This document shows positions 1 to 64,000 of a DNA stretch of 64,000 bases, in pieces. Below the pieces are notes generated by a model that was given only the letters and a program-made list of their open reading frames with translations, made no database searches and was not told where the DNA came from. A program made the position numbers and the translations under genes. The DNA comes from a virus. The DNA lies in the IMG/VR virus record IMGVR_UViG_3300042553_000685; one strand, given 5' to 3'. How positions within the stretch are numbered: the first letter of the stretch is position 1; every line of letters starts with the position of its first letter.

Positions 1-66
1 TCTGCCAACTCCACTAAGCTTGCGGATACGGATCGCCAGGGAGGTAGTGTACCTCCTGCTCGGGTT

Positions 67-462
67 ATGGCTAACCTTATGCCTGCTAAACTAGCTAAGG
101 AGCCCGCGGTAATCTACCATCTTATAAAGGCCCGCGCCCGTACTCTCACATACGGCGCTCTCGAACGGGGCAACTTCGCTCGCAAGAGCCTTATCATGTC
201 ATCTGCCATATACGGAGCCTTCCGTCGTACTGGCCAGGGTCATGATCCTGTGGTTCCTATGACTCAGGATGACGCGGCCAGTTATGGCGCTGATGATATC
301 GTCCCCGTTAGTGTGTTCGACATGGTAAGTGAGTTCCAACTCTCTAACTATGTCAAGAACCCTCAACTCAAGCAGCTGTTGGAAATCGCAACTGCTGTAC
401 ATCTCGATCTCGGTGACTACAAACTAGAACTCGCTGAAGCTGAAGATCATCCTGATTTCTAA
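67..462 (+). CDS. hypothetical protein (backbone)
   Basis: 131-aa ORF from track; followed by hairpins and a T-run; no recognisable motif. Confidence 0.5.
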   Translation: MANLMPAKLAKEPAVIYHLIKARARTLTYGALERGNFARKSLIMSSAIYGAFRRTGQGHDPVVPMTQDDAASYGADDIVPVSVFDMVSEFQLSNYVKNPQLKQLLEIATAVHLDLGDYKLELAEAEDHPDF

Positions 463-486
463 TTACAATGGGGTCATATGACCCCT

Positions 487-512
487 GGGGCCACCTGGCC
501 CCTTTTTCTTTT
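487..512 (+). terminator. rho-independent terminator candidate
   Basis: ggggcca/tggcccc stem (487-502) followed by tttttctttt; preceded by second hairpin ggggtcatatgacccc (470-485). Confidence 0.55.
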
Positions 513-540
513 AGTGGAGCTCTTTACTCCATATGATAGG

Positions 541-925
541 TAGTATCTGGTATTGCCCATGACAGCGAATGTTACTAGCGGCGGCTTATGCTCGTGACGG
601 CGAATTCTATTAGCGGTGGCAATAAACTATCTGTTGGGTACTCCCTAAGCACCCAGCAAGAGCTGCGTTAGTTTCATTAGCCACTCCCTTTCAGAAGAGC
701 TATTGTCGCGATAGCTACCATAGCTATATTAGCCACTCCCCAACGGAGGAGCTTATGGTACTCGAGCTGCGAAAGTAGCCAGTGCCACTCCCCAACAGAG
801 GGGCTTGTGTCGCACTAGTCGTGATAACTACTATAGCTGCACTAGCTGCTCTAGCCACTCCGTTGGGGAGGGCCTATGGTACTCGAGCTGCGAAAGTAGT
901 CGATACCACTCCCCAACGGAGGGAT
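541..925. repeat. complex intergenic repeat / hairpin array
   Basis: 25-nt pair gacRgcgaatNNtaNtagcggYggc at 561-585 and 596-620. Five copies of CCACTCC-N5-GGAGG hairpin motif at 681-700, 733-752, 785-804, 855-874 (loop inverted: gttgg instead of ccaac) and 906-925. Exact 25-nt repeat tatggtactcgagctgcgaaagtag at 754-778 and 875-899 (period 121 bp). Confidence 0.85.
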
Positions 926-963
926 ATAACCTCTAATTACTCATTATTACCTATTAGCTAGCC

Positions 964-1650
964 ATGAGAACACAACGCGCCGCCAAAACCACCGCAGGAA
1001 CCACCGCCAAAACCACTACTACTCTATCCCCTATAGAAGCATTCAAAGCAGCGGTAGCAGAACCTAAACCACAGGAATCCAAAGCGCAACTGCTTTTCTC
1101 AATAGCGTTTACAACTAAGTTCCTTCCAGAACGCATGTGGAGCAAAATGTGTGCCGATGGAACCGTCCGGCTAATCGGCACAGTCGCGCGGACTAATAAC
1201 ATTACCCATCAGGGCAACCCAGTCAACAACGACCAGTTAGCTGGTCTCACAGTTGAAGTCCGGGTAACACCGGACCAATTTGAGATTATCACTGATGGCG
1301 CTGAAGACATGGTAGGAGGGGGCGTCTCTATCCTGTTTGAAGTAGGGGAGCCCAGCTTATCTGAACTCACCGCAGCAAACGGTGAGGAAGTCAATAGCAT
1401 TGTCTTCTACGCTAAGTCCTTATTAGGCATAGAAGTCAATCAGACTGCTATCGGCAGCCTAGGCTTTGAGACAAAGGAAAAGATGGATGACTGGTTCTTA
1501 GCAGCGCGGTCTCAGAATAATAATCGGCAGAAGCGCCGGCAGGAGGAACGTACTTCCCGACTGCAAGCTGCTCGTGCAGCAGCAGATGCAGCAAATAATA
1601 ATAATACGGAGTGGGCGGCCCCTGCCGCAAGCACCAATCCTATGGAATAA
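964..1650 (+). CDS. hypothetical protein, low-complexity N and C termini
   Basis: 228-aa ORF; T/A-rich N-terminus, basic RQKRRQEER tail; no catalytic motif recognised. Confidence 0.55.
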   Translation: MRTQRAAKTTAGTTAKTTTTLSPIEAFKAAVAEPKPQESKAQLLFSIAFTTKFLPERMWSKMCADGTVRLIGTVARTNNITHQGNPVNNDQLAGLTVEVRVTPDQFEIITDGAEDMVGGGVSILFEVGEPSLSELTAANGEEVNSIVFYAKSLLGIEVNQTAIGSLGFETKEKMDDWFLAARSQNNNRQKRRQEERTSRLQAARAAADAANNNNTEWAAPAASTNPME

Positions 1651-1653
1651 GAA

Positions 1654-1713
1654 TCAGCTGACCTTATCGGAGGTCGGCTGATATACGCCTCTCTACCAGT
1701 AGAGAGGCGTATA
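1654..1713 (+). terminator. tandem strong hairpins after ORF 964-1650
   Basis: tcagctgacc/ggtcggctga (1654-1681) and perfect 14-bp stem tatacgcctctcta/tagagaggcgtata (1682-1713); no clear T-run, so terminator function uncertain. Confidence 0.4.
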
Positions 1714-1739
1714 AACCGTTCTACTACAGAGAGAAGGAA

Positions 1740-2750
1740 ATGAACGCTACACCACACACAATAATATCTAGACAGGGCGTCGAACAAAATAGAAGACAGT
1801 TTAAAGAACAACCCTTCGGGGAAGATTTGGGCAACGACATAACCTTAGAAATGGTTGCTATCCCAGGGGGAACTTTCCTGATGGGTTCATCGCCAAATGA
1901 GAAATATAGTTTTGATGATGAACACCCTCAACATCAAGTAAGTGTCCCACCCTTTTTCATGGGTAAATACCCCATCACTCAGGCTCAGTGGAAAGAGGTT
2001 GCCTCTCGCACAGATTTAAAAGTTGAAAGAGACCTTGATCTCAACCCAGCCTATTTTAAAGACCGTCCCGATAGTGATCGCCGCCCCGTAGAACAAGTCA
2101 ACTGGTACGATGCCGTTGAATTTTGTGCGAGATTATCGATACTGACGGGAAGGGAATACCGACTACCGAGTGAAGCGGAATGGGAATACGCTTGTCGTGC
2201 TGGAACTACTACCCCATTCTACTTTGGGGAAACCATTACAGGGGAATTGGCTAACTATGACGCCAGCGAAACAACTCCCGTGGGACAATTTACACCCAAT
2301 GCCTTCGGACTGTACGATATGCACGGCAATGTCTGGGAATGGTGTGCTGATACTTGGCATGATAACTATGACGGTGCGCCTAGTGACGGTAGTGTTTGGC
2401 TTGATAATAATCAAGAGGAAAATATTGATGGAAAGAGCAGATTCGGCACATATTCTGTCATGCGGGGCGGTTCTTGGTGCATACATCCGTCTTACTGCCG
2501 TTCCGCTTCCCGCAGCAGCCGCGATCGCCGCGACTACTTCAACCTCTACGGTTTTCGGGTAGTCTGCGTCGACCTTGATCGCGAGGGTGCTGATTCCCCT
2601 CGATTTTGGGATAAAGCTGATCGCTTGATGGTGGTGACGGTAGGAGGTGCAGCCCTAGGTGGATCGATTGCGGGAGTTTACGGTGCGGTTATTGGTGCGA
2701 TATTAGCGGCGGGCTGCGGATGGTATATTACCTTTAGGAAAGCAAAATGA
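1740..2750 (+). CDS. FGE-sulfatase (SUMF1-like) domain protein with C-terminal glycine-zipper membrane anchor
   Basis: Motifs GGTFLMGS, HQVSVPPFFMGKYPITQAQW, VNWYDAVEFC, YRLPSEAEWEYACRAG, GLYDMHGNVWEWC, RGGSW, GFRVVC; C-terminal VVTVGGAALGGSIAGVYGAVIGAILAAGCGWYI hydrophobic segment. Confidence 0.85.
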   Translation: MNATPHTIISRQGVEQNRRQFKEQPFGEDLGNDITLEMVAIPGGTFLMGSSPNEKYSFDDEHPQHQVSVPPFFMGKYPITQAQWKEVASRTDLKVERDLDLNPAYFKDRPDSDRRPVEQVNWYDAVEFCARLSILTGREYRLPSEAEWEYACRAGTTTPFYFGETITGELANYDASETTPVGQFTPNAFGLYDMHGNVWEWCADTWHDNYDGAPSDGSVWLDNNQEENIDGKSRFGTYSVMRGGSWCIHPSYCRSASRSSRDRRDYFNLYGFRVVCVDLDREGADSPRFWDKADRLMVVTVGGAALGGSIAGVYGAVIGAILAAGCGWYITFRKAK

Positions 2751-2789
2751 AAACTTTGTTATCAGCAATCAAATAATAGAGGTTATGTC

Positions 2790-3155
2790 ATGTTGTCATT
2801 TGAAGAGCTTCAGAGTAAAGCATTAGCAGAGAAACAATTGCTGTCATATGAAGAGTTTCAGAATCGGGTCTTAGAGGTATTTAATGCCTCTGAAGAAGAG
2901 TGCGATTTTTATGATTTCTCGCGTAGTTTCGTTGCAGAAATTAGTTACACTAATCGCCAGTGGTTACAGTTTGTGATCAAGTATATCACAGACCCTGAAA
3001 ACTGTTACTGTGGCCACTGGATTACCGTAAAAAGGTACGACAAGGCCTGTAAGAGTATTACTGAGTTATTGCCTCAAGCAATAGAAGTTCTTGCACAAAG
3101 AACAGAGGAAAGTATAAAAGAAGAAATTGCTGTTTTTAACCAATTAAAGAAGTAA
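2790..3155 (+). CDS. hypothetical protein (cassette-type composition)
   Basis: 121-aa ORF preceded by gaggt RBS-like sequence. Confidence 0.5.
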   Translation: MLSFEELQSKALAEKQLLSYEEFQNRVLEVFNASEEECDFYDFSRSFVAEISYTNRQWLQFVIKYITDPENCYCGHWITVKRYDKACKSITELLPQAIEVLAQRTEESIKEEIAVFNQLKK

Positions 3156-3169
3156 TTAGGGAGTAAAAA

Positions 3170-3355
3170 ATGAGCCTCTGCCTATCATGCGCCCGTCCTA
3201 AAGATAAAGACCCGTGTATGGGTCAATTCTCTGACGGGCATTACTATTGGGGAACTCCAGTAGTTCGGTCCGAATTGGAGAAGGTACCTTCTTGGGTACG
3301 GGATAAAGAAGTATATTCTGTTAAGGAGTGCAGCAGATGGGAAGAAAACCCTTAA
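3170..3355 (+). CDS. small Cys-containing hypothetical protein
   Basis: 61-aa ORF, RBS-like gggagt upstream; overlaps next ORF by 28 nt. Confidence 0.35.
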   Translation: MSLCLSCARPKDKDPCMGQFSDGHYYWGTPVVRSELEKVPSWVRDKEVYSVKECSRWEENP

Positions 3356-3966
3356 GTGCCTTAATAATATGTGCAATAACGGCACTCGGCGTAGCTGCAT
3401 TCGCTGGCGTAGGATCTAACCTATCGAAGGCCTCGCCTTCCATATGTAGCGCTAATAATGACAAGGTAGTAGATAGAGTTAAGGTAATCACATCCACCGA
3501 TCCCCTACTTGCCTCTAATAGGAGAGGCTGTTATGTATATATACCCTTAGATGGGCCCCCGCCTGAGATAGGCGAGCGGTTAACTATACGAGGGAGAATG
3601 GTGAATGGTGAGTTTAAGGGCACCTATAACCGTACTTATCTAGACTATGATAGTGATAGCAACCCTAGGCTTAAGAAGCGGTTCCTCAGAATAGAGGAGC
3701 CCTTACAAGAGACCGAACCTGGTTCTGGTTACTATCTGTTAGGTAACCTCAGCCTACGCGTCGATGCGCTCGACGTGCGGGCCATCAATTATGCGTTACG
3801 ACACGGCGGTGTCGTATACGCCATCATCGAATGGGACCAAGGTGTAGTTTATACTATGACCTTCGTTAACGAGACCGAGTTCTATGAGGCCATAAAACGT
3901 GCTAGATACACTACTCGCTCTTATACTAGGGAGGAGGCCCCCGCCCATACCAGTAGAGCTATGTGA
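3328..3966 (+). CDS. hypothetical protein with N-terminal signal/anchor
   Basis: 212-aa ORF; N-terminal LSALIICAITALGVAAFAG hydrophobic segment. Confidence 0.5.
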   Translation: MQQMGRKPLSALIICAITALGVAAFAGVGSNLSKASPSICSANNDKVVDRVKVITSTDPLLASNRRGCYVYIPLDGPPPEIGERLTIRGRMVNGEFKGTYNRTYLDYDSDSNPRLKKRFLRIEEPLQETEPGSGYYLLGNLSLRVDALDVRAINYALRHGGVVYAIIEWDQGVVYTMTFVNETEFYEAIKRARYTTRSYTREEAPAHTSRAM

Positions 3967-4204
3967 TATAAAGCGCCATAATGGCGCCCACGTGACAATT
4001 AGGAAGGCCTGGGTTAAGAGCACTACATACTCTAACCCTCTACTACCCGACCATGCCTACGCCCTCCTATACGAGGACGTAGGCACTAGTAGGTGCAGTG
4101 TACTTATCCTGGCTAAAAGAATACGCAGCGGTAGGTTTATAGAAGTAACGGGTAACGTTAGTAACGGCACGTTAATTAACGTTACCTTTAAAACATTACC
4201 TTAG
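3899..4204 (+). CDS. hypothetical protein, start uncertain
   Basis: 101-aa ORF overlapping previous ORF by 68 nt; real start may be internal. Confidence 0.25.
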   Translation: MLDTLLALILGRRPPPIPVELCDIKRHNGAHVTIRKAWVKSTTYSNPLLPDHAYALLYEDVGTSRCSVLILAKRIRSGRFIEVTGNVSNGTLINVTFKTLP

Positions 4205-4214
4205 GGTAAGTCAC

Positions 4215-5258
4215 ATGACAATCGTATTGGGGGCACTGGCCCTCATAGTATCTCTGATACCATATCTCAGTATCGAGATTCTGTTGATGGCGCTTATGCC
4301 GCTTATTAGCGGCGATAACGCGATGGGCGTATTAGCTATAGTGATAATTGGCACTATCACCAGTGAGGCCCGCATGAGTAACCCGGCCTTCACTGGTATG
4401 AGGGTAGTTACCGCCACTAGCGGGTACGACGCATCGGCTTCGCTGTTAATACGCATCACCAGCCTAATTGGTGGCATAGTAGCCAGTCTAGGCATAGTAG
4501 TCATGGACCAATACCTCGGTGTATCTCATATGTGGATAACGCCATTAATGATGGTCATCTTCATATTGGTGCAGTGTTGGGGCCGCGCCGAGATGGTAGG
4601 TCTAGCCGTGATAACGGCTATCTTCCTATGGTTCCTGCATAGTCAGCCCCACGCTACTACCATCCTGGGTATGGGGGGCTACGTTATGGCCAGCCTAATA
4701 CGCCCCGCTAGGCGTAAGACTGAGGACTGTGAGACCAGCAATGCGCTGGGCATCGCTATATCACTAGGACCATTCCTGGCTATTGGGTTACCTGTAGCCG
4801 CAGCCGCCCCTGATGGTAAGACTGAATCCTATCTCGAAGCGGTAGTGCGGGGCATATCATTGGGACTAGTCATGTTAGGTAATAGTAGTGGGCGAGATGC
4901 CATGAGTTCCTATCTGGCCCTAACGGATGTAGATCAGTTGAATTGGCCCGCCTTCGTCGGCGTAGTAGTGTTACTGACGCCCCTATTCTTATCAGCCTAT
5001 TGGCTGACCATCTGGATGATAAGGAGTCCTATGTGGCAACGCTGGTTACACGCCGGCCCCACTCGCCTTATCAATCTAGGTGTAACGGCGGCCGCGCTGG
5101 TCGTGTTGATGGCATCGGCTCACGTTAGTATTCTATTCCTACCGGGGGCCGTATGTCTAGGACTGATGTATATGGTAGGGGAGTTATCAGGAATAGATAA
5201 GATGCTACCCTTCCCCATACTAATAGTCGTCAGTTATATAAGCCAATGGGTCTCCTAG
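4215..5258 (+). CDS. polytopic membrane protein
   Basis: 347-aa ORF with many hydrophobic segments along the whole length. Confidence 0.6.
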   Translation: MTIVLGALALIVSLIPYLSIEILLMALMPLISGDNAMGVLAIVIIGTITSEARMSNPAFTGMRVVTATSGYDASASLLIRITSLIGGIVASLGIVVMDQYLGVSHMWITPLMMVIFILVQCWGRAEMVGLAVITAIFLWFLHSQPHATTILGMGGYVMASLIRPARRKTEDCETSNALGIAISLGPFLAIGLPVAAAAPDGKTESYLEAVVRGISLGLVMLGNSSGRDAMSSYLALTDVDQLNWPAFVGVVVLLTPLFLSAYWLTIWMIRSPMWQRWLHAGPTRLINLGVTAAALVVLMASAHVSILFLPGAVCLGLMYMVGELSGIDKMLPFPILIVVSYISQWVS

Positions 5259-5359
5259 TGTAATACTAGGCCCCAGTGGGGCACTAGGGGACATCGACTG
5301 CGGCCTAATCGGCGGCACTGGGTGTACCCATCCATTAACTACATACGCCGGAGAGCTAT

Positions 5360-5599
5360 ATGCCTATAGAATTAGATGCGCGTCACGTAGCGTATCTATC
5401 ACTGTTCATGTTCGCGGTGATCGTGCTGGTCATCACGCATAGTGTAGCGGTATTGCTAATCGTAGCATTCCTGGCCCGCGCGCTCTATCTATCGAGCTCC
5501 AAGCGGAGCAATGCGCGTATCATACTATCACCTAATGGTGTAGAGAGTCGAGTAGGCGGGAAGAGCTACTGGAAGATAGGGGAGGTAGGAAATGTCTAG
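5360..5599 (+). CDS. small membrane protein
   Basis: 79-aa ORF, hydrophobic segment YLSLFMFAVIVLVITHSVAVLLIVAFLA. Confidence 0.4.
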   Translation: MPIELDARHVAYLSLFMFAVIVLVITHSVAVLLIVAFLARALYLSSSKRSNARIILSPNGVESRVGGKSYWKIGEVGNV

Positions 5600-5814
5600 C
5601 TACCCCATTCATCTATATAGTCTAGCCATTAAGCCGCGATATAAAGAACTAGTAGTTCTTGTATCCAAGGCATGTCTGGAGATGAAGAAGGCCCCCGCAG
5701 GGGGGACCAGCCGTCAAGTATGGCCATACTACGGAGCCCGCCGCGGAGAAGAGTGGCCGCACCACTAAGGGGCACCAGGTCCCGCCTTATCAATTAACCA
5801 ACTAACGAGGTAAT

Positions 5815-6324
5815 ATGAAGCTCAGAATCAAATTGACACGTAGCAACAAGACCCAGCAAGTAACATTTACTACTAGTCCTAAGAATGGCAACACGGTGCT
5901 AACTGGCACCGTGGTGGGGGCCAGTGATTATCAATTGAACGTGAATGGTAACCTCGTTGATGTCAGTGAGTTAGCCATTGGGCTGACTGTTAATCTAGTA
6001 TTCAGACCACAAGATACTGATACTATAGCCAAGCACGTAGCTAATGGTTACCGTATCCATGGAAATGGCAGTCCATTCATCACGATGGTGATTGAATGTC
6101 AAACTAAGAAGCCCGCAGCCGGGGGCAACATAATCATCATGGGGGACGACATTGAGTCAATTGACTATGAAGCATGGAATGACGATACCTTCGTGAATGA
6201 GGACGAGTTAGATATGCTCTTCAATAAGAAGGCAGAAACTAAGGGAGCAAGTGGAGCAGCGCGTGAAGCAAGTGCTCCTACTTCAGGTGCTCCCAACTGT
6301 TTCAACCGTAAGGTAACTCTCTAA
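5815..6324 (+). CDS. hypothetical protein
   Basis: 169-aa ORF with gaggt RBS-like sequence upstream. Confidence 0.5.
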   Translation: MKLRIKLTRSNKTQQVTFTTSPKNGNTVLTGTVVGASDYQLNVNGNLVDVSELAIGLTVNLVFRPQDTDTIAKHVANGYRIHGNGSPFITMVIECQTKKPAAGGNIIIMGDDIESIDYEAWNDDTFVNEDELDMLFNKKAETKGASGAAREASAPTSGAPNCFNRKVTL

Positions 6325-6424
6325 GAGAGACACTAATAGAGAGCTAGAGTAGCCTAGCTATAAATTACACGGCCCGCGGCTACTAGCGGGCCAACCCCGC
6401 TCATACCAGAGGGCGCGTAATACA

Positions 6425-6835
6425 TTGAGTAAACTAAACACAGCACTAGAGGTAATAGCAGAATGGTTAGAGGAGTATGGCCCCGCCCATCTCCCCATTC
6501 TAATGCGATACGCCTTACTAGAGAGATACACATTAACGAAGGCCCGAGAGATGGGCCACGATATTAATATATGTACAACAGCGTTCAAGAGCCTATGGAT
6601 AGAGGCCAATGATGAGGAGGTGCAGATCGCGATATTACTGGGGAGGTATCTAGAGGGAAGAGGAAGAGTAGAATACTTCCGAGAGAGGCCCGAGTTAATA
6701 GAGGCGATGGGCTACTTCATGGCCCTAGGAGACCACGAGTTTTACAGAGGACTAGACAATAAGACAATAAATGCGGCTAGAGAGAGAGCCGCGCGGGCAA
6801 GCAGTACTAGACTAAACAAATCATATGCAAACTAA
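6425..6835 (+). CDS. hypothetical protein
   Basis: 136-aa ORF (alternative start codon in track). Confidence 0.45.
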   Translation: MSKLNTALEVIAEWLEEYGPAHLPILMRYALLERYTLTKAREMGHDINICTTAFKSLWIEANDEEVQIAILLGRYLEGRGRVEYFRERPELIEAMGYFMALGDHEFYRGLDNKTINAARERAARASSTRLNKSYAN

Positions 6836-7070
6836 ATACACAATACGAGCAAAGGATGGTAGGTACCTCTCTCCCATTACTAGAGAGGAAGCAGAGGAGT
6901 TACTGAAGAGCGGTCTAATTAAGAAGGATAGCGAGGACGGGTACATAATGGTAGCAGACAGCGCGTTTGCCGTCAGTCAATACGTGATATATGATTGCCA
7001 GCACTTATGTGATGATTTAATAAATAATAATAAGACAACAGCTACCGCCGAACAGCCCCGCTCCTTATAA
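6825..7070 (+). CDS. hypothetical protein
   Basis: 81-aa ORF overlapping stop of previous ORF. Confidence 0.45.
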   Translation: MQTKYTIRAKDGRYLSPITREEAEELLKSGLIKKDSEDGYIMVADSAFAVSQYVIYDCQHLCDDLINNNKTTATAEQPRSL

Positions 7071-7150
7071 GTAAACAGCCCCTATAAGGGATAGAGCCGA
7101 GAGGTAGAGGGGCCCGTCGTAATTGTGAGTACAGCCTCATAGCAACAGCG

Positions 7151-7477
7151 TCACACGTAGGCGGCCTGCTCACTCCTGAAGATATCAAGTAGGGGATCGA
7201 TAGTAGATCTAAGGCCAGCCATGAGATGGCGAGCTGCATCAGTAGGTAGGCCCCGCCACCAGCGTTGCACCTTCTCCTGAGCCCAATCGAGGCCCAATCG
7301 CGTCATAGTGCACTGTAGTGTGCGCTCAAGCAGGCGGGTGAACTGAGCGAGGGGGCGTATATCACCACTATCGGTACCGTAGTGTGCTACCCACTGAGAG
7401 GGGTCAGCGATAACCTCAGGATTCTGAGTAGCGTAGGCCAGGAGTTTATTCTCGATGGGGTTAAATACAGAAGCCAA
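7151..7477 (-). CDS. hypothetical protein
   Basis: 108-aa ORF on minus strand, backbone composition. Confidence 0.5.
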   Translation of the reverse strand: MASVFNPIENKLLAYATQNPEVIADPSQWVAHYGTDSGDIRPLAQFTRLLERTLQCTMTRLGLDWAQEKVQRWWRGLPTDAARHLMAGLRSTIDPLLDIFRSEQAAYV

Positions 7478-7530
7478 AAACCTAACTAATATTATCCAAA
7501 ATTACTCATGACTTGTGCTATAATAGTTCT

Positions 7531-8139
7531 ATGAGTAAGTTAACCATATCGGAAGCCGCTAAATTGAAAGGTGTAAGCGTATCGACGTTAAGGCGTTGGG
7601 AGTCTGAAGGTAAACTAATTCCAGAACGGACTGCTAATGGGCATCGTCGTTATACAATTTCTCAGTTGCTTGGTTTAAAAGAGAATCTCTCTTATACTGT
7701 TGGCTATTGCCGTGTTTCTAGTCATGACCAAAAGAAGGATTTAGAACGTCAAAAAGAAGTTGTCGAACTGTTTTGCGCTCAAAACGGTTGGCAAGTTGAA
7801 ATTATAGACGACCTAGGTTCAGGACTTAACTACAACAAAAAAGGATTAAAGCGATTAATTCGGTTGATTGTTGATAGTAAAGTAGAGAGATTAGTCTTAA
7901 CTCATAAGGATAGATTACTTAGATTTGGTAGTGAATTAATCTTTAGTCTGTGTGAGCAATTCGGGACTGAAGTTGTCATTATTAATCGAACTGAAGACAG
8001 TACATTTGAGGAGGATTTAGCACAAGATGTCTTAGAGATTATTACGGTATTTTCCGCTAGATTGTATGGCTCTAGAAGCCATAAAAATAGAAAAATCGTA
8101 GAGGAGTTAAGAGACGTTGCTACTAGGATTCAAGACTGA
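7531..8139 (+). CDS. tnpA: IS607-type serine recombinase (MerR-like HTH + resolvase catalytic domain)
   Basis: LTISEAAKLKGVSVSTLRRWESEGKL HTH; catalytic-serine motif GYCRVSSHDQKKDLERQ; ATG at 7531 preferred over track start 7513. Confidence 0.9.
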   Translation: MSKLTISEAAKLKGVSVSTLRRWESEGKLIPERTANGHRRYTISQLLGLKENLSYTVGYCRVSSHDQKKDLERQKEVVELFCAQNGWQVEIIDDLGSGLNYNKKGLKRLIRLIVDSKVERLVLTHKDRLLRFGSELIFSLCEQFGTEVVIINRTEDSTFEEDLAQDVLEIITVFSARLYGSRSHKNRKIVEELRDVATRIQD

Positions 8140-9289
8140 GTTAAAACTAAATAATCAACAACGCTCATTATTAGCCCAACACGCAGGAACCGCACGTCAT
8201 GCTTGGAATTGGGGTTTGGCTTTAACCAAGCAAATTTTAGACCATAATCAAGCTAACCCTGATGAAAAAATCAAGTTTCCTACGGCTATTGACCTTCACA
8301 AATGGTTGGTAGCATTGGTAAAATCAGAGCATGATTGGTATTATCAAGTGTCTAAATGCGCCCCCCAATGGGCGTTAAGAGCTTTATCCGATGCTTGGAA
8401 AAGATGCTTCAAGAAGATAGCCAAACCACCAAATTTCAAGAAGAAAGGTAAACAGGATAGTTTCACTTTAGATGGGAGCATTAAAGTTGCTCATCAAAAG
8501 ATAAAAGTTCCTGTAATTGGTTGGTTAAAAACTTACGAGCGGCTACCCTATGGATACCAGCCAAAATCTGTCACTATTAGTAAAAAAGCTAATAGGTGGT
8601 TTATTAGTTTTAAGATGGAAGTTGAACAGCAAACAACCAATAAAACTCATGATGTAGTTGGTTGTGATCTGGGAATTAAATCTTTAGCTACTTTATCGAC
8701 AGGGGAGACGTTTGAAGGCTCTAAAAGTTATCGTAAATACGAAAAACAATTAGCCAGACTTCAATACTTGAACCGACATAAGGTAAAAGGTTCAAATAAT
8801 TGGAACAAAGCCCAACGGCAAATAGCTAAACTTCATTTTAAAATAGCTAATATCCGTAAAGATACGTTACATAAACTCACCACTTATTTAGCCAAGAACC
8901 ACGGCCAGATAGTAATTGAGGATTTAAATGTGTCTGGGATGATGGCTAATCACAAATTAGCTAAAGCCGTTCAGGATATGGGGTTTTACGAGTTCCGAAG
9001 ACAACTTGATTATAAAACTCAGTTGTATGGTTCGGAATTAATCATAGCCGATAGGTGGTTTCCTAGTAGTAAAACCTGTTTTAATTGTGGGTACAAGAAA
9101 GAGTCTCTATCTTTAACTGAAAGAGTTTTTGAGTGTGAACAATGCCATGCAGTTTGCGGTCGAGACTTGAACGCTAGTCTAAATCTAGCTTCTTTGGCGG
9201 TGAGTTCCACCGTGTCAGCTTGTGGAGTAGATAGTGCCGACACTACTACAGTGAAGCAGGAAGTTAACGTCAAATTTGCTCATGAGTAG
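8117..9289 (+). CDS. tnpB: TnpB (IS605 OrfB family RuvC nuclease)
   Basis: RuvC-I VVGCDLGIKSLATLS, RuvC-II IVIEDLNVSGM, zinc ribbon CFNCGY...CEQCHAVCGRDLNASLNL (RuvC-III D). Confidence 0.9.
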   Translation: MLLGFKTELKLNNQQRSLLAQHAGTARHAWNWGLALTKQILDHNQANPDEKIKFPTAIDLHKWLVALVKSEHDWYYQVSKCAPQWALRALSDAWKRCFKKIAKPPNFKKKGKQDSFTLDGSIKVAHQKIKVPVIGWLKTYERLPYGYQPKSVTISKKANRWFISFKMEVEQQTTNKTHDVVGCDLGIKSLATLSTGETFEGSKSYRKYEKQLARLQYLNRHKVKGSNNWNKAQRQIAKLHFKIANIRKDTLHKLTTYLAKNHGQIVIEDLNVSGMMANHKLAKAVQDMGFYEFRRQLDYKTQLYGSELIIADRWFPSSKTCFNCGYKKESLSLTERVFECEQCHAVCGRDLNASLNLASLAVSSTVSACGVDSADTTTVKQEVNVKFAHE

Positions 9290-9449
9290 ATTTGAGTAGG
9301 TTTAATAGAACGGTCTTGAAACAGTGGGTCATTTGCTGTATAATTGGTTTATTGCGGGTGCGGCGCAAATGAACCTTGAAAACTCCATAGCGTATGGCCT
9401 TTACCACTGGGCGGTTCGAATTAATCTTAAACCCTACTAGGGATTGAAA
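9290..9449 (+). ncRNA. putative TnpB right-end guide RNA (reRNA/omega RNA) scaffold
   Basis: Position only: about 160 nt between the tnpB stop and the inferred right end, which is where TnpB guide-RNA scaffolds are encoded; no model search possible. Confidence 0.35.
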
Positions 9450-9492
9450 CCTCATAAGACGGCTCAAAGTGATTCGATTCCGCTATTCTGCA
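9450..9492 (+). pseudogene. tRNA(CAU) 3' half (anticodon loop to discriminator), degenerate
   Basis: cctcataagacggctcaaagtgattcgattccgctattctgca aligns with positions 31-73 of the intact tRNA at 10613-10685; T-stem and acceptor carry mismatches; no 5' half present. Confidence 0.65.
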
Positions 9493-9889
9493 TACAGCGT
9501 TAGAGCAAAACCCACAACGTCATATAAGTTAAACCTATGAGTCACTATCAAAGTACCATTCCACCCTCTGGGGCAAACCTATTAACTATTGATTGCACTC
9601 TATGCTGGCGTTACTTAGTATAGAGTATAATATTGTATATCGATAAGTTATACTTATCAATTAACCACAGCTTCTCTCACCTCAGATAGATATGCCCATA
9701 ACATACAGTTATAATATATAACAATTCAAACATAAATAATTGGGGTTTTTAATACAGCGTTGTAAATACGGCAAATATCGCCATATTTAGCTATATTTAA
9801 ACAAATATTAAGCTATCAAATGCGAGCGAAACCTAGGCAGAGAGATAGACAAGAGTGAGTAGCCACTCAATTATTAAGGAGATATAGGC

Positions 9890-10051
9890 ATGTCAAAAAC
9901 AGTATTAGCTTTATATGTGACCCTTACCGTGTTCATAGTGATTCTAATGTATATAATGATATCAATCATATCTGCTGGAGGGCCCGCCAGCGATACATGT
10001 AGTAGAGTGTGTAGCCACTCAATTATTAAGGATATACAAGCATGTCAATAA
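9890..10051 (+). CDS. small membrane protein, paralog 1
   Basis: 53-aa ORF read manually (below track cutoff); shares upstream region, N-terminal TM segment and GGPASDTCSRV motif with ORF 10042-10254. Confidence 0.35.
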   Translation: MSKTVLALYVTLTVFIVILMYIMISIISAGGPASDTCSRVCSHSIIKDIQACQ

Positions 10052-10254
10052 CAGTAATAGCGTTAAATGTAGTCTTTATCGTATACATAGTGTTCCTGAT
10101 GTATCTAATTCCTAGAGTAGGGCCCCGCGCTAGGTGGGGCCTTGTCGCGTTAATATGCGTCATAGCGTTGGTATGGATATCGATCATGTCTAATGGAGGG
10201 CCCGCCAGTGATACATGTAGTAGAGTGTTCCACTTCTCTATATCTAGGCTATAA
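10042..10254 (+). CDS. small membrane protein, paralog 2
   Basis: 70-aa ORF; tandem duplicate of the 9853-10004 unit. Confidence 0.4.
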   Translation: MSITVIALNVVFIVYIVFLMYLIPRVGPRARWGLVALICVIALVWISIMSNGGPASDTCSRVFHFSISRL

Positions 10255-10277
10255 CACTACTTAATACTTGTAGCGCG

Positions 10278-10356
10278 GTAGTAGTAGTAGTAGTGGTAGT
10301 GGTAGTATATAGAACGAGGCCCGCGTCATAATAAGGAGGCCCGCGCCATAATAAGG
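10278..10356. repeat. microsatellite (GTA/GTG)n plus 20-bp tandem repeat
   Basis: gtagtagtagtagtggtagtggtagt (10278-10306); aggcccgcgYcataataagg twice (10317-10336, 10337-10356). Confidence 0.8.
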
Positions 10357-10365
10357 ATAAGTGGA

Positions 10366-10393
10366 ATAGTGTAACCGACTCCGCTGTCCTGCA
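10366..10393 (+). pseudogene. tRNA 3' end fragment (T-arm/acceptor), degenerate
   Basis: ccgactccgctgtcctgcatacag resembles tcgattccgctatcctgcattcag of the intact tRNA and the fragment at 9450-9492. Confidence 0.45.
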
Positions 10394-10612
10394 TACAGTA
10401 AACCTTATCAAGAATTAAACTCAGGAGGAAGATGTTGATTTTATTGCTTTCGCGGATTGGTGGATTAATCTTCTCTATGATTTTGCTTCACAGGCTGTTA
10501 CATCACTTCTATGTAGCGGCGTGGGACAAGAATACAGATAGATTGATAAGAAAGGGTAAGTAACAACATACTAGATATAACGCGGCCCCCCCCAATTAGG
10601 GCCGCACCACAA

Positions 10613-10685
10613 GCAGGATTGGCCGATAGGTGGAGGCACCGTCCTCATAAGACGGCTTAGAGCGGTTCGATTCCGCTATCCTGCA
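10613..10685 (+). tRNA. tRNA with CAU anticodon (elongator Met or Ile2-type)
   Basis: Manual cloverleaf: acceptor GCAGGAT/ATCCTGC (7 bp), U8, D-arm GCCG-ATAGGTGG-AGGC, anticodon stem CCGTC/GACGG with loop CTCATAA, variable CTTAG, T-arm AGCGG-TTCGATT-CCGCT, discriminator A. 73 nt; CCA not encoded. Confidence 0.9.
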
Positions 10686-10739
10686 TTCAGTAATATAAGG
10701 GGCCCCCCTATTAGAAATACCATAATACTAAGGAGAGCT

Positions 10740-11030
10740 ATGAAAGTATTAACCTCTTACGTCTTATATCCATCACCAGACGAGCAGATCAACATTAAGA
10801 GGTATGCGTGCTTTGTGAAGCATATCATCAGTGTAGAGATTGATATGGTAATGTGGCCCAATAATAGGGCCCGCAGTGTCCAGCTGATGAGATACCTGTT
10901 CGACACACTGAAGCTACAGTATACAGAACACGAGGATGGGTTTATGATCAGATTGCATAAGTTAGTATATACTGATGGCTCTACAGCACTAATAGTGCCA
11001 ACGGCATATACAGACAAACTACTACGTTAA
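10740..11030 (+). CDS. hypothetical protein
   Basis: 96-aa ORF with aaggag RBS upstream. Confidence 0.45.
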   Translation: MKVLTSYVLYPSPDEQINIKRYACFVKHIISVEIDMVMWPNNRARSVQLMRYLFDTLKLQYTEHEDGFMIRLHKLVYTDGSTALIVPTAYTDKLLR

Positions 11031-11163
11031 TCAGACACGTGTATACAGCGCAGCGTAATGTATCACTAGGGGCCCGCCTCACTCTCAACTACATACAGCT
11101 CTAATAGACATAGTCTATTATTGATATACCTCTCTGTCAGCAGAGAAGTATATCAATAGCTAA

Positions 11164-12102
11164 TCAGCTCCATAAGCGAGGTAGCATCTCCTTGCACTTA
11201 TGTATATACCAGTGGCCTTCAGGAGGAGTGTTATCTAATGCTTCCTGGAATAACATATCGCGTAACCCTTGTACAGACATAAATGAAACAGGCTCGTGCA
11301 ATAAACGTTGTGCTTGAGGGGTAATGCTGGGCCCCACAAATATAAACTCAACTGGTGTATCAAAGTGGTTATTGGCTAGTTCTATATAACCCTTATCAGC
11401 TATAGTAGATACTACGTCCTCTACGCCAATAGGGTTAATCTTAATCTCAATGACCTGTGTCTTACCATTGCTAGAACGGCATAGGTCAAAGCGACGAGTG
11501 CGGGCCCGACTCTCTAGTGTGTTGATTACTGTTAACTCCCTAGTGAAGGGGTTAGTAGTATAACTAGCTAATAATACTAGATCCATCTGTAACTCAAGCT
11601 CAGAGTTATAGGTGGGGCCCGTCTCTACGTTACGTATAGATGTAGCTCGTGGTGCAGGTGCTGTCTTAGTTCCCTCTACACGAGAGAGAGCGGGGCCCAG
11701 CCTAATATTATTATGGAGGGCTATACGTCCATAAGCCGCTGTCCAATTACATACCCATAAGTGATTATTATAGTAATTGACATCGTAATAAGTACATAGT
11801 GCTCTTTGAAATGGTTTAATAGCTAAGGCATCTAGTTTAATCAAACGCGGTTTAGGTAGGCCAGGTCTATCTGCCCAGGTGCGTACAATAGGGTTAAATA
11901 AGTTCCTGACATTGCTAGTCGACATCTTGAGTCTTTGCGCTATTTCAGGCATTAAGAAGTAAGCATCTTTACCGTCTCTATCAGGTACCCAGGTGAGTTG
12001 GTATTCATCAACCCAATGAACTAATTGATCTAGTATGGGGCCCGCGCAATTAGGGTATTCTTTAAGTATGGCCGTAGATAAATCTGGCAGTGCAGCTGGC
12101 AT
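11164..12102 (-). CDS. hypothetical protein, possible PD-(D/E)xK nuclease fold at C-terminus
   Basis: 312-aa ORF; weak motif RRFDL...VIEIK near C-terminus; assignment tentative. Confidence 0.5.
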   Translation of the reverse strand: MPAALPDLSTAILKEYPNCAGPILDQLVHWVDEYQLTWVPDRDGKDAYFLMPEIAQRLKMSTSNVRNLFNPIVRTWADRPGLPKPRLIKLDALAIKPFQRALCTYYDVNYYNNHLWVCNWTAAYGRIALHNNIRLGPALSRVEGTKTAPAPRATSIRNVETGPTYNSELELQMDLVLLASYTTNPFTRELTVINTLESRARTRRFDLCRSSNGKTQVIEIKINPIGVEDVVSTIADKGYIELANNHFDTPVEFIFVGPSITPQAQRLLHEPVSFMSVQGLRDMLFQEALDNTPPEGHWYIHKCKEMLPRLWS

Positions 12103-12144
12103 ATTTGAATCCTAAAGTAATTATTCTAATAATAACACACAACT

Positions 12145-12180
12145 ATTAATAGCACACAAGTCAATTTGTGTGCTATTAAT
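12145..12180. promoter_or_regulatory. palindromic operator-like site 1
   Basis: 15-bp arms attaatagcacacaa / ttgtgtgctattaat with 6-nt spacer, 43 nt upstream of the start of minus-strand ORF 11164-12102. Confidence 0.5.
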
Positions 12181-12207
12181 TAAACAAATAGTTACTATAC
12201 AATCTTT

Positions 12208-12450
12208 CTATGCGGCTGTATGATTGGCATTCATTATACTAAGCATTTTATCTGCTTCTAGAATATCACTCTGCTGCTCGCTGTTTAGAAGCATGAGGTA
12301 ATCAGTATTCATCTGTCTAGCCCACCTCTTTACCAGTGATGCGGGTATCGTTACAGAGCCGTCACTATTTACTATAGATTTTGAAAAGAGATAGCGCATC
12401 CACCTTGACCAAGCTTCGTGGGCATATTCTGCAAGTTTTTCTCTGAGCAC
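12208..12450 (-). CDS. hypothetical protein
   Basis: 80-aa ORF. Confidence 0.5.
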   Translation of the reverse strand: MLREKLAEYAHEAWSRWMRYLFSKSIVNSDGSVTIPASLVKRWARQMNTDYLMLLNSEQQSDILEADKMLSIMNANHTAA

Positions 12451-12496
12451 AGATAATCTCCGAAGATTAAATCAATTAATAATCCACAAATAATTA

Positions 12497-12528
12497 TAAT
12501 AGCATACAAGCTAGCTTGTATGCTATTA
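12497..12528. promoter_or_regulatory. palindromic operator-like site 2
   Basis: Perfect 32-bp palindrome taatagcatacaagctagcttgtatgctatta, 47 nt upstream of the start of ORF 12208-12450; half-site TAATAGCAYACAAG shared with site 1. Confidence 0.5.
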
Positions 12529-12556
12529 ATATATTGCCGTTAATATCAATGTGTCA

Positions 12557-12739
12557 CTAGTCTCCTAATCCAGTATACGCTTTTCTTTCTGCTTTATCAA
12601 GCTCGTCAGTTAATAATTTAATATGAGACTTTAACTCATACACTTCATCTTCTAAAGCTTTAATTCTCTCCACTTCAGTCATATTGGTGATTACGACACT
12701 GTCATTAGAGTCAGAAACAACATAAGCTTTTAGCGACAT
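12557..12739 (-). CDS. small coiled-coil protein
   Basis: 60-aa ORF, heptad-like EDEVYELKSHIKLLTDELDKAERK. Confidence 0.45.
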   Translation of the reverse strand: MSLKAYVVSDSNDSVVITNMTEVERIKALEDEVYELKSHIKLLTDELDKAERKAYTGLGD

Positions 12740-13158
12740 AATTACCTCTTGGCTTTACTATATTCTATCAATAATAAATTAGTTTTAACTACAATAGTGA
12801 GCATCTATTATTTTCTTTACTACAAACTAAAAAAAATCAAGACAGCGCCATACAAATGTACTGTTCTTTTAAAAAAAGGACAACTTTAAAAATAACCACC
12901 CTAGTTGCGCTGATTAATTATGAACATCATTCTTAATGTTATTTTATCTATTGTAGTATTCACAATACTTGTACTAATTGTTGCTTTTATTATGGTTTAT
13001 ACAATTAGTTTTTTTGATGGGTTTATTAAAGCTCTTAAAGATTTTGTCAATACTCGAAAAAATAAATAATATAATCCCTCTCTAGAATAATTTGCTGATA
13101 CTCAAGAGAGGAACTATACGCTAAGTCAATTAATCAGTGGCAAGATTTTGCCACTCTC

Positions 13159-13647
13159 TCAAGAGATTAGAATATCAATAAAGTGACTAGGTAGGTTACA
13201 GATCTGAGCATACCCAGCCCATTGACTTTTATGCTCCGGCGCGATGTTAGGAGTAGCCAGGCTCCAAACCATTGCAAAAGATTCTGCCCGCCCCAGACTT
13301 GCTTGAGATAGAGCTACTTGTAGACTCCCTGCAAGTAATGGATTTAAAGGAAGCAATTGCTGATAGAATTGGTTGAACTCGGCATCTACTAATATTAGCC
13401 GGGCAAATTCTACCCAATCAGGAGTAGGAATAGAAGGGGGAATTAATTCTAAACTAAATTCCAATCCGTTCCAGTTTAATTGATGAGTAGTTGGGTCATA
13501 ATCCGGTTCTTCGACTGCAAAATAGCCAGCATCGGCTATCTCTTCAGCGGTGTAATTTCCCCCAGTACGGGAGAACCCATCACTGAGAAAAATTCTATCG
13601 GGTAGTTGTTGAGGGTATTGCCCTCTTAAGGAATACAGAGTAGTCAT
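13159..13647 (-). CDS. hypothetical protein (tail-fibre module)
   Basis: 162-aa ORF directly downstream of the LamG-domain ORF. Confidence 0.5.
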   Translation of the reverse strand: MTTLYSLRGQYPQQLPDRIFLSDGFSRTGGNYTAEEIADAGYFAVEEPDYDPTTHQLNWNGLEFSLELIPPSIPTPDWVEFARLILVDAEFNQFYQQLLPLNPLLAGSLQVALSQASLGRAESFAMVWSLATPNIAPEHKSQWAGYAQICNLPSHFIDILIS

Positions 13648-13655
13648 AGTTGCAA

Positions 13656-14408
13656 TTAGCTCATATAAGTGTCGGTTTCAGGATTAAAGTTTGTTAGATA
13701 CCGAGCAGCTTTAGTGACTCGGAAATTGTCGATATTGGCACCCCAGCAATAACCTGTAGAGAAATAAATTCCAATATTATAAAAAGTTTGAGTATAATTA
13801 ATGGCATTAGTGGCTTGATTGATTAAGGCTCCATTTAAATATAATCTTGATTGGTTAGCTCCCGTGCCCTGACGAACATAAGCAAGGTGAAACCAACTAC
13901 CGAGAGGAATTGTCGCTATATTACTAGCATTAGATAATTGTAACAAATTACTAGAAACAAACAAAATAGAAGTAAAAGTGCTATTACTTGTACCAAATGA
14001 TAGAAGTCCGTGACTAGAGCGAGAGGTGGCGGCAAATAGCCACATCTCAATAGTAAAATTCCCAGTTCCCAATGCTAAATTAGGGTGATTGACACTTAAA
14101 TACCCGTTTGTATCAGGAAACAAGCCAGAAGCAGCTCCGTATTTAGATCGAGTGGTACTCGTTGTTACCCCCGTGGTTCCCAGTCGCGAAACTGGTAGTA
14201 ACAGTGGACCACTGTCAGCAAACACGATCCCATTGTTTGCGCCATCAAATCGAAGATCGCAAACAACACTATTAATGAAAGGATCATTAGATCGAATCCA
14301 AAGATTTCGCCTTTGCCGATTATAAACATCAAGAACACTCCAATTCCCTGGTCTATTGGCTCCATCCCAAGGGGGTTGAGAGCCCATGAAGCCACCTTCA
14401 CGTGTCAT
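13656..14408 (-). CDS. LamG/concanavalin-like lectin domain protein (tail-fibre associated)
   Basis: GNFTIEMWLFA ... WFHLAYVRQG ... LYLNG pattern typical of Laminin_G_3; start moved to ATG at 14408, which overlaps the upstream stop (ATGA). Confidence 0.6.
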   Translation of the reverse strand: MTREGGFMGSQPPWDGANRPGNWSVLDVYNRQRRNLWIRSNDPFINSVVCDLRFDGANNGIVFADSGPLLLPVSRLGTTGVTTSTTRSKYGAASGLFPDTNGYLSVNHPNLALGTGNFTIEMWLFAATSRSSHGLLSFGTSNSTFTSILFVSSNLLQLSNASNIATIPLGSWFHLAYVRQGTGANQSRLYLNGALINQATNAINYTQTFYNIGIYFSTGYCWGANIDNFRVTKAARYLTNFNPETDTYMS

Positions 14409-14728
14409 AAAAACTCCGTACAACCTATTAACATATCCATTACATTAGGGGCAGAAGCTGAAGCCCTTAACTTCTGATTCGGCTTGACGATAATAGGGCT
14501 AGAAATAGGAACAAAACTAGACCCAACTGGGATAGGTATCGTAAAGCTAATGAAACACAAAATCGTGTTTTCGCTATTAGTTAAAACCAGATTTAAGTCG
14601 GTTGCCGTCGACGCCCTATTACAACAAAGAATTGAGAAGACAGATACGACTGATACGCCGCTAGGAGGGACGTACACATCCTGAAAGGATGTCGTCAGTC
14701 CTGAAAAAGTAGCGTTATTTAGTGCCAT
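14405..14728 (-). CDS. hypothetical structural protein
   Basis: 107-aa ORF in co-directional tight cluster. Confidence 0.5.
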   Translation of the reverse strand: MALNNATFSGLTTSFQDVYVPPSGVSVVSVFSILCCNRASTATDLNLVLTNSENTILCFISFTIPIPVGSSFVPISSPIIVKPNQKLRASASAPNVMDMLIGCTEFL

Positions 14729-14731
14729 TTA

Positions 14732-14959
14732 TTATCCTAATCCTATAGCTAGGAGGTACTCGTAAGTAGCCAGAGAGGTAATTTCAGAGCCGCCGCCGCC
14801 GCCGCCCCCATTCTCTTGATTTATAGGATAAGCTACGCTTCCCGTGGCATCTGACGCGTAAATCGTAAACCCAGCTCCTACCCGTACGAAGTATATGGCA
14901 TTAGGTGTGAGAGTAGCAGGCAGGCCTCCTGTTACTTTTTGAGGGTGAAAAACTACCAT
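14732..14959 (-). CDS. hypothetical structural protein with Gly run
   Basis: 75-aa ORF; GGGGGG encoded by (gcc)n at about 14790. Confidence 0.45.
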   Translation of the reverse strand: MVVFHPQKVTGGLPATLTPNAIYFVRVGAGFTIYASDATGSVAYPINQENGGGGGGGSEITSLATYEYLLAIGLG

Positions 14960-15531
14960 GCGATGGGCCCCTCCCAGCCAATTTTGGGCAAGGCATTATT
15001 ATAGGTAAAAAGTCCGTCAGCATTTTCTCCTATTTTATTAAGTTGGCTCAAATTCCCATTGTGAACGTGGCTATTAGATACTGCCGTATCGATAGCACTA
15101 GGAGAGCTAATAGGCCTTCCCTGAATATTAGCCCACTGGAGAATTAGATCGAGTGATTCCGCTTCACTTATTTTAATCCAAGAAGTTGTAGAAAATCGAT
15201 AGATATAAGTGGCTGCGCCGCTTGCCACAGTGGCATCGCCAGTTGCGTCTAGTACCAGAACCTGAGTATTCTCAGTTGGAGATAGGGCATTTCTAGCTGC
15301 TATATTAGCTACAATCGGCATTTCACCAGCTAATCCAGAAATTGAAGCATCGATTAATGCCTGAATATCTACATCTGTCAATAGTCGCTTTAGAGCAGTC
15401 CCAGAAGTATTGCTTACATATATTTCAATATAGTTCGGTTTGCCCTGAGGCGCAACAAAAAATACAGCGTTACCCTCGCAGGGTAGCGATGGGACTGCAG
15501 TTAATTTAGAGGGCTTAAAAGTTGTACTCAT
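14953..15531 (-). CDS. tail-fibre-like protein
   Basis: ORF in tail-fibre cluster; start moved to MSTTFKPSKL (ATG 15531). Confidence 0.5.
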   Translation of the reverse strand: MSTTFKPSKLTAVPSLPCEGNAVFFVAPQGKPNYIEIYVSNTSGTALKRLLTDVDIQALIDASISGLAGEMPIVANIAARNALSPTENTQVLVLDATGDATVASGAATYIYRFSTTSWIKISEAESLDLILQWANIQGRPISSPSAIDTAVSNSHVHNGNLSQLNKIGENADGLFTYNNALPKIGWEGPIAW

Positions 15532-15535
15532 ATTT

Positions 15536-16012
15536 TTACCAGTCTGTAACAATCCATTGTTGTTTTAGGCTATCGAGCCATTCTTGCTCCGTGCCAATAA
15601 AACTATTGTTCAAGGCTACTTGATAAGCGGATAGCCCAATAGGGCCCTGTAGTTGTCCACCATTAATCCACGCTATACCCGACCAAGTGTAAAGAATACC
15701 TTGAATTAGGTAACCATGTCCTATAGAGGGGTTAGTAGGCAGATCGCCTATAGAATTAAGATTACCTTTAATTAATAGAGGCGGGCCAGGCGGGCCAGGA
15801 AATCCAGGAGGAACATCTTTAAGCACTAATGCACTTAGGCGCTGTTCTCCTTGAAGACTACCTATCTTGTCGCGTATACCAATAGCACTGGCAGCCTCTG
15901 ATAGATTACCTCCACCTATGGCGATGAGGTCGCTGGGCGTATCCGTTATTATTAAACTGGTCTGACCCGAATCCGGGATTACTAGAGTAATTGGTGGGCT
16001 CATGAGAGACAT
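15536..16012 (-). CDS. tail-fibre protein with short collagen-like segment
   Basis: PPGFPGPPGPP run and SAYQVALNNSFIGTEQEWLDSLK motif, common in phage tail fibres. Confidence 0.6.
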   Translation of the reverse strand: MSLMSPPITLVIPDSGQTSLIITDTPSDLIAIGGGNLSEAASAIGIRDKIGSLQGEQRLSALVLKDVPPGFPGPPGPPLLIKGNLNSIGDLPTNPSIGHGYLIQGILYTWSGIAWINGGQLQGPIGLSAYQVALNNSFIGTEQEWLDSLKQQWIVTDW

Positions 16013-16398
16013 CGTTGATTATAATTTACACATACAGGATTAGGCAGGCACTAGGCAGGCATGCACTAACTAAAACTATGCGTGGCTAGTTTTATAGCAA
16101 AGGCTATTCACACAAAACACAGTCATATTATGACTGACGTTCTAGATTACATCACTATCTATGTTTCATAGCTAGTTATAATTCCTGCGGAAGGTTTATC
16201 TTGTGGCATCCACGACACACTCTACAGCGTGACGGCTTTAGTTGATTTGTCTCTAGAGTTGCCGACGGCGAAAGAGATATACAATGTTTACAAAAACAAT
16301 AACGCCCATTTCAGCGTAGAGGTTATAAAAAGTGGCTATCACTTTTACAGCATTTGGTAACAAGCAATTAAGTCAAAACGGGAATAATTTCCCGTTTT

Positions 16399-16917
16399 AT
16401 GTTAACACTAGCATTAACAAAGATTATGAACATATACAAAAGATTGGGCGCAAAAACGGTATCTTTGGCTAATATGTGGAACGCAAAACCTCCGTTTATC
16501 GGGGAAGACGGTAATCCCTGTGAAGAAACTGTAAAATGGGCATTAAACAAACAAGGTTTTGTCGATACAGATAATATTAAGTTTGATTCTTGCTGTTATT
16601 TAAAAGATGCCTGGACGGATTCTGTTGTCGCTGTCGTTCCTGCTACAGCTACTAGAAATGAAGAAACGATCTACTTGCATCCTAGTCTTAGCGGTATCTT
16701 AGGGGAGTTTTACGCTGAATGTTGCCGGGTCGATAGTCAAGAAATTATTATCGGACCATATCAACCACATCAAATAGAAAAAGCTTTTGATGACTGCATA
16801 AAAAAGCGCAAGATGTACTTGAGTACATCAAAAGTAAGTGTATTTATACCAAAGGTGCTAATCTTGATAAAAGATTTACTTTTTTACATGATGATGGCTG
16901 GTATTGCGATGGTATAA
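16399..16917 (+). CDS. hypothetical protein
   Basis: 172-aa ORF; preceded by hairpin aaaacgggaa/ttcccgtttt (16375-16398), so the real start may be Met at 16429. Confidence 0.45.
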   Translation: MLTLALTKIMNIYKRLGAKTVSLANMWNAKPPFIGEDGNPCEETVKWALNKQGFVDTDNIKFDSCCYLKDAWTDSVVAVVPATATRNEETIYLHPSLSGILGEFYAECCRVDSQEIIIGPYQPHQIEKAFDDCIKKRKMYLSTSKVSVFIPKVLILIKDLLFYMMMAGIAMV

Positions 16918-17254
16918 AAGTTGTTTTTTTGCCTGTTAGTTTTAATTGTCTTCCAGCAATTAAAGGATTTTTCTATTTACCTCAAGAGTGATTTGCAACT
17001 TTATAATCTTAATTATGTTTCTTAGATAAGAAGATTTTGAAGTTTTAAAATCTTCTGTCTTAAATATTGTTAAGTTACAAGATCACTCTCTATCAGGCGT
17101 ACCGCTGACAAGAATAGCTTTAATCTGTGATAAGCATCCTGAGATAATCAAAAAGCAAGGGATTAACAGAAATAATTCTCTCAAATAGTTGATATTTCTG
17201 GGAGAATATTGTAAGACAGGATCAAGTAAACAAACACACAAGAGGTAACAAGAC

Positions 17255-18301
17255 ATGACTTCTATTAATTTTTACGAAAGAACGGCGCTTATCAAGCGTA
17301 TCGAAAACAATCTCAATAAAATTAACCAAAGATATTTTGACAAAAGCCACGTGATATTATCAGTGACTGATAACGGTGATTACCTCACTGTTAAAAAACA
17401 AGGTGTTTACTTAGCAGATTATGACACTCAAAAGCTTTTTGACGCTCTAGAAAATTTTATTGAAGAAGTTCGGGAGCTTCTTAGTTTTCCTTACGACCTA
17501 TGGGACTATTTAGATTATTGCAGGTACACGCCAGAAGATCAAAACTCTGACAACTTAAGCAAATTAGTTGAGGAACTAGAAACAAAAAATGAAATTCTGG
17601 AGAAAAAAAATCAAGAATTAGAACAGAGCAAAGAATACAACGAAGCATGGATTGACAACTTAAAACAAAAGGTTCACGATTTAGAATCCTCAGTTTGGCT
17701 ACTGCAACAGGAAAATAAGCGACTAAAAAATCAATCAGAGTTAGGAGTAAAAATGACAATTACAATGGTAAAGATACCAGCAAGTCAAGAAATTAAAAGT
17801 TTTAGAATTGGCAAATATCCAGTGACTCAGGAACAGTATCAGGCGGTAATGGGAGTTAATCCTTCCCATTTTCAAGGCAATCCTCAGAATCCAGTGGAAA
17901 GTGTTAGTTATGATGATGCTCAAGCTTTTTGTGAAAAACTAAGTCAGATAACAGGGAAAAATTATCGCTTACCCACAGTATCAGAATGGGAGTATGCCTG
18001 TCGAGCAGGTACAGTTACTGGGTATTATTTCGGAGATGATTATCATCAGTTAAGAGATTACGCTTGGTATTTTGATAATTCTCAGGGAACAACCCATCCT
18101 GTAGGATTAAAGCTACCCAATGCCTGGGGACTGTACGATATGCACGGTAACGTCTGGGAATGGTGTCAAAAGGATTTTCATCTGCGGGGCGGTTCCTGGG
18201 GCAGCCTTTCTACTTTCTGCCGTTCCGCGTTTCGCTACAGCAGCCTTCGCCGCGACGACCGCACCGTCGTTAGCGGTTTTCGGGTAGTCTGTGACAATTA
18301 G
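17255..18301 (+). CDS. coiled-coil N-domain fused to shortened FGE-sulfatase domain
   Basis: N-terminal about 165 aa rich in heptads (LVEELETKNEILEKKNQELEQSKE). C-terminal motifs GKYPVTQEQY, YRLPTVSEWEYACRAG, GLYDMHGNVWEWC, RGGSW, GFRVVC. Internal ttaggagtaaaaATG at 17741-17755. Confidence 0.8.
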   Translation: MTSINFYERTALIKRIENNLNKINQRYFDKSHVILSVTDNGDYLTVKKQGVYLADYDTQKLFDALENFIEEVRELLSFPYDLWDYLDYCRYTPEDQNSDNLSKLVEELETKNEILEKKNQELEQSKEYNEAWIDNLKQKVHDLESSVWLLQQENKRLKNQSELGVKMTITMVKIPASQEIKSFRIGKYPVTQEQYQAVMGVNPSHFQGNPQNPVESVSYDDAQAFCEKLSQITGKNYRLPTVSEWEYACRAGTVTGYYFGDDYHQLRDYAWYFDNSQGTTHPVGLKLPNAWGLYDMHGNVWEWCQKDFHLRGGSWGSLSTFCRSAFRYSSLRRDDRTVVSGFRVVCDN

Positions 18302-18316
18302 TTACTAATCATTTAA

Positions 18317-18344
18317 TTATCAGTTATCAGTTATCAGTTATTAG
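18317..18344. repeat. heptamer tandem repeat (TTATCAG)3-4
   Basis: ttatcag x3 plus ttattag, intergenic, immediately upstream of an RBS. Confidence 0.85.
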
Positions 18345-18370
18345 TGTTCACTCATTATTTAGGAGTAAAA

Positions 18371-18592
18371 ATGAAGATTCGTATTGAAGGTATTTGTGAG
18401 TGCAGTAAAGTCGGTATAATTATCGACTCAAAATATATACTGTACGTGGCTTATATTTACGAAGATGTATTGCCTTCGCGACAGTTGGATACGGAAAATC
18501 AGTACTATGTAGTTTTTGATCCTATTATTCAACTGCAGCCAATTACAACTACGCTTCAGTTATCACCTGAATTGCGTCAATGGAACAGTTGA
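18371..18592 (+). CDS. hypothetical small protein
   Basis: ATG at 18371 preceded by aggagtaaaa; track start 18344 rejected. Confidence 0.45.
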   Translation: MKIRIEGICECSKVGIIIDSKYILYVAYIYEDVLPSRQLDTENQYYVVFDPIIQLQPITTTLQLSPELRQWNS

Positions 18593-18593
18593 T

Positions 18594-18614
18594 TTATCAG
18601 TTATCAGCTATCAG
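18594..18614. repeat. heptamer tandem repeat (TTATCAG-like) x3
   Basis: ttatcag ttatcag ctatcag, intergenic. Confidence 0.8.
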
Positions 18615-18641
18615 TAAACAAAATAACTTAGGAGTAAAGCA

Positions 18642-18881
18642 ATGACAATGATAGACATAGGACAATTTGCTAAGATTGAGATAAACTGGTACGAAACAAA
18701 GTCATATCCGTTTCGATATTCAGAAGGCATTCACTATTTTATCCAAAAGGATCAGGGATGGATAGTAGATGAAATCGCTAAATGGGTAAGAGAAACTCAT
18801 TTTAAAAAAGACTTTCCCTCGGTTATCGATTGGAAGTTAAAAGTAACTTATCAAAACTCTAAAGATAGGATTCCGTGGTAG
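18642..18881 (+). CDS. hypothetical small protein
   Basis: 79-aa ORF preceded by ttaggagtaaagcaATG. Confidence 0.45.
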   Translation: MTMIDIGQFAKIEINWYETKSYPFRYSEGIHYFIQKDQGWIVDEIAKWVRETHFKKDFPSVIDWKLKVTYQNSKDRIPW

Positions 18882-19159
18882 AATCCAAGTCATTCAACTA
18901 CACTAACCTGCGAGAATCGCCAAAATGCCGCGTTTAAATTTAGCTTTATGACAGTATTTCCAAATACTGATATTGAGTTATATTACGATGGTGGCCGTAT
19001 AGATGAAGTTGACTTTTGTTTATTTGATATAGCCGACCCTTCTAAAACGGAATTAATGCTTGAAGAAGAATGGGTGTATTTACTTGGCGCCGCATCTTTC
19101 TTATTTGGTAGGTAATCAATTACCAGTTATCAGTTAGTAATCCTTAATCAAACAAAAAA

Positions 19160-19699
19160 ATGAAACCTTTGCATAAACTGGGTAAATATCACAATCTAGA
19201 GAAGCTAAACAAAATAGCAACCGATTCTTGTTTTACTGATAAGTTTCCTACAAAACATAATTATGTAAACCCTCTCTATAATGAGTACGATTACTCTTAT
19301 ACTTTATGGGCTACTCTGGGAGTAGAATGGCACGTCGACGACATTTATAAAGATAAAAAATACTCAATTATTTTAGTCGTCGAAAGTGCCAATTATGAAC
19401 TTTACGCATCATCAGTAAATAATAAAAAAATAGAAAAACTTTTAAAAACAGATTGCGACACCACTTTTAGGAGTATGGATGAGCGAATAGATAATCTGTT
19501 AGTTCGCAGAAAAAACACTCAAAGGCTAATATTAAAAGCAGGGGATATTTTGCTGTTAGATATTTCATTCTACCATAAACTAGAAAATACAAGGAAAACA
19601 GAAAACCCTTTTATCTTTATTAGCTTAGACATTGATTTTATCCCAAAGATCAAAGAAGCGGTCAAGGTTGTCAATTATTTTGTTTACGATTTTTTGTAA
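19160..19699 (+). CDS. hypothetical protein, weak 2OG-Fe(II)-oxygenase-like HxD motif
   Basis: 179-aa ORF; WHVDD and later YHKLEN could be an HxD...H triad; tentative. A further TTATCAG-like repeat lies upstream at 19120-19137. Confidence 0.45.
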   Translation: MKPLHKLGKYHNLEKLNKIATDSCFTDKFPTKHNYVNPLYNEYDYSYTLWATLGVEWHVDDIYKDKKYSIILVVESANYELYASSVNNKKIEKLLKTDCDTTFRSMDERIDNLLVRRKNTQRLILKAGDILLLDISFYHKLENTRKTENPFIFISLDIDFIPKIKEAVKVVNYFVYDFL

Positions 19700-19707
19700 T
19701 CACCCTA

Positions 19708-19959
19708 ATGAGTTGGAAAAAATCAATGAGCCAAAAAATTCACTATTACGCACGCACAGAACATCAGATTCCACTGATGTCAAATAAGTTAACAGATACA
19801 GTCGGTAATTTAGTTTTTCCTTTTTCTGATAAAGAAGAGCAATTAGAATTTTTTGGTCAGATGCTTGAAGAGCTATTAACCATATCATCTGTAGCAAGAT
19901 ATACACCAGAAGGTACTGCATTAGAAACAATTAAAGCCTTGCTGTCTGAGTTAGGTTAG
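19708..19959 (+). CDS. hypothetical protein
   Basis: 83-aa ORF. Confidence 0.4.
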   Translation: MSWKKSMSQKIHYYARTEHQIPLMSNKLTDTVGNLVFPFSDKEEQLEFFGQMLEELLTISSVARYTPEGTALETIKALLSELG

Positions 19960-20004
19960 TGCGAAATAAGCAATCAGTTCTTGTAATTAATCAGGAGTAA
20001 ACCA

Positions 20005-20656
20005 ATGAACATTAAACCGCAACTTAAAAGCAGTATTCGGCTATTTTTAGAAGGTTCAGAAGATGGGCTCCAGCGCCTAGTATATTTACGTCAATCGGGG
20101 GAATTGCAGGACCTTCTCAATGAACTTAAACCAGACGATATACCCGAAATTGTTGTCACAAAAGCAGAGTTCACTACAGATGCAAAAGTTAAAGTCGAGT
20201 TCACTACAGATGCAAAAGATTGAAAAAGCTGAATTAATTAAGGCAATTCGAGAAGGAACAATCGATAAGACAACTCTACAACAAGTTGATTTAAGTGGGG
20301 CTGACCTGATTAAGGTTGACCTGATTAAGGCTGATCTGAGTGGGGCGGACCTGAGAGAAGCTAAACTGAGTGAAGCTATCCTGAGTGAAGCTGACTTGAG
20401 TGAAGCTGACCTGATTAAGGCTATCCTGAGTGATGCTATCCTGAATGATGCTATCTTGAGTTGGGCTGATCTGAGTTGGGCTATCCTAAGTGGGGCTGAC
20501 TTGAATGCAGCTATTCTGATTGAGGCTAACCTAAAAGGGGCTGACCTGAGTAAAGCTAACCTGAGAGGGGCTGACATTGAAGACGCTATCTTTATCAATG
20601 CAACGGGGATCACCCCTGAACAAGAACAGGATTTAATTCGACAAGGAGTAGATTAA
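20005..20656 (+). pseudogene. pentapeptide-repeat protein gene disrupted by a 2-nt deletion
   Basis: N-terminal part (20005-20223) and repeat part (frame of 20120-20656) are in different frames. Compare gatgcaaaag--attgaaaaag here with gatgcaaaagttattgaaaaag in the intact paralog at 42291-42312. Also a 22-nt internal duplication gagttcactacagatgcaaaag. Confidence 0.7.
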
Positions 20657-20789
20657 TGACTAATGGCATTAAGACAAAGTAACCAAGATGCTTTTGACCT
20701 TTTTGCATCAATAATGATGGATCAAGCAGATGAAATAAAAAAAGGACACTCAAATCTATCAAATACTAATTGATTCAAGCTATGATGAG

Positions 20790-21140
20790 TTGCCAAGAGA
20801 AGTCAAACACTACGTCAACCGATTAGTAACTAAAATATCGAAAAAACCTTTTGTACTTTCAATACTAAAAGGATTCCATAGTAGCGCAATCAAATCAAAC
20901 GACGTAGATGTACTTTTAAGCGGTGCGTTTATTGACTATGATCCATTTAAAAGAGCAGGATGTTTTTGGTACTTAAAAATCAAGATATTTCTGTTTGTCT
21001 TTTCGCTACTAACAGGTGTGACAATACCTAAGCTTCTCAAAGAAAACTTTTGTCTTTTTCTGCGATCTGTTGTTATAGTTAGTTACCTTGTAAAGGAGGG
21101 TTATGTCAATGAATCTCCCTATTATTGGGACTACGAATAA
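20790..21140 (+). CDS. membrane protein, paralog of 21180-21581; 5' end probably frameshifted
   Basis: TTG start in track. Homology to the paralog N-terminus continues upstream (IYQILIDSSYDELPREVKHYV). ATG at 20714 is in another frame, across an A7 run. Confidence 0.4.
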   Translation: MPREVKHYVNRLVTKISKKPFVLSILKGFHSSAIKSNDVDVLLSGAFIDYDPFKRAGCFWYLKIKIFLFVFSLLTGVTIPKLLKENFCLFLRSVVIVSYLVKEGYVNESPYYWDYE

Positions 21141-21179
21141 AGTAAGAAGCTAAAAATAACCTAAAACAGGAGTAAACCA

Positions 21180-21581
21180 ATGGATATTCGACGCGCAATA
21201 TTAGTTAGAGAACAATACAATAGTTTACCTATCGAAGCTAAACAATACGTTGATGCTTTAGTATTAGAAGCAAAACAGAATCCTAAGTCAAAATACTTAG
21301 AACACTTCTATAAAGCCGCAATTAAAGACAATGTAATGGATACATACATACAATTAAAATACAATGATGTTAATGATGATAATGATGTCAAAATAGATTG
21401 GATTTCGTTTGTAGCTTTTAAAGCTTGGTTACTTATTGTCACATTTTTAACAGGCGTTTCTACCCCTAAAGAGTTGAAAAAAGATGCTAACTTATTTATG
21501 CTTTCTATAGCTATAGCCTCTAATTTCGTAGTAGAGGGAGACTATAAAGAAAGATACCATGCACTAACTTACAATTTCTAA
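21180..21581 (+). CDS. membrane protein (paralog family)
   Basis: 133-aa ORF preceded by caggagtaaaccaATG; TM segment WLLIVTFLTGVSTP. Confidence 0.5.
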   Translation: MDIRRAILVREQYNSLPIEAKQYVDALVLEAKQNPKSKYLEHFYKAAIKDNVMDTYIQLKYNDVNDDNDVKIDWISFVAFKAWLLIVTFLTGVSTPKELKKDANLFMLSIAIASNFVVEGDYKERYHALTYNF

Positions 21582-22264
21582 TGTACCTAGCTAAAACATT
21601 GCAGATCTCCAATATTATATGGGGAGCTACAGACTACCAGTTCTTATCATTATACAAACCTACCCCTGAGGAGGGAGGACGCTTTATCCAACTCTGGTTC
21701 GAGGATATGGAGCCCCACATTAACTATACGCGGTTACATGCTAGAATGAGTGGTGGTCAGGATAACTCTAATAAATACTACCTAACTAATGTGCTCGAGT
21801 TAGGTATAACCGCATGGGGGGCCGACTTCTATAACGATAAGAATTCAGTGGACCAATGGCGTATTCACTACTATAGCCCTACTATACGCCGCCTTGTTGA
21901 GAGCACCCCTCTACGTATGCCGGGGGGTAATCTACGCTATTATTGCCAGCTGGCTATGATAGCTAACTCTGAATCCGTTAAAGGAGTATGGGCCCGTCGC
22001 ACTCAGCATTATCGGCGCGATAGTTACCAGCGCCATAACCATGGTGAGTTCGGTATGACTAAGGAGGAGATGCAATTAGTAGTAGAGAATATAGAACCTA
22101 TACTCGAGACGGGCCTGTTGATAAAGTGGGGCGATTACTACTATTGGCCCGGCGCACGAACACGACACTTATTACTTAATAGCAATAAGGAGCTCCACAT
22201 CATGGGCAGTGATGCTCTCGAGATAGGCAGACTTAAACAAGGGAGGAGACAAAATGCAGGATAA
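21581..22264 (+). CDS. hypothetical protein (backbone)
   Basis: 227-aa ORF; start overlaps previous stop (TAATG). Confidence 0.55.
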   Translation: MYLAKTLQISNIIWGATDYQFLSLYKPTPEEGGRFIQLWFEDMEPHINYTRLHARMSGGQDNSNKYYLTNVLELGITAWGADFYNDKNSVDQWRIHYYSPTIRRLVESTPLRMPGGNLRYYCQLAMIANSESVKGVWARRTQHYRRDSYQRHNHGEFGMTKEEMQLVVENIEPILETGLLIKWGDYYYWPGARTRHLLLNSNKELHIMGSDALEIGRLKQGRRQNAG

Positions 22265-22661
22265 CGCGATTGATATCGTGAAGACGTGGGCCTATCAGAA
22301 TCTAGGTCTAGATTCCAATAATAAATTTATTGAAGTTCATGTCAATCGATCTAGTTACGTAGTAATCAACAATACTAGAGAAGACCGTCCTGATGATAAT
22401 GATGGTGATATGTACTTCCTATCATATATCTATTATAATGTAGATGTCTCTATCTTCCTAGCCACTAATGGAGATGTAATTGTCGCTCGTGATAGAGTCG
22501 ATGAAGAAGGTGACCCCTCTATATTAATCGGCAGTATAAACGATATTGTAGATGGTAAGTCTCTCTCCCCTGCAAGCCATATTCTCAAAGATCACCATGA
22601 CCTCATAACAGATAAAGATTACCATGACCCCAGAACAGATTCAGAGATTACGCGACAATAA
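22254..22661 (+). CDS. hypothetical protein
   Basis: 135-aa ORF. Confidence 0.5.
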   Translation: MQDNAIDIVKTWAYQNLGLDSNNKFIEVHVNRSSYVVINNTREDRPDDNDGDMYFLSYIYYNVDVSIFLATNGDVIVARDRVDEEGDPSILIGSINDIVDGKSLSPASHILKDHHDLITDKDYHDPRTDSEITRQ

Positions 22662-22872
22662 TTGGATCCTAGATGACCTCCAGGGCGTATCAGATAAAGA
22701 ACTCGATTGGATACAGAGCGTATTAGCCCTTCGAGAATACTACGAGGAGACTGGTAGAGAGTTAACCCAGAGCAATATAGACTGGATTAACACCTTCCTC
22801 CTCTCTAACTACGACGAGGGCGTCGTTGATCCGCCTCCCGAGCAGCCCGAGCTGCCTCAGGAACAAACTTAG
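22624..22872 (+). CDS. hypothetical protein
   Basis: 82-aa ORF; 3' end overlaps the convergent ORF. Confidence 0.45.
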   Translation: MTPEQIQRLRDNNWILDDLQGVSDKELDWIQSVLALREYYEETGRELTQSNIDWINTFLLSNYDEGVVDPPPEQPELPQEQT

Positions 22873-23041
22873 CGGCCTTGTTAATAACACGGGCCCTCTC
22901 CTGCTTAGATAGATTCCCATGGCCCCGCAGTTTAAGAGCACTCAATGCACTGCGCTTATCGAATATAGGGAATCTATCCCCTACTGTACCATACTCGGCC
23001 CGCGCTTCTGCCGTTACATTGCCCTTCTTAGTTCTCTTCAT
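22805..23041 (-). CDS. small basic hypothetical protein
   Basis: 78-aa ORF on minus strand. Confidence 0.45.
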   Translation of the reverse strand: MKRTKKGNVTAEARAEYGTVGDRFPIFDKRSALSALKLRGHGNLSKQERARVINKAAKFVPEAARAAREADQRRPRRS

Positions 23042-23196
23042 ATATGTTGTTGACTAGATATGGTTATGCTGACAGATGGGCGGGCCCTAATAGTAAACCT
23101 TCAACTAATAAATTTATACGATATCATCCAGCGTCTAGTAGAATTATCTTGTTTAAATTGCTAGATCGTGCTAAAATTAAAGTAAGTGGAGAATTT

Positions 23197-24669
23197 ATGC
23201 CGTACATCCAAACTAATCTAAAACTCACTATTAGTCAGTATCACTATCTGCGCGAGCTAACAGCTGGTATGGATAGTGATAGTCGGCGTTTATTCATCCA
23301 CACGTTTTTGTGTCAGCGCCAGATACGTGCTAAGTCTGATTACCATGCGTGGAAGGGAGTACCGTTGCCTCGTAAGAGCTTCATTCACGTCTACTGTAGA
23401 AACTATAGCTGGGAGAGCGTAGAGGCGTTTATGACGCGGGCCCCCTACTACGCTAAGGAGGGAATCTGCTTCCGCTACCGTATTCACGAGCACATCATCG
23501 ATACCTTCATCGAGAAGGGAGAGGATTTACTATTGAGCCCCTCTCGACTACAGGATCAGTGGTTCGTTGATGTAGATGGCCGCCCGCTTCCTAAGCTCAA
23601 TAGGCCGCTTAGTAGTGCTCCGCCAACACAGGTTGACTTGGGCTATGGCATCGCGTGGCTTATTCGACAACGAGATAGGATAGAGCGTACTCGCGATAGC
23701 CTGAGTGATGCTGAGCTGGCTAGTAAACGGGCCCGCTACCTTCACAACCTGAACTGCTATCAGGGTATACTCGAGCGCGTGACTAGTATCGACTACACGA
23801 AACGTCAGGCAGAGTATTCGCAGGAGCTGACCCAGCCTCACGAGGGGCTTCGCGTGTATGAGAAGGGGGGCGGCCTCCAGGGTGCTAGTCGGAACTTCAG
23901 AGAGGTGCTGCTAATATCCAGCCCTGTCATCAACTACGATGTCGTCAAGTGCCACGCGACGATTGCCCATCATGAGATGGAGAAGCTAGGTATTAGTTCC
24001 CATCTGGATGAGATGCTATCGGGCCGTGTGAGTTCCCCTGACCCCCTACTATCCGTAGGCACTGTGAAAACAGCTGTGTTAGCAGTAATCAATGGGGCCC
24101 GACTCGTTAAGCGTCTCAGTAACCGCTTCACTATACCGCGCTTAGTACTAGAAGAACCGCTCCTAGCTGATAAGGATGTACCCACTAAGGCGCAGGCCCT
24201 CGCTAGCTTAGTAAGATACCTTAAAGGCATAGCTACCAGCATAGCGAAGTGGTCTAAACTGATTCCCAAGCATGAGAAGATAGCGGCAATATCAGCACTG
24301 TTACAACGCATAGAGGTAGACAGCCTACGAGATATCCACGACCTCGCATCTAATAACCAACACGACGGAGCCCTAATTCACAACTCCATCGACATCAACG
24401 AGGTAGAATCGGGCTACCTACTAGTGCAACCCAAACCCATCTCCACACCAGACCCAGAGGTGTCGGTTACCGTGTGCGGACACCAGATCGAGATGATACC
24501 ATTCAACGCAGAGTGTGCCAACATCGCGGACATCATCATGGGCGCGGGTACCCGGCTCCAGGCCACAACAGGATACGGAAACTGGGCCCCCACCCCCCAT
24601 AAGAATACCATTAGTAGATCAGATAGCAGCGCTGATACATCGAATCTCAGCGCTGATGATAGTAATTAA
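23197..24669 (+). CDS. large hypothetical protein
   Basis: ATG at 23197 with ggaga RBS preferred over track start 23044, which would leave no divergent promoter region; no motif recognised. Confidence 0.55.
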   Translation: MPYIQTNLKLTISQYHYLRELTAGMDSDSRRLFIHTFLCQRQIRAKSDYHAWKGVPLPRKSFIHVYCRNYSWESVEAFMTRAPYYAKEGICFRYRIHEHIIDTFIEKGEDLLLSPSRLQDQWFVDVDGRPLPKLNRPLSSAPPTQVDLGYGIAWLIRQRDRIERTRDSLSDAELASKRARYLHNLNCYQGILERVTSIDYTKRQAEYSQELTQPHEGLRVYEKGGGLQGASRNFREVLLISSPVINYDVVKCHATIAHHEMEKLGISSHLDEMLSGRVSSPDPLLSVGTVKTAVLAVINGARLVKRLSNRFTIPRLVLEEPLLADKDVPTKAQALASLVRYLKGIATSIAKWSKLIPKHEKIAAISALLQRIEVDSLRDIHDLASNNQHDGALIHNSIDINEVESGYLLVQPKPISTPDPEVSVTVCGHQIEMIPFNAECANIADIIMGAGTRLQATTGYGNWAPTPHKNTISRSDSSADTSNLSADDSN

Positions 24670-24694
24670 TACCCGTACAAGGGAGACGTGTGCC

Positions 24695-25258
24695 TTGATT
24701 CAACAATACAATAACTTGCCCATAGAATTCATAGAAAGCTATGTTAGCGCTAGGGATGTTCTCAGAGCTCTCAATCTCTCTGACGATGCTCTAGAACAGG
24801 TCACTAGTCATAACAAGCTTATGAAGAACTCAACAATGGTGCTAGAACCAGCTGGTGTATATCAGCTGGTTCTTATCAATGATGAGATAGACTTCTGGGA
24901 CTGGTACAGTGACGAAGCGCTAGCTGTTGCTAAGGAGTCGATGTTGCGTATGAGTAATTACATGAAGGCTCGGCGTATCCTCAAGGATATTATGGATGCC
25001 CCCGATGCTGTCGATAAGCTGCCCCGCATAGTTAATCAACTAATCGCAGCACGAGAGTATAAGAGTGATATATCTAAATATGATGCCGAACTGTCTGTAT
25101 GGCAGCAGATAATAGATAAGTTAAAGGAGCGCGGCCATCCTCATCCTCGACTCTTTCTATCTACGTTCCCTGATATACACGTCAATATAAAGTCTGAGGT
25201 TATGTACGAGGACGCGTTAACAGTATGCTACGAGATAGCAGGAGAATACATTGCTTGA
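24695..25258 (+). CDS. hypothetical protein with N-terminal QYNNLPIE motif
   Basis: TTG at 24695 preceded by gggaga; track start 24515 lies inside the previous gene. Confidence 0.45.
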   Translation: MIQQYNNLPIEFIESYVSARDVLRALNLSDDALEQVTSHNKLMKNSTMVLEPAGVYQLVLINDEIDFWDWYSDEALAVAKESMLRMSNYMKARRILKDIMDAPDAVDKLPRIVNQLIAAREYKSDISKYDAELSVWQQIIDKLKERGHPHPRLFLSTFPDIHVNIKSEVMYEDALTVCYEIAGEYIA

Positions 25259-25742
25259 GACTGTATTGGCGCTGCCCGCCATTAGACAAGATAGAACAGC
25301 GTTACCCTTTGTCTTCCCAGAGTTATCCCTCTATACTCTCCTGAGTATAGAAGATGTCATTCCTGACATCACTATTAACGTAGTGGCTACTAGTCCGTGG
25401 GCCCAGGGCACACACTATGGCACTATGTATTGGACTGTTCTAGTAGTGCGTTATCAGAACAGTCCCTTCTTAGTAGTGGGCCGTCGTTACGTGACAGATG
25501 GGCTTAACCCTAACGAAACGGCCCTCCGCTACGTAATAGACCAGGACCTCTATCGTACGGCTATCAACTACGCACTACAGCAGGAGACAGAGGAGGTAGT
25601 CTTTACTAATAAGGAGCGGCCCCTCGATAAAGAGAAGGCCCAGGCCTTTCATCGCATCGGGAGTGAGATACGCTTTATAGAGGCTGATGCCCTCAGCTGC
25701 ACTATTGGGGACATCAATACATTACTTGATATATTATTATGA
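25251..25742 (+). CDS. hypothetical protein, probably the 5' part of a gene split by cassette insertion
   Basis: 163-aa ORF whose last about 55 nt are imperfectly repeated at 26677-26720. Confidence 0.5.
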   Translation: MLETVLALPAIRQDRTALPFVFPELSLYTLLSIEDVIPDITINVVATSPWAQGTHYGTMYWTVLVVRYQNSPFLVVGRRYVTDGLNPNETALRYVIDQDLYRTAINYALQQETEEVVFTNKERPLDKEKAQAFHRIGSEIRFIEADALSCTIGDINTLLDILL

Positions 25743-26626
25743 AACATTTAGTTAATCCAGATTCAGTTAAACCGTTGCAAAAGTTAGAATTGTTATCATT
25801 TAACTTTGAGGTGGTGCAAGTAAATGAGAAGGGTGAGCAAATTAACAAAGAGTCAAAGCAGTCCCAATATTTCAGCCAAGATTTAGACAACGACATCACC
25901 TTAGAAATGGTTGCCATCCCAGAGGGAACTTTCCTGATGGGTTCACCACAAGACGAAAAAGATAGTTACGATGATGAACGTCCTCAACATGAGGTTAACG
26001 TCCCCACCTTTTTCATGGGCAAGTATCCCATCACCCAAACACAGTGGAGAGCGATTGCCGCAACCGCTAAAATAGACATCGACCTAGAGACAAACCCTTC
26101 TGAATTCAAAGGGGATGAGCTACCCGTAGAAAGTGTCAACTGGTATCAAGCAACGGAATTTTGTAAACGACTATCAAGAGAAACAAAACGGGAGTATCGA
26201 CTACCGAGTGAGGCGGAATGGGAGTACGCTTGTCGTGCTGGAACCACCACCCCATTTTACTTTGGGGAAACCATTACGGGGGAATTGGCTAACTACAATA
26301 CTAACAAAACCTACGTCGAGGAATATCGAAACGAAACAACTCCCGTGGGACAATTTCCCCCAAACGCTTTTGGACTGTACGATATGTACGGCAATGTCTG
26401 GGAATGGTGCGCCGATACTTGGCACGATAACTATGACGGGGCGCCGACGGATGGCAGTGCTTGGATAGAAAATGGGGATGATAATCGTTCTCCTCTGCGG
26501 GGCGGGGCTTGGTACACCTTTCCGTATCGCTGCCGTTCTGCTCACCGCAACATCGACGCCCGCCGCTACAGCCGCAGCTTCCTTTACGGTTTTCGGGTGG
26601 TGTGCAGTGCTGAAAGGACTCTGTAG
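25739..26626 (+). CDS. FGE-sulfatase (SUMF1-like) domain protein
   Basis: EGTFLMGSP, HEVNVPTFFMGKYPITQTQW, YRLPSEAEWEYACRAG, GLYDMYGNVWEWC, RGGAW, GFRVVC; long near-identical nucleotide stretches with 1740-2750. Confidence 0.85.
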   Translation: MKHLVNPDSVKPLQKLELLSFNFEVVQVNEKGEQINKESKQSQYFSQDLDNDITLEMVAIPEGTFLMGSPQDEKDSYDDERPQHEVNVPTFFMGKYPITQTQWRAIAATAKIDIDLETNPSEFKGDELPVESVNWYQATEFCKRLSRETKREYRLPSEAEWEYACRAGTTTPFYFGETITGELANYNTNKTYVEEYRNETTPVGQFPPNAFGLYDMYGNVWEWCADTWHDNYDGAPTDGSAWIENGDDNRSPLRGGAWYTFPYRCRSAHRNIDARRYSRSFLYGFRVVCSAERTL

Positions 26627-26677
26627 CAAAAAGGAATTCAACTTAGTGCTAGCAGACTTGCAAAAATTAGGTGGCCG

Positions 26678-26899
26678 ATGCCCTCAGCTGCGCCACTGAT
26701 ACTTGATTTGTTAGATATGCAAACTGTGATTAAAGCCATGCAAGAAATATACCATAGGTATCCAGATATAGAGCCTCGTATTAAGAAGAGCGACTATGCT
26801 ATGTTATCTTATATATTGTGTGTAATTATGTACAATGTAGATGATGTTCCTAGACATATTGGTAACTATCTAAGGAGTTTACGTTATACAGCAGATTGA
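26678..26899 (+). CDS. hypothetical protein, probable 3' remainder of the split gene
   Basis: 73-aa ORF starting inside the right copy of the direct repeat. Confidence 0.4.
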   Translation: MPSAAPLILDLLDMQTVIKAMQEIYHRYPDIEPRIKKSDYAMLSYILCVIMYNVDDVPRHIGNYLRSLRYTAD

Positions 26900-26995
26900 C
26901 CAATTATTTACTTTGAATGTAGGGGTTATATATACGTTTAATATTGCAAGTGAACTATTCGCTTTGCGTTCTTATATATGCCTGTCTATATCATA

Positions 26996-27064
26996 TAACC
27001 TCTAGCAATCAATGATTAAGTCGACCTTCAATCCGTTAGCTTAATCATTGATTGCTAGAGGTTA
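26996..27064. repeat. long perfect inverted repeat
   Basis: 25-bp arms taacctctagcaatcaatgattaag / cttaatcattgattgctagaggtta separated by 19 nt. Confidence 0.85.
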
Positions 27065-27166
27065 ACTGTGCAGTCAGCCGGGGGGCGTTAGTCAAATTAA
27101 TATTAACCTCACTATCAAACAACTTTCTAGGGTACACAAGATTAATCACACAATTGGAGTATAGCC

Positions 27167-28318
27167 ATGATTAACATGAAGGCTCACACCGTATATATGG
27201 TCGTGAGGCCATATTCACAAAAGAAGAAGATATTAATGAGGGCCGCTCAGGAAGTAGGGGCCCTTTATGTAGAGAGCCCTCATCTACTAGAGAATACGAT
27301 ATCGTATCCTAGCTCTCTCTCAGCGCACCACGTGCTAGTAGAAATTAAGAATCAAGAAGAGGCCGATCAGGTTATAATGATGGCGGGCTGCCATCACTAC
27401 GGCGTAGGAGAAATACTATTCAATGCCGAGAGCAGCGTAGGAGCTGAGCTCAGTCATCTTATAGAACGGCAGGAAGATATAGCGCTTAGTGTAGAGCAAG
27501 TGCCTCACTACACTATGAATGATGAGGCCCTAGTAGTAGGGGATATTCATGGTTGTTACGGCCATCTGCGTGCGCTACTTAGAAAGGCGGGCTTCTTATT
27601 TGCAGGGGATGAGATTACTCATTACCCCATGCAATTAGTGCTCAATGGAGACCTAGTGAATAAGGGCCCCAGCTCTGCTGACGTTATTAGATTCGTGTAC
27701 TCTAACCTAGGTCACCCTGACTTCAAGGTCGTACTAGGTAATCACGAGCTCTATATTATGCAGCACATAGATGATGAGAAGCCTATTAGTCGCTACTTCG
27801 ATTATCTCACTACAGTTAATAGTAATCGCATGCAGCGTAATATGTTCACTGAGATATATAGGAAGAGTGTGCCCTACCTCGTATCCCATAGTCGTACCTC
27901 TGCTGTTCACCACTCTCCTTGCGACTATAAGTATGTAGGTAAGTCTGACCCTATCTCTATACAGAAGCAGATTCACCTACCCAGTATTCGAGGTCAGGCC
28001 AATAAGCAGAATACCAGCGTAGATGAAATACTATATCCGTACTTCAATGGCCAGCCGAACTGGCCATTAGTTGTTAATGGTCATGTCACTACTAAGCACC
28101 CGCTACTAATTAATAACCGCGCTATGATTGATACAGGCGCCTTCCTAGGCTGTTATCTAACAGCAGCTCATGTCATGGGCTCTACCTGTCAATTCATATC
28201 CACAGAGAATGTGAACTCCGCGCGTAATACTATGCGCCTTAATCCCATTGCGTCTGCAATACAGGATGCAAGTAGCGTTAGAAGAAACGTGCCTCATTTG
28301 GTTAAGGCTTCAGCCTAG
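27167..28318 (+). CDS. PPP-family metallophosphatase (lambda phosphatase / ApaH-like) with extra N-domain
   Basis: VVGDIHGCYGHL, LNGDLVNKGP, VLGNHE motifs after an N-terminal extension of about 130 aa. Confidence 0.8.
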   Translation: MINMKAHTVYMVVRPYSQKKKILMRAAQEVGALYVESPHLLENTISYPSSLSAHHVLVEIKNQEEADQVIMMAGCHHYGVGEILFNAESSVGAELSHLIERQEDIALSVEQVPHYTMNDEALVVGDIHGCYGHLRALLRKAGFLFAGDEITHYPMQLVLNGDLVNKGPSSADVIRFVYSNLGHPDFKVVLGNHELYIMQHIDDEKPISRYFDYLTTVNSNRMQRNMFTEIYRKSVPYLVSHSRTSAVHHSPCDYKYVGKSDPISIQKQIHLPSIRGQANKQNTSVDEILYPYFNGQPNWPLVVNGHVTTKHPLLINNRAMIDTGAFLGCYLTAAHVMGSTCQFISTENVNSARNTMRLNPIASAIQDASSVRRNVPHLVKASA

Positions 28319-28336
28319 TCGCGTACGTTGTTACCG

Positions 28337-28363
28337 ATAACCCCGCACGGAACGCGGGGTTAT
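28337..28363 (+). terminator. hairpin after phosphatase gene
   Basis: 10-bp stem ataaccccgc/gcggggttat, 7-nt loop; weak T-tract. Confidence 0.4.
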
Positions 28364-28477
28364 TAACTTATTGTGCAACATTTAACCTTCTTAAACTTAT
28401 CCATTACCGAGTAAATATATATTAGGTATGGCATCACCAGTAATGGTGAAGGCCATTGCCTGCAAAGCACAAAGCAT

Positions 28478-28663
28478 ATGAATAATCAAACACCTATCGA
28501 GAGTTTCTCTTTAGCGAATATTAAATTTGACTATAATGCAGAACCAATCTGGGAATTAGCGGCTCGACTTTCTGCTAAAATTCCCAATGAAGAATGGGCA
28601 AAACTACCAAAAGATTTAGCCCAAAACTTTGATCATTATCAACAACAACAGGATCAAAAATGA
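28478..28663 (+). CDS. small hypothetical protein
   Basis: 61-aa ORF overlapping the next start (ATGA). Confidence 0.4.
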   Translation: MNNQTPIESFSLANIKFDYNAEPIWELAARLSAKIPNEEWAKLPKDLAQNFDHYQQQQDQK

Positions 28664-29472
28664 GATGCACCCAGACTCAATTATCTACCTTTAACTTTAA
28701 CAACCAAGAAATCCGCGTTATAATCATTGATAATGAGCCTTGGTTTATAGCAGCCGACGTTTGCGCTGTTCTCGAACACACTAATACGTCAGTAGCTCTA
28801 CTTCGGTTAAAGGTGTATGAAAAACAATTAGTTGACCCTAAACAATACTTAGGGTCAGTCTCAAATCAATATATATCAGCCATTTCAGAATCTGGCTTAT
28901 ATAGATTAGTACTCAGCAGCCGCAAACCACAGGCAGAGTTATTTCAAGACTGGGTAGTACAAGAAGTACTACCTACCATTCGCAAGACTGGCCGCTATTC
29001 TGTTAGTGATTTCAAGATACCTACTACTTATGGTGAGGCCTTACTCGAAGCGGGGCGCCTGGCCTTAGAATTAGAACAAACTAATGCCACCTTAGAACAA
29101 GTTAATGCTACCTTAGAAGAACAAGCCCCACTAATTAAATTAGCAGAGACGTTGACAGTCAAAGACGTTGATGCTGTCCTAATAGGAGATTTGGCTAAAG
29201 CTTATGGTGTAGGTCGTACAACGTTCTTCGATATGTTGCGTGACATTCGCTTTATTATGATGATGCCAAGTCGGCTACCCTATCAGCGACATGTATTAGC
29301 TGCCAGAGCAGAGGTGTTCCGCAAAGAGCGCCTCCATCAACCTGGTATCTTTGATAGCGTTACTGTTATAACGGCTAAAGGTCAGTTATACATAGCGAAG
29401 AAGTTAAAGCAACTAGAATGTGCTAAGTTAGTAGAATCGCAACTAGAAGCCGCGTACGAGCTTGTAGAATAA
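28660..29472 (+). CDS. phage antirepressor (Bro-N domain + KilAC-like C-domain)
   Basis: FNFNNQEIRVIIIDNEPWFIAADVCAVLE ... SESGLYRLVLSSRKPQAELFQDWVVQEVLPTIRKTG is a classic Bro-N signature. Confidence 0.8.
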   Translation: MRCTQTQLSTFNFNNQEIRVIIIDNEPWFIAADVCAVLEHTNTSVALLRLKVYEKQLVDPKQYLGSVSNQYISAISESGLYRLVLSSRKPQAELFQDWVVQEVLPTIRKTGRYSVSDFKIPTTYGEALLEAGRLALELEQTNATLEQVNATLEEQAPLIKLAETLTVKDVDAVLIGDLAKAYGVGRTTFFDMLRDIRFIMMMPSRLPYQRHVLAARAEVFRKERLHQPGIFDSVTVITAKGQLYIAKKLKQLECAKLVESQLEAAYELVE

Positions 29473-29503
29473 TACTGTTCTCGTAAACCACAATTACAAC
29501 TTA

Positions 29504-29806
29504 TTGACTATGACTATTATGAAACTCATTAATTATCTATTGGAAAAACTCGGCAAGGTACAGTTCCGTACACTGCTTGTAGCTATCGGCTTATTATTGG
29601 CCTATAGTCTGGCGGTTATTATTGGTCGTCTTGTTTACGCAGCGGGGGTGTTGGGCCTCGGCGATGTGCTCTGTATGTTGGGCCTCTATCACGCGTGGCG
29701 GGCTATCGCAGACCTCGTACCATCAGTTACTCAATTATTAGTTAGTCCACCGACTAATCCACCGACTTCTATTAATCTCGAAACTGAAGGACTAGGCAAT
29801 AAGTAA
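29504..29806 (+). CDS. small membrane protein
   Basis: 100-aa ORF with two hydrophobic segments. Confidence 0.45.
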   Translation: MTMTIMKLINYLLEKLGKVQFRTLLVAIGLLLAYSLAVIIGRLVYAAGVLGLGDVLCMLGLYHAWRAIADLVPSVTQLLVSPPTNPPTSINLETEGLGNK

Positions 29807-29920
29807 CAACTGGTCCAGCACCTAATTAAGAGCACCGTAAGCCTAGTTAGGAAATCGCCCACATAATGCCATGCTCACGGCCATAGTAATTTACTTAGGT
29901 AGGAGAGCATAATTATTTGT

Positions 29921-30018
29921 AGGATAGGTTAGCGGTAGCGTAACCCACACGAGTGTTGGGCTTCATGCCTCAACCGTTCGGCTGAGGTCACGGTTGAAGC
30001 CCAACCTATGTTTATCCT
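29921..30018. ncRNA. candidate structured RNA (nested three-helix rod)
   Basis: Outer aggataggtt / aacctat..atcct, middle 11-bp gttgggcttca (29955-29965) / tgaagcccaac (29995-30005), inner cctca..tgagg hairpin; intergenic. Confidence 0.3.
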
Positions 30019-30063
30019 ATATTTAATTCTGGCTACCTAATTAATCACATTAAGTAAATAAGT

Positions 30064-30225
30064 ATGGCTAAGTTCAATTCAGATACAGCGTCTAGTATGG
30101 GGCGCCGCGGTGGTGAGAAGACAGCTCAGAATAAAGAGCACATGAGAGAGATAGGTCGTCGGGGCGGACTGAAGGCCCAACAGCGGCTCGCTGAGAAGAA
30201 ACAGCAGCGTCCATTAGATGACTAG
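30064..30225 (+). CDS. small KGG-repeat (stress-induced) type protein
   Basis: Manually read 53-aa ORF: ...MGRRGGEKTAQNKEHMREIGRRGGLKAQQ..., two GRRGG repeats as in the KGG motif family. Confidence 0.45.
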   Translation: MAKFNSDTASSMGRRGGEKTAQNKEHMREIGRRGGLKAQQRLAEKKQQRPLDD

Positions 30226-30897
30226 TAGATTATAGGTCACTATATTAACTATATCATTCACCTGCGTGGTATCCATAGCTGTACCCCCCTCCCCTATGAA
30301 GTGGACGCTAATGAGAGCTATAGGGCTATCATCATCCAATAATAGTTGCTGATATAAATGTCGCACTCCTATTATATCTAGATGAGCCCGCTGCTTAAAG
30401 CTAAGTAGTATAGAGTTAGCATCAGTCTTCATAAAGGATCGGGTACTAGCGTGTTGCACTAAAGTAGGTAGGTCATAGCAATGGTCGCTAATTAATACCT
30501 GTCTATAGAGATTAGCTATACTGCTAATCCCGGGGGCCAGACTCTCATGAGTACACGTCATCTTGAGGAACTTAAGACCAGATATACTGCGACCAGGATT
30601 ATGGAACTGGTGGAGTAAGACTCTATCGGCCGCCGTTGTAATCCGTATCTGGTTGAGTAGATCAAGGATATAAATGTCTTTATCTATAGTGCTAACATGG
30701 CGTATCAGATCTTGTATAGCGTACCTGCGCTCTATCTGATTGCGGAATATCCATCGCCCAATAAAGATTATAATAAATAGAGTCAGACTAAACGTGTTCT
30801 GCCATAGGAAATCAGTGACCTGCGGTAGAGCTTCCTTAACCAGAGTGTGCGGAGCTAAATGAATAGTGTAGGCCTTATCATTCTGTGGTACATTCAT
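30214..30897 (-). CDS. membrane-anchored protein, possible GAF-like domain
   Basis: 227-aa ORF; TM segment FSLTLFIIIFIGRWIF; domain call tentative. Confidence 0.5.
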   Translation of the reverse strand: MNVPQNDKAYTIHLAPHTLVKEALPQVTDFLWQNTFSLTLFIIIFIGRWIFRNQIERRYAIQDLIRHVSTIDKDIYILDLLNQIRITTAADRVLLHQFHNPGRSISGLKFLKMTCTHESLAPGISSIANLYRQVLISDHCYDLPTLVQHASTRSFMKTDANSILLSFKQRAHLDIIGVRHLYQQLLLDDDSPIALISVHFIGEGGTAMDTTQVNDIVNIVTYNLLVI

Positions 30898-30989
30898 GTT
30901 TGATGGGGCATTCCTCAGGCCTTTAAGTACATCCTTAAGTTAGTGTTTAGGTGCTTCTAGTTTTATATTTATTCACGAGGACTTTGTAG

Positions 30990-32465
30990 GTGAATTATAA
31001 TTATGATAGTCAATTAGGGCTTGCCTGTATTACTGATACTGAGCGCAATATTAAGGTATTCTGTCCTGTGGCCCGCCCAGGGCAGAGGTATGAGGCCACT
31101 ATAGCCTATACTATGGCACGATATTCTCGCAGTGCTGAGTCAGTAGAGAATCTACTCAATGAGGCGCGGGGAGTAGATGCAGATAAACGTCTTCATAATA
31201 TATTCTATAATTATGGTCACGGTAGTGTACAGGGCCTGGCCATGTTATCAGTGTGCTTTGAAGGTATTCCCCTATGGTTTGCCTTCTATCTGTTCAATAC
31301 TATGCCTCTAGGAGCAGGGCAGGAACGCAGTACTCGTTATCAGAAGATGGGCGATTACTATAGAGTCGGTAATGAGTCCTATGACGAGTCAATGGAATAT
31401 CTATTCAGTGCATATGAGGAACTCTATGAGCCCACTCGAGAGGTATTGGCCCGCGCTTACGACGTAGACATGAGCGATAAACGCCAGGTACAGGCGCTGG
31501 ATGCCCGTACGCTGGACTGTACGCGTTATCTATTACCTATGGGAGCCCGCACTAGTCTGGGTATCACATCGGATGCCGAGACGTGGAGTCGATTCATCAG
31601 TGACCTACTGAGTAATCAAATTAACTCGGGGCCCGATGAGTTATACAGTGCCATTGGGCACATGCTGAAGCAACTACTGGGTGGTTGTCCTGAGCTAGAG
31701 GCCCAGGGCTACGTAGCAGGTGCCCCTGGGCTCATACGTCATGCAGAGGCACGGCATGACCTAAGCGTTAGTCTAGGTAACATGGCGCGGGCAGCTCAGT
31801 CATCTCTCACTGTTAATATGAGAGATGAATATTATCGCTCAAAGCTAGTAATTGTACAGGAGCAAGACCGCGATATCGTTGGTAACCTCGCCCTATTACT
31901 TCAGAATGATGTGTACCGGCCAGCCCTAGTCCTATCTACTGGTAGAAGACTATTAGCTACGCTGCAAGAGGAGTTGACTACGTGGCGGCATTACGATAGA
32001 CTACCTACTCAGTTCAATGCCCCGCATATGTACATGAGTGGTTATATGGATGTAGGTGCGGCCCGCGACTTCAATCGCCATCGCAGTATATGGCGGTACT
32101 TTCCTGCTCTAACTAATGTAGAGCTATTACGGGGAGATACTGGTTATACTCTACCACTCTATGTAGAGCACCTCCCTATAGCTGAGCGTTATAGAGAGGT
32201 GCTGGATAAGTATTACGAGACACTAGGCGGCCCTGCTATACAGTACCGTATACCACTAGCCCATAATATACGATACTGTATAGGTGGCACACATAAGCAT
32301 ATGGCCTATGTGTGCCAGCTTCGCTCTCGAGTAGGGGGGCATATTAACTATCGTGTGATAGCTAATGAGTGGGCCAATAGTATAGCTGAGGTTAATCCAC
32401 TATTCGACCTTACTCACATCATACGTGTAGTCGAGAATGGCCGAGATGAGTTCCTGAGTCGTTAG
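30990..32465 (+). CDS. thyX: ThyX-like FAD-dependent thymidylate synthase, long form
   Basis: GHGSV...QERSTRY in the N-half and the signature NRHRS in the C-half; 491 aa, about twice canonical ThyX length. Confidence 0.6.
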   Translation: MNYNYDSQLGLACITDTERNIKVFCPVARPGQRYEATIAYTMARYSRSAESVENLLNEARGVDADKRLHNIFYNYGHGSVQGLAMLSVCFEGIPLWFAFYLFNTMPLGAGQERSTRYQKMGDYYRVGNESYDESMEYLFSAYEELYEPTREVLARAYDVDMSDKRQVQALDARTLDCTRYLLPMGARTSLGITSDAETWSRFISDLLSNQINSGPDELYSAIGHMLKQLLGGCPELEAQGYVAGAPGLIRHAEARHDLSVSLGNMARAAQSSLTVNMRDEYYRSKLVIVQEQDRDIVGNLALLLQNDVYRPALVLSTGRRLLATLQEELTTWRHYDRLPTQFNAPHMYMSGYMDVGAARDFNRHRSIWRYFPALTNVELLRGDTGYTLPLYVEHLPIAERYREVLDKYYETLGGPAIQYRIPLAHNIRYCIGGTHKHMAYVCQLRSRVGGHINYRVIANEWANSIAEVNPLFDLTHIIRVVENGRDEFLSR

Positions 32466-33373
32466 GCCGCGCGTATTATGAATGAGTAGTTGATGCCGAT
32501 ATTAGGCCATATCCAGGATGTTAAATCAGGGACGCTGAAGAGAGTAGTATCAGGACAAAAATCCCCCCTAGTACCTGTCAACGAGAATAGCAATGGGTAT
32601 TGCGTCTTGCTGATACACCGCCCATCGCATGGTATCCAATTAGTAGGGTAGCTAGGGACGGGTGATTGCATAACAGGCCATATGATTATAGAACCTATTG
32701 CAAGGCCCGCCTGGCTGAAGCTATCCGCTATTTTCTGATTAACCCAGTCTACTCGAGCTATACTGTCATTAGTAGTGGGCGATACAGTACGGGGGTTACC
32801 CGTTAGGAAAGGACTATCTATATTAGCCTTAGTGTTCGATAGATTAGTTACTTGTGTCTGTAGACTACCTACAGTATTCTGTAATGCTACTATCTTGGGT
32901 ATCTCTAGATTGAGCTTGTCATTTAAAGCGCTGACTGTGGCATTGATGGTGGCTATCTGAGCAGTTAGTTGATTACTCAATGTAGTAAATTGAGACTGTA
33001 GACCACTGATGGCAGTTGTGTTAGTATCGCAGCATGTCTGTAGGTTCTTAATTATAGTTAGCTCACCTACGACAGCAGCTAGGTTATTAATTAGATCATT
33101 GACTAACTGCTGTATGTTCTCAATGATCCGCCGTAGCTCACCGTCACCGAATAGATCGTCGCGTAATTCCTCTAGTTCATTCTCTAGAGTGGCTATATCA
33201 GCCAGCATGTCGGCAATAAACGCAAACGCCCGCACTGTGTCAGATAGATCGTATATAGTATTGGCGGCCTGTGTTCCCGTATGATTGGCGCGATTAGCAG
33301 CCTCTAGAAAGTTATTGTCGAGTTCAGCACAAGTAAGAGGACTTCCCTTACTCACCGATAGTATAATTGGCAT
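32462..33373 (-). CDS. tail-fibre protein with coiled coil and phage tail-collar domain
   Basis: C-terminal NWIPCDGRCISKTQYPLLFSLTG...FSVPDL matches the tail-collar pattern (W.CDG...YP.LF...G...F..PDL); central heptad-rich region. Confidence 0.7.
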   Translation of the reverse strand: MPIILSVSKGSPLTCAELDNNFLEAANRANHTGTQAANTIYDLSDTVRAFAFIADMLADIATLENELEELRDDLFGDGELRRIIENIQQLVNDLINNLAAVVGELTIIKNLQTCCDTNTTAISGLQSQFTTLSNQLTAQIATINATVSALNDKLNLEIPKIVALQNTVGSLQTQVTNLSNTKANIDSPFLTGNPRTVSPTTNDSIARVDWVNQKIADSFSQAGLAIGSIIIWPVMQSPVPSYPTNWIPCDGRCISKTQYPLLFSLTGTRGDFCPDTTLFSVPDLTSWIWPNIGINYSFIIRAA

Positions 33374-33448
33374 AGAATTGTAGCTAGTGGTTAATTTGGT
33401 TATACTATCGGTGTATGGCGTTCTGTAAGCATTAGAAAGGAGATATCA

Positions 33449-33673
33449 GTGAGTAGCGAAATGTGGCATATGGATATAGCAAATCCCTATCAGGTGCCAA
33501 TTACTATATATAGTGATTGGCACCACCTAAATGATATAGTCCTTAGGCCTAATAGTGGTCTAAGGACTAGCTACGAGATAGAGGATGGATACGAGTTATA
33601 TATTAGTCGGCTCTATCGAGTTAAGCCTAATGAGGCGCCTAGATTGTACGTTGGATACCGCATAAAGGATTAA
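33449..33673 (+). CDS. hypothetical protein
   Basis: 74-aa ORF. Confidence 0.4.
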   Translation: MSSEMWHMDIANPYQVPITIYSDWHHLNDIVLRPNSGLRTSYEIEDGYELYISRLYRVKPNEAPRLYVGYRIKD

Positions 33674-33677
33674 ATTA

Positions 33678-34037
33678 ATGCATTATACAGTTGAATTTAG
33701 TGGTACACGTGGTAGATTGTATACACAGCTCTCTGCTAGTTACACATTTGCAGATACCACGCTGCCCCGCACCATTACTCTAACCCTAAGCCCCGGCGCA
33801 GAAGTATCGATTGATCTAATCGATATTACTGCGCTACAGGTAATAGGTCTCTCGTGTGAGACAGGTTCTGTTAACCTCAGTGTTATCAATAATGGTAGCT
33901 CTATTATTAATCTACCAAAAGTAGTAGCTGGCTCCTATCACTTTAATAATGTAAACATAGTCGATGCTAAGATAGAATTAGAAGCCGTAGGCACTGCGCC
34001 CGTACCGCTACAGTTAGTATACGCCGGCGTGGCATGA
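33678..34037 (+). CDS. hypothetical protein
   Basis: 119-aa ORF. Confidence 0.45.
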   Translation: MHYTVEFSGTRGRLYTQLSASYTFADTTLPRTITLTLSPGAEVSIDLIDITALQVIGLSCETGSVNLSVINNGSSIINLPKVVAGSYHFNNVNIVDAKIELEAVGTAPVPLQLVYAGVA

Positions 34038-34612
34038 CCTGTCCACTAAAGTGGCAGCAGGCCTGCCGTAATCTGGATATAGCATGTCATAAATGTAGAG
34101 CTGAGATAGGAGAGGGTGAGCTGGCCTATTTACCACTGGCTGGTAGCCCCTCTATTAAGAGTCACCCCGCATATGAGAAGCCCCCTCCGCCCCCTCGCAA
34201 GCAGACTAACACTGCATCGCAGCAGACTAACACTGCATCGAAGATAGGACGCGCTACTGAAAGACGCGTATTACGGAATCTAGGTGCAAGAACAACAGTG
34301 GCCAGTGGAGCCATCTTCGGAGACGGGGATGGCTCTATTGTTATAGATGGGGAGACCTGGCGTATAGAACATAAGACACGGGTGGCCCGGCGTAATACAC
34401 TAGGCCCTACTGAAGATGAGTGGGCTACTGCTCAGGCGCAGGGGTGCCGCCTATTCATCACTACTCATAATAATCGAAGTGTCGTTACCATGGATATAGC
34501 TGATCTCAAGAGCCTAGTCGTATTGCCACCCGAGTTTACGGAGGGCGTTAACGAAGAAGCGGGGGGCCCAGCTCACTCGAGCGATGCCGAAGTCGCGGGG
34601 CAGCTCGAGTAG
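34034..34612 (+). CDS. hypothetical protein, possible PD-(D/E)xK nuclease
   Basis: N-terminal Cys cluster; GDGDGSIVIDGETWRIEHKTR resembles a D...E.K nuclease motif; contains 18-nt tandem duplication gcagactaacactgcatc x2 at about 34201. Confidence 0.45.
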   Translation: MTCPLKWQQACRNLDIACHKCRAEIGEGELAYLPLAGSPSIKSHPAYEKPPPPPRKQTNTASQQTNTASKIGRATERRVLRNLGARTTVASGAIFGDGDGSIVIDGETWRIEHKTRVARRNTLGPTEDEWATAQAQGCRLFITTHNNRSVVTMDIADLKSLVVLPPEFTEGVNEEAGGPAHSSDAEVAGQLE

Positions 34613-34902
34613 CACATTCACTGCCTCCACCTGTAGACCGAGTGTAGCGAAGGTGCGTTCGATGCTCAACTTAACAATACTTACAAAGTACGCGATGGGG
34701 TTCTTAACGAGGCGCCCTTGCCGGTTGAATGGAATAGTCTTACCATGGAGAACACGGCTACCGCACTCACTACGGATTGCCTGAGCCACAAGGCAATTCT
34801 CCATCGGCGAGACTCATTCCTAGTAGTCTTTTTTCTACTTAAACATCCCCAAAAGTCGCTAAGTGTGTTACACTATAGTCAGATACAAACTTTTAACCAC
34901 AA

Positions 34903-35529
34903 ATGAAGTATGTCACGCCGAAAGAGGCCGCCCAAAACCTCGGGGTCAGCGTCTCCTCCCTCAGAAGGTGGGAAGCTGAAGGAAAAGTCAAAAGCATCCG
35001 AACACCCGGAGGGCAACGCCGTTACTGCATTGAAGAGTACGAGTCGGAAGGTAAGTCCATTGTCTGTTACGCAAGGGTTTCCACCCACGGACAAAAAGAC
35101 GACCTCGAAAGACAAGCTGAATTTCTACGCTCAAAGTATCCTCGGGCTGAAATTATCACAGAAATTGGAAGCGGACTCAATTTTAAACGGAAGCGGTTCC
35201 TCTCTATTTTGGAGCGAATATATCAAAGAGATGTCGGCTTGCTTGCCGTTGCCTACCCTGACAGACTCGCTCGATTTGGGTTCCCACTTATTGAGTGGAT
35301 TTGTCAGCAGAGTGAGTGCAAACTCGTGGTTCTCAATGAATCTAAACTCTCTCCCCACGAAGAACTCGTTCAAGATATTCTGTCCATCCTCCACTGTTTC
35401 TCTACTAGGCTTTACGGATTGCGAAAATACCAAAAGCAAACCGAAAAAGCCCTTCAAGAAGAATCCCCGCAACAAGTCGAAGAAGGAAAAACCCAACAGT
35501 GTCTTGAAGATCAGGGTCTTTCCATCTAG
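34903..35529 (+). CDS. tnpA: IS607-type serine recombinase
   Basis: HTH VTPKEAAQNLGVSVSSLRRWEAEGKV; catalytic motif VCYARVSTHGQKDDLERQ. Confidence 0.9.
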   Translation: MKYVTPKEAAQNLGVSVSSLRRWEAEGKVKSIRTPGGQRRYCIEEYESEGKSIVCYARVSTHGQKDDLERQAEFLRSKYPRAEIITEIGSGLNFKRKRFLSILERIYQRDVGLLAVAYPDRLARFGFPLIEWICQQSECKLVVLNESKLSPHEELVQDILSILHCFSTRLYGLRKYQKQTEKALQEESPQQVEEGKTQQCLEDQGLSI

Positions 35530-36637
35530 GGAGTTGCATCAAGTCTGGAAACAATGGTTGGCAGCTTATCGATGGATCTACAACCAAACGATTAATTTAC
35601 TTTGCCAAGGTGCCAAACCTAATATCTATGATATGCAAGCCGAGCTTCGGGATTTAGCCAAGCCCGAATGGGTTAAAACCTTACCCGGACACCAGTTACA
35701 AGAAGCCGTTGCGGATGCTTGTGACGCGCATCGACAGGCTATTGCTAACAAGGGTTCCGCTCACTTAAAGTCATGCCGAGCAACGTCGCAAGTCATCAAA
35801 TTCAAGGCGGGAAATTTCAAAAAGGGGACGTGGTATCCTTTACTTACCAAAGGATTATTTTTTACGTCCCCCCAAGAAATTCCTTCTCATTGCGATTATG
35901 GCACTCAGTTGGTTTACACTCGGCGGCAATGGTTTGCCTGCTTTCCTGTGTTAAAACCAATTGAGTTGACCAGTGAAAATCGAGTTATTGCTCTAGACCC
36001 AGGAGTAAGAACCTTTTTAACTGGTTATGACGGAGAAACTGTTTTAGAAGTTGGCGGGAAAGACATCGGAGCAATACATCGTCTTTGCCTGCATCTCGAC
36101 CAACTCTGCTCTCGGATTAGCACGTCTAAATCAAAACGTCAGCGTTACAAAATGCGTCGGGCCGCTAGTCAGCTTCGGGGTCGGATTAAAAACTTAATCA
36201 AAGACCTTCACGCTAAAACTGCGTCGTTTTTGGTTCAGCATTACAAGCTTATCTTTTTGCCCACTTTTGAGACGGGCCAAATGGTCTCAAAATCCACCCG
36301 GAAGCTCAACAAGAAGTCGGCACGGAATCTCCTAACATGGAGTCACTACCGATTCGCTCAACACTTACAGCAAACAGCAGATAGGCATGGTGTTTTAGTG
36401 ATTCGTTGCAACGAGTCCTATACATCCAAAACCTGTCCCGAGTGCGGGCATATTCACGAAAAACTGGGTGGTTCCAAGGTCTTTAAGTGTCCTCATTGTG
36501 GATATCAAGCGCCACGAGATTGGCACGGCGCACGAAATATTATGTTTCGTGCTTTGCAGGCAACAGCCGTTATCTTTCGAGATGATGCCGTACTTTTTCA
36601 AGGTTTGAGTAGCGATACTCAACTTTGTTTAGGTTAA
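35504..36637 (+). CDS. tnpB: TnpB-family RuvC nuclease (IS607-associated type)
   Basis: VIALDPGVRTFLTGY (RuvC-I), LIFLPTFETGQM (RuvC-II), CPECGH...CPHCGYQAPRDWHGARNI (zinc ribbon + RuvC-III). TTG at 35504 proposed; the 575-aa track ORF from 34910 overlaps tnpA out of frame. Confidence 0.85.
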   Translation: MKIRVFPSRELHQVWKQWLAAYRWIYNQTINLLCQGAKPNIYDMQAELRDLAKPEWVKTLPGHQLQEAVADACDAHRQAIANKGSAHLKSCRATSQVIKFKAGNFKKGTWYPLLTKGLFFTSPQEIPSHCDYGTQLVYTRRQWFACFPVLKPIELTSENRVIALDPGVRTFLTGYDGETVLEVGGKDIGAIHRLCLHLDQLCSRISTSKSKRQRYKMRRAASQLRGRIKNLIKDLHAKTASFLVQHYKLIFLPTFETGQMVSKSTRKLNKKSARNLLTWSHYRFAQHLQQTADRHGVLVIRCNESYTSKTCPECGHIHEKLGGSKVFKCPHCGYQAPRDWHGARNIMFRALQATAVIFRDDAVLFQGLSSDTQLCLG

Positions 36638-36864
36638 ATGTTGCACACAATAGGTCTAGCGCACCAACGTAACGGAGGATGTTTCCCTCCGTCCTACTCG
36701 CTGGCGGCGTCCACTAGAGTCAGAATTAACCTACCGCGCTTGACGTAACCGATGTCAAGTCTTGTACATTTAGCCCTATCTTGTTTACTTGAAATGTCGG
36801 TTTGAAGGCTCTCGGTTTTACCGATGAGATGAAAAGCCGACCAGTATAGAACGGCGAAGCACGA

Positions 36865-37284
36865 TTAATATTCTGGGGAGTCTTGGCTCTCCACATATTT
36901 TTTAAGTTGATCTATCGTAACGCCACCACAACTAGCCACAAAGTAAGCTCCTGTCCATAATACTCTCTTGTCTTTCCAGTAAATCTTCTTTAAATGGTCA
37001 CTGTAGTTATCCCACAAAAGCTTGCTTGAAGTAGATTTCAAATTAGCAATTAACCCGCTTAGTAATTTATGGGGGGGATAAGTTAAAAGAATGTGGACAT
37101 GGTCAGACTCACCGCTAAACTCTACGATACTGGCATCCCATTTATCAGCAATAGACTTAAAAGCCTCATTTAAGAACTCTAAATGTTCTTTCTTGAATAC
37201 TTTTCTCCGATATTTAGTCACCAACACTATATGAACAGTAAGATTAAACGTAGCCCTGCGGGTCTTAAAGTAATTGGGTTCCAT
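36865..37284 (-). CDS. tnpA: IS200/IS605 Y1 (HUH) transposase
   Basis: HIVLVTKYRRKVF, HUH motif DHVHILL, C-terminal WTGAYFVASCGGVTIDQLKKYVESQ with catalytic Tyr; start moved to MEPNYFK (37284), giving 139 aa. Confidence 0.85.
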   Translation of the reverse strand: MEPNYFKTRRATFNLTVHIVLVTKYRRKVFKKEHLEFLNEAFKSIADKWDASIVEFSGESDHVHILLTYPPHKLLSGLIANLKSTSSKLLWDNYSDHLKKIYWKDKRVLWTGAYFVASCGGVTIDQLKKYVESQDSPEY

Positions 37285-37349
37285 GCCTATTGACAACTTG
37301 TACGGTGAGATGATATAGTGATAACATAACACATTGAGAGGTCGGGTCA

Positions 37350-38531
37350 ATGCGAGTCATAGAGTTTAAGGTTAAAGTTACACAACAACAACAAATAGCT
37401 ATCTTAGAAGCTATTAGAATAGGACAGTTCATTCGGAATAAGTGCATTAGACTCTGGATGGATTCTCACAGAGAAGATAAGGTAAATTATGCTTCTTTTT
37501 GCAAATTTGTAACAACGTTGAGTAATGATTCAGACACTCCGTTTGTAGGTAATCTTAACTCTATGGCTCGTCAAGCTAGTGCCGAAAGAGCTTGGTTTGC
37601 TATATCTCGTTTCTATGACAATTGTAAGAAAGGTTTAGCTCAAAAAGGCTACCCTAAATTCAAGAAGTTCTCAAGGTCTGTGGAGTACAAAACTTCTGGC
37701 TGGAAACTGTTAGAAGATAAAAAGTCTATCCACATAACAGATAAAACTGGAATTGGTAAGTTAAAGCTAGTTGGCTCTTATAATCGTGAAATTCTAGATA
37801 AGCCCCTAATCAAAAGAGTTAGGCTTATTAAAAGGGCTGACGGATTCTATTGTCAATTTGTCTTAGACCTTGAACGAGTAGAACTGCTTAATTCTACAGG
37901 AAAGGAAGTAGGGATTGATTTAGGTTTAAACCATTTCTTGACCGACTCTAATGGGGATAAAATTGATAACCCTCGTTTCCTCCGTAAAGCCGAAAAACGA
38001 CTGAAAAAGGCACAGCGTAAACTCTCCAAAAAGAAAAAGGGAAGCCAAAAAAGGTTAAAGCAGAAATCTAAAGTAGCCCGCCTTCATTTAAAAGTTTCTA
38101 GACAACGTAAAGATTTTGCCGTTAAGACAGCAAAAGCGTTAATCCAATCTAACGATTTGGTAGTCTATGAGGATTTGAAGGTTTCTAATATGGTGAAAAA
38201 CAGAAAACTTGCGAAATCAATTTCTGATGCAAGTTGGTCAATGTTCACCGATTGGTTAGACTACTTTGGAAAAATACACGGGAAGTTTGTGGTAGCGGTA
38301 AATCCACAATATACAAGTCAAGAGTGTTCTAATTGTGGTTCGATTGTCAAGAAAACATTGTCTGTAAGAACTCATATATGTTCTTGTGGTTGTGTTCTGG
38401 ACAGAGATGAAAATGCCGCTATCAACATACTTCAAAAAGCAAGTACTGTCGGGCGGACAGAAATTCAAGCCCTCGGACAGACTACCCACTGTCTATTAGG
38501 TGAAAGCTTAATAGATAAGGTAACTGGATGA
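37350..38531 (+). CDS. tnpB: TnpB (IS605 OrfB family)
   Basis: VGIDLGLNHFLTDS (RuvC-I), VVYEDLKVSNM (RuvC-II), CSNCGS...CSCGCVLDRDENAAINI (zinc ribbon + RuvC-III); followed by the gggaatccctcgcttttagcgatgggagcgtcaa stem-loop typical of TnpB 3' ends. Confidence 0.9.
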   Translation: MRVIEFKVKVTQQQQIAILEAIRIGQFIRNKCIRLWMDSHREDKVNYASFCKFVTTLSNDSDTPFVGNLNSMARQASAERAWFAISRFYDNCKKGLAQKGYPKFKKFSRSVEYKTSGWKLLEDKKSIHITDKTGIGKLKLVGSYNREILDKPLIKRVRLIKRADGFYCQFVLDLERVELLNSTGKEVGIDLGLNHFLTDSNGDKIDNPRFLRKAEKRLKKAQRKLSKKKKGSQKRLKQKSKVARLHLKVSRQRKDFAVKTAKALIQSNDLVVYEDLKVSNMVKNRKLAKSISDASWSMFTDWLDYFGKIHGKFVVAVNPQYTSQECSNCGSIVKKTLSVRTHICSCGCVLDRDENAAINILQKASTVGRTEIQALGQTTHCLLGESLIDKVTG

Positions 38532-38893
38532 ACAGGGAATCCCTCGCTTTTAGCGATGGGAGCGTCAATCAGTATTACTACTTAGCGGGGCACGGCGTGC
38601 GGAGGTGAAGCGTATGGGTTTACCCTGTTCCGCTCGAACTTCACGGCTCACTGTGTCTTTTAGTTTATAGATACCGGTCCCTCTCTGATGCCTACATCAA
38701 TCAACTGATTAAGGCAAATGAGAGGGCGGTAAATAGGAGGTCATCGGTACCGCCGATAGGCGGTTTAAGGAACCTTAGCCATTCCTTCTACTATTATAGC
38801 ACAGGTTTTTAATTCTGGTGTAAAATATTTATCAGGCGGGGCCCCCTCTCAAATAAAGGGGGCTTCTCTACCACAAATACACAGGAGATAGCT

Positions 38894-39055
38894 ATGGAAG
38901 AGATTACCATAATTGAATTTTTAATTAATTCAATTAAAGAAGAAAAACCTTTGTATAGTAATGAACAATGCTTAAATGTAGCTCTAGAGATAATCACAGC
39001 TAACTTTCCCATTTGTGCATCAAAATATTTCAAAGAAGAACCGTGGAAACTATAA
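38894..39055 (+). CDS. small hypothetical protein
   Basis: Manually read 53-aa ORF with caggag RBS; below track cutoff. Confidence 0.3.
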   Translation: MEEITIIEFLINSIKEEKPLYSNEQCLNVALEIITANFPICASKYFKEEPWKL

Positions 39056-39079
39056 CAACGGGGGTGGCCCCGTATTTTT

Positions 39080-41116
39080 ATGATTACTACAATTGATTTC
39101 CGTGATATCCAGGCTGCATGTATTAGGCAGTTAGACAATATGTGTAAGGATAAGCAGCCTTTATTTGTTGTCGACGTACCAGGAGATGTGCTCTGGCAGA
39201 CCTACCTCGATGCCTTTCCCGCACACGAGCGACAGGCACATAACTGTATGGCCTGCCGACAATTCATTAAGAAGGCGGGGGGCCTCGTTAAACCAGATGA
39301 GAATTATAATCTCATCAGTATGTGGAATGTAACTGTACCAGGTTACTTACAGGGAGTAGTTGATAAGCTCAATGCTCTAGTGACAGGAGCCAGCATTCGA
39401 GACACGTTCTTATTAAATCGTAGTGAATTGACCGTAGGGCACGCAAGTGACTTGCAGCGTCTAGAGGATGGCAGCACTATTAAGTGGCACCATCTATACT
39501 ATAAGTTTCCTACGACCTATGCCTCCAATGATGCACATAGTGATCAGAGCGTTGCTCGTAATAAGAAGGCGGGCCTCAAGAGAGATCTAGAAGTTATCTC
39601 TATTGACTCAGTGAAAACTGTTCTCGAACTTATCAATCAAGGCATCTTATATCGCGGTAATGAGTTTAAGCTGCAGTTAACTAACTTTCTTGCCCTACAA
39701 GAGGCCAATCGCCAGAATCGCCTGCGTAATCCTAATTTTACTAAGGAGCAGCATGAAACCTTCTGCTGGGTCATGTCTGCTAAATTTAGCCATATCCGCA
39801 ATACAGCCATCGGTACTCTGCTGACTGATATTAGTGAGGGACGCGATCTAGATAAGGCTGTTATATCTTATGAGAGTAAGGTGGCTCCCGAGAACTATCG
39901 TCGTCCTACTGCCATCGTTACTGAAAATATGAAGGCTAGAGCCCGGGCTGACTTTCTCGCTATGGGCTTCAGTCAATCTAGTCTAGAACGTCGTCAGGCC
40001 ACTATCGATGATGTCCCTATTGATCAGTGGTTATATGTTGATAGACTACCAAAAAGAATATACGAGACTGACTTCTTCGACAATATGCTTGTAGTCTCTC
40101 GCCCGCCTACGACTCCGCAGAATATTAGCTTCAGCGAGTTCCTTAGCAGCGTAGTGCCCCATATCACATCTATGGAGATCCTATTTGAAGATGAGCTGAT
40201 AAATAATTTAGTTACTATGACAGCTCCTGTAGATACGGATACCCCTAGCTTCTTCCAGTGGCCTAATGGTATGGGCTGGAGCTACAATAATCAGTTAGCT
40301 GATAGTAGTCGTCAGCGTGTCAAGGCTGCTGGCGGTAAGATAGACGGGGCCCTGTGCTGCCGATTGATGTGGTATAATACTGATGACTTAGACCTTCATC
40401 TCGAGTGGAACGGCAATAGAATCTACTATGGAAGTAAGAAGGCCTGTGGCGGTGAGCTTGATGTAGATGCTAACGCCAGTACTTCTTCTCTAACTAATAC
40501 CCCCGTTGAGAATATAGCATTTGCCAATAAGGCACCTAATGCTGAGTATCTATTGTCTGTTAATCAGTTTAATAGACGTAGTAGCGTTGATATCGGCTTC
40601 CAGGTGGACATCGAGACAGAGGGGGGCCAGTTCTACACCTTCACGTATAAAACCCTGATGCCTACTGGAAAAACTGTAAACGTAGCTCGCTTCAGTATGG
40701 TTAATGGCGTGCTAAAATTAGATACAGATAGTGACTTACTTAAACCATCTAGTGCTACAGGCCGCTCTCTTACTACGTGGGGTATGGGCACTAATCAGTG
40801 GCAGAAGGTCCGTCTCATTACTACCAGTCCTAATCACTGGGGGGATACACAGCGCGGTAACCTACACTTCTTTATCTTCTTAGATAAGGCTGTACCCGAG
40901 GGGCCCATCCGTCCCTTCTTTAATGAATTTATTCGTGCTGATCTACTACTAGATCACAAGCGCGTGTTCGAGTTACTAGGTAGCATGGTACCAGTCAACA
41001 GTACGCCTAATGGACTTGCTGGCCTAGGCTTCTCTAGCACCACTCGCGCTAGTTTTACATGCCGCGTGGGGGGGGATAGCCCCACACGTAAACGTATTTT
41101 CAAAGTCACATTCTAG
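39080..41116 (+). CDS. large conserved-looking hypothetical protein
   Basis: 678-aa ORF; N-terminal HNCMACRQF Cys motif; C-terminal CCRLMWYNTDDLDLHLEW...GGELDVDAN segment resembling the DUF2135-like pattern from memory. Confidence 0.6.
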   Translation: MITTIDFRDIQAACIRQLDNMCKDKQPLFVVDVPGDVLWQTYLDAFPAHERQAHNCMACRQFIKKAGGLVKPDENYNLISMWNVTVPGYLQGVVDKLNALVTGASIRDTFLLNRSELTVGHASDLQRLEDGSTIKWHHLYYKFPTTYASNDAHSDQSVARNKKAGLKRDLEVISIDSVKTVLELINQGILYRGNEFKLQLTNFLALQEANRQNRLRNPNFTKEQHETFCWVMSAKFSHIRNTAIGTLLTDISEGRDLDKAVISYESKVAPENYRRPTAIVTENMKARARADFLAMGFSQSSLERRQATIDDVPIDQWLYVDRLPKRIYETDFFDNMLVVSRPPTTPQNISFSEFLSSVVPHITSMEILFEDELINNLVTMTAPVDTDTPSFFQWPNGMGWSYNNQLADSSRQRVKAAGGKIDGALCCRLMWYNTDDLDLHLEWNGNRIYYGSKKACGGELDVDANASTSSLTNTPVENIAFANKAPNAEYLLSVNQFNRRSSVDIGFQVDIETEGGQFYTFTYKTLMPTGKTVNVARFSMVNGVLKLDTDSDLLKPSSATGRSLTTWGMGTNQWQKVRLITTSPNHWGDTQRGNLHFFIFLDKAVPEGPIRPFFNEFIRADLLLDHKRVFELLGSMVPVNSTPNGLAGLGFSSTTRASFTCRVGGDSPTRKRIFKVTF

Positions 41117-41123
41117 AGGAACT

Positions 41124-41537
41124 ATGGAACTCAATATCATTATTGGTGCTCTCGTTGGTCGGTACCGCTTTCCCTCTGTTAGCGGTGACCTCACGCTTGA
41201 AGATTTATTCTGCCTTAACCTCAGGTCTAGATCAGCCAATACACCCTCTCTTAATAATGTTGCTATTGAGCTTAACAAGCGTATCATAGCCTGCGGTGGC
41301 GTAGACTTCGTCGATGATAGCAACGAGATTATTATCTTACAAAGAAAGCTCGACATAGTCAAATTTGTCATTGCTCATGTTAAGAATCGTGCTGAGGCCA
41401 CTAAGCAGGCTCTCGCTAGAGAAGAGAATCGGCAGAACTTACTGGCCCTCATTGAGCGTAAGAAGAATGATCTCCTCGCTGAAGAGAGTATCGAAGAATT
41501 AGAGCAGCGCCTCGCTGCCCTACAGAAGCCAAAGTAA
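41124..41537 (+). CDS. hypothetical protein with coiled-coil C-terminus
   Basis: 137-aa ORF. Confidence 0.5.
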   Translation: MELNIIIGALVGRYRFPSVSGDLTLEDLFCLNLRSRSANTPSLNNVAIELNKRIIACGGVDFVDDSNEIIILQRKLDIVKFVIAHVKNRAEATKQALAREENRQNLLALIERKKNDLLAEESIEELEQRLAALQKPK

Positions 41538-41547
41538 TAGCTAAAGG

Positions 41548-41570
41548 ATGGGGTTTCAGCCCCATTTTTC
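41548..41570 (+). terminator. rho-independent terminator candidate
   Basis: atgggg/ccccat stem, 6-nt loop, ttttt. Confidence 0.55.
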
Positions 41571-41572
41571 TG

Positions 41573-41974
41573 ATGATTAACGACAAACCACACTGGTACA
41601 CAACAGAGTACCTCAACAGATTTAATATTCAACTACTAACAGAGTCCGATAAGTCCGAGGCAGAAGAAGATACGGTCATCTTCCACGGACCCTTTAAGAC
41701 AGTAGAAGAAGCTATAGAGTTTGAGAAAGAAGTGCCTTATTGTACTTGGACTTGGGAGGAAGAGGGGACGACTTGGGAGGAAGAAGGGGCTTGGAATACC
41801 TCATGTGCCAACCAGTTTGTCGTTAACAACGGCACCCCTTCAGAGAACGGTATGGTTTACTGTTGTTACTGCGGTCGAAAGCTAAAGGAGGCCCGCCAGA
41901 CGTCTGGAGGAGAGTGGTCTGAAGAAGATGACAATAACATTCACCTAGCTTTAAAGTTACTAACCAACACCTAG
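41573..41974 (+). CDS. hypothetical Trp/Glu/Cys-rich protein (inserted cassette)
   Basis: 133-aa ORF flanked by a 38-nt imperfect direct repeat. Confidence 0.45.
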   Translation: MINDKPHWYTTEYLNRFNIQLLTESDKSEAEEDTVIFHGPFKTVEEAIEFEKEVPYCTWTWEEEGTTWEEEGAWNTSCANQFVVNNGTPSENGMVYCCYCGRKLKEARQTSGGEWSEEDDNNIHLALKLLTNT

Positions 41975-42009
41975 AGTAGCGCCTCGCTGCCCTATAGAAG
42001 CCAAGGTAA
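41972..42009. repeat. right copy of 38-nt direct repeat (left copy 41500-41537)
   Basis: tagagYagcgcctcgctgccctaYagaagccaaRgtaa, 35/38 identical; the left copy is the 3' end of ORF 41124-41537. Confidence 0.85.
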
Positions 42010-42155
42010 GGTTAATTAATTGAGCCCAGCTCGAGCTGGGCTAGAAACAGGAGCAGCACCGTCTAGATATTCCTCCCCTAGATGATGAATTTTTCAAGAA
42101 TGCTAAACTGGTCAAACCAAATATACAAACAGAAGGCGATACAATCAAACCTATT

Positions 42156-43112
42156 ATGAAACTTAAAGGCAGTATTCGGTTATTTTTAGAAGGTTCAGAA
42201 GATGGATTCCAGCACCTAACAGATTTACATCAATCAGGGGAATTGCAGGCCCTCCTCAATGAACTTAAATCAGGAGTCGAGTTCACTACAGATGCAAAAG
42301 TTATTGAAAAAGTCGAATTAATTAAGGCAATTCGAGAAGGAACAATAGATAAAACAACTCTACAACAAGTTAATTTGAGTGGGGCTGATCTGAGTGGGGC
42401 TGACCTGAGTGAGGCTGACCTGAGTGGAGCTTTCCTGAGAGAGGCTAACCTAAGTGGGGTTAACCTGAGTGGGGCTTACCTGAGTAGGGCTACTCTAAGT
42501 GGGGCTAACCTGAGTGGGGTTAACCTGAGTGGGGCTAACCTGAGTGGGGCTTACCTGAGTAAAGCTGACCTGAGTGGGGCTTACCTGAGTAAAGCTGACC
42601 TGAGGGGGGCTTTCCTAAGGGGGACTAACTTGAGAGAGGCTACTTTGAGTGAGGCTGACCTGAGTGGGGCTTGCCTGAGTGGGGCTGATCTGAGTGAGGC
42701 TTGCCTGAGTGGGGCTGATCTGAGTGAGGCTGACCTGAAGGGGGCTTTCCTAAGGGGGACTTACCTGAGAGAGGCTAACCTGAGTGGGGCTAACCTGAGT
42801 GGGGCTTGCCTGAGTGGGGCTGATCTGAGTGAGGCTTGCCTGAGTGGGGCTGATCTGAGTGAGGCTGACCTGAAGGGGGCTTTCCTAAGGGGGACTTACC
42901 TGAGAGAGGCTAACCTGAGTGGGGCTAACCTGAGTGGGGCTATTCTGAGTGGGGCTATTCTGAGAGGGGCTATCCTGAGAGAGGCTAACCTGAGAAGGGC
43001 TAACCTGAGAAGGGCTAACGTTAAAAACGCTATTTTTCCCGATGCAACGGGTATCACCCCTGAACAAAAACAGGATTTAATTCGACGAGGGGCAATTTTT
43101 GCAGAGATTTAA
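42156..43112 (+). CDS. pentapeptide-repeat protein
   Basis: About 50 consecutive A(D/N)LSG-type pentapeptides; N-domain SIRLFLEGSEDG..SGELQ.LLNEL shared with pseudogene 20005-20656; perfect 135-bp tandem duplication 42669-42803 / 42804-42938. Confidence 0.85.
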   Translation: MKLKGSIRLFLEGSEDGFQHLTDLHQSGELQALLNELKSGVEFTTDAKVIEKVELIKAIREGTIDKTTLQQVNLSGADLSGADLSEADLSGAFLREANLSGVNLSGAYLSRATLSGANLSGVNLSGANLSGAYLSKADLSGAYLSKADLRGAFLRGTNLREATLSEADLSGACLSGADLSEACLSGADLSEADLKGAFLRGTYLREANLSGANLSGACLSGADLSEACLSGADLSEADLKGAFLRGTYLREANLSGANLSGAILSGAILRGAILREANLRRANLRRANVKNAIFPDATGITPEQKQDLIRRGAIFAEI

Positions 43113-43222
43113 GTAGGGTTGGCTGAATAAATGTGTATAGACAAGGTAAGGGGTTTAGCGGCCTGTTTGACCAAGCAGCTGCAGGATTTTCAAGCTGGTG
43201 GCTCAAAAATCTTGTATCTTAA

Positions 43223-43351
43223 CCAACGGTCGCCCCCATACTTAATGTCTCTCTAAGTTTTATTGGTAAATGGAAAACTCAGTTTGAAGACCGAGGTATC
43301 CCTAGATTAAAATTATCATATCAAGGAACATCATGGAAAATTTGGGTCTGA
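43223..43351 (+). pseudogene. fragment of transposase HTH domain (IS630-like, tentative)
   Basis: Reads PTVAPILNVSLSFIGKWKTQFEDRGIPRLKLSYQGTSW*, the pattern of a transposase N-terminal HTH; bounded by stops; 23-nt match (22/23) to 62895-62917. Confidence 0.4.
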
Positions 43352-43911
43352 AACCCCGTCCGTTTTACGGCGGTGAGGATGTCAAGGAAGAATTAAAGGC
43401 AATTTATAATGACAGGGTTGTATACGGACTAACTGATAACAGTAATGTGTATATCGACGCTGTGTCCTTAAAGGAGGTGCTTGATTGTAGTATTTACTCA
43501 GAGCTCATGAAGTCAAATAGACTATGGGTATCAGCAGATGATCTAGCTGTAATTCTAGAGGATAATAATTGCCCTACGAATGATTTCGAGAAGTGGTTGA
43601 TATCTATCCGCAACATGGACTTTGAAACCTACACATTAACTTACATCAATGATAAAAAGGTATACTACAGATACGAGGGGCAGGAGCCAGTATTCTCCTT
43701 AAATAGTATCGTAGCCACTCATTATAATAGTAATGTTCGTTTTACTGACTGGCGAAATGGGGATACGTATGAGTATAAGCCTGATGATAGTCGTGTGAGG
43801 TGGGTCTCTGCAGATGTAGCTCTTGAGTTGGCCCGCATGGTCGATTCTACGTTAGGCATCTGGCTGGAAGGATGTATCGGCGTTATGAGGAAAACCCCGT
43901 TTGATCTGTAG
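43333..43911 (+). CDS. hypothetical protein; N-terminus built from the TnpB-end remnant
   Basis: 192-aa ORF; first 18 codons (MENLGLKPRPFYGGEDVK) lie in the remnant. Confidence 0.45.
   Translation: MENLGLKPRPFYGGEDVKEELKAIYNDRVVYGLTDNSNVYIDAVSLKEVLDCSIYSELMKSNRLWVSADDLAVILEDNNCPTNDFEKWLISIRNMDFETYTLTYINDKKVYYRYEGQEPVFSLNSIVATHYNSNVRFTDWRNGDTYEYKPDDSRVRWVSADVALELARMVDSTLGIWLEGCIGVMRKTPFDL
43356..43386 (+). repeat. TnpB 3' end / guide-RNA stem-loop-like remnant, copy 1
   Basis: ccgtccgttttacggcggtgaggatgtcaag; same design as the stem-loop after tnpB at 38536-38568; partner copy at 43919-43948. Confidence 0.55.
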
Positions 43912-43918
43912 GGAATCG

Positions 43919-43948
43919 CCGTCCGTTTACGGCAGCGATGATATCAAG
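43919..43948 (+). repeat. TnpB 3' end / guide-RNA stem-loop-like remnant, copy 2
   Basis: ccgtccgtttacggcagcgatgatatcaag preceded by gggaatcg, about 5 differences from copy 1. Confidence 0.55.
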
Positions 43949-44035
43949 TGGTTTAATAAAGTCTTGATTCTATCCACATAAAGAATAATGGTTAATGGTA
44001 GGCTCTTCACTCCATAACCTGTAATCTAATAAACC

Positions 44036-44530
44036 ATGCCTAACATAAGAACTTACATCTTTAATAGTACCGTAATACGGGTAATCATCAAATGTAAGCA
44101 ACCCTGGTTTGTAAAGGACGACATACTAAATGTATTAGGCCTCCGTAGCACAGAGGCGCTAAATCCTAAGGAGTGTGCTACCTTTACTATTACTGATACT
44201 AGTGGTGCAAGGGATATACCTGTTATATCTCTGCCTGCTGTATATAGGCTTATCCATATACATAAGATAGATAAGACGAATAACCTTGCTCTGTTCCTGC
44301 GCCGCATAGAAGACATGGTGGTAGGGGACATGGTATTATCTGACGTCGTGCCTATTTATAAGACCATTAGCTTATCTAGGTATCGGCGTCGCCCTTGTAT
44401 TTATCTTGAGACTATTTTAATCCTTCTGATTACTATAGTTATATCGAGTTTACTCACGCCGCATAAACATACAATGATACGTGTACTTGATGCTATGTTG
44501 TTTGGAGATACGGTAGAGGCCCACAATTAG
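44036..44530 (+). CDS. Bro-N-like domain protein with C-terminal TM segment
   Basis: FNSTVIRVIIKCKQPWFVKDDILNVLGL ... PVISLPAVYRLI resembles a degenerate Bro-N; hydrophobic ILILLITIVISSLL. Confidence 0.5.
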   Translation: MPNIRTYIFNSTVIRVIIKCKQPWFVKDDILNVLGLRSTEALNPKECATFTITDTSGARDIPVISLPAVYRLIHIHKIDKTNNLALFLRRIEDMVVGDMVLSDVVPIYKTISLSRYRRRPCIYLETILILLITIVISSLLTPHKHTMIRVLDAMLFGDTVEAHN

Positions 44531-44613
44531 ATATAGAGCCCCGCGCGTTCCCTGGCTATACGATTAGTCTTGCAGCGCGCGTGAGCGGAGTGTTAATTTA
44601 TTGAGATATAAAT

Positions 44614-45672
44614 ATGGCTAAGAATGAGATATCAGAGCAACTTAAGCTTGCTCGAAAGCTAGATACTGAGCTTAGAGCAAAGTGTTCTAATTACATGGGG
44701 GGCCTTGGCTCTACTAGTTCTATCGAGCCTACTACTTTTATACCCAGTGGTATATTCTCATTGGACTATGTATTAGGAGGTGGGTGGCCCGTAGGTAAAA
44801 TAGTAGAGATTGCAGGTGAGACTAGTGTGGGTAAGACCACACTTATGAAACAGTGCGTTAGTCTATTACAGGCTAAGGGATACATGGCAGCGTGGTTAGA
44901 TCACGAGAAGTCATTCGAGGTTGGTTATGCTCGGATGATGGGTATGAAGATGGACCAGATAGCCATGTTCCGCCCCGATACAGGAGAGGAGGGTATGGAT
45001 AGTCTTATTACTCTATTAGACAGTGGTCTAGTCAAGATAGTCGTTATTGATTCAGTAGCGAATATGATAGGGGCTGTTGAGATGGAGAAGGGCTCTGCTG
45101 ATGCTACTGTTGCTCAATTGGCCCGCCTGCTTAGTAAGAAACTACCTCAAGTAGTTAATGCTGCTAATAAGACTGGTGCTATCGTAGTGTTGATTAATCA
45201 GTATCGCACTAAGGTAGGTAGTTATGGGGCCCCCGTCGGCTCCACTGGTGGTAAGGCCCTGGCCTATAATGCTGCCGTACAACTGCGGCTAGGACGAGGA
45301 GATCCCCTTAAACAGCGGGGCGTTATAACTGGTATGACTATTACAGTCAAGAACACTAAGAATAGAGTAGCTATTCCCTTTCGTGAGGCAGAGTTAGATT
45401 TACTATTACCCTATACAGGCCCCAATGGGGATCTACTGGCGGGCGTGGATCTAGTGGGCGACATTGTACGTCAGGCTGTTAAGACTGGTATAGTTACTCG
45501 TAGTGGGGCCTTCTATACCCTACCTGATGGTTCTAAGTTCCAGGGCCTAGCAGCAGTTCGTGCTGGTATTAACCAGAGTATGCTAGATTCTATTTACAGT
45601 CAGTTGTCGGAGTACCAAGACAACGCAGCAGGTGATGACACCAAAGAAACAATTAACGACGAGCATGTATGA
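44614..45672 (+). CDS. recA: RecA-family recombinase
   Basis: Colinear with E. coli RecA from memory: FIPSGIFSLDYVLGGGWPVGKIVEIAGETSVGKTTL (Walker A), VVIDSVANM (Walker B), INQYRTKVG, GGKALAYNAAVQLRL. Confidence 0.85.
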   Translation: MAKNEISEQLKLARKLDTELRAKCSNYMGGLGSTSSIEPTTFIPSGIFSLDYVLGGGWPVGKIVEIAGETSVGKTTLMKQCVSLLQAKGYMAAWLDHEKSFEVGYARMMGMKMDQIAMFRPDTGEEGMDSLITLLDSGLVKIVVIDSVANMIGAVEMEKGSADATVAQLARLLSKKLPQVVNAANKTGAIVVLINQYRTKVGSYGAPVGSTGGKALAYNAAVQLRLGRGDPLKQRGVITGMTITVKNTKNRVAIPFREAELDLLLPYTGPNGDLLAGVDLVGDIVRQAVKTGIVTRSGAFYTLPDGSKFQGLAAVRAGINQSMLDSIYSQLSEYQDNAAGDDTKETINDEHV

Positions 45673-46100
45673 CAAACAAGACAACACAACCTCAGTATAA
45701 GGTGACACCACCGAATCAGAAACAATTAGCGAATATGACGTTATCGGAGTTGACAAGCAGTATAGCTAGTCTCAAGCAGGCTCTGCAAGTTATTAGTGAG
45801 TATATGAATAAGCATCTTAAGGATGCGGGCTATACGCCCCAGCAATCTAGGAATGACATTTTCTATAGTGCCACGCGCCATACTGATGGGCATAGTGATA
45901 TAGGCAGTGATGTTAGTATGGGGGTTAACAATAATTATACTCCTACTGGTGCTCCAGCTCTATTTGATGGACGACTAGCTATCGTAGATAGCACACTAGA
46001 GGACGAGTTCCGTAGAGAAGTAGATCTGTCTACTGAGGAGTTTGCAGAAGAGCAAGAACGGCTCGATCTATTAAATAGCATAAGAAGCAGCCAGCAATAA
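45669..46100 (+). CDS. hypothetical protein
   Basis: 143-aa ORF overlapping the recA stop. Confidence 0.5.
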   Translation: MTNKTTQPQYKVTPPNQKQLANMTLSELTSSIASLKQALQVISEYMNKHLKDAGYTPQQSRNDIFYSATRHTDGHSDIGSDVSMGVNNNYTPTGAPALFDGRLAIVDSTLEDEFRREVDLSTEEFAEEQERLDLLNSIRSSQQ

Positions 46101-46104
46101 TAAT

Positions 46105-49100
46105 ATGCAAATCAACGTTATACACACAGATGGTACTCGTACCCCCTATGATGCCAATCGCGCTATCGAGGTAATTAACTGGGCCTGCGAGGGCCTAGAG
46201 GTAGATCCCGATAAGTTATCTCGGCGACTTAGTCGTCGCTTTAATGATGATATCACTACAGAAGCGATACAGAATGGTCTGATTAGATCAGCAGCTGAAT
46301 TAGCCGACTTGAATTACCCTGATTGGCTGAAGGTCAGTGGTCGTCTTCGTATGTGGGATTGGCGGCGTAAGGTTAAGGCCCGCCGCGGCTATCTCTATGG
46401 TAATTATCCAGTGGCCTTCGAGTACCTGAGGTCTGAGGGCCTCTATGAAGGAGACCTAATAAAGAACTTCTTAGACTTGTATAGTACTGATGACATTGCT
46501 GAAGCCGGCACCTGGATAGACCCAGAGCGCGATATGCGCTTTGATATAAGCGGCGCTGATCTTCTCGTCTCGCGCTATCTACTAGAGGGTGAGTTACTAC
46601 AGGAGATGTGGCTAACACAAGCATTACTCCTCAGTATGCTGGAGCCCGCCCACGAGCGTATGGCCTTTGCTCATAAGACCTATGACCTACTCAGCCTCGG
46701 TAAGATCAGCCTGGCCACTCCTCTTATGAGTAATCTACGTCAGGCCGATGGTAGCCTCAGTAGTTGTCATATAATCGATATCGATGATAGTCGCGAGAGT
46801 ATCTTCGATAATATCAAGCAGCTAGCAGCAATGAGTGCTAATGGCGGTGGGGTGGGCATACGCATTAGTAAGGTGCGGGCCCGCGGTAGTCGTATTCGTA
46901 AGAAGAAGGGCGCCAGTGGTGGCGTATGCCCTTGGATTAAGATTATCAATGCTACCATCGTCGCTACTAATCAACGCGGTGTACGCGCAGGGGCCTGTAC
47001 CGTAGGTATAGACGTATGGCATGCTGACCTCCTTGAGTACATGGATCTGCGGGGCGATGCTGGTAGTGAGCATACGAAGGCTCGTGATATCCTGCTGCAA
47101 TTCATTATCTCTGATGAGTTCATGCGTCGAGTAATTCTCGATGAGGACTGGTACCTAGTGTGCCCTACTGAAATCAAGAATGTATTTGGATATCAATTAG
47201 CCGATATGTACGGTGATGAATTTACCAATGCCTATCACGCCATCGAAACATATATCAACTCCTCCGCTCCTCCGCTCGACGTAGTTAAGAGGGTCAGCGC
47301 TAAGGCTATATGGAAGAAGATGCTGATGCTCCTACTTGAGACAGGTACTCCTTATGTGGCCTTTAAAGACCGCATTAATGCGCTTAACCCTAACAAGCAT
47401 GAAGGTATCATCGGTGGAGTAAATCTATGCGTAGCCCCTGAGACACTTCTTTTGACTGATCGGGGCCACCTACCTATCGCTACCCTAGCAGGGCAGGTAG
47501 TCAACGCTTGGAACGGTAGTGAGTGGAGTGAGGTAACGGTACGCCAGACAGGAGAGAATCAGCCCCTTCTACGAGTCCACTTCAGTAATGGAGAGACGCT
47601 CGACTGTACCTACTACCATAAGTTCCACGTACAGCGTCGTAATGGGGTAGATATTGTCGAGGCCCGCGATCTCGAGATAGGTGATAAGCTTATTAATTTC
47701 GATTTGCCAGTTCTATCCTCTGATAACGATGTTGATTTCCTTATATCAAAACTAGGTGACGATAAGGAAGAGTTACTATCTTACATCGCATATCTTCGTA
47801 ATCCTAAGGTAGCGGTATACGATTACGTGAAGCAGACCTGTCAGAAGCCCTCATTATATTGCCCTGATGATTTAACTGTTCCCATTAATGGTTATACTAT
47901 TCAGACCCGATTAGAGTGGTTGGCTAGGCTGCTTGATTCTAATGGTACTTATAATAGCTTCCAAACCTTCAAAATAACGCATACCAGTAAGCCCTTCCTA
48001 TTACAAGTGCGGCTCATGCTACAGACGCTTGGAGTGGACTCTAAGGTTTTCCCCCGGTATAAAGGGCTTCGGGCGTATCGTCAGGAGAAGTTCTGCCTAT
48101 TAATTGATAGGTATGGAGTATATCAGTTATCCCAACTAGGCCTACGAACTAATCGCCTTCAGTGGATGGCTAAAAAACCTAAGTATGACAATACTGATCA
48201 CATTACTATCAAGAAGGTAGAACTCACTGGTCGTCGTGATAATACGTACTGCGCTCACGAACCTAAGCGTAACCTGCTCATGTTCAATGGAGTGCTTACA
48301 GGCAATTGCGTCGAGTCATATAGTTTATTCAATAGCAGCTACTCACATTGCTGTATGCTTCTGTCGTTAGTACTACCTCGTATTGCTGACGATGAGATGG
48401 CTGATGTTAGCCGTATGGCTGTTCGTCTATTAGATGCCGCGTGTGATCTTACTACTAGCCCTACTCCTGAGGCTCGCGCTCATGTGAGCCGCTATCGTAC
48501 CATAGGCGTAGGTGTCATGGGGCTGGCTGACTGGTTAGCCATTAGGCACCTTAAGTATCAGGATCTCGATGTCATAGAAAGACTATTCGAAGACATCTGC
48601 TTCTATACTACTCAGGCTAGTGTAGAACTAGCAGAGGAGCGCGGGGCTTATCCTGCATTCCCTGGTAGTGAGTGGAGTAAGGGCCTTATCCTGGGTGGTC
48701 GTGATAAGGAGTGGGTGAGAGATAATAGCACCGACCCCGAGAGATGGTATGCCCTCATGGAGCGTTTAGTCGTATCGGGTATTCGTAATTCTCACATCCT
48801 GGCTACTGCTCCTAACTCCAGCACCTCGTTGGTACAGGGCACCACGGCTTCCTTCTTACCTGTCTTCTCTCGTCTTACCATTGATAAGAATGGGGCTGGT
48901 ATTAATACCATTGTCCCACTCTATATCAAGGAGGCATTTCACTTTTATCAGGAGAGCCGCCATACTCATCCCAGTGTCGTAGTCTCTGCTGCAGCAGTTA
49001 TTCAGAAATGGATAGATACTGGTCTTAGCACTGAGTTGTTATTCAATTTCAATGAACACGCCTATGGCCTCGACATCGTAGCCACTGCTAAGGATCTAAA

Positions 49101-49212
49101 TGATGTCTATCTGCAGGCGTGGCGTGAGGGCCTCAAGACATTATATTACGTGCGGAGTATATGGCAGGATAAGGTAACTGAGAAGAATGAGTGCCATTCC
49201 TGCGCTAGTTAA
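46105..49212 (+). CDS. nrdA: class I ribonucleotide reductase alpha subunit, intein-containing
   Basis: GGGVGIRISKVRARGS, catalytic NLC..E motif restored after removing the intein, C-terminal CHSC redox pair; R2 gene nearby. Confidence 0.9.
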   Translation: MQINVIHTDGTRTPYDANRAIEVINWACEGLEVDPDKLSRRLSRRFNDDITTEAIQNGLIRSAAELADLNYPDWLKVSGRLRMWDWRRKVKARRGYLYGNYPVAFEYLRSEGLYEGDLIKNFLDLYSTDDIAEAGTWIDPERDMRFDISGADLLVSRYLLEGELLQEMWLTQALLLSMLEPAHERMAFAHKTYDLLSLGKISLATPLMSNLRQADGSLSSCHIIDIDDSRESIFDNIKQLAAMSANGGGVGIRISKVRARGSRIRKKKGASGGVCPWIKIINATIVATNQRGVRAGACTVGIDVWHADLLEYMDLRGDAGSEHTKARDILLQFIISDEFMRRVILDEDWYLVCPTEIKNVFGYQLADMYGDEFTNAYHAIETYINSSAPPLDVVKRVSAKAIWKKMLMLLLETGTPYVAFKDRINALNPNKHEGIIGGVNLCVAPETLLLTDRGHLPIATLAGQVVNAWNGSEWSEVTVRQTGENQPLLRVHFSNGETLDCTYYHKFHVQRRNGVDIVEARDLEIGDKLINFDLPVLSSDNDVDFLISKLGDDKEELLSYIAYLRNPKVAVYDYVKQTCQKPSLYCPDDLTVPINGYTIQTRLEWLARLLDSNGTYNSFQTFKITHTSKPFLLQVRLMLQTLGVDSKVFPRYKGLRAYRQEKFCLLIDRYGVYQLSQLGLRTNRLQWMAKKPKYDNTDHITIKKVELTGRRDNTYCAHEPKRNLLMFNGVLTGNCVESYSLFNSSYSHCCMLLSLVLPRIADDEMADVSRMAVRLLDAACDLTTSPTPEARAHVSRYRTIGVGVMGLADWLAIRHLKYQDLDVIERLFEDICFYTTQASVELAEERGAYPAFPGSEWSKGLILGGRDKEWVRDNSTDPERWYALMERLVVSGIRNSHILATAPNSSTSLVQGTTASFLPVFSRLTIDKNGAGINTIVPLYIKEAFHFYQESRHTHPSVVVSAAAVIQKWIDTGLSTELLFNFNEHAYGLDIVATAKDLNDVYLQAWREGLKTLYYVRSIWQDKVTEKNECHSCAS
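47428..48306 (+). mobile_element. intein (293 aa) with degenerate LAGLIDADG-like endonuclease region
   Basis: Starts CVAPETLLLTD, block B TYYH, ends VLTGN followed by +1 Cys. Excision joins GGVNL to CVESYS, giving NLCVE. WLARLLDSNGT resembles a LAGLIDADG motif. Confidence 0.8.
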
Positions 49213-49228
49213 ACTAGGAGAAGTACCA

Positions 49229-49435
49229 ATGGATACAAAGGATACAAATTCACTAACACTTGAGCAAGAATTACGGCTGCGCGCTACGTCAGATACTATT
49301 GATAAGATGACGTTAGAGCAGGCTCGCCATATGCTCAAGGATATGATGAGGCAAGCAATGATTAGAGATAATCTATACAAGGCTATCATCAAAAAGGATT
49401 GGGGTCTAGAGCTAACGACCCCGCCTAATCACTAA
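49229..49435 (+). CDS. small hypothetical protein
   Basis: ATG at 49229 with ggaga RBS; track start 49187 lies inside nrdA. Confidence 0.45.
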   Translation: MDTKDTNSLTLEQELRLRATSDTIDKMTLEQARHMLKDMMRQAMIRDNLYKAIIKKDWGLELTTPPNH

Positions 49436-49444
49436 CACCTACTT

Positions 49445-49470
49445 GGGGTGGCGAGAGCCGCCCCTTTTTT
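49445..49470 (+). terminator. rho-independent terminator
   Basis: ggggtggc gaga gccgcccc followed by tttttt. Confidence 0.7.
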
Positions 49471-49488
49471 GTCACTATTTGGAGATAT

Positions 49489-50049
49489 ATGGATAATCAA
49501 CTCGTACGTAACGTCTTTAATATGGTAGCCGGTAAGGTAGTCACTACTGATGTCGCTATCAGCCTACTCGGTGCAGAGGACAATTGTTATGTCACTACTC
49601 TCATTAACTCAGTAGCAGCCGGTAATAAGACACCTGAACTAGCTACTACAGACTTCTATAACAGACTAGAGCGTAAGACTCTACTAGATGTTGTACGTGG
49701 TACCCGTCGTAATGTGCCCCTTCAGTTAGCTCTATTGCGTGATATTCTACTAACTATCGAGTTACCAGAGCCCCCCCAATTCGAGTTTGATATCCTCAGT
49801 CAAGATGACTTTCAGGCTCTCCGTACTCTAGTTTATAAGGCCCTCCCTCGTACAGTAGGTGACCCGGATGGGCAGAAGGCCTATGCTAAGTTTACTAAGT
49901 TAATGGGCCTTGCTACTACTGAGGTACTCGAGTTACCTGATTATGACGACGAGGAGGAGCTCGATGATGAGCTTCAAGAACTAGCCGCTGAGTTCAAGAA
50001 GGAGTTGGGCTTAATCACGAATGTAGAACCTAAAGCACCCCAAGACTAA
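49489..50049 (+). CDS. hypothetical acidic protein
   Basis: 186-aa ORF. Confidence 0.5.
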   Translation: MDNQLVRNVFNMVAGKVVTTDVAISLLGAEDNCYVTTLINSVAAGNKTPELATTDFYNRLERKTLLDVVRGTRRNVPLQLALLRDILLTIELPEPPQFEFDILSQDDFQALRTLVYKALPRTVGDPDGQKAYAKFTKLMGLATTEVLELPDYDDEEELDDELQELAAEFKKELGLITNVEPKAPQD

Positions 50050-50849
50050 TGCACGCTTACGCTTATATTGATGAGATACGCGCCCTTCGCCCTCTCGGCA
50101 ATACAATAGAGCTGGCTATAATTAAGCATCGCCAGGTGATAGTACAACGCGGACTGTTCGCAGTCGGTAGTCTATGTATTTATGTGGCCCCTGGCTCTAT
50201 TCTACGGAATGGGCTAGGGCCCTATAAACCCGGCTATAGAGTTAAGATACGTAGTTACAATGGCTATACTAGTCAGGGGTTAATATTACAGACCCCTCCT
50301 AATTTCACTAATTATCAGCTAGGAGACGATGTCAGTCAGGAACTAGCTATTGATTATCTTACTACGACTCTGCCTGCTATTATACCTGCCCCGCGCCTTA
50401 CCGAGTGCAGTGATTATAGTAAAGCGCGGGCCCTGGGTATGTATAGTTGGTATGAGTTACCCCCCGGTCAAGACTGCGCTCTATACGTCATAGATGGTGT
50501 ATTTGGTTCTGGCCCCGTAAGTGTTGATTATGACACCACAACTATATCAGCGTGTATGCGTGCATGGGGTGGAGATCTAGTAGTATGGGGTAGATACAGT
50601 GGTATACTCTTAATATATGATCTATATTTTATAGATCAGCAGCGTTATGCCACTCTAGAAGAGATAGAAGATTTCCTACTAGAAGTGCCCCTCCAGAGTT
50701 TATTAATTGAGAGACATGCCTCGTTACCTCTAACTGCTGATACTCTTCGTATACTGTGCTCTACTGCCAATACTACCGTACCTAGCAGTCACGTATTGTT
50801 GAAAGCAGAGGGGCCCGAGCCATATCAATTTGTGGTTAAGCCACGTTAA
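50049..50849 (+). CDS. hypothetical protein (N-terminus faintly like the RNA-ligase-associated OB domain)
   Basis: 266-aa ORF; pattern IDEIRALRPLGNTIELAIIKHRQVIVQRGLFAVGSLCIYV; no clear KxDG motif. Confidence 0.45.
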   Translation: MHAYAYIDEIRALRPLGNTIELAIIKHRQVIVQRGLFAVGSLCIYVAPGSILRNGLGPYKPGYRVKIRSYNGYTSQGLILQTPPNFTNYQLGDDVSQELAIDYLTTTLPAIIPAPRLTECSDYSKARALGMYSWYELPPGQDCALYVIDGVFGSGPVSVDYDTTTISACMRAWGGDLVVWGRYSGILLIYDLYFIDQQRYATLEEIEDFLLEVPLQSLLIERHASLPLTADTLRILCSTANTTVPSSHVLLKAEGPEPYQFVVKPR

Positions 50850-50853
50850 ATTA

Positions 50854-51900
50854 ATGCAAGTACATCTCCCCCCTATCTTTAATCCCAATGGTGACGATAG
50901 CCCCCAGAAGCGTAGACTATTTGGTGGGAACCCCACTAACATCATTAATCTAAAGGATGTCAAATACAAATGGGCCAGCCATCTCTTTACAGAGATGAGG
51001 GCCAATATATGGATTCCTCAAGCCACTGATCTCACGCCTGATATTAATAACTATGTCACGATGCCACCTAATATGAGGCGGGCCTTCGATGGTATGTTAT
51101 CCTATCTCACTTTCTTGGATAGTCTACAGACCCGCGTGTTACCGCTACTTATGCCTGTCATTACTGCACCTGAGGTTAGTATATGTATGGGCGAGCAGTT
51201 ATCACAGGAACAGGTACACTCTCAGTCATACGCATATATTATCGAGACTGTAATCCCCACGGATAAGCGAGATTATATCTACGAGTTATGGCGGGAGGAT
51301 CCTGTGTTATTGAGGCGCTGTGAGTATATCCAGAGTCTCTATGATAGGTATATTCACGATATGACTATGGAGAATTATACTATCAGTCTGGTGGGGGATT
51401 TCTTACTAGAGGGTATATACTTCTTTCCTGGCTTCCGTTTATTCTACGCTATAGCTAATGAGCGCTATATGTCTGCTACAGCTGATATCATTAAGCTCAT
51501 CGAGCGTGATGAACAGACCCACCTTAAATTAATCGCTAATATAATTCGTACCGGCCTAGCTGAGGGTACTCTCATGTGGGATACGGATGAGATTATGGAT
51601 CTATTCCGTAAGGCCGCCGAGTATGAGATTGAATGGGGCCTCCATATTGGACTTGGTGTGAATGGTATTAGTGCTACTACTATCGAACAATATGCTAAGT
51701 ATCTATGTAATATTAGAGCCCGCGCAATAGGCTTACCTACTGTATTCGAGGGGCGCCAGTATAGCCGCAATCCCTACGCCCATCTCGATAGATTCGCCGC
51801 TACTACTGGTGAAGACTCTATTACTCGAGATAACTTCTTTGAGAGTGGTGTTATCTACCGTAACCCCGCTAAGGTAGTAGACGGTTGGGATTCTATCTAA
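50854..51900 (+). CDS. nrdB: class I ribonucleotide reductase beta subunit
   Basis: Ferritin-like motifs LSQEQVHSQSY and ERDEQTHL; start moved to ATG 50854, just after the previous stop. Confidence 0.85.
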   Translation: MQVHLPPIFNPNGDDSPQKRRLFGGNPTNIINLKDVKYKWASHLFTEMRANIWIPQATDLTPDINNYVTMPPNMRRAFDGMLSYLTFLDSLQTRVLPLLMPVITAPEVSICMGEQLSQEQVHSQSYAYIIETVIPTDKRDYIYELWREDPVLLRRCEYIQSLYDRYIHDMTMENYTISLVGDFLLEGIYFFPGFRLFYAIANERYMSATADIIKLIERDEQTHLKLIANIIRTGLAEGTLMWDTDEIMDLFRKAAEYEIEWGLHIGLGVNGISATTIEQYAKYLCNIRARAIGLPTVFEGRQYSRNPYAHLDRFAATTGEDSITRDNFFESGVIYRNPAKVVDGWDSI

Positions 51901-51924
51901 ACACAACAGTTAATTAACTACACC

Positions 51925-51949
51925 GCCCCTCCGTTGGAGGGGCTTTATT
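51925..51949 (+). terminator. rho-independent terminator candidate
   Basis: gcccctcc gtt ggaggggc then tttatt; same CTCC-GTTGG-GGAG flavour as the 681-925 hairpins. Confidence 0.55.
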
Positions 51950-51951
51950 GT

Positions 51952-54339
51952 ATGGAATTATGTAAGGATCTAGACACTGTTAACACTAATGTAAGTCTAG
52001 TTAATTATCAGCTCCCTACCGATGAGGTAGGTGTGCGCCTCTTGATGGAGGTATTGACCTCCCGCATGTATACTAATAAGCTAACGGCTGTCATACGTGA
52101 GATATTCACTAATGCTGTCGATGCTAATGTCGAGGCGGGGCGCCCTAACCATCCCGTTGACATTACATTACCAGCTATAATTCCTCTAGAGCCGCAGTCT
52201 AACCAGCTCATCATTCGTGATTACGGCATCGGTATTAGTCCTGAACGTGCGCCGGGTTTCTTTACATTTATGACTAGCACTAAGCGAGGTGATAATATTC
52301 AGTGCGGCGGATACGGCCTGGGTAGTAAGAGCCCCTATGCTATCGCTAGTCAATTTACAGTCACGACTATCCATGATGGTATAGAGTACATCTATGCCTG
52401 TTCTCTTAATAATGGCATGCCTACTGCTGCCCTATTAAATAGTCGGCCCTCCAATGACAGCAGTGGCACGCGTGTGGCCATTCCTATCGTAGAACAACAC
52501 AACCGTCGTCAGTGTTATAATGAGGTTATGAGTATAGTAATGTGGTCCCGCGCCGTTACTAATATCTATAATCCTGAGGATACGGGAGAGGAGACTACTC
52601 GTCGCCTATTGGATTATCGTAATGATTATGACTACGAATATGGCGCTCCCGGCCCCTTTATTAGTAAGTCCTTTTGTAAACGTAGATACACACTGCTGTG
52701 CTTTACTATCGGCGGTATACCTTACACTATTTCAGATAGTAAGGTATTTGATACTATTATTACCTATCTAAAAGAACAGGGGTACTCCATAAATCTCTAC
52801 AATATAGATCCTAATTGGGAGCAGACATACAATGTTGTTGATTCTATCATCATTCCAGTACCCATAGGTTATCTGGAGCTGCCCCCACAACGCGAGACCC
52901 TCGCGTGGTCAGAGTCTAATATTGAGAAGCTGAAGGAGTTATCTCTTAATGCTATCAAAGGTCTAGTTGACAGAAGACAGGCAGAAATAGAAGCGTGCGA
53001 TTCGTTAACCAAAGCAACTGGTGTCATAAACAAGTGGTATCTGGGTGATAAGTACTTTACATGGAGAGGTACACGCTACTGTAATGTTAAAATTAACGTT
53101 ATGGATGAACCAGCAGGGCCAGTTGACAATACTATACTACCTCTTAACTTTATAGTAAAGAGTAGTAGAAATCTGCGGTTAATAGGCTGTTCTGAAGACA
53201 TGAACGAGGGAAAATGGTATAATACGTATCGTGTGCTTCGTAATATACGCCGTTATAATTCGCGAGTGCCAGGAAGCCTAAATGCTGGTACTTGTGTTGT
53301 ATGTAAAACAGATAATGTTATAGAAAGTATGGCGTATAGCATTACTTTGGAAGACATACAAAGGGTAGCGGTAGTTGTAACTCGCGGACACTATAATGCT
53401 AGAAGTATTCGCGCTACTACTGGTATACCAAATTATACACCTATCTTATGGATAGACGTAACTGAGTGTGAGGATTGGGCTGATATATTATCTAATACAG
53501 ACTTAGAAGAGCGGGCCCACACCACGTGGCCCTATATACGATTCTTCCAGAGTGTAACAGGCCTAATTAAACCTATTAAACCTTTAAAGCTGAGAAAGCA
53601 GGATCAGGATCAGGATCAGGAGCAAGAGAGACAGAAGGTCGATTCTTTACGAGTAAGCGACCTGCGCGGTATTCGCATAGTTAATAAATCGTATATCTCC
53701 CGTTATGCTAAGGATATATACAATCACTTGTCTGTAGTTGACTATCGTGATCTACCGACTAAGGCGGTGTACTGTGTTAGTCATACACATTGTGGTGTAT
53801 ATACTTACTGGAATTATGCTGATGATAGTAGTGATCTATATTATCTGACACCTAGACAGGCTGAGATTATTGCTGTTCATTATCCCGAGTGGCGCGATAT
53901 AGACACGTGGGCTAGGGATAAACACGATGAACTAGCTGCAAAATATGGGGCTGATAACCTATATCTATCGCGCACTACTGCTTGGCTACTATCTGATATC
54001 CAGACATTTATAAGAACCTATCCCTATCCTGAACACTTCAATAAGAATGTCCGGGCTCTAATAGATGATGGCTACTGGATGTTTATGCAGCATTTAATAG
54101 ACAATGGTCTAATAGCTGCAGATGGTGATGCAATAAAAAGACTTTATGAATCTGCTGGCAGTAATAGATGTATAGTATGGCTTAAATACCTACTAGGTGA
54201 TTATTATGATGCCTGTGCATTTCTAGAGTACGCTAAAAGCCAAGTAGTAGATACTATAATGCCCTTAATTAGTGCTTACTACAAGGTGCAGAGCAATAGC
54301 TTGGGAGGGCCTAGTCCGTTGGACCAAGTTGTTGCCTAA
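51952..54339 (+). CDS. rIIA: GHKL-ATPase domain protein, rIIA-like
   Basis: N-box IREIFTNAVDA, G1 IRDYGIGIS, G2 GGYGLGSKS; about 800 aa and followed by an rIIB-like ORF; start set after the terminator. Confidence 0.6.
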   Translation: MELCKDLDTVNTNVSLVNYQLPTDEVGVRLLMEVLTSRMYTNKLTAVIREIFTNAVDANVEAGRPNHPVDITLPAIIPLEPQSNQLIIRDYGIGISPERAPGFFTFMTSTKRGDNIQCGGYGLGSKSPYAIASQFTVTTIHDGIEYIYACSLNNGMPTAALLNSRPSNDSSGTRVAIPIVEQHNRRQCYNEVMSIVMWSRAVTNIYNPEDTGEETTRRLLDYRNDYDYEYGAPGPFISKSFCKRRYTLLCFTIGGIPYTISDSKVFDTIITYLKEQGYSINLYNIDPNWEQTYNVVDSIIIPVPIGYLELPPQRETLAWSESNIEKLKELSLNAIKGLVDRRQAEIEACDSLTKATGVINKWYLGDKYFTWRGTRYCNVKINVMDEPAGPVDNTILPLNFIVKSSRNLRLIGCSEDMNEGKWYNTYRVLRNIRRYNSRVPGSLNAGTCVVCKTDNVIESMAYSITLEDIQRVAVVVTRGHYNARSIRATTGIPNYTPILWIDVTECEDWADILSNTDLEERAHTTWPYIRFFQSVTGLIKPIKPLKLRKQDQDQDQEQERQKVDSLRVSDLRGIRIVNKSYISRYAKDIYNHLSVVDYRDLPTKAVYCVSHTHCGVYTYWNYADDSSDLYYLTPRQAEIIAVHYPEWRDIDTWARDKHDELAAKYGADNLYLSRTTAWLLSDIQTFIRTYPYPEHFNKNVRALIDDGYWMFMQHLIDNGLIAADGDAIKRLYESAGSNRCIVWLKYLLGDYYDACAFLEYAKSQVVDTIMPLISAYYKVQSNSLGGPSPLDQVVA

Positions 54340-54367
54340 CTCAATATAAACTAAGTGGAGATTCCTA

Positions 54368-55183
54368 ATGTTTAATTATGTACAGTTGAGTGATAGCCTA
54401 TCCTTTTTCGATGGGGATAGCGCTATTACTATCGACAAACCCACCTACCCTACACTGTTTAATCAGTTATCTGGTGCACTAGCGCGCAATACTGACTTTG
54501 AATTTGATAGCCACCCACTACAAAGCGCTACTGACTATAGTGTTACGTGGCGAAATAACGCGTATTACTACAAGAATATGCGTCTAACACCAAGTATGAG
54601 TCAACGCCTTAGTCAGCTCATTGACCAGGGGTACGACTATACCCCTATCCTTAATTTTCTGACTAAGTTGCAATCAGTCGACCAGAATATTACCGCAGAT
54701 CTACAACATCTAGTGGCTAGTAAGGAGGTAGCCCTTACCTACGATGGTAACATCGTGCTTTATAAGCGCGCGTCCTGGAATAATAATGGCCAGTGGCATA
54801 GTGTAGTGACGCCTGGTACTGTGGTTACACAGAATGACGAACCTTTGCGTCTAGGTAGTCTGGACTGGATTATTTCGCTGTGCCCAGATCAGGGTGTTAT
54901 GTCCGACGTGGAAGTACAGCCTCAGCACGTACTGTCGATTGACTACGGTACAGTGAAGGTGTCAGAATATCGCTTCCTCAGTTATGTCGAAGAAGGCTAC
55001 CGTGAAATGGATAAGATCCACTTAGTTCATACTCTAACTAACTCACTGGGCAATGAAATCCTAGTACGCCTACCCTACACAGAAGATAACTTACAGCACT
55101 ACCTGATGCAAATGATTCACAATCGCGTGTCCGTTGCAGAACCTGTAGTGCGTGAGTTCCAGAGCGTAGGCGTGAGTTGTTAG
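54368..55183 (+). CDS. rIIB: rIIB-like protein
   Basis: From memory of T4 rIIB: YYKNMRLTPSMSQRLSQLIDQGYDYTPILNFLTKL parallels FYQNIELRSGLVDRILDSMEKGENFEFYFPFLENL; synteny with the rIIA-like gene. Confidence 0.5.
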   Translation: MFNYVQLSDSLSFFDGDSAITIDKPTYPTLFNQLSGALARNTDFEFDSHPLQSATDYSVTWRNNAYYYKNMRLTPSMSQRLSQLIDQGYDYTPILNFLTKLQSVDQNITADLQHLVASKEVALTYDGNIVLYKRASWNNNGQWHSVVTPGTVVTQNDEPLRLGSLDWIISLCPDQGVMSDVEVQPQHVLSIDYGTVKVSEYRFLSYVEEGYREMDKIHLVHTLTNSLGNEILVRLPYTEDNLQHYLMQMIHNRVSVAEPVVREFQSVGVSC

Positions 55184-55240
55184 TCCTACACTTAGGGGTC
55201 TGCCGCATGACTTGATAGTGGTTGTCTTGAAACCATTATC

Positions 55241-55912
55241 ATGCGAAGAAACAACGCAGGCCCCGTCTTCCGTACGCATACTCTCATTCGCCCAGCTACA
55301 GAAAACCAGCGCGCATTTGTTAAGAACATCAAGCGCAATACAATAACCATAGCCGATGGGGTGCCAGGATGCGGTAAGACGCTACTTGCACTTCATACTG
55401 CTATTGCTATGATTAATGCGCCTGAGAATGGGCTAGAGAGAATTATATACGTACGTCCTAATGTTGGTGTTAAGGATGAGCGTGATGTCGGCTATCTCAA
55501 GGGCTCTCTACTAGAGAAGATATGGCCCCTCGCAGCGCCTGTGCTGGATAATCTAATAACCTTCATGAGTGAAGGGGATGCTAAGGCCGCTATCGAGAAT
55601 GAGCATATTATTCCTACAGTAGTTAGCCTCATTCGGGGCCGCTCCTTTCGTAACTCGCTAATCATAGTAGATGAGGCCCAGAACATATCTATCAATGGGC
55701 TCAAGGCAGTATTAACTCGTGTTGCTGAGAACAGTAAGGTAGTAGTAATAGGTGATTTGGGACAGGCTGATTTAGGAGAGCTTAGCGCACCTAATGGTCT
55801 AGCTGATGCGTTACATAGATTTGTGGGCCTTGATGACGTAGCTATAACACGCTTCGAACCAGAGGATATTCAACGTCATGCCATTATCCAACACGTCCTA
55901 TCGCGTTATTAA
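55241..55912 (+). CDS. phoH: PhoH-like ATPase
   Basis: Walker A GVPGCGKTLLAL, RGRSFRNSLIIVDEAQN Walker B context typical of PhoH. Confidence 0.85.
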   Translation: MRRNNAGPVFRTHTLIRPATENQRAFVKNIKRNTITIADGVPGCGKTLLALHTAIAMINAPENGLERIIYVRPNVGVKDERDVGYLKGSLLEKIWPLAAPVLDNLITFMSEGDAKAAIENEHIIPTVVSLIRGRSFRNSLIIVDEAQNISINGLKAVLTRVAENSKVVVIGDLGQADLGELSAPNGLADALHRFVGLDDVAITRFEPEDIQRHAIIQHVLSRY

Positions 55913-55914
55913 CT

Positions 55915-56124
55915 ATGCCTCGCATTTCTGATACTACTCTTGCATTCTACCTAGCATTAATTTGCGCTTCATGCTCTTTATTTCTTGCTGTTTTTAGTAC
56001 TTATCGTCCTATTAGTCCAGAGCAGGCACAGGGTATCGAAATGGCAATGAACATATTTCGTGATCTCGCCGCAGCCTCCATGGGAGCCTTCGGTATGGGT
56101 AAATATCGAGATAGTTCACACTAG
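55915..56124 (+). CDS. small membrane protein
   Basis: 69-aa ORF, TM segment LAFYLALICASCSLFLAVF. Confidence 0.4.
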   Translation: MPRISDTTLAFYLALICASCSLFLAVFSTYRPISPEQAQGIEMAMNIFRDLAAASMGAFGMGKYRDSSH

Positions 56125-56152
56125 ATATAATCCTTATTCTTACTTATTACCT

Positions 56153-56176
56153 GACCTGTCTAAACAGGTCTTTTTT
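56153..56176 (+). terminator. rho-independent terminator
   Basis: gacctgt ctaa acaggtc followed by tttttt. Confidence 0.7.
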
Positions 56177-56824
56177 ATGAAAACATTCGTTACCGCAGAC
56201 CGTTATCTCCCTACTAAGAATAATAGTCGGGATGGTGGGTATGATCTTAAGGCCCGCGTCACAGAAGAGTATAAGTTCGTAGCTGAGAGTCTCCTGAAGA
56301 ACCTATCATTACAGAAAGTATTGTTAGAGTCTGAGTGTAATCTATTCGTTAATGGGAGTCTCGTAGAGCATGACCATATAAAAGATACACTAGAGACATG
56401 CATACTCGATGAGAAGGGCTTCTACGTCCTGCTGCCAGGTCAATCTGTCCCTGTCCATACAGGCTTCTATGTAACCTCGTCTGGTTTACCTGAAGAAACT
56501 CAAGATAAGTTAGTGGAGATGGGTATAGGTCGCCTAGTGCGTATTGGTCGTATCCAGCCCCGCTCAGGATTAGCTAAGCATGGTATTAGTGTAGCTAATA
56601 CGCCGGGCCTCGATGATATGGAGACATACGTAGGGGAGATCCTAGTGCTACTAGAGAATAAAGGTTACGATGTGCACCTATTCGGTGATGGGGCCCGTAT
56701 TGCCCAATTCACATTCGAACTGGTAGCTGATATGGGGGACTTATCTAATTATCTCGTACGAGATGAAGTTGACTTAGGTGCTACTGCGCGGGGCCCCCGC
56801 GGCTTCGGCTCGAGTGGTGTATGA
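56177..56824 (+). CDS. dut: dUTPase (with insertion)
   Basis: DGGYDLKA (motif 2-like), RIAQ (motif 4), C-terminal RGPRGFGSSG (motif 5); start ATG 56177 directly after the terminator. Confidence 0.75.
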   Translation: MKTFVTADRYLPTKNNSRDGGYDLKARVTEEYKFVAESLLKNLSLQKVLLESECNLFVNGSLVEHDHIKDTLETCILDEKGFYVLLPGQSVPVHTGFYVTSSGLPEETQDKLVEMGIGRLVRIGRIQPRSGLAKHGISVANTPGLDDMETYVGEILVLLENKGYDVHLFGDGARIAQFTFELVADMGDLSNYLVRDEVDLGATARGPRGFGSSGV

Positions 56825-58095
56825 GAGTTAATACTGATCTAATTGACCTAGAGTATATCACTACTCGAGAGGAGCTAGATGCACTACTACTAGAATTAGA
56901 GGGCCGCCCTCTACTCGCTATGGACTATGAAACCTATGCAGATGTAGAGACGTGGGGGCCCCAAGCTAGTGCACTAGATCCCCATACGTTAGTAGCCCGC
57001 CTGCTACAAATTAACTGGCCTGGTAATGCAATACCGTATGTGATTGATCTCCACGCCCTAGACTGGCCCACTGAGATACGGGATATATGGCTTGATAGTA
57101 GTGTCAGGAAGGTATGTTTCAACGCACGCTTCGAAGCCCTAGTAACGCAAGCTACGTGGGGCGTATGGCCTGATAATATATACTGCGCTATGGTGCTATT
57201 TCAGCAGATAGGCGCTGCTACTGGATTCAAGGCGGGCCGTACTAGAGGCTATTCTTATGGTAGTCTAGTACGTGATATACTAGATACTCCTCTGAATAAG
57301 GAACTCGCTAGTAGTGACTGGTCAGGTGAGTTAACACCCGCTCAATTACAGTACGCCGCTCTAGATGTAGGGGCCCCTCGTAATTCTAATTACACTAGCC
57401 TCCTGCTAGAGGCCTATGCTCTACTACGCAATGAGTTACTCTATACCTATGAGATGCCCCAAGTAGAAGATATAGACCAGGCTGCCTTTATGGAGATAGC
57501 GCGCATGGAATGGAATGGATTGCCCATTAACATGAATGTCATGCGTAGCTTTCTGAGTACAGCTCAATCAGAGCTAGATAGTTATAAGCTGCGTATGAGT
57601 GCTCACTTCGACTTCAGTGTAGATCAGGTAGTCGATTGGAACTCGGGGGCCCCTCAGGTGACTCTAGTAGTACCTGATAAGATAACGGTCCTATTGAACA
57701 ACCCCACTGCCTTAGTGAGTCGTATCCAGAAGCTCCTACCCGTTGAGCTAGATAACCTGCAGCAGAAGACACTAGAAACAGTGCTGCGAGAACTAGATAG
57801 CGAGGATGATGAGGATGGCGCTACTAGTGAAGAGGGTATACGCGACCTGGGTATTCAGGTTATATCAGATCTACTGCGATATAAGAAGCTGACCAAGATG
57901 GTTAGTACTAACTGGGCGGCCCTGATTAACCCGCGCACAGGTAATGTCCACGCCCGTTACCAGACCATCGGCACCAGTACAGGCCGTATGAGTAGTTCTA
58001 GTAGCGGAGATACTAATAAATTCAATGCACAACAGATTAGTAATGTTGAGCTGATAGTAGATATAGAGGAGGATAGTTTGTTTGAAGACAATTAG
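56821..58095 (+). CDS. polA: family A DNA polymerase, N-terminal part (3'-5' exonuclease + thumb/fingers start)
   Basis: Exo I AMDYET, Exo II FNARFE, Exo III YAALDV; TSTGRMSSS...NAQQIS corresponds to TGRLSS..PNLQNIP. Confidence 0.85.
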   Translation: MRVNTDLIDLEYITTREELDALLLELEGRPLLAMDYETYADVETWGPQASALDPHTLVARLLQINWPGNAIPYVIDLHALDWPTEIRDIWLDSSVRKVCFNARFEALVTQATWGVWPDNIYCAMVLFQQIGAATGFKAGRTRGYSYGSLVRDILDTPLNKELASSDWSGELTPAQLQYAALDVGAPRNSNYTSLLLEAYALLRNELLYTYEMPQVEDIDQAAFMEIARMEWNGLPINMNVMRSFLSTAQSELDSYKLRMSAHFDFSVDQVVDWNSGAPQVTLVVPDKITVLLNNPTALVSRIQKLLPVELDNLQQKTLETVLRELDSEDDEDGATSEEGIRDLGIQVISDLLRYKKLTKMVSTNWAALINPRTGNVHARYQTIGTSTGRMSSSSSGDTNKFNAQQISNVELIVDIEEDSLFEDN

Positions 58096-58214
58096 TAATA
58101 AACGATTACGCGGTATACTAGCCAACCGTTATCCCTCTGAGAAGGATACGGCATTATTATATGATGTTAATACTGGTAGGGTTAGAGTAATAGACCTCAG
58201 TCAATATAGAGGAC

Positions 58215-59177
58215 ATGACGAAAATAAAGATGAATAGTCGCTTTGCTCTACAGGCCCCACCAGGCTATGCATGGGTAAGCGTAGACTTCTCGAGTCAAGA
58301 GTTAAGATTGGCGGGGGCCTTCAGTAAGGATTCTGCTATTACAGAGATTTACGTACTCGAAGATGAGTATCATAGAGGTATACGTCCCCTCCCTCTATCG
58401 CCTGAGGGTCTAGCCTATACTGACCCCAAGGTAGATCAGCACCTAGTCGCCAGTACGTTCCTGAATAAGGATATAGAGCGGCGCATGGTAAACGAGCCCT
58501 GGACTGTGAGTGCAGATGATCCTGTCATCTCACCCTGGCGAAAGAAGGGTAAGATTATGAACTTCAAGGTGATATATGGTGGTAGCGCTAGTAGTTTAGC
58601 AGCAGACCTCAACTGTGATGACAAGGAGGCAGGTCGTCTACTCAAGCAATACTTCACAGGTTTCCATGGCCTCTATACCTGGATTGAGATTACGGGGAGC
58701 CTATGTTCTCGTACTCGATGGGTTCGTAGCGCTATGGGCCGCTTCATCAATGTCAATGAGGATAATGCTAAGGGTATAGCTGGTAAGAGTACTACGCGGC
58801 GAAAGGCAGTTAATTCTGTTATCCAGAGCTCAGGTAGTGAGATGCTGAAGATCTCACTACCGCGAGTAAGACAGGCCATAGAGACTATAGATGCAGGAGA
58901 ACGGCGGGCTAGTATTATCAACGCTACTCACGATGAAATTAATCTACTAGTGCCGGGCTATGTGGCATGGCAAGTAGATAACTCTCGAGTAGTACCTATC
59001 CTGGATCAGGACTACTATACTGGTCCGCAGCTCGATGAGTTTATGCTGGCACAACGTTACGCCGCTGCTGCATTACATCAGATGGAGAGCGCAGGTAACT
59101 ATATACTTAAGGATGTGCTAAACTCCGATATACCATGTCGGGCTAAGCCAAATATACACCGCTATTGGTCACATTAA
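58215..59177 (+). CDS. polA: family A DNA polymerase, C-terminal part (motifs A, B, C)
   Basis: Motif A VSVDFSSQELRLAG, motif B RKKGKIMNFKVIYGG, motif C THDEINLLV. Confidence 0.85.
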   Translation: MTKIKMNSRFALQAPPGYAWVSVDFSSQELRLAGAFSKDSAITEIYVLEDEYHRGIRPLPLSPEGLAYTDPKVDQHLVASTFLNKDIERRMVNEPWTVSADDPVISPWRKKGKIMNFKVIYGGSASSLAADLNCDDKEAGRLLKQYFTGFHGLYTWIEITGSLCSRTRWVRSAMGRFINVNEDNAKGIAGKSTTRRKAVNSVIQSSGSEMLKISLPRVRQAIETIDAGERRASIINATHDEINLLVPGYVAWQVDNSRVVPILDQDYYTGPQLDEFMLAQRYAAAALHQMESAGNYILKDVLNSDIPCRAKPNIHRYWSH

Positions 59178-59731
59178 TGGATAAAATATTACGATTACTG
59201 AGGCTATATAACCCCATGAAAGCCATCGAGGCTTCATTAAGTAACTTCCCACTAACAGACGATTTTGCTCAGCAGGTAGCCATTAATGATAGGAGTTATC
59301 TGGATATCGTAGGTGATACCGGTATAGGTGAGTTTCGTTACGAATGGGTACAGTTTAACCCAATGAGTCATGCGGATATGTTGGTTATGTCTGACCATAT
59401 GGCCCTAGTGCTGGACTTTGGTTATCTCTATGCTTATACAAAACATGACCCAAATGATGTAGCTATAGTGTTAGAGTACAGGGCCGCCTTTAACTACGCT
59501 ACGTTAAATAAGGAGAAGATGGATAAGTTCCTAAGTCGAGTGTGGCGTGCTGTGCATATACTCAATAGCTATACTGAAAGCTACGCAAAGGATAAGAGAA
59601 GAGAGGCCATAGAAGCTCTAATCAATCAGGGCATTACCCTCGACGGTGATAATATGGATATCATGGACTTCTCTTCATTCAATATAGATCCTGATGACGA
59701 CGGCAATGACAGTATCGGTAGCTCAATTTAA
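59177..59731 (+). CDS. hypothetical protein
   Basis: ATG overlapping the polA stop (TAATG). Confidence 0.45.
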   Translation: MDKILRLLRLYNPMKAIEASLSNFPLTDDFAQQVAINDRSYLDIVGDTGIGEFRYEWVQFNPMSHADMLVMSDHMALVLDFGYLYAYTKHDPNDVAIVLEYRAAFNYATLNKEKMDKFLSRVWRAVHILNSYTESYAKDKRREAIEALINQGITLDGDNMDIMDFSSFNIDPDDDGNDSIGSSI

Positions 59732-60791
59732 TGTACCTCAGTACGTAGCCGCATTAAAGGCAGTAGTGTCCTGCCTAGATAAAGACAGCCCGCGAGCTGA
59801 CGCATCTTGTGTGCGTATGACTATAAGTAAAGGACAAATGCAACTGAGTGGTAATCACCTGGGCTCTCATAGCCTAGTACTCAAACTACCAGTGCAGGCA
59901 GATGATGCAGATATCCTAGTACCTGGCGGGCCCCTCCTTAATCTAACTTGTCGTATGGGTACACCTACCTCGCTTGTTATTGATATAGAAGAGGATAAGA
60001 TAGTCTATAGACTAGGTGCGTATGGTACTAACTCTACTCCTATCTATAGTGGCTCCCCTGCTACTCCTGTGGTACTAGAGAGTGAGGGCATACTAGAGAG
60101 TAATCTGATAGCCGGGGCTATGCGACTCATAACTGACTATAAGAGTAAGGAGAATTACATACGTCTGGATATCACGCCTGATGGCTGTTCTCTTACCCGT
60201 CGTGTAGCAGCTAGTGCTTATGTACAGGTATCGTGGGCTGATAACCCAATTGCTCGTTGGTCTGCTAACCTGACCTCCCGTCAGCTTCAATTAGTATCTT
60301 ATCTAGAGAGTCCCCTCACCTTATCAGTAGGCCGCACTCCTCGTCGACTAATATTAGATAGCGCGCGGGGCTCCCTCACTATACTCACCGGTAAGGAAGC
60401 AGATAAGATACCCCACTTCGATAGAGCACCTGATGCTGAGTTCCGTGCATCAACTACAGTTGATACTCGATTACTATTGGGTGCTATCAATTGGCAGAGT
60501 ACAGGAACCAGTGTGGGGCAGGCTATACAACTGCACTTCACTACTAATAATCTATTAGTGCAGGGTGCAGGGGAACCCGCTTCTATACCGTGCACTATTA
60601 CTGGTGAGGCCTCTATTAATCTGCGGGCCTGTGATCTTACAACAGTCCTACGAGGGGAGGGACCTATCCAACTTACTGTTAGAGCCTTTATAATAGGAGA
60701 TAAGACTATATCTATACTTCTCCTAGAGAAGGAGGTTAATAGTTTATCTACTAGGGCTCTACTCACTGAGAATGTTACCGTAGTAAGGTAA
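59694..60791 (+). CDS. possible DnaN-like sliding clamp
   Basis: 365 aa (DnaN size), next to the polymerase; N-terminal pattern resembles the DnaN domain I layout; no search possible. Confidence 0.4.
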   Translation: MTTAMTVSVAQFNVPQYVAALKAVVSCLDKDSPRADASCVRMTISKGQMQLSGNHLGSHSLVLKLPVQADDADILVPGGPLLNLTCRMGTPTSLVIDIEEDKIVYRLGAYGTNSTPIYSGSPATPVVLESEGILESNLIAGAMRLITDYKSKENYIRLDITPDGCSLTRRVAASAYVQVSWADNPIARWSANLTSRQLQLVSYLESPLTLSVGRTPRRLILDSARGSLTILTGKEADKIPHFDRAPDAEFRASTTVDTRLLLGAINWQSTGTSVGQAIQLHFTTNNLLVQGAGEPASIPCTITGEASINLRACDLTTVLRGEGPIQLTVRAFIIGDKTISILLLEKEVNSLSTRALLTENVTVVR

Positions 60792-60886
60792 CAGCCTGGG
60801 TTTCTAGTCAACCCGGTTTAATAAAAACTAGGTTAATGTCAATATCCCCAGTCCGTGGGGTCAGTAAATTCTCGGAGTTATAATCA

Positions 60887-61261
60887 ATGTCTACTATTCC
60901 TACTTTCAATAAATTCGCTCGTCAAGGTGACGTACTTATCAGACGTATTTCAGAAGACAGCATCGACTTATCGAAAGCTACTCGTATTGATAATACTGTC
61001 TTAGCATACGGTGAAGTCACTGGCCATAAACATCAGGTTGTTCCTATTGAAACAGACACTAACAATGCAATCATTGGTGAACATAAGGCTGCTGAACTCT
61101 TCCGTATTGATGACAGTGGTACTCTGTACCTCCGCGTAAATGCTAGTACGGCCCGTCTTCAGCACGAAGAACACGGTCCCATTATCTTTAAGCGGGGGCT
61201 CTACGAAATCGGCATTCAGCAAGAGTATACTCCTTCTGGTTTTCGCTCTGTAGCTGACTAG
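60887..61261 (+). CDS. hypothetical protein
   Basis: 124-aa ORF with ggag RBS. Confidence 0.5.
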   Translation: MSTIPTFNKFARQGDVLIRRISEDSIDLSKATRIDNTVLAYGEVTGHKHQVVPIETDTNNAIIGEHKAAELFRIDDSGTLYLRVNASTARLQHEEHGPIIFKRGLYEIGIQQEYTPSGFRSVAD

Positions 61262-61286
61262 TATTAATTTCTGCAACCTCTACCGT

Positions 61287-61316
61287 GGCCAGCCTAGTGC
61301 TGGCCTTCTATTGTTT
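61287..61316 (+). terminator. terminator candidate
   Basis: ggccagc ctagt gctggcc then ttctattgttt. Confidence 0.5.
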
Positions 61317-61345
61317 ATAGACCATTAACTACAGAGCATAAGAAA

Positions 61346-62431
61346 ATGTCTACCTATCTTGAATTAACTCCAGAACATGAAAAGCTAATCCCTACCTACA
61401 AGGAGCGTTGGATCCGTATGGTGGATCGCCCCTTTGATAAGGCCCTAGCCCGCCAGGCAGTTACTGAACTATATGCCCTACTCAAGAAACACTGTGACTT
61501 AGGAGATCTCGACTGTCCGCGTACTATCTTCACTAGCTCGCCCATCATGGCGGCCAGTATTATTGCTCTTCTCAATAAAGCTGAGGAGGAAGAGCAGAGT
61601 ATTATTAAGGGTAAGAAGACTAAAACTAAATTTACTAAGACTGAACTCACATTAATCAAGGAGTTCTTTAAGCGTAAGCCCGCTACTCCTAAGAACGAGG
61701 CTGTACTCCAGGAACTCGTCGATGCTTACGTTGCAGAGCGGGGCCCCATTGATCCTATTAAGGATAAAGAGTGTAGCAATTATATTGCTAATGGTCACTT
61801 CTCTTACGAGTGTCGTATGAGCTTCGCTGCATTCGCTAACTTCAGCGTCGAGGTACTCGGCGTGACTATGGAGGATTACGATAAGTATATGCTCATTGCT
61901 GAGAACTTATCGTGGGTATACACCTATGAGGAATTATGTATTGTATGTGAGCGGCCCAAGGTACATTATACACTGGACGGCGATATTCATTGTGATGGTA
62001 AGCCCGCGATTAAGTTCTCTGATGGTGTTGAATTATGGTTATGGCACGGTACCCCGCTACCGGCCTTCATGCAGTGTCATAGCTCTACCTGGGATCCCAA
62101 ATGGTTACTTGATGATGAGAAAGGCATGAACTCTGAGCACCGCCGTATCCTCATCGAGGCGTTGGGCTACGAGAATATTCTATCGCGCTTGGATAGTGAG
62201 ATCATTAGCACCTATAATACTACTAGCTACGTAGGTGACGGTAATGAGTATGAATTACACATCATCCGCGGTGACTTCGGTGGCGAGGACGCGCATATTC
62301 TAACCATGCGCTGCCCTAGCACTAATCATTATCATGCAGTACGTGTTGATCCCGCGCACACTTCAGCCCGCGAAGCTGTAATCGAATTCAATAAAGGCAT
62401 AGATCCCGAAAGCTTCGAAATTCAGACTTAA
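61346..62431 (+). CDS. hypothetical protein
   Basis: 361-aa ORF. Confidence 0.5.
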   Translation: MSTYLELTPEHEKLIPTYKERWIRMVDRPFDKALARQAVTELYALLKKHCDLGDLDCPRTIFTSSPIMAASIIALLNKAEEEEQSIIKGKKTKTKFTKTELTLIKEFFKRKPATPKNEAVLQELVDAYVAERGPIDPIKDKECSNYIANGHFSYECRMSFAAFANFSVEVLGVTMEDYDKYMLIAENLSWVYTYEELCIVCERPKVHYTLDGDIHCDGKPAIKFSDGVELWLWHGTPLPAFMQCHSSTWDPKWLLDDEKGMNSEHRRILIEALGYENILSRLDSEIISTYNTTSYVGDGNEYELHIIRGDFGGEDAHILTMRCPSTNHYHAVRVDPAHTSAREAVIEFNKGIDPESFEIQT

Positions 62432-62433
62432 GT

Positions 62434-64000: not shown

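Follow-up and report, generated by a model that had tools for sequence, protein, structure and literature searches.

The gene at 1740-2750 is one of three in this window (the 64,000-nucleotide stretch of viral DNA analysed here) that encode an FGE-sulfatase domain, and the question that it raises is where a phage obtained such a domain and what it may use it for. The initial annotation had proposed that the three are copies of a host sensor module that lack any effector domain and that they may act as decoys. The window belongs to a Ma-LMM01-type (Fukuivirus) Microcystis myophage, with 85-91% DNA identity to LMM01, MaMV-DC, and MaMV-DL01, and the phage families RIIA, RNR, and ThyX are found in it. 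All three ORFs are present and match PF03781 in the profile search that had been suggested as a check, with E-values of 9e-56 (1740-2750), 1.9e-36 (17255-18301), and 6.5e-59 (25739-26626). Their scores of 126-200 bits, compared with a gathering cut-off of 23.3, place them in the FGE-sulfatase fold. The match spans residues 37-275 of copy 1 (P0001) and residues 175-345 of copy 2 (P0002). The three genes are as follows.

1740..2750, plus strand: P0001, 336 aa, a chimera of a CLec/FGE-fold domain, a DGR-type variable region, and a host-derived glycine-zipper membrane tail
17255..18301, plus strand: P0002, 348 aa, a coiled-coil-containing phage module at the N-terminus (residues 1-172), then a shortened CLec/FGE domain and variable region
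25739..26626, plus strand: P0003 (copy 3), 295 aa, a host TIR-FGE-type linker and a CLec/FGE domain, with no further module

The nearest non-phage relatives are Microcystis proteins with TIR+FGE, caspase+FGE, kinase+FGE, and GUN4+FGE architectures, which agrees with the earlier statement that in cyanobacteria this domain is mostly a C-terminal module. The phage copies are 65-72% identical to Microcystis TIR-FGE and caspase-FGE proteins, P0001 being 72% identical to one of the TIR-FGE proteins. A phylogeny had been proposed as a check for capture from the host, and in our tree the phage copies are nested among the Microcystis multidomain FGE proteins. As judged by homology and tree position, the three ORFs clearly derive from Microcystis genes whose products, TIR, orthocaspase, or GUN4/MoxR-VMAP proteins, end in this domain as a C-terminal 'sensor'. 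TIR models associated with Thoeris and with Argonaute match the TIR domain of the host. In P0003, which overlaps the upstream ORF 25251-25742 at its start, the segment that had been quoted as a possible linker and the TIR-FGE linker of the host are homologous, with 24/29 residues equal. This protein (residues 1-295) aligns at 69% identity with a Microcystis TIR-FGE protein of 448 aa (residues 140-448), and the alignment begins directly past the TIR domain. In the tree, the domain body of P0002 falls together with the G012 DGR target and double-FGE proteins of Microcystis. The N-terminal module of P0002 recurs in ~90 proteins that measure 200-570 aa and end in different C-termini. The coiled coil noted earlier in P0002 corresponds to a heptad-like N-terminal region, but the only profile matches to it are weak ones, to Troponin/TSC22.

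Two further claims about the copies have to be revised. Copies 1 and 3 had been thought to result from recent duplication or gene conversion, because of the stretch 2161-2262 versus 26199-26300. The identity there is indeed high (92/102), but over the whole genes it is 74% at the nucleotide level, with a dS of ~0.8, and a recent duplication is therefore rejected. As this stretch encodes the most conserved motif of the family and its synonymous differences still amount to 27-41%, its identity is no sign of such an event. The absence of an effector domain is not peculiar to the phage either, since CLec-only genes also occur on the host chromosome and inside DGR cassettes. Our statements on the fold are based on sequence matches to solved structures; an AlphaFold model of P0001 (42-sequence alignment) had a mean pLDDT of 49, too poor for use.

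P0001 has an additional C-terminal part.

2568..2750, plus strand: tail of P0001 (residues 277-336), made up of a pre-membrane segment and a hydrophobic glycine-zipper helix and acquired from a host gene

The membrane anchor that had been noticed in this copy is borne out by a hydrophobic, glycine-rich C-terminal segment (residues 304-322, mean Kyte-Doolittle 1.81). At the amino acid level, the tail is 90-97% identical to the C-terminal ends of Microcystis proteins of 194-236 aa; over 176 nt, its nucleotide identity to the gene at L260:8001-8711 of NIES-298, the host of Ma-LMM01, is 94.9%. That gene begins 3 nt past the gene for a 1012-aa TPR-CHAT protease. The description of copy 1 as effector-less and merely anchored therefore does not hold, because in this tail the phage has recently captured part of a host gene that is coupled to a TPR-CHAT protease. 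None of the PADLOC models matched the host membrane protein (194-236 aa) or any of the phage proteins, and candidate promoters and terminators around 1740-2750 did not rise above chance.

The family includes enzymes, and the three proteins might thus be metabolic oxidases of the FGE, PvdO, or EgtB type. PvdO is in fact the best match in both PDB (5HHA, E-values of 4e-40 to 5e-44) and NCBIfam (NF051459, best scores of 167-176 bits), but the NF051459 scores, 72-176 bits, are far under the curated equivalog cut-off of 500. True FGE enzymes require a Cys pair, the copper-binding C-x4-C, which in the human enzyme is C336/C341. When GGSWCIHPSYC of P0001 is aligned by HMMER to GGSFLCHESYC of the T. 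curvata FGE, the second Cys alone coincides, and P0002 and P0003 have one Cys each. The extra Cys of P0001 occupies a position of the variable region described below, beside that of the first catalytic Cys, and this position changes between orthologues. Because the FGE Cys pair is absent, the three proteins are not enzymes. Sulfatase, pyoverdine, or ergothioneine genes were not found nearby; the neighbouring ORFs are without a Pfam match or fall into phage families whose function is unknown. What had been named as evidence against a decoy, stand-alone FGE enzymes with intact catalytic Cys residues and sulfatase partners, is not what we find here, and we give an enzymatic role next to no weight.

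The initial annotation missed that the last ~110 nt of each phage gene are a DGR variable region. To our knowledge, DGRs are the sole natural machines for targeted protein hypermutation in prokaryotes. In variable proteins of the FGE/C-type-lectin fold, the binding face is predicted to be encoded in these last ~110 nt of the gene. The variable regions of the window and their best host templates are the following.

2462..2569, plus strand: variable region of P0001, within the ORF, from W246 to C276; best template of the G067b type, L253:2722-2828
18184..18291, plus strand: variable region of P0002; best template G080, L165:6812-6922, minus strand
26497..26605, plus strand: variable region of P0003, with an IMH-like 3' end to 26626; best template G084, L247:1362-1471, minus strand

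Mismatches at adenine and non-adenine sites of the template were counted and compared by Fisher tests. Copy 1 differs from its template at 19/30 adenine sites and 4/77 others, with no gaps (p=5e-10). The corresponding counts are 19/29 and 3/81 for copy 2 (p=2e-11) and 18/30 and 7/80 for copy 3 (p=8e-8), so that the copies of the window differ from the best template found at 3-7 non-adenine sites. In two viral contigs (L168 and L171), comparison with the G080 template gives 0/81 non-adenine mismatches, and in another (L203), comparison with the G067b template gives 0/77, with a 3-nt gap; zero is the level of the host's own cis targets. Aligned in this way, each phage variable region evidently follows a Microcystis DGR template repeat and differs from it almost only at template adenines.

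On the host side, one DGR cassette consists of VMAP-C, MoxR, a GUN4-FGE target, bAvd, the RT, the template, and a CLec-only target, and a second one of Pepco, caspase-FGE, bAvd, and RT. A host TIR-FGE gene is a remote DGR target, with mismatches at 18/29 adenine sites versus 2/78 other sites. The DGR RT is present in only 6/17 of the Microcystis species genomes searched, which were identified as Microcystis through an aspS 97-98% identical to that of strain MC19. Our main reading, to which we assign a probability of roughly 0.6, is that the phage has in these three ORFs members of the DGR variable protein family of cyanobacteria, with a non-catalytic FGE/C-type-lectin fold predicted to bind ligands, and that their variable regions have been rewritten from host templates.

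The phage sequences searched have no reverse transcriptase, Avd, or template repeat. The 64-kb window contained no template copy and, by tblastn, no RT or Avd. No RVT_1 or host-RT homologue was found in five complete Fukuivirus genomes, where the template-like matches were variable regions only, and five large viral contigs were likewise without RT, Avd, or template. The sole RVT_1 match, of 11 bits within a 700-aa ORF, is under any threshold. A phage-encoded DGR was rejected on the basis of these empty searches (RVT_1 HMM, host RT, Avd, and template DNA) of the window, five relatives, and five contigs.

Were the variable regions rewritten in the phage, or were they taken over as they stood? 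The locus of P0001 (locus 1) is syntenic with gp062 of Ma-LMM01 and has syntenic orthologues in L168-L172 and L187; for P0003, syntenic copies occur in L177-L186, L203, and L244. Between metagenomic and isolate relatives at locus 1, hypervariation is confined to the variable region: the gene body has 4 variable sites in 360 nt and the variable region 40 in 120 nt, and 15 orthologues have 13 variable-region alleles although residues 100-246 are invariant. Moreover, one and the same locus follows different templates, the copy of the window being of the G067b type and syntenic copies of the G080 type. P0002 likewise combines a domain body closest to the G012-type DGR target with a variable region of the G080 type that does not match the G012-type template. 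Near-identical syntenic genes with 13 alleles and different host template types indicate that the variable regions were rewritten after capture. The opposite view would be that they were diversified in the host before capture and have not changed since, so that the genes would be at most static decoys. This would fit with the fact that several isolates have one variable region in common, with 7 non-adenine mismatches, and that copy 1 shares its variable region with a 97%-identical relative; a single decayed variable region of the gp062 type is common to the Chinese isolates DC, CH01, DL01, and DH01. However, it has to account for 13 alleles in 15 syntenic orthologues with ~150 identical neighbouring residues and for different host template types at one phage locus. 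Repeated independent capture at one locus with the same phage-specific tail is implausible, and we consider such a relic improbable. The window copies themselves may be frozen, because they have 3-7 non-adenine mismatches and the copy 1 region is common with that 97%-identical relative.

The route of the rewriting is a separate matter. One possibility, to which we give clearly less than even odds, is that a chromosomal or plasmid DGR of Microcystis hypermutates genes of the lytic phage in trans during infection, the phage keeping only targets, as early binders that would counter or mimic the DGR-diversified sensors of the host. Alternatively, the variable regions may only have been swapped by homologous recombination or gene conversion with host targets and phage alleles, and never by retrohoming. 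The 3' ends of the variable regions bear on this choice. All host targets have a common conserved 3' end and a pyrimidine-rich downstream element. Of these IMH-like 3' parts, copy 3 has the coding part only, its 3' end resembling G067b/G084-type host variable regions as far as the stop codon and diverging beyond; copies 1 and 2 have neither, and the viral variant L178 has all. Canonical IMH-dependent homing is doubtful for copies 1 and 2, because they lack the conserved 3' element of host variable regions, and this counts in favour of recombination. In L178, the variable-region 3' end of the host is followed by ~50 nt of host downstream sequence, identical to those of a host TIR-FGE gene, and such a full downstream element points to plain recombination with a host gene. 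Recombination would also explain the captured tail of P0001 (95% nucleotide identity), the mosaic alleles of locus 1, with common 5' or 3' halves, and the situation at locus 2, where entire CLec domains differ between lineages beside an identical N-terminal module. At locus 1, on the other hand, the replaced tract is each time limited to the ~111 nt matching the template, and the flanks are phage specific on both sides, with only ~21 nt of 3' homology. The markers of copy 1 are of the G067b type across the variable region and its 3' end is of the G080 type, which fits a homing boundary. We rate recombination only as unlikely, and with or without it the host DGR remains the source of diversity.

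Combining these observations, we propose that, when the phage infects hosts that carry a DGR, products of this DGR would overwrite its variable regions, either by mutagenic retrohoming in trans or through recombination, in which host cDNA or the variable regions of the host would be the partner. The alleles would afterwards be shuffled among phages, and some lineages, possibly including window copies 1 and 3, would now look frozen.

What could such proteins do for the phage? A decoy function, as put forward initially, would be plausible. The copies are close homologues of the sensor module of host immune-type proteins, and early expression would help: in Ma-LMM01, gp054-gp063, including gp062, the orthologue of 1740-2750, belong to the early class, as confirmed by qRT-PCR (PMC5780444). 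With lower confidence, we suppose that the proteins are made early and are cytoplasmic, copy 1 being tethered to the membrane through the tail from the partner of the TPR-CHAT protease, and that they interfere with the host network of DGR-diversified sensors and effectors. They may compete for ligands or assembly partners of the sensors, or they may serve as rapidly evolvable binders of host factors. It could also be argued that one or more copies, above all P0002, are receptor-binding proteins like Mtd that track variation of the host surface. The CLec target is the receptor-binding protein in known phage DGRs (Mtd of Bordetella phage BPP-1), and P0002 has a fibre-like build, with a conserved N-terminal module that is also found in many proteins with other C-termini, a coiled coil, and a variable C-terminal CLec domain. 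However, these are small genes, located outside the tail module among other small genes that are early or variable, and a signal sequence is absent. Moreover, the only PHROG match of the three proteins is phrog_18508, none being structural, the gp062 orthologue is early (PMC5780444), and copy 1 is membrane anchored by its host tail. A place in the virion is thus very improbable.

The binders proposed here, which would act inside the host, have parallels in known systems. Cyanobacterial DGR targets with a C-terminal CLec/FGE domain were surveyed by Vallota-Eastman et al. in 2020 (PMC7517822). They have in common with the phage genes the domain family, the variable-region scaffold, templates with adenine-only mismatches, and the coexistence of CLec-only and multidomain forms, and within a single genome DGRs are known to serve remote targets in trans. 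The difference is that here the targets are in a lytic phage and the matching templates in the host genome. The survey could assign none of its cyanobacterial DGRs to a prophage element, and Microcystis is named in its searched text only in the reference list (PMC7517822). DGR-diversified 'putative antigen sensors' were described in MoxR/VMAP and NACHT conflict systems by Dore et al. in 2024 (PMC10907252), and FGE-like sensors occur in defence STANDs (PMC13581612).

The BPP-1 DGR (mtd/avd/TR/brt) likewise involves a phage gene with a CLec-fold C-terminus and a template-written variable region that changes at adenines. BPP-1, however, has its own RT, Avd, and template, and its target is the tail-fibre receptor-binding protein, whereas the phage of the window has targets only, which are probably early, non-structural genes, two of the three without the host-type IMH and downstream element. 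TvpA of Treponema denticola (PDB 2Y3C) shares the FGE-subtype CLec fold and a C-terminal variable region, and the sequence match to it (E-value of 2e-21) runs through the variable region, but it is a bacterial surface lipoprotein with the DGR in its own genome. PvdO (5HHA) and SUMF1 belong to the same Pfam family, PvdO being the best solved-structure match; they differ in that the phage proteins score under the family cut-offs, lack the catalytic Cys pair, and are predicted to be binding domains and not enzymes. A further parallel is with phage anti-defence proteins that imitate or sequester components of host immunity, such as the Tad1/Tad2 sponges, and with host CRISPR pieces carried by viruses, as here too probable early phage genes are built of host immune-type parts, but the phage proteins are not homologous to anti-defence proteins known so far (PADLOC gave no match).

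For colonial or multicellular bacteria, a recent proposal is that the cellular targets of DGRs are adaptive 'antigen sensors'. Sensor modules that match host templates in probable early genes of a lytic phage, in which no DGR was found, offer a natural and tractable test case for whether a DGR acts on an invading genome, for what it requires of a target, and for the ligands of CLec sensors. That two of the phage targets are without the usual 3' element raises the question of what the true requirements of a DGR target are. If action in trans is true, hypermutation would be coupled across two genomes in conflict, and the phage would borrow the mutagenesis machinery of the host for fast-evolving early proteins predicted to be binders. 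This also bears on the co-evolution of Microcystis blooms and their phages.

Finally, a database label can be corrected. Ma-LMM01 gp062 (in RefSeq) and phrog_18508 are labelled as Ser/Thr kinase, but PF03781 is the sole domain detected and no kinase domain was found; the label is inherited from kinase-FGE fusion proteins.

The window derives from a Microcystis myophage of the Ma-LMM01 type (Fukuivirus), with 85-91% identity by megablast to Ma-LMM01, MaMV-DC, MaMV-DL01/02, MaMV-CH01/02 and MaMV-DH01. Three of its ORFs had been given a formylglycine-generating enzyme (FGE)-sulfatase signature by the initial annotation, and their clean translations and PF03781 matches far above threshold bear this out:

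1740-2750 (+), P0001, copy 1 (locus 1)
17255-18301 (+), P0002, copy 2 (locus 2)
25739-26626 (+), P0003, copy 3 (locus 3)

P0001 and P0003 share 65% protein and 74% DNA identity, and P0002 is a more distant, shortened copy. Among solved structures PvdO (5HHA) ranked best, followed by FGEs and the variable protein TvpA (2Y3C) of a diversity-generating retroelement (DGR). Identity as PvdO, GldK or EgtB was rejected, as the NCBIfam scores were far under the curated cutoffs. When P0001 is aligned with a bacterial FGE by HMMER, only the second catalytic Cys is kept, and orthologues have A, V, G, or F in place of the Cys that lies in P0001 one position ahead of the first. Judged by their sequences, the three proteins are not enzymes. 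Ma-LMM01 gp062 (L001:3965-4795), the orthologue of 1740-2750, and phrog_18508 are FGE/CLec (C-type-lectin fold)-only proteins that are labeled "kinase" in RefSeq and PHROGs; no kinase domain was found in them.

Phage orthologues with 90-97% identity led a word-indexed search, followed by chromosomal TIR+FGE proteins of Microcystis (about 450 amino acids [aa]), with 67-72% identity across the FGE part. In an exhaustive search of 50%-identity representatives, the best 150 relatives were all 450-4448 aa long, and the 10 of these that were checked included caspase+FGE (68% identity), kinase+FGE, and GUN4+FGE proteins. P0003 aligns over its full length with residues 140-448 of a host TIR-FGE protein and starts directly after the TIR domain; the linker previously described as host type indeed matches this protein at 24 of 29 residues. 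One host TIR-FGE gene stands alone among housekeeping genes, and its TIR domain matches Argonaute-associated and Thoeris TIR models. In a quick maximum-likelihood tree that left out the variable region (SH-aLRT support only, many weak forks), P0001, the copies of the gp062 type, and most copies from locus 3 nested in a shallow clade of Microcystis proteins (TIR-FGE, caspase-FGE, and CLec-only). P0002-type copies formed a separate clade, whose neighbors are double-FGE proteins of Microcystis and the target belonging to a second type of DGR; this implies that the FGE-domain genes were captured at least twice.

The copies had been described as lacking any effector, one of them as "bare"; only P0003 is bare, and P0001 carries a second host piece and P0002 a phage module. 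Over its last 60 residues P0001 is 90-97% identical to the C terminus of a Microcystis protein family of 194-236 aa, for which no family match was found, and the tail DNA is 94.9% identical to a gene of M. aeruginosa NIES-298. The P0001 tail was copied from such a host gene. In another phage lineage (L175) a fragment of this host gene lies downstream of the FGE gene as a small ORF in its own right, so the fusion seen in the window is secondary. The NIES-298 gene begins 3 nt after a TPR-CHAT protease gene (1012 aa) and is followed by a 102-aa ORF (L260:4959-9027), and together they are a candidate protease-controlled membrane effector module. In the 236-aa product of this module, a helical N-domain is combined with one to three 21-aa PLPPLIRGVPTGGGIPLD repeats and a glycine-zipper membrane tail. 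Residues 1-172 of P0002 form a phage module present on about 90 proteins (200-570 aa) with other C termini. By these matches, P0001 consists of two host pieces and P0002 of a host piece and a phage piece.

When 13 orthologues of P0001 were aligned, residues 100-246 were invariant, and the roughly 25 residues lying between RGGSW and GFRVVC differed in almost every sequence. In the DNA of the three window copies and one host gene, common fixed bases are interrupted by codons varying at positions 1 and 2, which is the signature of a DGR. We compared each window variable region with its best-matching Microcystis template, using a Fisher test of adenine versus other sites:

P0001, 2462-2569, template G067b: mismatches at 19/30 adenines and 4/77 other bases, p = 5e-10
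P0002, 18184-18291, template G080: 19/29 adenines and 3/81 other bases, p = 2e-11
P0003, 26497-26605, template G084: 18/30 adenines and 7/80 other bases, p = 8e-8

For the host's own targets, mismatches to the template fall at 12-16 of 29-30 adenines and at none of the 80-81 remaining bases. Syntenic viral copies are as clean, with non-adenine mismatches at 0/81 sites for L168 and L171 against G080 and at 0/77, with one 3-nt gap, for L203 against G067b. A HIP1 site (GCGATCGC) inside the P0001 variable region (2489-2496) arose at template-adenine positions.

The window holds no reverse transcriptase (RT), no Avd, and no fourth copy of the variable-region sequence. Neither an RVT_1 match nor a homologue of the host RT was found in five complete Fukuivirus genomes, where template-like sequence occurs only as the variable regions of the 2-4 FGE genes, and five metagenomic phage contigs contained no RT. 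In Ma-LMM01 a third, partial variable-region- or template-like sequence (NC_008562.1 29001-29071) adjoins a short FGE gene and is probably the remnant of a lost paralogue. DGRs are present in Microcystis genomes, which were recognized by aspS (97-98% identity to strain MC19); of 17 Microcystis species genomes searched, 6 have a DGR RT, and there are at least five template types. One cassette encodes, in order, a VMAP-C protein, a MoxR-like ATPase, a GUN4+FGE target (1090-1238 aa), bAvd, RT (352 aa), the template repeat, and a CLec-only target (285 aa); another has Pepco, caspase+FGE, bAvd, and RT. In one Microcystis genome, the RT of a second DGR (L253/L254; G067:C132:29649-30840) is broken into a 191-aa and a 180-aa piece; the template of this DGR (L253:2722-2828, type G067b) is intact, and several phage variable regions, including window 2462-2569, follow that type. 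Directly after the stop codon of every Microcystis DGR target, cis or remote (TIR-FGE), lies a pyrimidine-rich element of about 50 nt, through which this DGR clade may recognize its targets:

L165:5640-5711
L165:10510-10583
L002:11386-11450
equivalent stretches of L247, L248, and L253

The templates have instead a common structured downstream stretch with a 6-bp hairpin.

Window 1-5700, phage-specific tail included, has syntenic counterparts in viral contigs L168-L172 and L187 (88-98% identity). The locus-1 genes of these contigs have 4 variable sites in 360 nt of the body versus 40 in 120 nt of the variable stretch, and 15 P0001 orthologues carry 13 alleles of the variable region. The template type at locus 1 is G080 in these contigs and G067b in the window; at locus 3, L177 and L178 follow G080 and the other copies G067b or G084. 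P0002 combines a domain body of the subfamily of another host DGR type (G012) with a G080-type variable region. Independent captures cannot explain such near-identical bodies, differing template types, and the P0002 mismatch. These patterns argue that the variable regions were rewritten within the phage lineage. Trans retrohoming by a host DGR may be responsible: the replaced tract at locus 1 is the template-matching stretch with phage-specific flanks on either side, and the internal markers of window copy 1 are of G067b type, joined to its own 3' end of G080 type. Recombination with host genes or other alleles may act as well or instead, as L178 has the host 3' end together with some 50 nt of the downstream element conserved in the host, alleles are mosaics, entire domains have been exchanged at locus 2, and the host 3' element is missing from copies 1 and 2. 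In some lineages the variable regions look frozen; Chinese isolates have one variable region in common, with 7 non-adenine mismatches, and the allele of window copy 1 is the same as in a 97%-identical relative. In full-text literature, searched non-exhaustively, we found no published description of a host-encoded DGR with templates matching genes in a lytic phage that lacks an RT.

Outside the variable region, dN/dS between copies 1 and 3 is about 0.3, and within that region pN is larger than pS, so the genes are maintained by selection. In Ma-LMM01, gp062 lies in the ten-gene early cluster gp054-gp063, confirmed by qRT-PCR (PMC5780444). It has been proposed that the CLec domains diversified by DGRs in MoxR/VMAP, caspase, and TIR proteins are antigen sensors (PMC10907252), and defense-associated STAND proteins also have FGE-like sensors (PMC13581612). 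Early phage copies of a host sensor, cytoplasmic or membrane-tethered, could interfere with the host sensor network. Such interference and a phage-side set of evolvable binders fit copies of this kind equally well, and we put the chance that the phage copies act as decoys, as the initial annotation proposed, at about one in three.

The phage families recognized in other large window ORFs are those of RIIA, ribonucleotide reductase, ThyX, an exonuclease, and IS605/TnpB transposases. In the ribonucleotide reductase large subunit (1035 aa, 46105-49212), residues 1-444 match one PHROG and residues 653-1034 a different one, which points to an inserted stretch of about 200 aa, perhaps an intein. Three TnpB-like transposase ORFs of the IS605/IS607 type lie in these 64 kb of phage DNA:

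8117-9289
34910-36637
37350-38531

Follow-up and report, generated by a model that had tools for sequence, protein, structure and literature searches.

Probable capture of a Microcystis gene fragment between two genes of a Ma-LMM01-type phage, and the direct repeat that surrounds it

What does it mean that two neighbouring phage genes share a repeated stretch, with another gene lying between the two copies? The question arises in the window (the whole stretch of DNA that was analysed, 64,000 nt in length), which belongs to a Ma-LMM01-type (Fukuivirus) Microcystis phage. The first-pass annotation described a foreign FGE-sulfatase cassette of about 0.93 kb between backbone sequences, with an imperfect direct repeat on both sides, and related phages without the cassette bear this out. 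In particular, positions 24500-27200 align with nine isolate records at 86-88% identity over just 62-65% of the length; the coverage is partial because the cassette is missing in all nine. The neighbouring ORFs correspond to gp030, gp029, gp028 and a metallophosphatase, and the features of the locus are listed in Table 1.

The repeat and the two backbone genes

The repeat consists of an exact 15-mer, GATGCCCTCAGCTGC, at 25686-25700 and 26677-26691; as annotated, these form a unique pair in the 64-kb window, and the motif is thus not reused at other loci within it. By chance, a mean of 0.04 matches is expected, and none of 100 shuffles, with up to two mismatches permitted, contained two or more. 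The repeat can be extended to 25682-25707 and 26673-26698 (26 nt, 85%), and a second block, TACTTGAT, is found at 25723 and 26700, with an offset of 14 nt; as a result of this shift, the shared 15-mer is in different reading frames in the two flanking ORFs. It was also rightly noted that the left copy is the 3′ end of ORF 25251-25742, and that ORF 26678-26899 starts within the right copy. The fold of the window's right repeat is not better than those of shuffled sequences (z = -0.38). Further, the 3′ end of gp028 contains a 10-bp palindrome, GATGCCCTCA-N10-TGAGGGCATC (window 25686-25715; L020:2356-2385; contig L023), which is perfect in L023 and in all three right (non-coding) copies of the type B relatives described below, and has a single mismatch in the isolates and two in each left (coding) copy that cassette-bearing phages have; its fold in the relative L020 has a z of -2.3.

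The upstream backbone gene, a gp028 homologue, has an identical TGA end in 21/21 loci compared. The downstream gene, called 28L here, is conserved everywhere in its last ~60 codons (the gp026 core), and its N-terminus differs among phages. For example, DL01 and CH01 have a 28L of 109 aa, a stop in LMM01 divides it into gp027 and gp026, and an internal part has been deleted in MaMV-DC and contig L023. The conserved gp026 core corresponds to window positions 26717-26899, and a new in-frame start at 26678 has arisen inside the right repeat.

Table 1. Features of the cassette locus and of a second repeat-flanked locus, in window coordinates
Feature	Positions	Strand	Basis or content
Backbone gene, Ma-LMM01 gp028 homologue, 163 aa, intact	25251-25742	+	93% nucleotide identity to LMM01 gp028; phrog_31619, E 1e-108
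Left copy of junction segment, 66 nt	25682-25747	+	Last 19 codons of gp028, ATGA overlap, first three 28L codons (ATGAAACAT)
FGE-sulfatase/C-type-lectin-fold ORF, 295 aa, intact	25739-26626	+	28L start codon and two codons, apparently fused to the 3′ part of a host Microcystis multidomain gene
Putative host-derived insert	25748-26674	+	Homology to host gene L142 begins right after ATGAAACAT (in L020); host homology ends at GGTGG, 26670-26674
Patch resembling host paralogues	26039-26338	+	93% to host paralogues versus 65-85% to other phage alleles (binned identities)
DGR-type variable codons (NNC pattern)	26513-26587	+	Alignment of 12 phage alleles
Conserved 3′ end of variable region with IMH-like (initiation of mutagenic homing) segment	26588-26626	+	Host variable-region type
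Host 3′ flank, 48 nt, probably carried in with the gene	26627-26674	+	Same flank after the stop of host genes L107, L110-L114 and L118
Right copy of junction segment, truncated	26673-26707	+	26 nt of gp028 3′ end, then TACTTGAT, joined to the 28L interior
Remnant of downstream backbone gene (28L; gp027/gp026)	26678-26899	+	95% nucleotide identity to LMM01 gp026
Second locus, left copy of 56-nt repeat	41482-41537	+	3′ end of ORF 41124-41537
Second locus, right copy (80%)	41954-42009	+	Past ORF 41573-41974 (LMM01 gp012 homologue)

Host counterparts of the cassette and its variable tail

The cassette ORF (25739-26626) matches the Pfam domain PF03781 over its full length (4-254 of 255 positions, E 6.5e-59), and its best matches among solved structures are PvdO and the Treponema diversity-generating-retroelement (DGR) variable protein 2y3c (TvpA), E 2e-21. 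The phage contributed the ATGA overlap at which the ORF begins; a scan of the cassette for promoter and terminator consensus sequences yields no more sites than are found in shuffled sequences, and a hairpin that follows the host genes is kept in type D relatives and absent in the window. Across 12 phage alleles, the flanks are 93-99% identical, whereas the cassette is only 75-82% identical.

All 17 of the 17 Microcystis genomes examined have 7-24 stretches each that resemble the 3′ part of the cassette, with up to 87% nucleotide identity, and some of these host loci are located on multi-megabase chromosomal contigs (for example, the 4.9-Mb contig of genome G011). Host loci L107 and L111-L114 match window positions 25792-26683 at 76-86% nucleotide identity, including 48 nt past the stop codon. 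Beyond GGTGG, the host flank continues with the hairpin, GGTGGGCAATGCCCACC, and then with more sequence. Host gene L142 (779 aa), whose sole Pfam domain is a C-terminal FGE domain, is 87% identical over 922 nt to the relative L020, with a homology that begins exactly after ATGAAACAT and in frame. As judged from the aligned sequences, the phage gene is an in-frame fusion of the first three 28L codons to the last ~310 codons of a host gene, and we infer that the transfer ran from host to phage. No donor with more than 90% identity was found among the 17 genomes, indicating either an old capture or a true donor that lies outside the sample. Directly 3′ of position 25747, the window alone among its relatives has lost 30 nt (10 codons); L016, with a cassette otherwise 99.4% identical to the window's, retains them. 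Moreover, the patch at 26039-26338 (allele nt 300-600) looks like a later gene conversion, because it lies outside the variable region. The phage also has further FGE genes at 1740-2750 and 17255-18301, whose tails are variable-region-like, and the gene at 1740-2750 has 74% nucleotide identity to the cassette along its whole length.

Within the last ~45 codons of the cassette, NNC-type codons vary between invariant blocks across the 12 phage alleles. Some Microcystis genomes contain complete DGRs, with a target gene, avd, a 352-aa RT and a template repeat. Compared with the host template repeat L123, the window's variable region differs at 18/31 adenine sites and at 9/90 other sites (Fisher p 2e-7), while the alleles of L015 and L025 differ from the host template L125 at 2/90 and 4/89 non-adenine sites, respectively; genuine host template/variable pairs have 0-3 non-adenine differences of 90. 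When an exact cognate template for the window's variable region was sought by pattern, none was returned; the templates that came up were all of the L123 / G008:C151 type, which has about four non-adenine differences in a 96-nt pattern stretch by hand count. The region ends in an IMH-like segment of the host variable-region type, which is GGGAGGACTCTGTAG in most alleles (given also as GGGAGGACTCTGTA(G/A)) and GAAAGGACTCTGTAG, with two substitutions (GAAAGG), in the window; the host template repeat has a differing IMH* form, GGGATTACTCTTGAT, and the phage alleles carry the variable-region form. RVT_1 is absent in four complete relatives (LMM01, MaMV-DC, DL01 and CH01) and in a 107-kb IMG/VR contig, and the window contains no template-like copy. 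By its pattern, though not as a sign of current retrohoming, the cassette tail therefore resembles a DGR variable region that matches host templates. The likeness to formylglycine-generating enzyme (FGE) is one of domain-level similarity, and the variable region spans the portion of the fold with which DGR proteins bind their ligand.

Two candidate elements were rejected. Isolated 130-nt host matches (query 144-276), considered as template repeats, are actually the 3′ ends of more divergent FGE genes; true template repeats adjoin the 352-aa RT genes. The host hairpin 3′ of the gene, considered as a DGR target-recognition element for which the phage palindrome had been substituted, fails because RT-adjacent host targets have a different, hairpin-less flank. 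In L015 (5380-5653), the cassette ends with the polypyrimidine 3′ flank of RT-adjacent host DGR targets, identical to L125 VR1, at the very end of the contig; the alternatives are a true recombinant between phage and host and a chimeric assembly.

Arrangements among relatives and their proposed history

Sixteen IMG/VR contigs encode gp028 and, together with the isolates, they fall into four arrangements. Type A (the isolates and L023) is an empty site. Type D (L010, L017 and L022) has a cassette whose host flank runs on for another ~170 nt, hairpin included, before 28L sets in at about its nt 100; it has no repeat. Type B (L018, L020 and L021) has the cassette, the 48-nt flank, the final 57 nt of gp028 and ATGAAA(C/T)AT for a second time, and an intact 28L of 109-112 aa. 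Type C (the window, L011-L014, L016, L019 and L025) has a truncated right copy. The type B relatives thus contain a complete second copy of the junction segment at 25682-25747, with 86-89% identity; these copies have 66 nt, start exactly at the right joint (GGTGG/CCGATG) and end exactly at the left joint (CAT/CAAAAT), and the distal 55 nt of the host flank is kept further downstream. Compared with type B, the right repeat of the window is missing ~160 nt (L020 2379-2540). Empty and filled sites differ by exactly the cassette and one repeat copy.

The cassette is present in 14/15 informative environmental contigs and in 0/9 cultured-isolate records, so that laboratory Ma-LMM01-type phages under-represent this locus and leave a gap in its sampling. 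In a tree of the left flank, types B, C and D are intermixed, and the empty-site clade is sister to the cassette-bearing contig L025 (support 100/99); the empty sites of the isolates may reflect either loss through repeat recombination or primary absence, as the tree is compatible with both. Because these are IMG/VR contigs of a multi-copy family, mis-assembly could in principle have occurred, though each type is found in at least three samples.

Other differences lie nearby. A perfect 25-nt inverted repeat within window positions 26964-27064 (inverted repeat 26996-27064) stands exactly where a block of ~820 nt is absent from the window; in type B and D relatives and in L025, this block contains a second gp026-like copy and a 123-142-aa ORF. 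L017, L018, L020-L022 and L025 have a tandem duplication of ~419 nt, which is made up of 55 nt from the distal host flank, a spacer of 50 nt and a gp026-like gene. In L025 (4633-5148), an extra insertion of ~0.5 kb in the 5′ part of the cassette has a small ORF with a PEP-CTERM-like tail and gives the FGE ORF a new N-terminus, which may resemble a HicB-type antitoxin fold.

The same architecture had been reported at two further places in the window, and one of them stands. The gene within 41482-42009 is indeed repeat-flanked (Table 1); in relatives, the repeat is 137 nt long in LMM01, and MaMV-DC has one copy and no gp012. In contrast, the match between 43350-43365 and 43913-43928 (14/16) is at chance level, as about one is expected by our own estimate in a region of 2.8 kb. 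Private duplications of a neighbour gene's 3′ end do recur in this phage group. Between these places, a variable slot at 42156-43112 holds a pentapeptide-repeat gene (318 aa, 15-nt periodicity), which is absent at that position in LMM01 and MaMV-DC and present in MaMV-CH02, and a decayed relative of this gene is found at 20120-20656.

The first-pass annotation read ORFs 25251-25742 and 26678-26899 as halves of a single ancestral gene split by the cassette, on the grounds that one repeat copy closes the first ORF, that the other copy opens the second, and that both run on into an L-L-D motif. A search for the fused gene in the cassette-free set (nine Ma-LMM01-type isolate records, including LMM01, MaMV-DC, DH01, DL01/02 and CH01/02, plus the metagenomic IMG/VR contig L023) contradicts this reading: none is fused, and gp028 and 28L are separate genes with a conserved stop and an overlapping start (ATGA) in 9/9 isolate records and in L023, which is the outcome that the annotation itself had set against its proposal. 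Together with the differing frames of the 15-mer in the two copies, and with the type B relatives that have the cassette yet keep both genes complete, this makes a split gene next to impossible. The overlap of the cassette's ATG with the upstream stop was correctly seen, but it predates the insertion, being the ancestral junction of gp028 and 28L that all cassette-free relatives share. What the repeat duplicates is a junction between genes rather than the halves of one gene, and the short LLDILL/LLDLLD resemblance, present in both ancestral genes, probably acted as microhomology for a later deletion. It is also very unlikely that the cassette arose within the phage, with the host uninvolved, as a duplicate of its own FGE paralogue (1740-2750). 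The phage does have two other FGE genes, all isolates carry the paralogue, and positions 1764-2567 are 61% identical to the cassette in amino acids and 74% in nucleotides; yet the host genes are closer (86-87% nucleotide identity), and the paralogue lacks the upstream linker and the downstream non-coding flank, to both of which the host homology extends.

Direct repeats around inserted DNA are typical of mobile elements, and this repeat could be taken as the target-site duplication or attachment site of a transposase, integrase or homing endonuclease; a dedicated cassette-capture mechanism had likewise been proposed. The locus lends no support to such a mechanism and speaks against a mobile element, which we consider highly improbable, as the cassette is a single ORF (FGE), no transposase, integrase or other recombinase gene and no terminal inverted repeats are found in or near it, the window has no shared attC/att-like site, the motif is nowhere else in the 64 kb, and a duplication of 66 nt far exceeds the target duplications of transposons, while its ends coincide with the points at which similarity to an ordinary chromosomal gene of the host stops. 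Neither a transposon or IS nor an integron or integrase cassette is thus described by these features. An unlikely, though conceivable, role for the repeats is a functional one, where homologous recombination via small circles removes and restores the cassette or exchanges it between phages, in the manner of the PeSL-flanked cassettes of T4-type phages. Such exchange fits the exact difference between empty and filled sites, the shuffling of cassette alleles and junction types over backbones, and the variable presence of the second repeat-flanked gene among relatives, but the window's right copy, down to 26 + 8 nt at 85%, is a poor substrate, and the repeat is not a motif common to other loci.

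The arrangements instead point, with good probability, to a host 3′ gene fragment that was captured between two phage genes, and to a repeat that is a scar of illegitimate recombination, later eroded by deletions. An ancestor would have copied the 3′ third of a host multidomain gene, together with the host 3′ flank, into the start of 28L; the captured part would comprise a linker and the hypermutation target of the host DGRs, the FGE/C-type-lectin domain. The left joint shows no clear microhomology; it falls, in frame, after codon 3 of 28L, so that the captured domain uses the 28L start codon and the ATGA coupling to gp028. Later, DNA from a phage genome without the interruption, running from the final 57 nt of gp028 through the ATGA into 28L, may have recombined into the host-derived flank. 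The left crossover would have used GG.C.ATGCCC, an imperfect microhomology that the host hairpin shares with the palindrome of the gp028 3′ end, and the right crossover would lie within 28L homology. 28L would be whole again after this second event, and the cassette would be enclosed by direct repeats of 66 nt; the same repeat would arise if a circular intermediate had integrated in a Campbell-type event. In the window's lineage, deletions would then have taken away the right repeat's 3′ part along with ~43 codons from the start of 28L. The ~160-nt loss is most simply explained by a 14-nt deletion and a 146-nt deletion between two T(A/G)CTTGA heptamers, which would join the gp028-derived piece to codon ~43 of 28L and create the start at 26678; ten codons would also have been lost at the left joint. 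The junction coordinates are read directly from the alignments, whereas the order D, B, C is one that we infer, with the step from D to B placed by parsimony only.

The cassette product would be a sensor-only variable ligand-binding protein with a host-type variable region and IMH, and the cassette would keep exchanging sequence with the 7-24 host paralogues per genome. A bolder and decidedly speculative extension, which we hold to be possible but doubtful, is that the phage bears a sensor-only hypervariable ligand-binding domain, captured with its cis signals for mutagenic homing, that is rewritten by host DGRs in trans and by gene conversion from host paralogues, and that acts as a decoy or dominant-negative form against putative host antigen sensors, with the repeat permitting the cassette to be shed and regained.

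Significance and comparison with known systems

What appeared as a split gene is thus probably the stepwise history of a host gene fragment's acquisition by a phage, whose putative intermediates persist in lake metagenomes, with an intact host flank, with the neighbour rebuilt by a 66-nt duplication, and with deletions. Of the three FGE genes in this phage group, one would have passed from host to phage. The capture appears to have been limited to the domain diversified by DGRs and to its homing signals, which would give an anatomical basis to the idea that host retroelements rewrite phage genes. Our literature search found no paper that joins Ma-LMM01-type phages to DGRs or to FGE/sulfatase genes.

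Mobile cassettes flanked by PeSLs were reportedly described by Arbiol et al. in 2010 from the hyperplastic regions of T4-type phages. They are similar in that single genes lie between short direct repeats in a variable phage region and are present or absent among relatives. PeSLs are a common promoter plus stem-loop motif at many loci, whereas each repeat here is a private copy of the neighbour gene's end, found at its own locus only. The 3′-end displacement scars of rhs/CDI-type orphan ends are also comparable, as they are displaced, partly decayed copies of a neighbour's end that result from recombination between variants; in contrast, no toxin/immunity logic is evident here, and the displaced piece is a 66-nt stretch of a small phage gene.

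The cassette is closer in form to phage morons and to captured host genes, such as the auxiliary genes of cyanophages (for example, nblA of Ma-LMM01). It is an extra gene between genes that are adjacent in related phages, a single host gene between neighbours, with joints of little or no homology and no recombinase. Unlike morons, it has neither a promoter nor a terminator of its own, and it is read from a phage start codon to which it is joined in frame. Of the host gene, apparently no more than the C-terminal domain was taken, and the repeat would stem from a second event, in which the damaged neighbour was rebuilt.

In its product, the cassette resembles the DGR variable proteins (TvpA of Treponema denticola, 2y3c, and cyanobacterial targets), with which it shares the fold, NNC codons in a variable region at the C-terminus, and an IMH-like end; its differences from host templates are enriched at adenines, though not confined to them. 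DGR targets, including remote targets, have been described in cyanobacteria and multicellular bacteria (PMC7517822, PMC10907252). The cassette differs from the host's DGR proteins in having no N-terminal signalling or effector part, and it differs from DGR systems at large in how its components are divided: the variable region is carried by phages whose relatives are without RT, avd and template repeat, and the matching templates are found in the host.
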